Source of the DNA: Myxococcales bacterium | GTDB lineage: Bacteria > Myxococcota > Myxococcia > Myxococcales > Myxococcaceae | Assembly (NCBI GenBank): GCA_030681895.1 | Contig: JAUXRI010000243.1 | Location: forward strand, 1-39,528 | Direction of reading: 5' to 3' | DNA: 39,528 nucleotides | Shown here: positions 1 to 39,528 of the stretch, in pieces | How the letters are laid out: each line of letters opens with the position of its first letter | How positions within the stretch are numbered: position 1 is the stretch's first letter | Notes under the pieces: model-generated | Told to the model about the DNA's origin: nothing | The model's database searches: none | What the model saw: the letters and a program-made list of their open reading frames with translations, nothing else | Translations under genes and position numbers: made by a program

Positions 1-7263: not shown

Positions 7264-9074
7264 GACGCATCGCCCTCAAGGAGCTGCGTGAGCACGGCTG
7301 GGTTCTCTCCGTGCTCTTCGTCCTCTTCGGGCTCGGCCTCGCCGTGTCGCTCAACCGCGGCGACGAAGAGGGCGGGCGCTTCTCGGCGCTGAAGGACTTC
7401 CTGCTCACCTACGGCCTCGTCGCCGCGCTCGTTGCCGGCAACCGCCTGGTGGTGCGCGAGTACACCGGCAAGACGCAGCTGTTCCTCGAGGTGCTGCCCA
7501 TCAGCCGGCTGCGCGTCGCGCTTTCGAAGTGGCTCTTCGGGTGGGGCTGGGTCTCGCTCGCGGCCGTGTCGGCCTGGGGCGCGACGTGGTGGTGGCAGGC
7601 GCGCACGCTGCCGGTGCCATTCGATGACGCGCTCCACGCGCTGGTGCCTGCGTTGCTGTGGCTCACCACGTTCTGGTCGACGTGTTTCGTCGCGGGCCTG
7701 CTCGGGCGCTACCGCCTGCTCTTCTGGGTCGTCTTCGGGCTGCTGCTCTACGCGCTCGACGAGGTCGGCCAGGTGCAGGTGATGGAGACGCCGCCGTTCC
7801 ACATCGTCTCCGAGGCCCTCGCCGTCGCGAACGCGTGGCCCGCCACCATCGACGTCGTCGTGTGTCTCGTCATTACGGCGCTGGGCCTGGGGCTGGGGCT
7901 GCTCCTGGCCACTGCCGGTGAGGGCAGCATCGCCGCGACGCTCTCGGGCCGCATGACGTCACGCGAGCGAATCCTCTCGTTCAGCGTGGTGCTCGTCGGC
8001 TTCATGCTCTTCAGCGTGCTGACGCGGCATCGAGACCGGCCTGCGTTCGCGCTCGAGTCGGTGACCCCGAAGGACTCTCCCGTCGGGCCCATCGGCGTGT
8101 TGCCCGGTGACGGCGTGAGCGACGAGGTGGCGCAGGCGTTGGTCGAGTCGATGGCCGTCGACGTCGTCACCTTCGTGCAGGCGATGCAGTACCCGAAGCT
8201 GGCCGGCGTCTACGTGGTGTCGCAGCGTGGGCTCGACCCCGACGTGATGCTCCGCGTGCCGTTGGGAGAGAAGGACGGCATCGTCTACCGCGCGAACATC
8301 GCCGACCCGCGCTTCGACGCCATCAACCTGCGCTACCGCATCCTTCACTCAGTCGTCGGTGACGTGACGGCGTCGCGCGCGCTGGAAGAGGACCGGCACT
8401 GGCTGCTCGACGGCTTCGCCTCGTACTGGACGGTGCGCGGAGATGCCGACGCTCGTGCGCTGCTGAGGAAACGCGCGGCGGCCTCGCCCATCGGGCTGAC
8501 GGTCGAGTCGGTGCGCCGATGGAACGAGACGTTCGAAGCGGCGGGCGACTGCTTCGGAATGGGCATCAGCTTCACCCTCGTCGACGCGCTCATCGACGAG
8601 CTCGGCGAGGCGCAGGTCATCGAGCTGGCCCGGAGCACCTTCGTGAAGCCGCACCGCGACCTGCGCGACATGCTCTTCGAGAAGAAGCTCGTCGCGATGC
8701 TCGCCGAGAAGAAGGTGCCCTTCGAAGCGCTGGTGGCGCGCGCCGATGCGGCTCGACGCAACGCGGGTGGCTCGCTCGGGTACGAGGGCGGAATCGAGCT
8801 GGTGCCGCAAGGTGGCGGGCAGACGCGGCTGAAGTTCTCCCTGAAGAAGCACGGTGAACCGGTGACGCGATGGCGTGGGCTCACCGCGTCGACTGGCCCC
8901 TGGCAGCAGGGCATCGGTGACAGCGAAGCGGCGCGGGTCGACGCGCGCGGCGGCCAGGCGATGGCGGCGTCGACGTTCTCGTCGGGCGAGCGGCTCTTCG
9001 CGGCCATCGAGGTCGACGACCCCGAGCTCAAGTGCAGCGCGCGCGTGCTGCAGTCGTGGCGGGTGCTCCCGTGA
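7260..9074 (+). CDS. ABC-2-type permease fused to a C-terminal M1/gluzincin-like domain whose catalytic motif is degenerate (predicted pseudo-peptidase).
   Basis: The N-terminal ~260 aa are polytopic and carry an ABC-2-like motif (REYTGKTQLFLEVLPISRLRVALSKWL). In the C-terminal domain, ILHSVVGD stands where HExxH is expected, and LLDGFASYW resembles the M1 'NEGFATY' third-ligand segment with E changed to D. The ATG at 7260 overlaps the ATPase stop (ATGA). Confidence 0.75.
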   Translation: MRRIALKELREHGWVLSVLFVLFGLGLAVSLNRGDEEGGRFSALKDFLLTYGLVAALVAGNRLVVREYTGKTQLFLEVLPISRLRVALSKWLFGWGWVSLAAVSAWGATWWWQARTLPVPFDDALHALVPALLWLTTFWSTCFVAGLLGRYRLLFWVVFGLLLYALDEVGQVQVMETPPFHIVSEALAVANAWPATIDVVVCLVITALGLGLGLLLATAGEGSIAATLSGRMTSRERILSFSVVLVGFMLFSVLTRHRDRPAFALESVTPKDSPVGPIGVLPGDGVSDEVAQALVESMAVDVVTFVQAMQYPKLAGVYVVSQRGLDPDVMLRVPLGEKDGIVYRANIADPRFDAINLRYRILHSVVGDVTASRALEEDRHWLLDGFASYWTVRGDADARALLRKRAAASPIGLTVESVRRWNETFEAAGDCFGMGISFTLVDALIDELGEAQVIELARSTFVKPHRDLRDMLFEKKLVAMLAEKKVPFEALVARADAARRNAGGSLGYEGGIELVPQGGGQTRLKFSLKKHGEPVTRWRGLTASTGPWQQGIGDSEAARVDARGGQAMAASTFSSGERLFAAIEVDDPELKCSARVLQSWRVLP

Positions 9075-11041
9075 CGAAGACGCTGCTCCGCAAGGAGCTC
9101 CGCGCGCTGCGGCCGTACCTCGTCTTTGCACTCGTCCTGATGGGCGCGACGGTGTTCGACGTGGTGGTGACCGAGTCGGCGTTCCGCTCGCTCGCCGAGA
9201 CGTTCTCCTCGGTGGCGTCGATGCCGCTTCCGCTCATCTTCGGCATCGTGGCGCTCGCGCTCGGCACCGGCGTCTCGGTGAAGGAGCGCGACGAAGGCAC
9301 GCTCGCGTTCCTCGATGCGTTGCCGGTGACGCGCACGCACGTCTTCTTCGTGAAGCTCCTCGCCGCGATGCTGGTGCTCTCGGCGTTTCCGTTCTTCCAG
9401 CTGGGCTGGGCGGTCTTCGAGCACGCCTTCGCGCGAGGCAGCCTCGACACGCCGTTTCACTGGAACATCCTGCTGGGCGCGTTCCTCATGCAGCTGCAGT
9501 TGATGGCGACCTTCCTCGCGGCCGGCACACTCCTCGGCTTCGCGCGGAGCCTCACGTGGATGCTGGTCGGCGTCGTCGCGGCGGGCCTGCAGCGGCTCAT
9601 TCATTTCGTGCCGAGGCTGGCCATGCTCGACCCGCTGCGGCTGGTGGAGTCGGGCGTCGAGGGCGTCAGGTGGAACTACGAGGTCGAAGTCATCGGCGCG
9701 CAGGCGGCCATCGCCACGGCGTGCACGCTCGTCTCGTGGGTCCTCTTCGTTCGTGCGGGCCGCAGCCGCTCCATCACCGTGAACCGGCCCGTCGTCGGAG
9801 CCCTCGTCACGCTGCTGACCCTCGGCGCCATCTTCGGGGCGCTCACGCTCTGGTGGAAGACGGACTCAGGCGGCACCGCATCGAACGAGCCCGACCTCGA
9901 GAACGTTCCCGAGTCGGCGCCGGCGAGCACCACCACCACGCACTACGAGTTCAGCTACCCGAGCATCGAGTCGAAGGCCGCGCTCGAGCTCGCCGAGAAG
10001 GCCGATGTGACGTTCCTCCAGGTCAGCGAGCTGCTCGGCGTCGATGGTGGTGTGCCCATTCTCGTCGACCTGTCGGGCTCGATGCGGAACACCGTGGGCA
10101 CCGCGTTCATGGACCGCATCCGCATGCGCGCCGATGACGAAGCCGTCGCGACGCTGGCGCACGAGACGAGCCACGTCATCGCCCGCAGACTCATCGGAGA
10201 AGAGGGCTTCAGGCGGTGGTCGAACGCGCGGGTGCTCGACGAGGGGCTGGCGTCGTGGGTCGAAGGGCACTTCCTCATCCACCCCGACGAGGAGCAGCTG
10301 GTGCTCGCGGCGCTGCTCGACCGCAATGAGCTGCACCTCACCGACATCATCGACTTCGAGACCTTCACGAAGAACGGCGACGACGACCTCAAGTACGTCA
10401 TCGGCCGCGGGCTCATCGACGCGATGGTGAAGCGCTACGGGCCTGCGTCGATTCACAAGCTGCTCCGCGCGTTCGGTGACGAGCAGCTGCCGCCGAAGCT
10501 GGGCGGTGCGGCGTTGTGGCAGGCGACGTTCCAGCTGGCGGGCATGGACCTCTCGCTCGTCGCCGATGACTTCTTCGCTGCGGTCGAGAAGACGCTCGAG
10601 GCACGTCGCGCGCTCGTCGACGCGCTCCCACGTCCGCAGACGAAGCTGGTGACGCAGGAGGAGTGGTACGGCATCGAGGTGTCGGCCGAGCCCGCAGAGG
10701 AATACCCGAGGCTGGTGCTCCGCTATCGGCCCGGGCCTGACAGCTCGCTCGACGAATACGACCGTACCTGGGTTCGCAACGGTGACGTGTCGTGGCGAGA
10801 GAACGAGCTCATTCAACGGCGGCGGCTGTGCTTCCAGGCCGGGCTGCAGCTGAGTCGGAAGGCGACGCTGTTCGAGCCGTGGACGTGTCTGCCTCTGAGC
10901 TCCGCGGCGCCCCACGTGCCGCGCGAAGAGCCCGTCGAGCCAGACATCGAGACGTTCGACTTCGATGGGGGCGTGCTCCTCGACGGCGAGCGTGTCGATG
11001 GTGGGGAGCTCGACGCGCTCGATTTGCCCGACGCGGGTTGA
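9071..11041 (+). CDS. ABC-2-type permease fused to a C-terminal M1/gluzincin-like metallopeptidase domain with an intact HExxH-(22)-E motif.
   Basis: The N-terminal membrane domain has the same ABC-2 motif (KERDEGTLAFLDALPVTRTHVFFVKLL). The C-terminal domain contains LAHETSHVIARRL...VLDEGLASWVEGHF, i.e. HExxH plus a downstream Glu spaced as in the M1 family. The GTG at 9071 overlaps the preceding stop (GTGA). An in-frame ATG at 9032 is an alternative start. Confidence 0.75.
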   Translation: MTKTLLRKELRALRPYLVFALVLMGATVFDVVVTESAFRSLAETFSSVASMPLPLIFGIVALALGTGVSVKERDEGTLAFLDALPVTRTHVFFVKLLAAMLVLSAFPFFQLGWAVFEHAFARGSLDTPFHWNILLGAFLMQLQLMATFLAAGTLLGFARSLTWMLVGVVAAGLQRLIHFVPRLAMLDPLRLVESGVEGVRWNYEVEVIGAQAAIATACTLVSWVLFVRAGRSRSITVNRPVVGALVTLLTLGAIFGALTLWWKTDSGGTASNEPDLENVPESAPASTTTTHYEFSYPSIESKAALELAEKADVTFLQVSELLGVDGGVPILVDLSGSMRNTVGTAFMDRIRMRADDEAVATLAHETSHVIARRLIGEEGFRRWSNARVLDEGLASWVEGHFLIHPDEEQLVLAALLDRNELHLTDIIDFETFTKNGDDDLKYVIGRGLIDAMVKRYGPASIHKLLRAFGDEQLPPKLGGAALWQATFQLAGMDLSLVADDFFAAVEKTLEARRALVDALPRPQTKLVTQEEWYGIEVSAEPAEEYPRLVLRYRPGPDSSLDEYDRTWVRNGDVSWRENELIQRRRLCFQAGLQLSRKATLFEPWTCLPLSSAAPHVPREEPVEPDIETFDFDGGVLLDGERVDGGELDALDLPDAG

Positions 11042-11288
11042 GGTGCCGTCAGCCTTCGTCCGGCTGAACGTCACGCTGAGCATGCCTCCGCTCGTCGTCA
11101 GCTCGCAGCGCAGCCTGGTGCTGCTCGAAGCTCTGGTCCGGGCGCGCTGAAGTTCCGCGCACTCGGGTGACCGACGACCATCGTTCCCGTCGAGTCCAGG
11201 CGCCCGCGCGCCCGTCGACCGACCTCCCCACGTTCAGCAGCTTTCCACCCATCACGCGCGGCCACTGGCCGACGCGAACGAGACCTCT

Positions 11289-13271
11289 ATGTCCACCACC
11301 CTGAAGAGAACCCGCTTGTTCGGCGTGCTCGCGCACGTCGACGCAGGCAAGACCACCGTGAGCGAGCGCATGTTGTTCGCGAGCGGCCGCATTCACCGCA
11401 TCGGTGAGGTGCACCACGGCACCACCACCCTCGACCACGGCGCCGAAGAGAAGAAGCACGGCATCACCATCTCTGCGGCCGCGTCGTCGTTCACCTGGCA
11501 GCCCGCCGGGATGGACGAGCATCACCTCACGCTCATCGACACTCCGGGGCACGTCGACTTCGCCATCGAGGTCGAGCGGGCGCTGCGTGTGCTCGACGGC
11601 GCGGTGGTGGTGCTCGACGCAGGCCGGGGCGTGGAGCCGCAGACCGAGAGCGTGTGGCGCCAGGCCGATCGGCACGGCGTTCCGCGCGTCGTCTTCATCA
11701 ACAAGCTCGACGCTCCGGGAGCGTCGGTGGAGCGCTGTCTCACCGACCTCGCAGAGCGTCTCGGCGCGCGTCCCCTGTTGCTTCAGTGGGTACGGGCCGA
11801 CGGCACCATCATCGACGTCATCGAGCAGCAGGCGCTGCAGTTCGGGCCTGATGGCACGGTGTCGCGCTCGCCAGCCGACGAGGCCGAGCGACGGGAGCTG
11901 CTCGTTCAACGGCTCGCCGAGCTCGACGCGGGTGTGATGGAGGCGTGGGCGCGCGATGAAGACGTCTCGTCCTCGACGCTCCACGCGGCGGTTCGCCGGC
12001 TCACCTGCGCAGGGCAGCTCGTGCCAGTGCTCTGTGGTGCGGCGCTCAAGAACCGGGGCGTTCCTCCGGTGCTCGACGCCGTGGTGCGCTACCTGCCGTC
12101 ACCTGAAGATCGGGTTCTTCCGAGCGGTCTTCGCGCAGTGGAAGACGGAGCGCCGTGTGGCTTCGTCTTCAAGACCGACGTCGACGCGCACGTGGGCAGC
12201 CTGGCCTGGGTCCGCCTGTTCCAGGGCACGGTGCGCCCAGGTGACTCGCTCGTCGTGCGACCGTCCTTGCGGCGGGAGCGCGTCGCGCGCGTGCTCGGGC
12301 TCCATGGTGGCCACTTCGAGCCGATGACGGCGCTCGGACCCGGTGGCATCGCCGCGCTCGTGGGCCTCAAGTCTGCGCGCACGGGTGACACCGTGACGTC
12401 GGAGTCGCTCGATGTCGTCTTCGAGAAGCTCTCGACGGTCGAGCCGGTCGTTCAGCTCGCGTTGTCGGCGAAGTCGACCGAGGAGCAGACGAAGCTCGGT
12501 GAAGCGTTGCGGCGTGCGTGCCTGGAAGATCCATCGCTCCAGGTGCGCGTCGACGGCGAGACGGGGCAGACGGTGCTGTGCGGCGTGGGAGAGCTGCACC
12601 TCGCCATCTGGCTCGAGAAGCTGTCGCGGCGTGAAGGGCTCGAGGTGAGGGCCTCGGCGCCGGCCGTCTCGTATCGAGACACCATCACCGGCGTCGAAAC
12701 CGTGACGTACCGGCACGTTCGACAGAACAGCGGCCCGGGCCAGTTTGCAGTGGTGACGGTGAAGGTCGCGCCGTCACCCGCTGGTGCTGGGGTCTCGTTC
12801 GTCGACGACGTCGAGCGCGGCGTCATTCCTGCCGAGTTCATTCCCGCGGTGGAGCGGGGCGCACGCGCGGCGTTGGAGCGTGGCGTGCGTGAGGGCGTGC
12901 CGGTCGTCGACGTCGAGGTGACGTTGCTCGACGGGCTCACGCACTCGGTGGACTCGAGCCCGATGGCGTTCGAGGTGGCAGCGTCGCTGGCCGTACAGCA
13001 GGCGGTGGAGCGCGCTGGCTTGTGCCGTCTCGAGCCTGTCGCCCGTGCGCAGGTGACGGTTCCGGAGTCGTTCCTGGGGCCGGCACTCGGCGAGGTGGCG
13101 TCGCGGCGTGGCGCGGTGCAGGGCGTGTCGACGGTGGGACCCGTGTGCGTCATCGAGGCGCGGGTGCCCATCGCGCGCACGTTCGGCTTCGTGACGAGTC
13201 TGCGAAGTCGAACCGAAGGGCGCGGCTCGGTGTCACTGAGTCACGCCGGCTTCGAGCCCGTGAAGGCGTAG
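11289..13271 (+). CDS. EF-G-family translational GTPase paralogue (660 aa; EF-G-like / ribosomal-protection-type size).
   Basis: G1 AHVDAGKTT, G3 DTPGH and G4 NKLD are all present. RIGEVHHGTTTLDHGAEEKKHGITI aligns to the EF-G N-terminus. It is about 40 aa shorter than canonical EF-G and is preceded by a 247-nt leader. Confidence 0.85.
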   Translation: MSTTLKRTRLFGVLAHVDAGKTTVSERMLFASGRIHRIGEVHHGTTTLDHGAEEKKHGITISAAASSFTWQPAGMDEHHLTLIDTPGHVDFAIEVERALRVLDGAVVVLDAGRGVEPQTESVWRQADRHGVPRVVFINKLDAPGASVERCLTDLAERLGARPLLLQWVRADGTIIDVIEQQALQFGPDGTVSRSPADEAERRELLVQRLAELDAGVMEAWARDEDVSSSTLHAAVRRLTCAGQLVPVLCGAALKNRGVPPVLDAVVRYLPSPEDRVLPSGLRAVEDGAPCGFVFKTDVDAHVGSLAWVRLFQGTVRPGDSLVVRPSLRRERVARVLGLHGGHFEPMTALGPGGIAALVGLKSARTGDTVTSESLDVVFEKLSTVEPVVQLALSAKSTEEQTKLGEALRRACLEDPSLQVRVDGETGQTVLCGVGELHLAIWLEKLSRREGLEVRASAPAVSYRDTITGVETVTYRHVRQNSGPGQFAVVTVKVAPSPAGAGVSFVDDVERGVIPAEFIPAVERGARAALERGVREGVPVVDVEVTLLDGLTHSVDSSPMAFEVAASLAVQQAVERAGLCRLEPVARAQVTVPESFLGPALGEVASRRGAVQGVSTVGPVCVIEARVPIARTFGFVTSLRSRTEGRGSVSLSHAGFEPVKA

Positions 13272-13295
13272 TCAAACAGTCAGTCAGTCGGGTGT

Positions 13296-13326
13296 GGCCG
13301 CCAGAGGACGTGTGTCTCTGGCGGCC
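13296..13326. terminator. Putative bidirectional stem-loop between convergent genes.
   Basis: Perfect 11-bp inverted repeat GGCCGCCAGAG-(9 nt loop)-CTCTGGCGGCC. It lies in the 64-bp gap between the EF-G-like stop (13271) and the stop of the minus-strand lipoprotein gene (13336). A T-rich tract (tgtctttc) follows on the plus strand. Confidence 0.4.
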
Positions 13327-13335
13327 GCGTGTCTT

Positions 13336-14862
13336 TCAGCGCTGCACCGCGACGCCTTGCGCCTGGTCGGTAGGCTCGCTCCCGAAGTCGATGACGGCGC
13401 CTTGATTCGCGGCCGTGCCGTTCATCGCGTCGAGCTGCACGCGGAACAGCTCAGTGACGCCGGTGATGAAGACCGAGCCTTTCTGCGGGCCGCGTTCGAT
13501 GAGGTCGCTCGTCGAGCCCAGCGGAAGGCCGGTGACCGCGGTGCCGAGCGCGATGCCGGCCGGCGTGATGACGACCGGCGTCGCGCGATTGCGGAACGGC
13601 TGCGAGACGAGCGCCACCGAGCGCGTACCGTCCGAGTCTGGGTGGAAGACGATGTCGGCGGGCTCTGCGATGACGGTGTTGCGCGTCGCCAGCATCGAGC
13701 TGTTCGCGCCCAGGGCGATGAGGCCCAGGCCGGGCATGAAGGCTTCATCGGAGACGAGCACGAAGCCTCCCTTCGGGGCGACGGCGAACCCCGCAGGCGT
13801 GCCGGTGACGACGGGCGTGATGTGCGTACGCGCGGTCTCGTACGGGTCGATGACCATCACGCGCTCGGGCCGGTTCTGCAGGCCAGGCGACACTGGCAAC
13901 ACCACGCGCCCGGTCTCGCGCTCGACGTCGAGCTGGAGCGCCGGCCCGGGAATCTCGGCCACCTGCGTCGCGGTGCCGAGGGTGGCGAGATCCTCCGACG
14001 GCGTGAAGCGCCACAGCGTGTAGTCCGACGACCCCGACGGCGCCGACCCCACCACCCACAGGTGCCGGCCATCGTGGCTGAAGCGCGCGTCGATGACCTC
14101 ACCGCGAGGCGGACGAATGCCCGTGTGCAGCACGCGAGCGTTCACCGGGTTCGCGTCGAGCGGCGTCTCGATGATGGACAAGGAGCCACCCGTGTCGGCG
14201 ACGACGACGGTCGCGCGGCCGTGCGGCGCGGCGCGGTGCAGCTTCGGCCCGAGGCCCGCCTGCAAACGCCGCACGCCGGTGAGGTCGGTGCCATTCCACT
14301 GGCCCACGCTGAGCTCCGTGTGCCGAGCCGTGACGCCGCCGCCGTCGAGACCGACGAGAGGGTGCCCGATGGTGATGAGTCGCTTCGTCGCTGGGTCGTT
14401 CCTGAGGTTCGCCGTCGCCCGGCCCAACACCATTCCGCCGCTCACCACCTCGAGCTGCACGGGCCCATCGGCGTCGACGTCGTCGAACGATTGCCACGTC
14501 AGCTCGCCGCTGCCGCCATCGCGCGTACTGCCTCGCAGCAGCGTCGCCGTCTTCGTGCCGCCGTCGTTGCGCACGCGCAGCTCCCACGTGTCGACAGGCG
14601 CGGTGACGCTGACGGCAATCGGACCACGGCGCGGAGCCGGAGAGACCGTGATGGTGGCGGTGTCGACGGTTCCTCCGCTCTGACCGCCGGCTGTCGCGCC
14701 GCCTCCGGTGCCCGACGTGCCGCCGCCGCTCGAACCGCCTGCCACCGACGAGCCGCCACCGGTGGCGCCCTGCCCGCTGTCGGGCCGGGTGTTGTCCACC
14801 ATGCCGGCCGTGTTGCCGCAGCCGACGGTGACGAAGAAGACGCTGACGAGGAACGTGCGCAT
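13336..14862 (-). CDS. Lipoprotein with a Gly/Ser/Thr-rich linker and a beta-propeller-like repeat region (508 aa).
   Basis: The real start is MRTFLVSVFFVTVGC (lipobox) at 14860-14862; the track ORF extends further 5' through Arg-rich sequence. A GGGSSVAGGSSGGGTSGTGGGATAGGQSGG linker follows. After that come repeated beta-strand-like segments. Confidence 0.65.
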   Translation of the reverse strand: MRTFLVSVFFVTVGCGNTAGMVDNTRPDSGQGATGGGSSVAGGSSGGGTSGTGGGATAGGQSGGTVDTATITVSPAPRRGPIAVSVTAPVDTWELRVRNDGGTKTATLLRGSTRDGGSGELTWQSFDDVDADGPVQLEVVSGGMVLGRATANLRNDPATKRLITIGHPLVGLDGGGVTARHTELSVGQWNGTDLTGVRRLQAGLGPKLHRAAPHGRATVVVADTGGSLSIIETPLDANPVNARVLHTGIRPPRGEVIDARFSHDGRHLWVVGSAPSGSSDYTLWRFTPSEDLATLGTATQVAEIPGPALQLDVERETGRVVLPVSPGLQNRPERVMVIDPYETARTHITPVVTGTPAGFAVAPKGGFVLVSDEAFMPGLGLIALGANSSMLATRNTVIAEPADIVFHPDSDGTRSVALVSQPFRNRATPVVITPAGIALGTAVTGLPLGSTSDLIERGPQKGSVFITGVTELFRVQLDAMNGTAANQGAVIDFGSEPTDQAQGVAVQR

Positions 14863-14959
14863 GGGCGTGGCGCATAGCCCACGCCGCGGCCTCGTCTGGC
14901 GTCTCTGAAACGGCACACCTGGGGAACTCTCCAGCAGCGAGTGATGTTCTGATGACGCC

Positions 14960-15958
14960 GTGTGGGTCACCCTCGTGATCGCGTCGATGCTCACCGCTGA
15001 TGGCGGCACCGAGTGGCGCGCGCGCGTCGAGGCGTCCCTCGAGGCGCATCGGCAGAAGTACGCAGGGTGGAGAAAGCGCTCGATGCCGCCGCGGCCGTCG
15101 ATCGTCGAGCTCGACCTTCCCGAGGCGGTGCTGTCGAGCTGTCTGGGCGAACGAGACGCTGGGTCCTGTCCGGGCTCCGAGTGGCTGTACCTCGAGGCGC
15201 TCGCCGCGAAGGCGACCCCGACGTCCGCAGAGGTCGTCTTCAGCTGGGCCAGCCGGCAGTCGTACCCCGCCTCGGCGTACTGGGTGCTCGCGATGCGTGG
15301 ACCCGTGCGCTCCGTCGTGGAGCTGCAGCGACGCGACGCGGCGAAGTCGACGCAGAGCCTTGCGTACGCGTTGGCGCTGACTCGCGCGGGCGACCTCGAG
15401 CCGACGGAACGCACCCGGCTGTACGAGCTGCTCCGCGCACAGGTCGACCGCCCGGCGAATGGCGATTCGTCGGCGCTGTGGAAAGCGCTGCACGCGCTCC
15501 AGCCTGGCCGGGCACGAGACGAGCTCGCGGCGATGCTCGACGCGCGCGGCGACATCTACGTGCTCTTCGGTCTGCAATGGGAACCGCGGCCGATGAGCGA
15601 CACCGTGCGCGCAGCGCTGCTGGCCCGGGTGAACGACTGGGAGCGCTCGAGCCGCGACCTCTTCAACGACGTCTTGCTCGAGAACCTCGGCGACGAGGCG
15701 GTGCCGGCGTTGAAGGCGTGGCTGTCGCGCGAGGCCTCTCGTCGCGACTCCGCTGAAGCCGTGACGCGGTTGTTGACGGTGCTCGCGCGCCAGCCGGCGT
15801 CTCCCGTCATCGACGCGTGGATTCCCGCGCTGGTTCGCGACGAACGGTTGCCTCAGTACGAGCGGTGGCTGGTGCTGCGCGCGGCCCGCGAGCGCAACCA
15901 CCCGAAGGCCGCCGAGCTCTCGACGTGGTGGCGATCGCTGAAGCGGTGCTGCGACTGA
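14960..15958 (+). CDS. Hypothetical helical-repeat protein (332 aa).
   Basis: GTG start at 14960. It has high GC3 and coherent Leu/Ala-rich helical composition. It is divergent from the lipoprotein gene with a ~97-bp spacer. No recognisable catalytic motif is seen. Confidence 0.5.
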   Translation: MWVTLVIASMLTADGGTEWRARVEASLEAHRQKYAGWRKRSMPPRPSIVELDLPEAVLSSCLGERDAGSCPGSEWLYLEALAAKATPTSAEVVFSWASRQSYPASAYWVLAMRGPVRSVVELQRRDAAKSTQSLAYALALTRAGDLEPTERTRLYELLRAQVDRPANGDSSALWKALHALQPGRARDELAAMLDARGDIYVLFGLQWEPRPMSDTVRAALLARVNDWERSSRDLFNDVLLENLGDEAVPALKAWLSREASRRDSAEAVTRLLTVLARQPASPVIDAWIPALVRDERLPQYERWLVLRAARERNHPKAAELSTWWRSLKRCCD

Positions 15959-16031
15959 CCCGGCATCGGGTGTTCGACCGACGGTGATGAGGTGGATGCC
16001 CGAGCGTCGCGCGAGAGCGGACGATGGGCCC

Positions 16032-24936: not shown

Positions 24937-25095
24937 CGGTCAACCCCCGGGAAAGAAGAGCGCAGCCTAGTCGAATGCAGGGCCAAGGCACTTCAGATCA
25001 GTGCGCATAGAACCGGGGGCGCAGGCTCCCGAACGCAACCCTTGCGCAGCCCCGGTCAGTTGATGCAGCGCACGGCGGTCGGCGCGTGGCGTGCA
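24937..25095. promoter_or_regulatory. Divergent intergenic region that must hold promoters for the PEGA gene (minus) and the hox operon (plus).
   Basis: This is a 159-bp gap between divergently oriented start codons. No confident -35/-10 or sigma-54 element could be called in this GC-rich sequence. Confidence 0.3.
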
Positions 25096-26853
25096 ATGCC
25101 TTCGAGCGTGCGCTCCATCGCCGACATTCTCGACGCGCACCAGGGGGATGCCACGCGGTTGGTGCAGATCCTCCTCGAGGTGCAGCGTGAGTCCGGCAAT
25201 TGGTTGCCGGCAAGAGCTCTGACCGAGGTCGCTCGCGGCCTCGGCCTGCCGCGCGCAAAGGTCGAGGGCGTCGCTGGCTTCTATGCGTTCCTCCATCTCG
25301 CTCCGGTGGGCCGCTTCCGGGTGTTGGTGTCGGACAACATCACCGATCAATTCGCAGGGAGCCGCGAGCTGTCGGGCGAGCTGTGTCGGCGCCTCGGGGT
25401 GCAACGCGGCCACGTGCGCAGTGACGGTCGGGTGTCGGTCGACTTCACCTCGTGCACGGGCCTCTGCGACCAGGCGCCCGCCATTCTGGTGAACGGCCTC
25501 GCGGTGCCAGGCGTCGTCGGCGACCGGCTGGACGCGGTCGTGCGGCTGATTGAAGCGAACACCCCGGTCGAGGCGTGGCCCGAGGGGCTGCGGCACGTCG
25601 ACGAGGGCGTTCGCCAGGAAGGGCCGGTGCTGCGCGCCACCATGGATCCCGGCGCAGCGCTGCAAACGATGCTGCATCGGTCGCCTGCCGACGTCTTGCG
25701 CGTGCTCACCGAGTCGAAGCTGCGCGGCCGTGGAGGCGCCGGCTTTCCGGTCGCGACCAAGTGGAACACCTGCCGCGAGGCGCCGGGTGACAGCGTGGTG
25801 GTGTGCAACGCCGATGAAGGCGAGCCGGGCACGTTCAAGGACAGGGTGCTCCTCGCGCGCCGCGCCGACCTCGTGCTCGAGGGAATGACCATCGCCGCGC
25901 GTTTCACCGGCGCGACCGCTGGCTTCATCTATCTACGCGGTGAGTACGCGTTCCTCGCGCCGCACCTTCGCGACGTCATCTCGCGCCGGCGGGCCGCGAA
26001 GCTGCTCGGCACCTCCATCGCCTCGGAGCGCGGCTTCGACTTCGACGTCGAGGTGCACCTCGGCGCCGGCGCGTACGTGTGTGGCGAAGAGACGGCGTTG
26101 CTCGAGTCGCTCGAAGGGCGTCGCGGCGTGCCCCGGCACCGGCCTCCCTTTCCCGTCACGCACGGCTACCTGGGCCGCCCCACCATCGTGAACAACGTCG
26201 AGACGTACGCCGACGCTGCGGTGGTGTTCGCCGGCGGGCTCGACGCGTGGCGGGCGATGGGCACCGAGCAGTCGAGTGGCTCGAAGCTGCTCTCGGTGGC
26301 TGGCGACGTCGACCGGCCCGGCATCTACGAGCTGCCGTGGGGCACCACGCTGCGTGACGTGTTGTCGCTGGCTGGCGCGCGCGCGCCGAAGGCCGTGCAG
26401 GTCAGCGGTCCGTCGGGTGAGTTGGTGGGCCCGAAGGAGTTCGACCGCCGCCTCGCCTTCGAAGACCTGCCCTGCGCGGGCGCCATCGCCGTCTTTGGAG
26501 AAGCGCGCGATCTGCTCGACGTCGTCGTCAACTACGCCCGCTTCTTCGCCCACGAGAGCTGCGGCTTCTGCACGCCCTGCCGCGTCGGCACGCACGTCGC
26601 CGTGCGGAGCCTCGGCAAGCTGCGCGTCGGCCGTGGCTCCCAGACTGAGCTGCAGGAGCTGGCGACGCTCACCCGGCTCCTTCGCGACACGTCTCATTGC
26701 GGGCTCGGCAGCACCGCGCCCAATGCGTGGCGGCACTACCTCGACAAGTTCGGCCTCGACGCGACCCGCCGGTTGAGCGCGACGTTCCGCCCGGCCTTCG
26801 ACGTCGACGCATCGCTCCAGGGCGCGCGCGAGAGCCGGGGAGGCGAGTCATGA
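25096..26853 (+). CDS. hoxF: NAD-reducing hydrogenase diaphorase subunit HoxF (fused NuoE-like + NuoF-like).
   Basis: NuoE-type 2Fe-2S motif CTGLCDQAP. NAD/FMN site RGRGGAGFPVATKW. NuoF-type 4Fe-4S site ESCGFCTPCR. Confidence 0.9.
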   Translation: MPSSVRSIADILDAHQGDATRLVQILLEVQRESGNWLPARALTEVARGLGLPRAKVEGVAGFYAFLHLAPVGRFRVLVSDNITDQFAGSRELSGELCRRLGVQRGHVRSDGRVSVDFTSCTGLCDQAPAILVNGLAVPGVVGDRLDAVVRLIEANTPVEAWPEGLRHVDEGVRQEGPVLRATMDPGAALQTMLHRSPADVLRVLTESKLRGRGGAGFPVATKWNTCREAPGDSVVVCNADEGEPGTFKDRVLLARRADLVLEGMTIAARFTGATAGFIYLRGEYAFLAPHLRDVISRRRAAKLLGTSIASERGFDFDVEVHLGAGAYVCGEETALLESLEGRRGVPRHRPPFPVTHGYLGRPTIVNNVETYADAAVVFAGGLDAWRAMGTEQSSGSKLLSVAGDVDRPGIYELPWGTTLRDVLSLAGARAPKAVQVSGPSGELVGPKEFDRRLAFEDLPCAGAIAVFGEARDLLDVVVNYARFFAHESCGFCTPCRVGTHVAVRSLGKLRVGRGSQTELQELATLTRLLRDTSHCGLGSTAPNAWRHYLDKFGLDATRRLSATFRPAFDVDASLQGARESRGGES

Positions 26854-27563
26854 GCGCGACGTTCACTCTCGATGGTGAGGCGATCGAGTTCGAGCCGGGC
26901 CAGACGCTCATCGAAGCGGCGCGGGTGAAGGGCCGCTTCATTCCGTTTCTCTGCGCGCACCCCGAGTTCCCCGCGCACGGCTCCTGTCGCGTGTGCACCG
27001 TGCTGGTGAACGGCCGGCCGATGGCGTCGTGCACCACGAAGGCGGCCGAAGGGCTGGTCGTCGAGAGCACGACCGCTGAGCTCAAGAGCGACCGGCAGGC
27101 GCTCGTGCAGATGCTCTTCGTCGAGGGCAACCACTTCTGTCCCGGCTGCGAGAAGTCGGGCGGCTGCACGCTCCAGTCGCTGGGCACCGAGCTCGGCGTG
27201 ACGTCAGCCGGGTTCGCCCACGAGTCTCCGCGCCGGCCCGTCGACGCGTCACACCCCGACATCCTCCTCGACTTCAACCGCTGCATCCTCTGCGAGCTGT
27301 GCGTGCGCGCGTCGGCCGACGTCGACCACAAAGACGTCTTCGCGCTCTCGGGCCGTGGCCTGAGCAAACACCTCATCGTGAACGCCGAGTCAGGCCGACT
27401 CGCGGACACGGGCATGTCCACCACCGACAAGGCGATGACGGTGTGCCCGGTGGGCGTCATCTTGAAAAAGCGTCACGGCTTTCACGCGCCCATCGGTGAG
27501 CGCCCGCACGACGTCGAGTCGCCGCGTCAGCACGTGGAGCACGTGAAGGGCAGGGCGCCATGA
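26850..27563 (+). CDS. hoxU: Hydrogenase diaphorase iron-sulfur subunit HoxU (NuoG N-terminal-like).
   Basis: 2Fe-2S Cys motifs (CAHPEF...CRVC). 4Fe-4S motif CPGCEKSGGCTLQ and a further CILCELC cluster. The start overlaps the hoxF stop (ATGA). Confidence 0.9.
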   Translation: MSATFTLDGEAIEFEPGQTLIEAARVKGRFIPFLCAHPEFPAHGSCRVCTVLVNGRPMASCTTKAAEGLVVESTTAELKSDRQALVQMLFVEGNHFCPGCEKSGGCTLQSLGTELGVTSAGFAHESPRRPVDASHPDILLDFNRCILCELCVRASADVDHKDVFALSGRGLSKHLIVNAESGRLADTGMSTTDKAMTVCPVGVILKKRHGFHAPIGERPHDVESPRQHVEHVKGRAP

Positions 27564-28099
27564 CGACGAAGGTGCGCATCGCCACCACGTCACTCGCCGG
27601 CTGCTTCGGTTGCCACATGTCGCTGCTCGACATCGACGAGCGCATTCTGCCGTTGCTCTCGCGTGTGGAGTTCGACCGCTCGCCGCTGACGGACCAGAAG
27701 CACGCTGGGCCCTGCGCCGTGGGGCTCATCGAGGGCGGCGTCTGCAACGAAGACAACCTGCACGTGCTGAAAGAGTTCCGCGCGCAGTGCACCGTGCTGG
27801 TCGCGGTCGGCGCCTGCGCCATCAACGGAGGCCTGCCCGCGCAGCGCAACCACTTCGAGGTGGGCGACCTGCTTCGACACGTCTACTTCGAGGAGCCCGG
27901 ACTCACGCGTCGTGGCGTGCCGAACGACCCCGAGCTGCCGCTGCTGTTCGACAAGGTGCGGCCGCTCCACGAGCTGGTGAAGGTCGACTACTTCATCCCC
28001 GGATGCCCGCCGCCCGCCGAGGCGTTCTGGAGCTTCCTCACCGATTTGTTGGACGGGCGCGAGCCACGGCTGCCGCCAGGAGCGATCCGGTATGACTGA
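27560..28099 (+). CDS. hoxY: [NiFe] hydrogenase small subunit HoxY (NuoB-like).
   Basis: Proximal cluster motif GCFGCHMS and a C-terminal GCPP motif. It overlaps hoxU by ATGA. Confidence 0.9.
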   Translation: MTTKVRIATTSLAGCFGCHMSLLDIDERILPLLSRVEFDRSPLTDQKHAGPCAVGLIEGGVCNEDNLHVLKEFRAQCTVLVAVGACAINGGLPAQRNHFEVGDLLRHVYFEEPGLTRRGVPNDPELPLLFDKVRPLHELVKVDYFIPGCPPPAEAFWSFLTDLLDGREPRLPPGAIRYD

Positions 28100-29525
28100 C
28101 CTGCGCCGCATCGCCATCGACCCCGTCTCCCGTGTCGAGGGGCACGGCAAGGTGACGCTGCTCCTCGACGACGCGGGCCACGTCCACGAGGCGCGGCTGC
28201 ACATCGTCGAGTTCCGCGGCTTCGAGGCCTTCATCGTCGGCCGGCCGTATTGGGAAGTGCCGGTCGTCGTGCAGCGGCTGTGCGGGATCTGCCCCGTCTC
28301 GCACAACCTCTGCGCCTCGAAGGCCCTCGACGCCGTCGTCGGAGGAGTGCCGCCACCGTCGGCCGTGAAGCTGCGTCGCCTCATGCACGCGGGCCAGATG
28401 CTCCAGTCGCATGCGCTGCACTTCTTCCACCTCGCCTCGCCGGACCTGTTGTTCGGCTTCGACAGCGATGTCGCGAAGCGCAACCTGATGGGGCTCGTCG
28501 AGTCGCACCCCGAGATCGCCAAGCAGGGCGTGATGCTGCGCAAGTTCGGGCAGCAGGTGCTCGAGGCCGTCTACGGCAAGCGCATTCACGGCACCGGCGC
28601 CATCCCCGGCGGAGTGAACAAGCACCTGGCGCTCGCCGACCGCGACACGTTTCTTTCGCAGCTGCCGCAGGTCAAGACGTGGGCGCTCGAAGCCGTCGCC
28701 CTCGCGCGGCAGCTCACCGAGTCGAACATGGCGCGGCACGTCGGCTTCGGCGCGGTGCCCTCGAACCTGCTGAGCCTGGTCGCAGCCGACGGCACGCTCG
28801 ACCTCTACGACGGCGGGCTGCGCGCGAAGGACGCGGAGGGGCGGGTGCTCTTCGATGGGCTCGACGCCTCGACGTACCGGCAGCTGATTCAAGAAGAGGT
28901 GCGGCCGTGGTCGTACATGAAGTTCCCCTACCTCTCGGCCATGGGCCCCGAGGCGGGCTGGTACAAGGTCGGCCCGCTCGCGCGCCTGCAGGTGTGCGAC
29001 CGCCTGTCGACGCCGCTGGCCGAGGCTGCGCGCCGAGAGTTCATCGCCAGCTCGCCGTCGACGATTCACGCGCCGCTCGCGTCGCACTGGGCGCGGCTGA
29101 TCGAGCTGCTGCACTCGGCCGAGGAGATCGAGTTGCTCCTCCATGACGAGGACCTGCTCCACGGCGACCTCGTCTCGACGGGTCAGCGGCAACGGGAAGG
29201 GGTCGGCGTCATCGAGGCGCCGCGCGGCACGCTCATTCACCACTACGAGGTGAACGAGGACGACCTGGTGACGCGCTGCAACCTCATCGTCAGCACCACC
29301 AACAACAACCAGGCGATGAACGAGGCGATTCGTTCGGTCGCGCACCAGTACCTCGATGGGCACAGCGTGACCGAGGGCCTGCTCAACCACCTCGAGGTCG
29401 CGGTGCGGGCGTTCGACCCGTGCTTGTCCTGCGCGACGCACGCCATGGGCCAGATGCCGCTCGAGGTGACGCTGCTCGACGCCGCGGGCACCGTCGTCGA
29501 CGTGATGAGGAGGGACGCTTCATGA
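28092..29525 (+). CDS. hoxH: [NiFe] hydrogenase large subunit HoxH.
   Basis: L1 motif RVEGHG. N-terminal Ni ligands RLCGICPVSH. C-terminal Ni ligands DPCLSCATH, followed by a short extension that is the expected HoxW cleavage substrate. Confidence 0.9.
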   Translation: MTDLRRIAIDPVSRVEGHGKVTLLLDDAGHVHEARLHIVEFRGFEAFIVGRPYWEVPVVVQRLCGICPVSHNLCASKALDAVVGGVPPPSAVKLRRLMHAGQMLQSHALHFFHLASPDLLFGFDSDVAKRNLMGLVESHPEIAKQGVMLRKFGQQVLEAVYGKRIHGTGAIPGGVNKHLALADRDTFLSQLPQVKTWALEAVALARQLTESNMARHVGFGAVPSNLLSLVAADGTLDLYDGGLRAKDAEGRVLFDGLDASTYRQLIQEEVRPWSYMKFPYLSAMGPEAGWYKVGPLARLQVCDRLSTPLAEAARREFIASSPSTIHAPLASHWARLIELLHSAEEIELLLHDEDLLHGDLVSTGQRQREGVGVIEAPRGTLIHHYEVNEDDLVTRCNLIVSTTNNNQAMNEAIRSVAHQYLDGHSVTEGLLNHLEVAVRAFDPCLSCATHAMGQMPLEVTLLDAAGTVVDVMRRDAS

Positions 29526-29968
29526 AGCCACGCATGCTCGTCTTTGGCTGGGGCAACCCGTCTCGTGGTGACGATGGCCTGGGCCCCGCGTTCGTGGGCG
29601 AGGCCACCAGGAGGCCGGGCGTCGAGCTGCTCGTCGACTATCAACTGCAGCCGGAGCACGCGCTCGACCTCGTGGGCCGAGAAGAGGTGCTCTTCGTCGA
29701 CGCCAGCACCTCGACGCCAGCGCCCTTCGAGGTGTTCGAGGTGGCACCCGGCCCGAAGGTGACGTTCACCACGCATCACCTGTCTCCGGGGGCGCTCCTG
29801 GCCGTCTTCGAGCGCATCACCGGAAAACCTGCGCCGCGCGCGAGAGTCCTCGCGATTCGAGGCTCGTCATTCGACCTCGGAGAAGGGCTGAGTGAGCGGG
29901 GCCGGAGCAATCTCGAGGCAGCCCTGGCCTGGTGGGACGCCGAGCACCGGGACTCCGTCGCGCACTGA
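29522..29968 (+). CDS. hoxW: Hydrogenase maturation endopeptidase (HoxW/HyaD family).
   Basis: The N-terminus MLVFGWGNPSRGDDGLG is the typical HycI/HyaD protease N-terminal motif. It is 148 aa and overlaps the hoxH stop (ATGA). Confidence 0.85.
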   Translation: MKPRMLVFGWGNPSRGDDGLGPAFVGEATRRPGVELLVDYQLQPEHALDLVGREEVLFVDASTSTPAPFEVFEVAPGPKVTFTTHHLSPGALLAVFERITGKPAPRARVLAIRGSSFDLGEGLSERGRSNLEAALAWWDAEHRDSVAH

Positions 29969-29970
29969 CG

Positions 29971-30792
29971 CTATCGGCGACGCGCGCGAACGAACGGCAA
30001 CGTCACCGCGAAACACAGTGCGAGCAGCAGCACGATGGCGGCGCCTGATGGCGCGTTGAGGCGCGTCGAGACCAGCACGCCGCCGACGCCGCTCACGGTC
30101 GCGACGACGACGCTGGCCCACGTCATGCCGGCCACGCTGCGCGCCACGTTTCGTCCGGCCGCCGCGGGCACGAGCAACATCGCCTCGACCATCAACGCGC
30201 CCAGCACCTTCACCGACGCGACGATGACGAGGGTGAGCAGGGCGACCAGCCCGTACTCCAGCGCTGCTGAGGGGAGTCGTCGCGCGGCCGCCGTGCGGGC
30301 ATCGACCGCGTCGATCAGCAGCGCGTTGTGCCATCTCGCCAGCACTGCCAGCACCACCGCGAGCGTGATGCCGAGCACGATGAGGTCGAGCCGGGTCACC
30401 GTGAGCACCGAGCCGAACATCACCGCTTCGAGTTGGTGCACGTTGAAGCGCTTCGTCACCACGACGAGCAGCAGCACGCCGAGGCCGAGCGTGAAGGCGA
30501 GCAGGACGCCGACCAGCGTGTCCGAGGGGAGCGACGAGCGCCGCCGGACGAAGACGAGCCCGACCCCACAGAGCAGCGAGAAGCCGAGCACGCTGGCCCA
30601 CGGCGCGTCGACCGGCTCACCGAGCAGCACGCCCAGGGAGACGCCGGTGAGCACGGCCTGCCCGAGCGCGGCGGAGAAGAAGGCGAGCCGCCTCGTCAGG
30701 ACCAGCGGGGACAACAGCCCGAGCATCGGCGCCGCGAGCAACACCGCGAGGAGCGCGCGCTGCACGAAGTCGAGGGAGAGCGCCTGAGTCAT
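29971..30792 (-). CDS. Metal (Zn/Mn-type) ABC transporter permease (ZnuB/TroD family).
   Basis: 273 aa with about 8 TM helices, of the ABC-3 family. It overlaps the upstream ATPase gene by 4 bp. Confidence 0.85.
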   Translation of the reverse strand: MTQALSLDFVQRALLAVLLAAPMLGLLSPLVLTRRLAFFSAALGQAVLTGVSLGVLLGEPVDAPWASVLGFSLLCGVGLVFVRRRSSLPSDTLVGVLLAFTLGLGVLLLVVVTKRFNVHQLEAVMFGSVLTVTRLDLIVLGITLAVVLAVLARWHNALLIDAVDARTAAARRLPSAALEYGLVALLTLVIVASVKVLGALMVEAMLLVPAAAGRNVARSVAGMTWASVVVATVSGVGGVLVSTRLNAPSGAAIVLLLALCFAVTLPFVRARRR

Positions 30793-31403
30793 TCAGGGCT
30801 CCCGGTCAGCGTGGTGGTGTGGGTGGCGAGCGCGCCGACGGCGTCGAGGTCGTGCGAGATGAACAACGTCGCGAGCCCCGTGCCTCGAGCGTCCGTCAAG
30901 GCCGTGAGCAGTCGCGCGCGTGAGGCCGCGTCGAGGCCGGCTTCTGGTTCGTCGAGCAACAGCAGCGTGGGCTTCGTCGAGAGGGCGTCGGCGAGCAGCA
31001 CGCGACGCAGTTCTCCTCCCGACAGCTCGCCCAGTTGCGCGCCGAGCAACGCAGAACATCCCGTCAGCTCCAGCGCCTGCTCGACCGCGCGCCGCGTCTC
31101 TCGAGGCACACCGAGCCACGAAGGCCGTGATGTGCGCGAAGCAGCGAGGAACTCGAGCACCGTGACGGGCGTCGCCGCGAGGCCTTCGAAGCGTTGCGGC
31201 ACGATGGCGAGCGTCTCGTTCGTGGCGAGCTCCAACGTGCCTGAGAAGGGGACCAGGCCCAGCACGCAGTCGAGGAAGGTCGACTTCCCGCTGCCGTTGG
31301 GGCCGACGAGCGCGTGCACCTCACCGCGCGCCAGCTCGAGGGAGAGCGGGCGCAACCGCCCCGGCACCGCGACGTCCTTCGCCACGAGCACCCGCTCACT
31401 CAT
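30789..31403 (-). CDS. Metal ABC transporter ATP-binding protein (ZnuC/TroB family, 204 aa).
   Basis: Walker A GPNGSGKST, signature LSGGE, Walker B LLLLDEPEAGLD. The start is MSERVLV. Confidence 0.85.
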   Translation of the reverse strand: MSERVLVAKDVAVPGRLRPLSLELARGEVHALVGPNGSGKSTFLDCVLGLVPFSGTLELATNETLAIVPQRFEGLAATPVTVLEFLAASRTSRPSWLGVPRETRRAVEQALELTGCSALLGAQLGELSGGELRRVLLADALSTKPTLLLLDEPEAGLDAASRARLLTALTDARGTGLATLFISHDLDAVGALATHTTTLTGSPE

Positions 31404-32233
31404 CGCGTCATCACCTGCACGATGGCGTCGAGGTTTCGCTGCAGCTCCACTTCGAAGCGTTCGGGCGTGAAGGCTCCCGTGGCGATGTGGCTCACCACCA
31501 CCACGCTCGCGCCGGCCTCTTCGAGCACCTTCGCCATCGCCGGTGGAAACGTCTCTTCCGAGAACACGACGCTCACCTGTCGGGCCTTCAGGAGCTGCAC
31601 GATGTCGCCCAACTCCGAAGCCGAGGGGAGCAGCCCGTGGGCGGGCTCGACGACGCCAGCCACCTCGAGGCCCAGCTCCTGAAGCAGGTACGCGTACCCG
31701 TCGTGCACGGTGATGACGCGTCGCTGCTTCACGGTCGAGAGCGCTGACACCGTGCTCGCCCGCATCGCGCGAAGGCGCTTCGCGAACGCCGCGGCGTTGC
31801 GCTCGAGCGTCGGTCGCCACTCGGGCCTCAGCTGCGCGAGCGCCCGGGCCAGCGTGTACGACTGCAGCGCCGCGTTCCCCATCGAAAGAAACGTGTGCGA
31901 GTTCGGCGCGGTGCCTGCGTGGGTCTTCAGGAGCGGCGTGCCCTCATTCATCCTGATTCGGGTGAGCGTCTGGTTGCCGGCGGCGCGCACCATCTCGTCG
32001 AGGAAGGCGTCGTGGCCCAGGCCGTTCTCCACCAGCACGTCGAGCGTCGTCAGTGTCGCGACGTCTCGAGGCCGCGGCTGGTAGCTCCCGATGTCGACGT
32101 CGCCCGGGACGACTGCGACGAGCTCGACCGGGAGGCCTTTCGTCACCTGCGACGTCCACGAGTAATACGGGTGGAGCGTCACGCCGATCTTCATGGGCGC
32201 CGCGGCCACAATGAAGCAGACGAGCGCGCTCAT
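31400..32233 (-). CDS. Metal ABC transporter substrate-binding protein (TroA/ZnuA cluster-A family).
   Basis: The signal-like N-terminus is MSALVCFIVAAAPMKIG. Family-typical segments include HPYYSW, VITVHDGYAYLLQELG and VVFSEETFPP. The ATG is at 32231-32233 and a GTG alternative is at 32246-32248. Confidence 0.8.
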   Translation of the reverse strand: MSALVCFIVAAAPMKIGVTLHPYYSWTSQVTKGLPVELVAVVPGDVDIGSYQPRPRDVATLTTLDVLVENGLGHDAFLDEMVRAAGNQTLTRIRMNEGTPLLKTHAGTAPNSHTFLSMGNAALQSYTLARALAQLRPEWRPTLERNAAAFAKRLRAMRASTVSALSTVKQRRVITVHDGYAYLLQELGLEVAGVVEPAHGLLPSASELGDIVQLLKARQVSVVFSEETFPPAMAKVLEEAGASVVVVSHIATGAFTPERFEVELQRNLDAIVQVMTR

Positions 32234-33141
32234 GGCCTCGAGGTGCACGCTGGCAGTTGCTCGAGCGCTGCGGCGTCGTGTGCGGGAATGACGAGGATGT
32301 CGGGGCGCGCCTTCGAGATCGCGTGCAGCAGGCCGAGTGAATCGCCGGTCTGATCGACATCACCATCGATCGGGACGAGGGGGTTCTTGTGCACCGGCGC
32401 CTCGATGCCGCGGCTCGTCCACGAGGTGTCGCCCGAGAACAGTGCCGTACGCCCATCGGTGAGTTTGACGAGGAACCCCGTGCTCCCGGGCGTATGCCCC
32501 GGCAACGGCACCGCGACGATCGAGCCGTCGCCGAAGACGTCGAATGACGAGGGAAAGCCGTCGCGCGCTGGGCCTTTGAAGTCGAACCAGAAGAGGCGCT
32601 CCCTCGCGCGGGCGAGGTGGCTCGTGATCACGCCCTCGTCGAAGAAGCGGCTCAGCCCGCGCGCCCACTCGAGCTCGCCTCGGGCCAGCACGACGCGCGC
32701 GTTGGGCAGGTCGCCGAGCGCGCCGATGTGGTCCCAGTGAGTATGGGTCGCGAGCGCGAGGCTGATGTCCTTCGGGTCGATGCCTGCGGTTTGCATGACG
32801 TCGACCAGGGGGTGTTTCGTGCGGGCGGGCCCCATCAACGCCGCGAACAGCTTTGGCGACCGCGCGAGATCGTTCGCGACGTCACGACCGAACGCCGGGT
32901 CGATCATCACCAGGCCCGCAGGGTGCTTCACCACCACCGACGCGATGCCAAACTGCCACGGCTCGAAGCTCCACTCGGCGACGCCTTCGACGCGCGAGCG
33001 CACCAGCCGCTCCTGCATCAGCACGCACACCTCGACGCCACGGCCAGGCAGCTTCGACGCAGCGACGACGCTCGCCTCGGGAATACGAATGGGCGCGGTG
33101 CACGCGAGCAGGACACACGAGAGAGCCGCGAGGTGGCGCAT
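32230..33141 (-). CDS. Exported MBL-fold metallo-hydrolase (lipoprotein-type signal).
   Basis: It begins MRHLAALSCVLLACT (signal / possible lipobox). It has the metallo-beta-lactamase motifs THTHWDH, GHTPGS and HD. It is the first gene of the metal-importer operon, with a 4-bp overlap. Confidence 0.8.
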   Translation of the reverse strand: MRHLAALSCVLLACTAPIRIPEASVVAASKLPGRGVEVCVLMQERLVRSRVEGVAEWSFEPWQFGIASVVVKHPAGLVMIDPAFGRDVANDLARSPKLFAALMGPARTKHPLVDVMQTAGIDPKDISLALATHTHWDHIGALGDLPNARVVLARGELEWARGLSRFFDEGVITSHLARARERLFWFDFKGPARDGFPSSFDVFGDGSIVAVPLPGHTPGSTGFLVKLTDGRTALFSGDTSWTSRGIEAPVHKNPLVPIDGDVDQTGDSLGLLHAISKARPDILVIPAHDAAALEQLPACTSRP

Positions 33142-33181
33142 GGAGGTCGGCGTTATGCCGCAACCGGCCTGCGATGCCACC

Positions 33182-34678
33182 TCAGTGACAGGCGCCCGAC
33201 TTGTGGCCCGTCGAGAGGTCGTGCGCCCGGCAGCCGCGCTCCAACAACATCTGAAGCACCAGCTCGTCTTCGGTGCCGATGCTGCTGATGAGGAAACGCT
33301 TCGAGGTGCCCGGCGGCAGCGTGTCGGCGAGCGCGTCGCGAACGACGGTGTCTCCCAATATCGCCTGGAAGACCTGCGCGGTTCGCTGGTCGGGCTTGCT
33401 CACGCCGCCGAGGAGGGGCTGCAGCGCCGGCCTCGTACTCTGCGCATCCGAGAGCGCCATCGCGGCGCCTGCGCGGGCGCTCCAGCCCGCGGCGTCTCGC
33501 TTCGTGCGCAGCGCGGCCTGAACGAAGACGCGCGCCTCGCGCTCGGTGAGCGTGAACCGGCCGTTGCCTGCAAGCACCAGCACGTCGTGGGTCTTCACGT
33601 CGGCCTCGAGCGCCGCGACGATGAGCGTCTGCTCGTTCGGGTTGGTGAGGGTGAGGACGGTGTCGCCGCGGGCTGACCGCAGGGCCGCCACCCACGCCTC
33701 GGTCGAGACCGTCTCACCGAGCGCGAGCCGCGCGATGACGGCGCCTTCAGGCGTGCAGCCATTGATGGCGTCGTCCACTCCGGCAGTCAGCTCAAGTCGA
33801 TGCTCGATTCTTCCCACCGGCGCGAGCTTGCGAGCCTCGCCACCGCTCTTCGCGTCACACAGCTTCGCCGTCAGGAAGCTCGCCGCCGTCTTCACCACGC
33901 CCCCAGGCGCTGACTCGCACAACAGCGTCTCCTTGGCGGCCTCCACCGACGGGTGCGTCATCGCCGCGGCGACGAGGGTCGGCACCTTCGACGTCGCGCC
34001 GTCTCGAACCGTCGCGCCACACACATCGCGAATCACCCGCGCGCGGCTCTCGTCAGGCTCGTCGGCGTTCACGAGCTGCTCGAGCACGAACGCGTCGCCT
34101 TCGCCGTCGAGCCGCGACGAGGCCTCGGTCAGCAAGCGGCCCCGCTTCTCGCCAGTCCGTTTCGCCAGCATCGCCCGGTACTGCGCAATCAGGTCGACCT
34201 GCGACTGAATCGTCGTCGGGCTCCGCGCTTCACCACCATCGGAGAACGTCGTCACCTTCGCGCGCTCGACGATGGCGCGTTGCCCGAGCTCGGGGAGGTC
34301 GAGCTGCGCGAGCTCCCGCCACCCGTCGTCCGTCTTCGTCCGCGCCGACAGCAGGTCGCCCGAGGTCGAGTACAGCCCGTGAAAGGTCGTCTCGCCCTTC
34401 GTCGTGACGGTCACCTCGTCGTACTTCTCGGGGAAGGCCAGCTCGTAGACGATGAGCGGCAACAGAATCACGCACGCCGCCGAGTGGCCGCAGCCTCCGC
34501 CTCCACCGCTCCCCTTGAGCTTGCGCTCGACCGTCACCAGCACGTCGGGCGGGCGCGCGAGGGCCTTCACGTCGTCGAGCTTCGCGGGCACGTCGACGTA
34601 CGACTTCTGCTCCGGCGAGCACCGCACGCAACAGCTCGCGAGCACCAGCGACGTGACAGCGATGAGCATCAACCGCAT
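33182..34678 (-). CDS. Hypothetical lipoprotein (498 aa).
   Basis: The real start is MRLMLIAVTSLVLASCC (lipobox) at 34676-34678. The track ORF's upstream 262 codons are antisense to the kinase gene and Arg-rich. A GSGGGGGCGH segment is present. Confidence 0.6.
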   Translation of the reverse strand: MRLMLIAVTSLVLASCCVRCSPEQKSYVDVPAKLDDVKALARPPDVLVTVERKLKGSGGGGGCGHSAACVILLPLIVYELAFPEKYDEVTVTTKGETTFHGLYSTSGDLLSARTKTDDGWRELAQLDLPELGQRAIVERAKVTTFSDGGEARSPTTIQSQVDLIAQYRAMLAKRTGEKRGRLLTEASSRLDGEGDAFVLEQLVNADEPDESRARVIRDVCGATVRDGATSKVPTLVAAAMTHPSVEAAKETLLCESAPGGVVKTAASFLTAKLCDAKSGGEARKLAPVGRIEHRLELTAGVDDAINGCTPEGAVIARLALGETVSTEAWVAALRSARGDTVLTLTNPNEQTLIVAALEADVKTHDVLVLAGNGRFTLTEREARVFVQAALRTKRDAAGWSARAGAAMALSDAQSTRPALQPLLGGVSKPDQRTAQVFQAILGDTVVRDALADTLPPGTSKRFLISSIGTEDELVLQMLLERGCRAHDLSTGHKSGACH

Positions 34679-34762
34679 GGCAGGCCCCCGAGGTGCGACA
34701 CGAACTGCCTGATCATTCCACCGAAGGAGACGTGAGGCGACCTTGGGGTACACTGACCGTCT

Positions 34763-36397
34763 GTGACTGTCCTCGAGCCCGGCACCACGTTTGCCGGCAA
34801 GTACCTGATTGACGGAGTGCTCGGCAAAGGCGGCATGGGCGCGGTGTATTCGGCGACCAACCAGTCCATCGGCCGGCGCGTCGCCATCAAGGTGCTCGTC
34901 GCGGACCTCGCCGATCGTGACGACATCAAGGCGCGCTTCTCGCTCGAGGCGCGCGCTGCGGCCGTCATCAACCACCCCGGCATCGTCGACGTCCTCGACA
35001 TGGGCGAGACGGAGGACGGCGAGCCCTTCATCGTCATGGAGCACCTCGAAGGTGCGACCCTGAAGGCCGTCTTCAAGAAGCACGGCATCTTCGCGCCAGC
35101 GCAGGCGGTGGGCGTCATTCTGCCGCTGCTCGACGCGCTGGCGGCCGCGCATCAGGCGAACGTCATTCATCGCGACATCAAACCCGCGAACATCTTCCTG
35201 TGCACGAAGCCGCAGCGCCTCGTGAAGCTCCTCGACTTCGGCATCTCGCGCTTCGGGCAGAGCACCGGTTTGACTCACTCGGGCACCGCGGTCGGCACGC
35301 CCAAGTACATGGCGCCGGAGCAGCTCCTCGGAGAGAAGTCCCTCGGCCCGTCGGCCGACATCTACTCGGTGGGCGCGGTGCTCTACGAGCTGCTCGGTGG
35401 GCGCGCGCCGTACGATGCCGATAGCGACATCGCCACGCTCGCGAAGCTCTTGAAGGAAGAGCACCAGCCGCTCATCGAGGTCCGGCCTGAGCTCCCCACG
35501 CGGCTGTGTGGCTTCGTCGACGCGCTGCTCGTGAAGGAGCCCGACCGGCGCGCGAAGGACGCCGCGAAGGTGAAGGAGTCACTCATCGCCCTCGTGAAGG
35601 CCGGCGACCTCGGCAGCCTCTTCGACATCGCGCAGGAGTCGGCGGTGCGCAGCCAGTCTGGTGGAACGCCGCGGCCTCCCACCGGTCCCGCGCGCCTGCC
35701 CGTCACGTCTCCCGGCCGCCGGAACTCGGTCACTCGCATGCCCGCCGCGCAGGTGACCGTCGATGACGACGCGCCGTCGCCGCGCCCGTCTGCGAAGCGG
35801 CCGGCCGCGAAGACGCCGAGAACGCCGCCGCCCGTGATGCCGACCGCCCCCGCGCTCGACCCCGTCGAGGAGCTGCCGCCGCGTCGCACGGGCCTCGTCG
35901 CCGCCGTCGTCATCGCGATGGTGGGGCTCATCGTCGGCGCGGGCCTCTTCCTGGCGCTCGGGAAGTCGGACGATGCTGAGCCCGTGGTCGTCACTCCGCC
36001 GACGAAGGTCCCGAAGTTGCCGGCTGCCAGAGAGCCAGTGAGGCCTCCAGTGAACGCCATTCCGACGCCCGTCGTGGTGACGCTCACGGCCGAACCTGCG
36101 AGCGCCCGCTTCGAGGTCGACGGTGAGAAGCTCGAGGGCAACCCCGTCACGCTGACGCGGGAGAAGGGCAGCGGCGCCGCCGTCGTGACCACCGCGCAGG
36201 GGTTCGAGCCGCGGTCCATCCAGCTCGCCTTCACCGAGACCCGCGAAGAGCGCGTGACGTTGACCCGCCTCGTCGCCGCCGTCGCGCCGCCGGCCCAGGA
36301 GCCGCGGCACCCGAAGCCCGGCACCAGGCCACCGCCCCCGCCCGGCGGCAAGAAGGGCGGCAAGCTGACCGTCGACGAGACGAACCCGTACGAGTGA
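34763..36397 (+). CDS. Eukaryote-like Ser/Thr protein kinase with a TM helix and an extracytoplasmic PEGA domain.
   Basis: Gly-loop LGKGGMGAVY, VAIK, HRDIKPANIF, DFG and APE motifs. A TM segment VAAVVIAMVGLIVGAGLFLAL follows. The C-terminal PEGA core is ARFEVDGEKLEGNPVTL. GTG start at 34763. Confidence 0.85.
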   Translation: MTVLEPGTTFAGKYLIDGVLGKGGMGAVYSATNQSIGRRVAIKVLVADLADRDDIKARFSLEARAAAVINHPGIVDVLDMGETEDGEPFIVMEHLEGATLKAVFKKHGIFAPAQAVGVILPLLDALAAAHQANVIHRDIKPANIFLCTKPQRLVKLLDFGISRFGQSTGLTHSGTAVGTPKYMAPEQLLGEKSLGPSADIYSVGAVLYELLGGRAPYDADSDIATLAKLLKEEHQPLIEVRPELPTRLCGFVDALLVKEPDRRAKDAAKVKESLIALVKAGDLGSLFDIAQESAVRSQSGGTPRPPTGPARLPVTSPGRRNSVTRMPAAQVTVDDDAPSPRPSAKRPAAKTPRTPPPVMPTAPALDPVEELPPRRTGLVAAVVIAMVGLIVGAGLFLALGKSDDAEPVVVTPPTKVPKLPAAREPVRPPVNAIPTPVVVTLTAEPASARFEVDGEKLEGNPVTLTREKGSGAAVVTTAQGFEPRSIQLAFTETREERVTLTRLVAAVAPPAQEPRHPKPGTRPPPPPGGKKGGKLTVDETNPYE

Positions 36398-36425
36398 GCG
36401 ACGACTTCGGGGTAGGCTCCCGCTC

Positions 36426-37613
36426 GTGCTCCTCACCCGCTGGCTGCTCGCGCTGACGCTGCTCTCGTCGCCGCTCGCGTTCGCCCAGGGCGCCGCCGCG
36501 AAGAAAGAGGCCGCGGCGAAGAAGAACGAGGCGGCCGCGAAGAAGAACGAGGCCGCCGACCACTACAAGAAGGGCGTCGGGCTCTTCAAAGAGGGCGACT
36601 TCGCCTCGGCGCTCGCCGAGTTCCGCGCCGCGTACCAGGCCGTGCCCGGCTTCGAGGTGCTCTACAACCTCGGCCTCACCGAGCGCCGGCTCTTCAAGTA
36701 CGGCCAGGCCGTGAAGACCCTCAACCGCTACCTCGAGGAGGGCGGCAAGAAGGTGCCCGCGGACCGCCGAGAGAGCGTCGAGACCGAGCTGTCGCAGATT
36801 CGCGCGCTGACCTCGAAGATCAACGTGAAGGTCGAGGGTGCTCCGGCGAAAGTGTTCGTCGATGGTGAAGAGGTCGGCACCTCGCCGCTCGCCGACCCGA
36901 TTCTGCTGGGGCCCGGCAAACACACCATTCGCGCTACGCGTGACGGTGAGCCCGAGGCCGAAGAGACGTTCGAGCTCGCCTCAGGCTCGACGAAAGACGT
37001 GAACCTCGCGCTCAAGCCGAAGGCGCCGTCGGGGCCGGTCGAAATCACCATCGAGACCGACCCGCGTGACGCCGTGCTGATGCTCGATGGCAAGCTGGCC
37101 GGCCTCTCGCCGACGAAGGTCGAGCTGACGGCGGGCTCCCACGAGCTCATCGCCGAGCTCGATGGCTTTCAGTCGACCCGCACCGACGTGATGGTCGAGC
37201 CCGGCAAGCCGCGCACCGTGAAGCTCAAGCTCGTCGCAGGTGGCGCGTCGGCCGGTGGTGGTGGGCCGCGTGGCCGCTTTCCCGTGGTCGGCGTCATTCT
37301 CTTCGGCGCTGGCGTCGTGGCGGGCGGCCTCGCGGTGCTCTTCGCGGTGCAGTCCACCAACGCGTCCCGGCAGGTCTCCGAGTTCTTCCGCATCGGCGGC
37401 CCGTGGGACCCGATGCGCATCGCCGTGGAGCAGGGCGGCCGGCGCGACCAGACCCTCGCGGGCGTCTTCATCGGCATCTCGGGCGCGGCGATCGCGGGTG
37501 GCGTCATCGCCACCATCGTCAGCCTCGCGAGCCCGAGCGAAGAGTCCGAAGCCCACTTCTTCATCACCCCTTCCGCGAACGGAGCGCTGGCGACATGGTC
37601 AACCCGCTTCTGA
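36426..37613 (+). CDS. Secreted TPR-like + tandem PEGA-domain membrane protein.
   Basis: The signal peptide is LLTRWLLALTLLSSPLAFAQG. An AAKKNEA x3 repeat follows, then a TPR-like helix pair. There are two PEGA cores (AKVFVDGEEVGTSPL and AVLMLDGKLAGLSPT). Two TM helices lie near the C-terminus. GTG start at 36426. Confidence 0.7.
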   Translation: MLLTRWLLALTLLSSPLAFAQGAAAKKEAAAKKNEAAAKKNEAADHYKKGVGLFKEGDFASALAEFRAAYQAVPGFEVLYNLGLTERRLFKYGQAVKTLNRYLEEGGKKVPADRRESVETELSQIRALTSKINVKVEGAPAKVFVDGEEVGTSPLADPILLGPGKHTIRATRDGEPEAEETFELASGSTKDVNLALKPKAPSGPVEITIETDPRDAVLMLDGKLAGLSPTKVELTAGSHELIAELDGFQSTRTDVMVEPGKPRTVKLKLVAGGASAGGGGPRGRFPVVGVILFGAGVVAGGLAVLFAVQSTNASRQVSEFFRIGGPWDPMRIAVEQGGRRDQTLAGVFIGISGAAIAGGVIATIVSLASPSEESEAHFFITPSANGALATWSTRF

Positions 37614-39175
37614 AACGGGCTCACGGGCTGGCGTTCGGCGCCGCGCTGGTGCTCGGCACGGCTGCGGGCTGCTCGTTCTATTCCCCCACCATCGTCGACT
37701 GCGCCATCACGTGTGGCGAGAGCGGCCCCTGCCCCGGCGGGACGACGTGCCGCAACGGCTTCTGCCGCCTCGAGTCGTCGATGGGCGACTGCGCGTGCAA
37801 GCTGGGCGACACGCGCGAGTGTGGTGGTGGACGCGGCGAGTGCAAGAAGGGCACTGAGGTCTGCACCTCGGAGCGCGTGTGGAGCGGCGTCTGCGTCAAC
37901 GAGGGCCGCCCCTCGGTCGAGGTCTGCAACAACAAGGACGACGACTGCGATGGCCTGGTCGACGATGAGGTGACGGACACCCAGGCGTGTGCCCTCACGC
38001 AGGGCGTGTGCGCCGGGAGGAAGAACCGCTGCGAGTCCGGAGCGCAGTTGGTGTGTGACGCCTCCGACTACGGGGCTGCGTACCAGGTCGCCGAGGCGCG
38101 CTGCGATTCCCTCGACAACGACTGTGACGGCTTCGCCGATGTCCGCTCGCTCTCGGTGTTGACCAACGAAGCGTCACCGACGGCGCCGTTCCAGCTGCTC
38201 GCGATGCCGCAGGGCTTCTCGCTGGTCTACGAGCGCCGCCCAGCTGCGGGCATGCCCGAGCTCATCGTCGCCCGCTACGACGAGGCCTTCGCCTTTCAAC
38301 GCGGCTACGTCGTCGCGCGCCCACCGCCGGCGCAGTTCCAGGCGCGCTCGCTCGGTGAGGCCGTCTTCGTGGCGACGACGACTGGCGGCGGCGTTGGCCT
38401 GACGCGGGTGAACACGCTGCTGGCTGGTGACGCGGGCCTCGAGGGCTTCGAGCCGCTGGTCGACGCGGGCTTCTGGAGCGGCTTGCGCCTCGGCGTCGGT
38501 GAGCAGGCTGTCAGCACCTTCCTCGCGGACTCGAACGGCGATCGCGCGCGCATGCTCATCTGGCAGTTCGATGGTGGGCTCTCGCAGATTCGCGATGTGA
38601 ACGCGGGGCCGGGCGTTCCCGCGAACGTCACCCTCAACTCGGTCAACCTGAGCGACCGTGGCCACTTCGTCATCTTCAGCGCCGACGACTCGGCCGGCGA
38701 CACGGTGAGGCAACTGATTCGGCTGGGTGACGGCGGCGTGTGGAGTCCGCCGTACTTCGGAGGTCTCGACGCCGAGCTGCACGAGTGGGACGCGGGCGTG
38801 TCGGCGACCTACGCGTACTCCGACACCAACTCGTCGCTGTCTGGGGTGTACTTTCTTCCCGACCTGACGCGCGGGCTGCCTGAGGTCGCGGCGGCCGCGT
38901 CATTCCTTGCCCAGCAGTGGGGCGCCGCGTCGGCGTTCCGCACGCAGTCGGGCGACCTGCACGTCGCGATGCAGGAGCGCGTGCCCGGCGGTGGGCAGCA
39001 GATCGTCGTGGGCACGTCGGTGCCTGTCAGTGACACCTTCAGCTTCCGGCTTCGCAACCTCGACGGCGGCGCGGGTGTGCCGGCGGTGGTGGCCTCGTCG
39101 GTGGAGCCGGGGTGGCTGTTCGTCGGCTGGCGCGACATGACCTCGATTCGGGTGCGAAAGGTCTGCGCGCCCTGA
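37595..39175 (+). CDS. Cys-rich lipoprotein with MopE-type putative metal-binding motifs (526 aa).
   Basis: The lipobox is LVLGTAAGC. The repeats CNNKDDDCDGLVDDE and CDSLDNDCDGFADV match the myxobacterial 'putative metal-binding motif' (Cu-binding MopE-like) pattern. It overlaps the upstream gene by 19 nt. Confidence 0.75.
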   Translation: MVNPLLKRAHGLAFGAALVLGTAAGCSFYSPTIVDCAITCGESGPCPGGTTCRNGFCRLESSMGDCACKLGDTRECGGGRGECKKGTEVCTSERVWSGVCVNEGRPSVEVCNNKDDDCDGLVDDEVTDTQACALTQGVCAGRKNRCESGAQLVCDASDYGAAYQVAEARCDSLDNDCDGFADVRSLSVLTNEASPTAPFQLLAMPQGFSLVYERRPAAGMPELIVARYDEAFAFQRGYVVARPPPAQFQARSLGEAVFVATTTGGGVGLTRVNTLLAGDAGLEGFEPLVDAGFWSGLRLGVGEQAVSTFLADSNGDRARMLIWQFDGGLSQIRDVNAGPGVPANVTLNSVNLSDRGHFVIFSADDSAGDTVRQLIRLGDGGVWSPPYFGGLDAELHEWDAGVSATYAYSDTNSSLSGVYFLPDLTRGLPEVAAAASFLAQQWGAASAFRTQSGDLHVAMQERVPGGGQQIVVGTSVPVSDTFSFRLRNLDGGAGVPAVVASSVEPGWLFVGWRDMTSIRVRKVCAP

Positions 39176-39351
39176 AGCGGCGGTGGCCTGTCGTGCTGGG
39201 AAGAGTTCCTCACAGGGGACGACGCCGACGTGATGCCGCTCGTGGTGCCCTGGCCGGGTTCCGCGCGCGCGCTCATGGGTAGCGAGTGCCTGCCACTGGT
39301 CGTGAACGAGGAGCGTCTCCTCCTCTCGACATTCCGCTTCGAGCCGCAGCG

Positions 39352-39376
39352 AGTGTCACGACCGGGGCGGTTTCCG
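39352..39376. repeat. Copy A of a 25-bp direct repeat, AGTGTCACGACCGGGGCGGTTTCCG.
   Basis: An exact 25/25 match to copy B sits ~111 bp downstream. It lies in the intergenic region after the MopE-lipoprotein gene. Confidence 0.5.
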
Positions 39377-39462
39377 CACGCGCAGTGACTGACAGCGACT
39401 GGCCCGACGCCACCTCCGTGACGAACCAGGAAATCGCTCCCGGGTGAAAGCCAGCGGCAACC

Positions 39463-39487
39463 AGTGTCACGACCGGGGCGGTTTCCG
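39463..39487. repeat. Copy B of the 25-bp direct repeat, AGTGTCACGACCGGGGCGGTTTCCG.
   Basis: It is identical to copy A. It ends ~5 nt before the apparent stop of a minus-strand gene that runs off the window. Confidence 0.5.
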
Positions 39488-39491
39488 GGCG

Positions 39492-39528
39492 CTACGGCTC
39501 GTCGATGAACTCCGCCACCTCGGCCGTG
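39492..39528 (-). CDS. Probable 3' end (last 11 codons + stop) of a minus-strand gene that continues beyond the window.
   Basis: The reverse-complement frame ...AEVAEFIDEP* has uniformly G/C third positions. The other frames do not. It is too short for any functional call. Confidence 0.3.
   Translation of the reverse strand, partial: TAEVAEFIDEP

Follow-up and report, generated by a model that had tools for sequence, protein, structure and literature searches.

A predicted soluble NAD(H)-linked [NiFe] hydrogenase operon, hoxFUYH-hoxW, on a contig from an uncultured myxobacterium

Myxobacteria are regarded as aerobic predators, and a chain of hydrogenase genes on a contig labelled Myxococcales raises the question of which enzyme these genes encode, how it would be matured and what it would do in its host. 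The window, by which we mean the whole stretch of DNA that was analyzed, is an entire 39.5-kb contig of a metagenome-assembled genome (MAG) from an uncultured organism. We propose that the region very probably encodes a complete soluble NAD(H)-linked [NiFe] hydrogenase, the heterotetramer HoxFUYH of group 3d and of the Ralstonia/Hydrogenophilus subtype, together with the protease HoxW; this high confidence covers both the identity of the enzyme and the mechanism set out below.

Composition and class of the operon

Reading of the sequence bore out the five-gene chain that an earlier note on this DNA had described (Table 1): the hoxF/hoxU, hoxU/hoxY and hoxH/hoxW junctions are ATGA overlaps, and hoxY and hoxH share 8 bp (ATGACTGA). 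The first gene is hoxF, preceded by a divergent intergenic region. Since its ATG at 25096 is not kept as a start in relatives and a GTG at 25108 is kept in all 5 of the 5 aligned loci, the true hoxF start may be 25108 instead. The note had also described the operon as lacking hoxE, and our Pfam and NCBIfam scans of the ORFs revealed no separate hoxE in the window; the only match of the HoxE and NuoE models was the N-terminal domain of HoxF.

Table 1. Positions of the hox genes and of the features upstream of them in the window
Feature	Position	Strand	Description
ack	21261-22346	-	acetate kinase; Pfam Acetate_kinase, 337.7 bits
pta	22343-23743	-	MaoC-domain phosphate acetyltransferase; Pfam PTA_PTB + MaoC
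PEGA-domain gene	23800-24939	-	only gene between pta and the intergenic region
candidate operator	25034-25046		perfect palindrome CGCAA-N3-TTGCG; sole match in the window
hoxF	25096-26853	+	diaphorase subunit, NuoE-like + NuoF-like fusion
hoxU	26850-27563	+	NuoG-N-terminal-like iron-sulfur subunit, 237 aa
hoxY	27560-28099	+	hydrogenase small subunit, 179 aa
hoxH	28092-29525	+	[NiFe] large subunit
hoxW	29522-29968	+	predicted hydrogenase-specific C-terminal endopeptidase, 148 aa

All four structural subunits have their best solved relatives in chains A-D of 5XF9, the NAD+-reducing hydrogenase of Hydrogenophilus thermoluteolus: HoxF matches 5XF9_A (483.6 bits, E = 7e-144), HoxU 5XF9_B (248.9 bits, E = 5e-73), HoxY 5XF9_C (239.2 bits, E = 2e-70) and HoxH 5XF9_D (623.6 bits, E = 2e-186, 63% identity). 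This supports the group 3d reading made in the earlier note, and phylogeny, which the note had named among possible refutations, points the same way: in a neighbor-joining tree, which carries no support values, the clade of the window HoxH lies inside the clade that holds 5XF9_D. By PDB group, the HoxH score falls from the 3d enzyme to the HydABCSL-type 7T2R_D (502.7 bits), MvhA of group 3c (403.6 bits), the 3b sulfhydrogenase (120.5 bits) and the 3a enzyme Frh (about 117 bits). The HoxH sequence is MDP1920226.1 in the protein database; its close homologues are named "NAD-reducing hydrogenase large subunit" in the source databases, and HoxH homologues fall in the precomputed Pfam family PF27537 (HoxH). 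The diaphorase partners are co-encoded, as a NuoF-like HoxF and a HoxU that resembles the N-terminal part of NuoG (Pfam, NCBIfam). HoxU scores 164.8 bits against the NCBIfam HoxU model and matches Fer2_4, NADH-G_4Fe-4S_3 and Fer4_15 in Pfam, where HoxY matches Oxidored_q6.

That the operon encodes a HydABCSL-type electron-bifurcating NiFe hydrogenase, which would couple NAD(H) and ferredoxin, is improbable in the extreme. Although 7T2R is the second-best solved relative of HoxH (503 bits, rounded) and of the NuoF part of HoxF (305 bits), all subunits score much higher against the non-bifurcating 5XF9, HoxU has 237 aa against 692 aa for subunit A of 7T2R, and Pfam reveals no extra ferredoxin domains in HoxF; moreover, where 7T2R has subunit C as a protein of its own, the NuoE-like counterpart here is a part of HoxF, and two of its cluster cysteines are missing. 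Even less probable is another group 3 class, be it the NADP-coupled 3b or the heterodisulfide-reductase-linked 3c. NCBIfam gave no HoxH- or HoxY-specific match, and its top matches were VhuA for the large subunit (395 bits) and VhuG for the small subunit (138 bits), but these scores are far under the respective cut-offs of 800 and 450, the partners are NuoF- and NuoG-like diaphorase subunits rather than Hdr/MvhD or HydB/HydG, and the 3d enzyme ranks first in the PDB.

In HoxH of the proposed group 3d enzyme, the Ni-Fe motifs are R62-L-C64-G-I-C67 and D442-P-C444-L-S-C447-A-T-H450, with C64, C67, C444 and C447 as ligands; the ligand motifs are invariant in a 12-sequence alignment, and a C-terminal extension of 27 residues follows H450. 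HoxY has the ligands of a proximal [4Fe-4S] cluster only (C15/C18/C86/C149), and the absence of a twin-arginine motif or Tat signal from its N terminus (MTTKVRIATTSLAGC) fits a cytoplasmic enzyme. The ligand sets of HoxU (C35/C46/C49/C61; H95-x-C97-x2-C100-x5-C106; C145-x2-C148-x2-C151...C199) are the predicted sites of one [2Fe-2S] and two [4Fe-4S] clusters. HoxF begins with a NuoE-like thioredoxin-fold domain at residues ~9-150 (Pfam 2Fe-2S_thioredx, residues 9-150), and its remainder is NuoF-like, FMN- and NAD(H)-binding and with a [4Fe-4S] site (Complex1_51K, SLBB, NADH_4Fe-4S); the motifs are GRGGAGF, NADEGEPG, GAGAYVCGEE and C489-x2-C492-x2-C495...C535 (CGFCTPC...C535).

The earlier statement that all cofactor motifs are intact holds for HoxH, HoxY, HoxU and the FMN/NAD/4Fe-4S part of HoxF, but not for the NuoE-like [2Fe-2S] site, which had been called intact in its own right. 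There, the C-x4-C...C-x3-C set is incomplete: the ligands C83/C88/C124/C128 of Thermus Nqo2 align with S79/D84/C120/C124 of HoxF, so that S79 and D84 replace the first two cysteines and two of the four remain. Judged by these residues, a canonical [2Fe-2S] cluster is most probably absent from the domain. HoxF of Ralstonia eutropha, an Nqo2-Nqo1 fusion, is described without cluster N1a (PMC3189943); taken together with this, the incomplete N1a ligand set strengthens the Ralstonia-type assignment. The S-D-C-C site is strongly conserved, in 64 of 73 clade members among the matches listed, and it is a possibility that these residues form an unusual Cys2/Asp/Ser-ligated cluster or metal site rather than a vestigial one.

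We suggest the following mechanism. By homology to the H. thermoluteolus enzyme, the Ni-Fe site of HoxH would split or form H2, and electrons would run through the single proximal [4Fe-4S] cluster of HoxY, next through the HoxU clusters ([4Fe-4S] and [2Fe-2S]) and on through the [4Fe-4S] cluster of HoxF to FMN, where NAD+ would be reduced or NADH oxidized. Catalytic activity and NAD specificity of HoxFUYH are predicted from sequence. Analogy suggests that the enzyme may be oxygen-tolerant and its host aerobic. O2 tolerance, for which no decisive sequence signature is known to us, has been demonstrated in relatives only (PMC12809855).

Maturation and retention of the cassette

The HoxH precursor would have its metal inserted by Hyp proteins whose genes would lie in another part of the genome, after which HoxW would cut off the 27 residues beyond H450. 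HoxW had been put forward as the dedicated protease, and its match to TIGR00072 (hydrogenase maturation protease) is above the cut-off (73.9 bits against 47.45). It is by TIGR00072 only that the protein is identified, as it gave no Pfam match and no PDB sequence match; its motifs are GNPSRGDDGLG, VDAS and HHLSP. Its gene lies directly downstream of hoxH, likewise in five related loci.

Neither Pfam scans of large ORFs, picked by codon-position GC, nor tblastn found hypA, B, D, E or F in the window, in agreement with the earlier note. With a myxobacterial HypD as query, none of the 120 matches listed was labelled Myxococcaceae or Archangiaceae; they carried the labels Polyangiaceae, Myxococcales, Myxococcota or Deltaproteobacteria, or none. 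Pfam scans and tblastn found no Ni transporter on the contig. An ABC-3 permease gene runs towards hoxW from the other side and ends 2 bp past it. A ZnuABC-like transporter is encoded downstream, but as a candidate Ni importer it was discarded: its matches are ZnuA and ABC-3 (the zinc-uptake and ABC 3 transport families of Pfam), and it is missing from one related locus, L002, despite the same hox cassette. Among the loci listed, 36 of the 50 related loci with full flanks (72%) have no hyp genes within 10 kb. The absence of adjacent hyp genes is thus the majority state in the clade, and their local absence here says little.

The five-gene cassette recurs with identical overlaps in five loci (L001, L002, L083-85). 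They belong to myxobacterial assemblies close to that of the window, some of which bear the label Myxococcaceae, and their HoxH shares 83-95% identity with the HoxH of the window; close HoxH relatives are labelled Archangiaceae and Archangium sp. in the sources. A hox operon is also present in a second Myxococcota group (Polyangiaceae and Haliangiales, among the matches listed). With these occurrences, the remark that the operon is notable in a myxobacterium was overstated. A scan of genome contigs returned relatives at 63-69% identity among the matches listed, where the closest myxobacterial ones do not appear. In the literature on soluble hydrogenases in Myxococcota, we found incidental mentions only. 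Against three relatives, all five genes have dN/dS values of 0.09-0.25, and the hox cassette is under purifying selection.

These results bear on the idea that the cassette was acquired horizontally and is non-functional, with no hyp genes in the genome to mature its product; we consider this very unlikely. The contig indeed has no hypA, B, D, E or F, and the surroundings of the cassette differ among related MAGs, which suggests mobility. However, every ligand and reading frame is intact, dN/dS is low throughout, the cassette is retained in the close relatives, and most related loci listed likewise lack hyp genes nearby.

Upstream region and physiological role

The divergent region between PEGA-pta-ack and hoxF spans 156 bp. 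The palindrome CGCAA-N3-TTGCG within it is found at an equal relative position upstream of hoxF in all five related loci, and L002 keeps it despite a different upstream neighbour; it is a candidate operator. A scan for sigma-70-like promoters in the region gave no match, and a terminator-like site there is at chance level only. No Rfam families were found in the window, where repeats, too, are at chance level only.

The ack gene overlaps the pta stop codon by 4 bp, and its length agrees with the 361-aa calls in L083-85. The pta-ack neighbourhood is also found at four of the five related loci; L002 has the hox cassette without pta-ack. More broadly, pta and/or ack adjoin hox in 16 of the 50 full-flank related loci, among the loci listed. 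The pta-ack genes may be functionally linked with hox. The window Ack is 48% identical to a hox-linked Ack of Dechloromonas (tblastn) and the window Pta 47% identical to a hox-linked Pta of Rhodocyclaceae, and the nearest taxon-labelled non-myxobacterial relatives of Pta are alphaproteobacterial. Co-transfer of pta-ack and hox from Rhodocyclaceae was rejected on these two results on Pta, which also mean that the neighbourhood of pta-ack and hox could be coincidence.

Our best guess for the role of the enzyme is a reversible redox valve that would pass excess NADH to H2 at limiting O2, beside the formation of acetate and ATP by Pta and Ack; such a hydrogenase could also take up H2. The position of pta-ack opposite hoxF across the 156 bp supports this role. 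In Accumulibacter, a hox operon adjoins an acetate-activation gene and is induced by anaerobic contact with acetate, and H2 is produced (PMC4796919). Whether H2 evolution is the emphasis is evenly balanced in our judgment, and, since the closest characterized relatives belong to H2-uptake Knallgas bacteria, that emphasis is weakly grounded. It is rather unlikely that hoxFUYHW and PEGA-pta-ack form a mainly H2-evolving, two-armed fermentation module whose arms share the 156-bp control region with the CGCAA-N3-TTGCG operator. If true, such a module would let members of a group regarded as aerobic predators dispose of NADH and form ATP anaerobically.

The same enzyme may instead serve H2 uptake, delivering NADH for energy or mixotrophy as in Cupriavidus necator, Hydrogenophilus and Hydrogenophaga, a serious possibility to which we give somewhat less than an even chance. 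The nearest solved or characterized enzymes come from aerobic H2 oxidizers, and the enzyme class is reversible. The 39.5-kb contig, however, lacks genes for CO2 fixation, regulators of the hoxA/hoxBCJ type and any second hydrogenase, whether membrane-bound or sensor, and the neighbours of hox are the fermentation-type pta-ack. The operon hints at an exchange of reducing power with H2 in some myxobacteria and adds one more host lineage for the soluble NAD-linked hydrogenase, namely uncultured MAGs labelled Myxococcales or Myxococcaceae.

Relation to known soluble hydrogenases

The window enzyme belongs, as an ordinary representative, to a widespread, well-studied family, the understanding of which it leaves unchanged. 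SH-type enzymes that work under O2 are sought for recycling cofactors with H2, and useful variants could come from the divergent clade, whose HoxH is 63-66% identical to the solved or characterized relatives compared.

In the cyanobacterial HoxEFUYH of group 3d, a HoxFU diaphorase module is combined with a HoxYH hydrogenase module as in the window, but these enzymes have a separate HoxE with a [2Fe-2S] cluster, whereas the window has only the N-terminal domain of HoxF with two of the four cysteines. Closer is HoxFUYHI2 of C. necator (R. eutropha) H16, encoded by hoxFUYHWI: as judged by gene order and descriptions, it has the order hoxF-U-Y-H-W in common with the window and likewise no separate hoxE, but in the window no hoxI follows hoxW and no hyp genes lie near the operon. 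The gene set of the window, hoxFUYH and hoxW with no hoxI, equals that of HpSH from Hydrogenophaga pseudoflava, an enzyme shown biochemically to reduce NAD+, and O2 to H2O2 (PMC12809855). HoxH of three Hydrogenophaga loci, from genomes other than the characterized strain, is 64-65% identical to that of the window; unlike the window's host, H. pseudoflava is a betaproteobacterial Knallgas bacterium.

The H. thermoluteolus enzyme (5XF9/5XFA) has the same four subunits at nearly equal lengths. Its Ni-Fe ligands, the conserved Glu in SRVEGHG, the proximal cluster of HoxY, the clusters of HoxU and the FMN and [4Fe-4S] motifs of HoxF all align with the window proteins. The host is a thermophilic betaproteobacterial H2 oxidizer, against an uncultured myxobacterial MAG here. 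The likeness extends to the NuoE-like N-terminal domain of HoxF, in which the Cys set is also incomplete, with D-D-C-S at the N1a-equivalent positions in H. thermoluteolus and S-D-C-C in the window.

Identity of the hox operon

From the domain and structure searches, the operon encodes an ordinary member of a well-characterised, widely distributed family. It had been read as a group 3d, Ralstonia-type soluble NAD-linked hydrogenase operon, and this core reading is right: the top PDB match of every structural subunit was the corresponding chain of 5XF9, the NAD-reducing hydrogenase of Hydrogenophilus thermoluteolus (Ht enzyme), with 483.6 bits for HoxF, 248.9 for HoxU, 239.2 for HoxY and 623.6 for HoxH, and the HoxH of the Ht enzyme is 63% identical to ours. 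Against the remaining group 3 classes, HoxH gave 503 bits (HydABCSL-type), 404 (Mvh, 3c), 120 (sulfhydrogenase, 3b) and about 117 (Frh, 3a) in the same PDB search. By Pfam and NCBIfam, HoxF combines a NuoE-like thioredoxin fold, a NuoF FMN domain, SLBB and the NuoF [4Fe-4S] region; HoxU has NuoG-type [2Fe-2S] and [4Fe-4S] domains and matches the HoxU model best. HoxY is an Oxidored_q6 protein and HoxH a NiFeSe_Hases protein; no HoxH- or HoxY-specific NCBIfam match was returned for these two, and their best ones, VhuG and VhuA, respectively, lie far under the model cut-offs. HoxW scored 73.9 bits against the hydrogenase maturation protease model TIGR00072 (cut-off 47.45). HoxH is deposited as MDP1920226.1, [quoted passage not shown] The window is one entire contig of 39,528 bp, and its G+C content is 69%.

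Reading the sequence, we found the five genes chained as the earlier note described, by ATGA overlaps (F/U, U/Y and H/W) and an 8-bp Y/H overlap. hoxU, hoxH and hoxW each have a purine-rich, Shine-Dalgarno-like stretch ahead of them; in the same reading, none was seen before the hoxF ATG at 25096. In the alignment with relatives this ATG is replaced by CTG, GAC or GTC, while the GTG at 25108, four codons later, is kept in all five aligned loci. The true start of hoxF may therefore be 25108 rather than 25096, judging from this conservation. In two related loci, L001 and L002, the called start is that GTG (581 aa); in three others, L083-85, it lies a long way upstream (616 aa). The divergent intergenic region between hoxF and the PEGA gene spans 156 bp and carries a perfect palindrome, CGCAA-N3-TTGCG, which has a single match in the whole window. 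It occurs at the same place upstream of hoxF in 5 of 5 close relatives, even in L002, where another gene lies upstream, and we regard it as a candidate operator.

Positions of the hox genes and their neighbours in the window
Feature	Position	Strand	Remark
EF-G-family GTPase gene	11151-13271	+	full-length, all five EF-G domains
Major vault protein homologue	18444-20795	-	Pfam MVP_shoulder (104 bits) and Vault_3
ack	21261-22346	-	upstream of hox
pta with MaoC-like domain	22343-23743	-	upstream of hox
PEGA-domain protein gene	23800-24939	-	between pta and hox control region
Palindrome CGCAA-N3-TTGCG	25034-25046		PEGA gene/hoxF intergenic region
hoxF	25096-26853	+	sequence reading
hoxU	26850-27563	+	sequence reading
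hoxY	27560-28099	+	sequence reading
hoxH	28092-29525	+	sequence reading
hoxW	29522-29968	+	sequence reading
ZnuABC-like transporter	29971-32359	-	convergent with hoxW, gap 2 bp
ABC-3 permease gene (of this transporter)	29971-30792	-	convergent with hoxW
ZnuA gene	31400-32359	-	downstream of hox, as is the transporter's ATPase gene
PEGA/Ser/Thr kinase region	34757-36397	+	
PEGA/Ser/Thr kinase region	36369-37613	+	

Cofactor sites and the N1a position of HoxF

The cofactor motifs had all been described as intact, and most are. HoxH has its Ni ligands in RLCGIC (C64, C67) and DPCLSCATH (C444, C447, H450); the ligand-motif residues are unchanged across 12 aligned homologues, and a 27-residue extension follows H450. 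HoxY retains all four cysteines of the proximal cluster, and its sequence shows no twin-arginine signal. HoxU carries one [2Fe-2S] and two [4Fe-4S] patterns, and HoxF has the FMN/NAD(H) motifs as well as C489, C492, C495 and C535. The exception is the NuoE-like [2Fe-2S] cluster (N1a) of HoxF: aligned to the Thermus Nqo2 ligands C83, C88, C124 and C128, the window protein has S79, D84, C120 and C124. In the Ht enzyme these positions read D-D-C-S, against S-D-C-C in the window HoxF, and the HoxF of R. eutropha is described as an Nqo2-Nqo1 fusion without cluster N1a (PMC3189943). The incomplete site therefore backs, rather than weakens, the Ralstonia-type assignment. S-D-C-C is found in 64 of the 73 HoxF proteins of the clade, a conservation that, from these alignments, appears stronger than a vestigial site would lead one to expect. 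Around residues 79-124 (window 25330-25467), an SDN(I/V)TD loop is kept in five aligned sequences.

Relatives, neighbouring genes and physiological direction

The closest HoxH relatives (82-98% identical) belong to MAGs with the labels Myxococcales, Myxococcaceae, Archangiaceae or Archangium sp., and a second tier, at about 66-70%, is mostly from Burkholderiales and Rhodocyclales but includes other Myxococcota as well. The enzyme had been called notable in a myxobacterium-like aerobe; it is not unique within Myxococcota. The five fetched close-relative loci (L001, L002, L083-85) all carry this cassette, overlaps included, and the matches listed include at least 80 GTDB-representative loci, the majority from Betaproteobacteria and six from Myxococcota. 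A neighbour-joining tree, built without support values, shows the window clade as its own lineage within the clade holding the Ht enzyme, apart from a Polyangiaceae/Haliangiales group. All five hox genes are under purifying selection (dN/dS 0.09-0.25, window against three relatives). The ack-pta-PEGA/hox/znu neighbourhood is common to the window, L001 and L083-85; in L002 the cassette sits in a different genomic context and the ZnuABC-like genes are missing. This transporter is probably a Zn/Mn system, not a Ni importer, and beyond it lie genes for a metallo-beta-lactamase-fold protein and a Ser/Thr kinase. A homologue of the eukaryotic major vault protein adjoins ack on its hox-distal side, and L083-85 have a conserved 716-aa version at the same place. 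The EF-G-family gene, apart from any ribosomal-protein operon, possibly encodes an EF-G paralogue. The regions 23800-24939, 34757-36397 and 36369-37613 encode PEGA-domain proteins (two) and one Ser/Thr protein kinase, types of gene that myxobacteria commonly have.

The absence of hypA, B, D, E and F from the window was borne out: these five were found neither by Pfam, which covered the large ORFs picked by codon-position GC, nor by tblastn. Of 50 related loci whose 10-kb flanks are complete, 14 contain at least one hyp gene, and 11 of them three or more, so that a lack of hyp genes nearby is the common state, not a peculiarity.

Divergent ack-pta genes lie upstream of hoxFUYHW not just in the window's myxobacterial clade but also in many loci from Rhodocyclaceae (loci noted for this linkage: L003, L021, L022, L026, L032, L033, L036, L042, L045, L048, L071 and L074). 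The PEGA gene next to pta may be co-transcribed with pta-ack. In 16 of the 50 full-flank loci, pta and/or ack are no more than 10 kb away from hox; many such loci are from Rhodocyclaceae, e.g., Dechloromonas, Azonexus and Accumulibacter, where ack-pta is often accompanied by fabI, usp and phaC. The window Pta is only 47% identical to a hox-linked Pta from Rhodocyclaceae (tblastn), and its closest taxon-labelled non-myxobacterial relatives are alphaproteobacterial; the neighbourhood therefore looks independently arisen, which would weakly favour a functional link. In Accumulibacter, an acetate-activation gene adjoins the hox operon, which is induced on anaerobic acetate contact, with H2 being made (PMC4796919). 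We hypothesize that the window enzyme could dispose of NADH as H2 while acetate and ATP are formed through pta-ack; the same enzyme working in H2 uptake is about equally probable.

Proposed mechanism and comparison with known enzymes

By homology with the Ht enzyme, the Ni-Fe site of HoxH would split or form H2, and electrons would reach FMN and NAD(H) by way of HoxY, HoxU and HoxF. HoxW would trim HoxH once Hyp-dependent metal insertion is done. The window enzyme is putatively NAD-specific and oxygen-tolerant. There is no room for a hoxI behind hoxW, since the convergent permease gene ends 2 bp further on. The soluble hydrogenase of Hydrogenophaga pseudoflava likewise has the gene set hoxFUYH and hoxW without hoxI, and it reduces NAD+ and also O2 to H2O2 (PMC12809855); the window HoxH shares 64-65% identity with that of three Hydrogenophaga loci.
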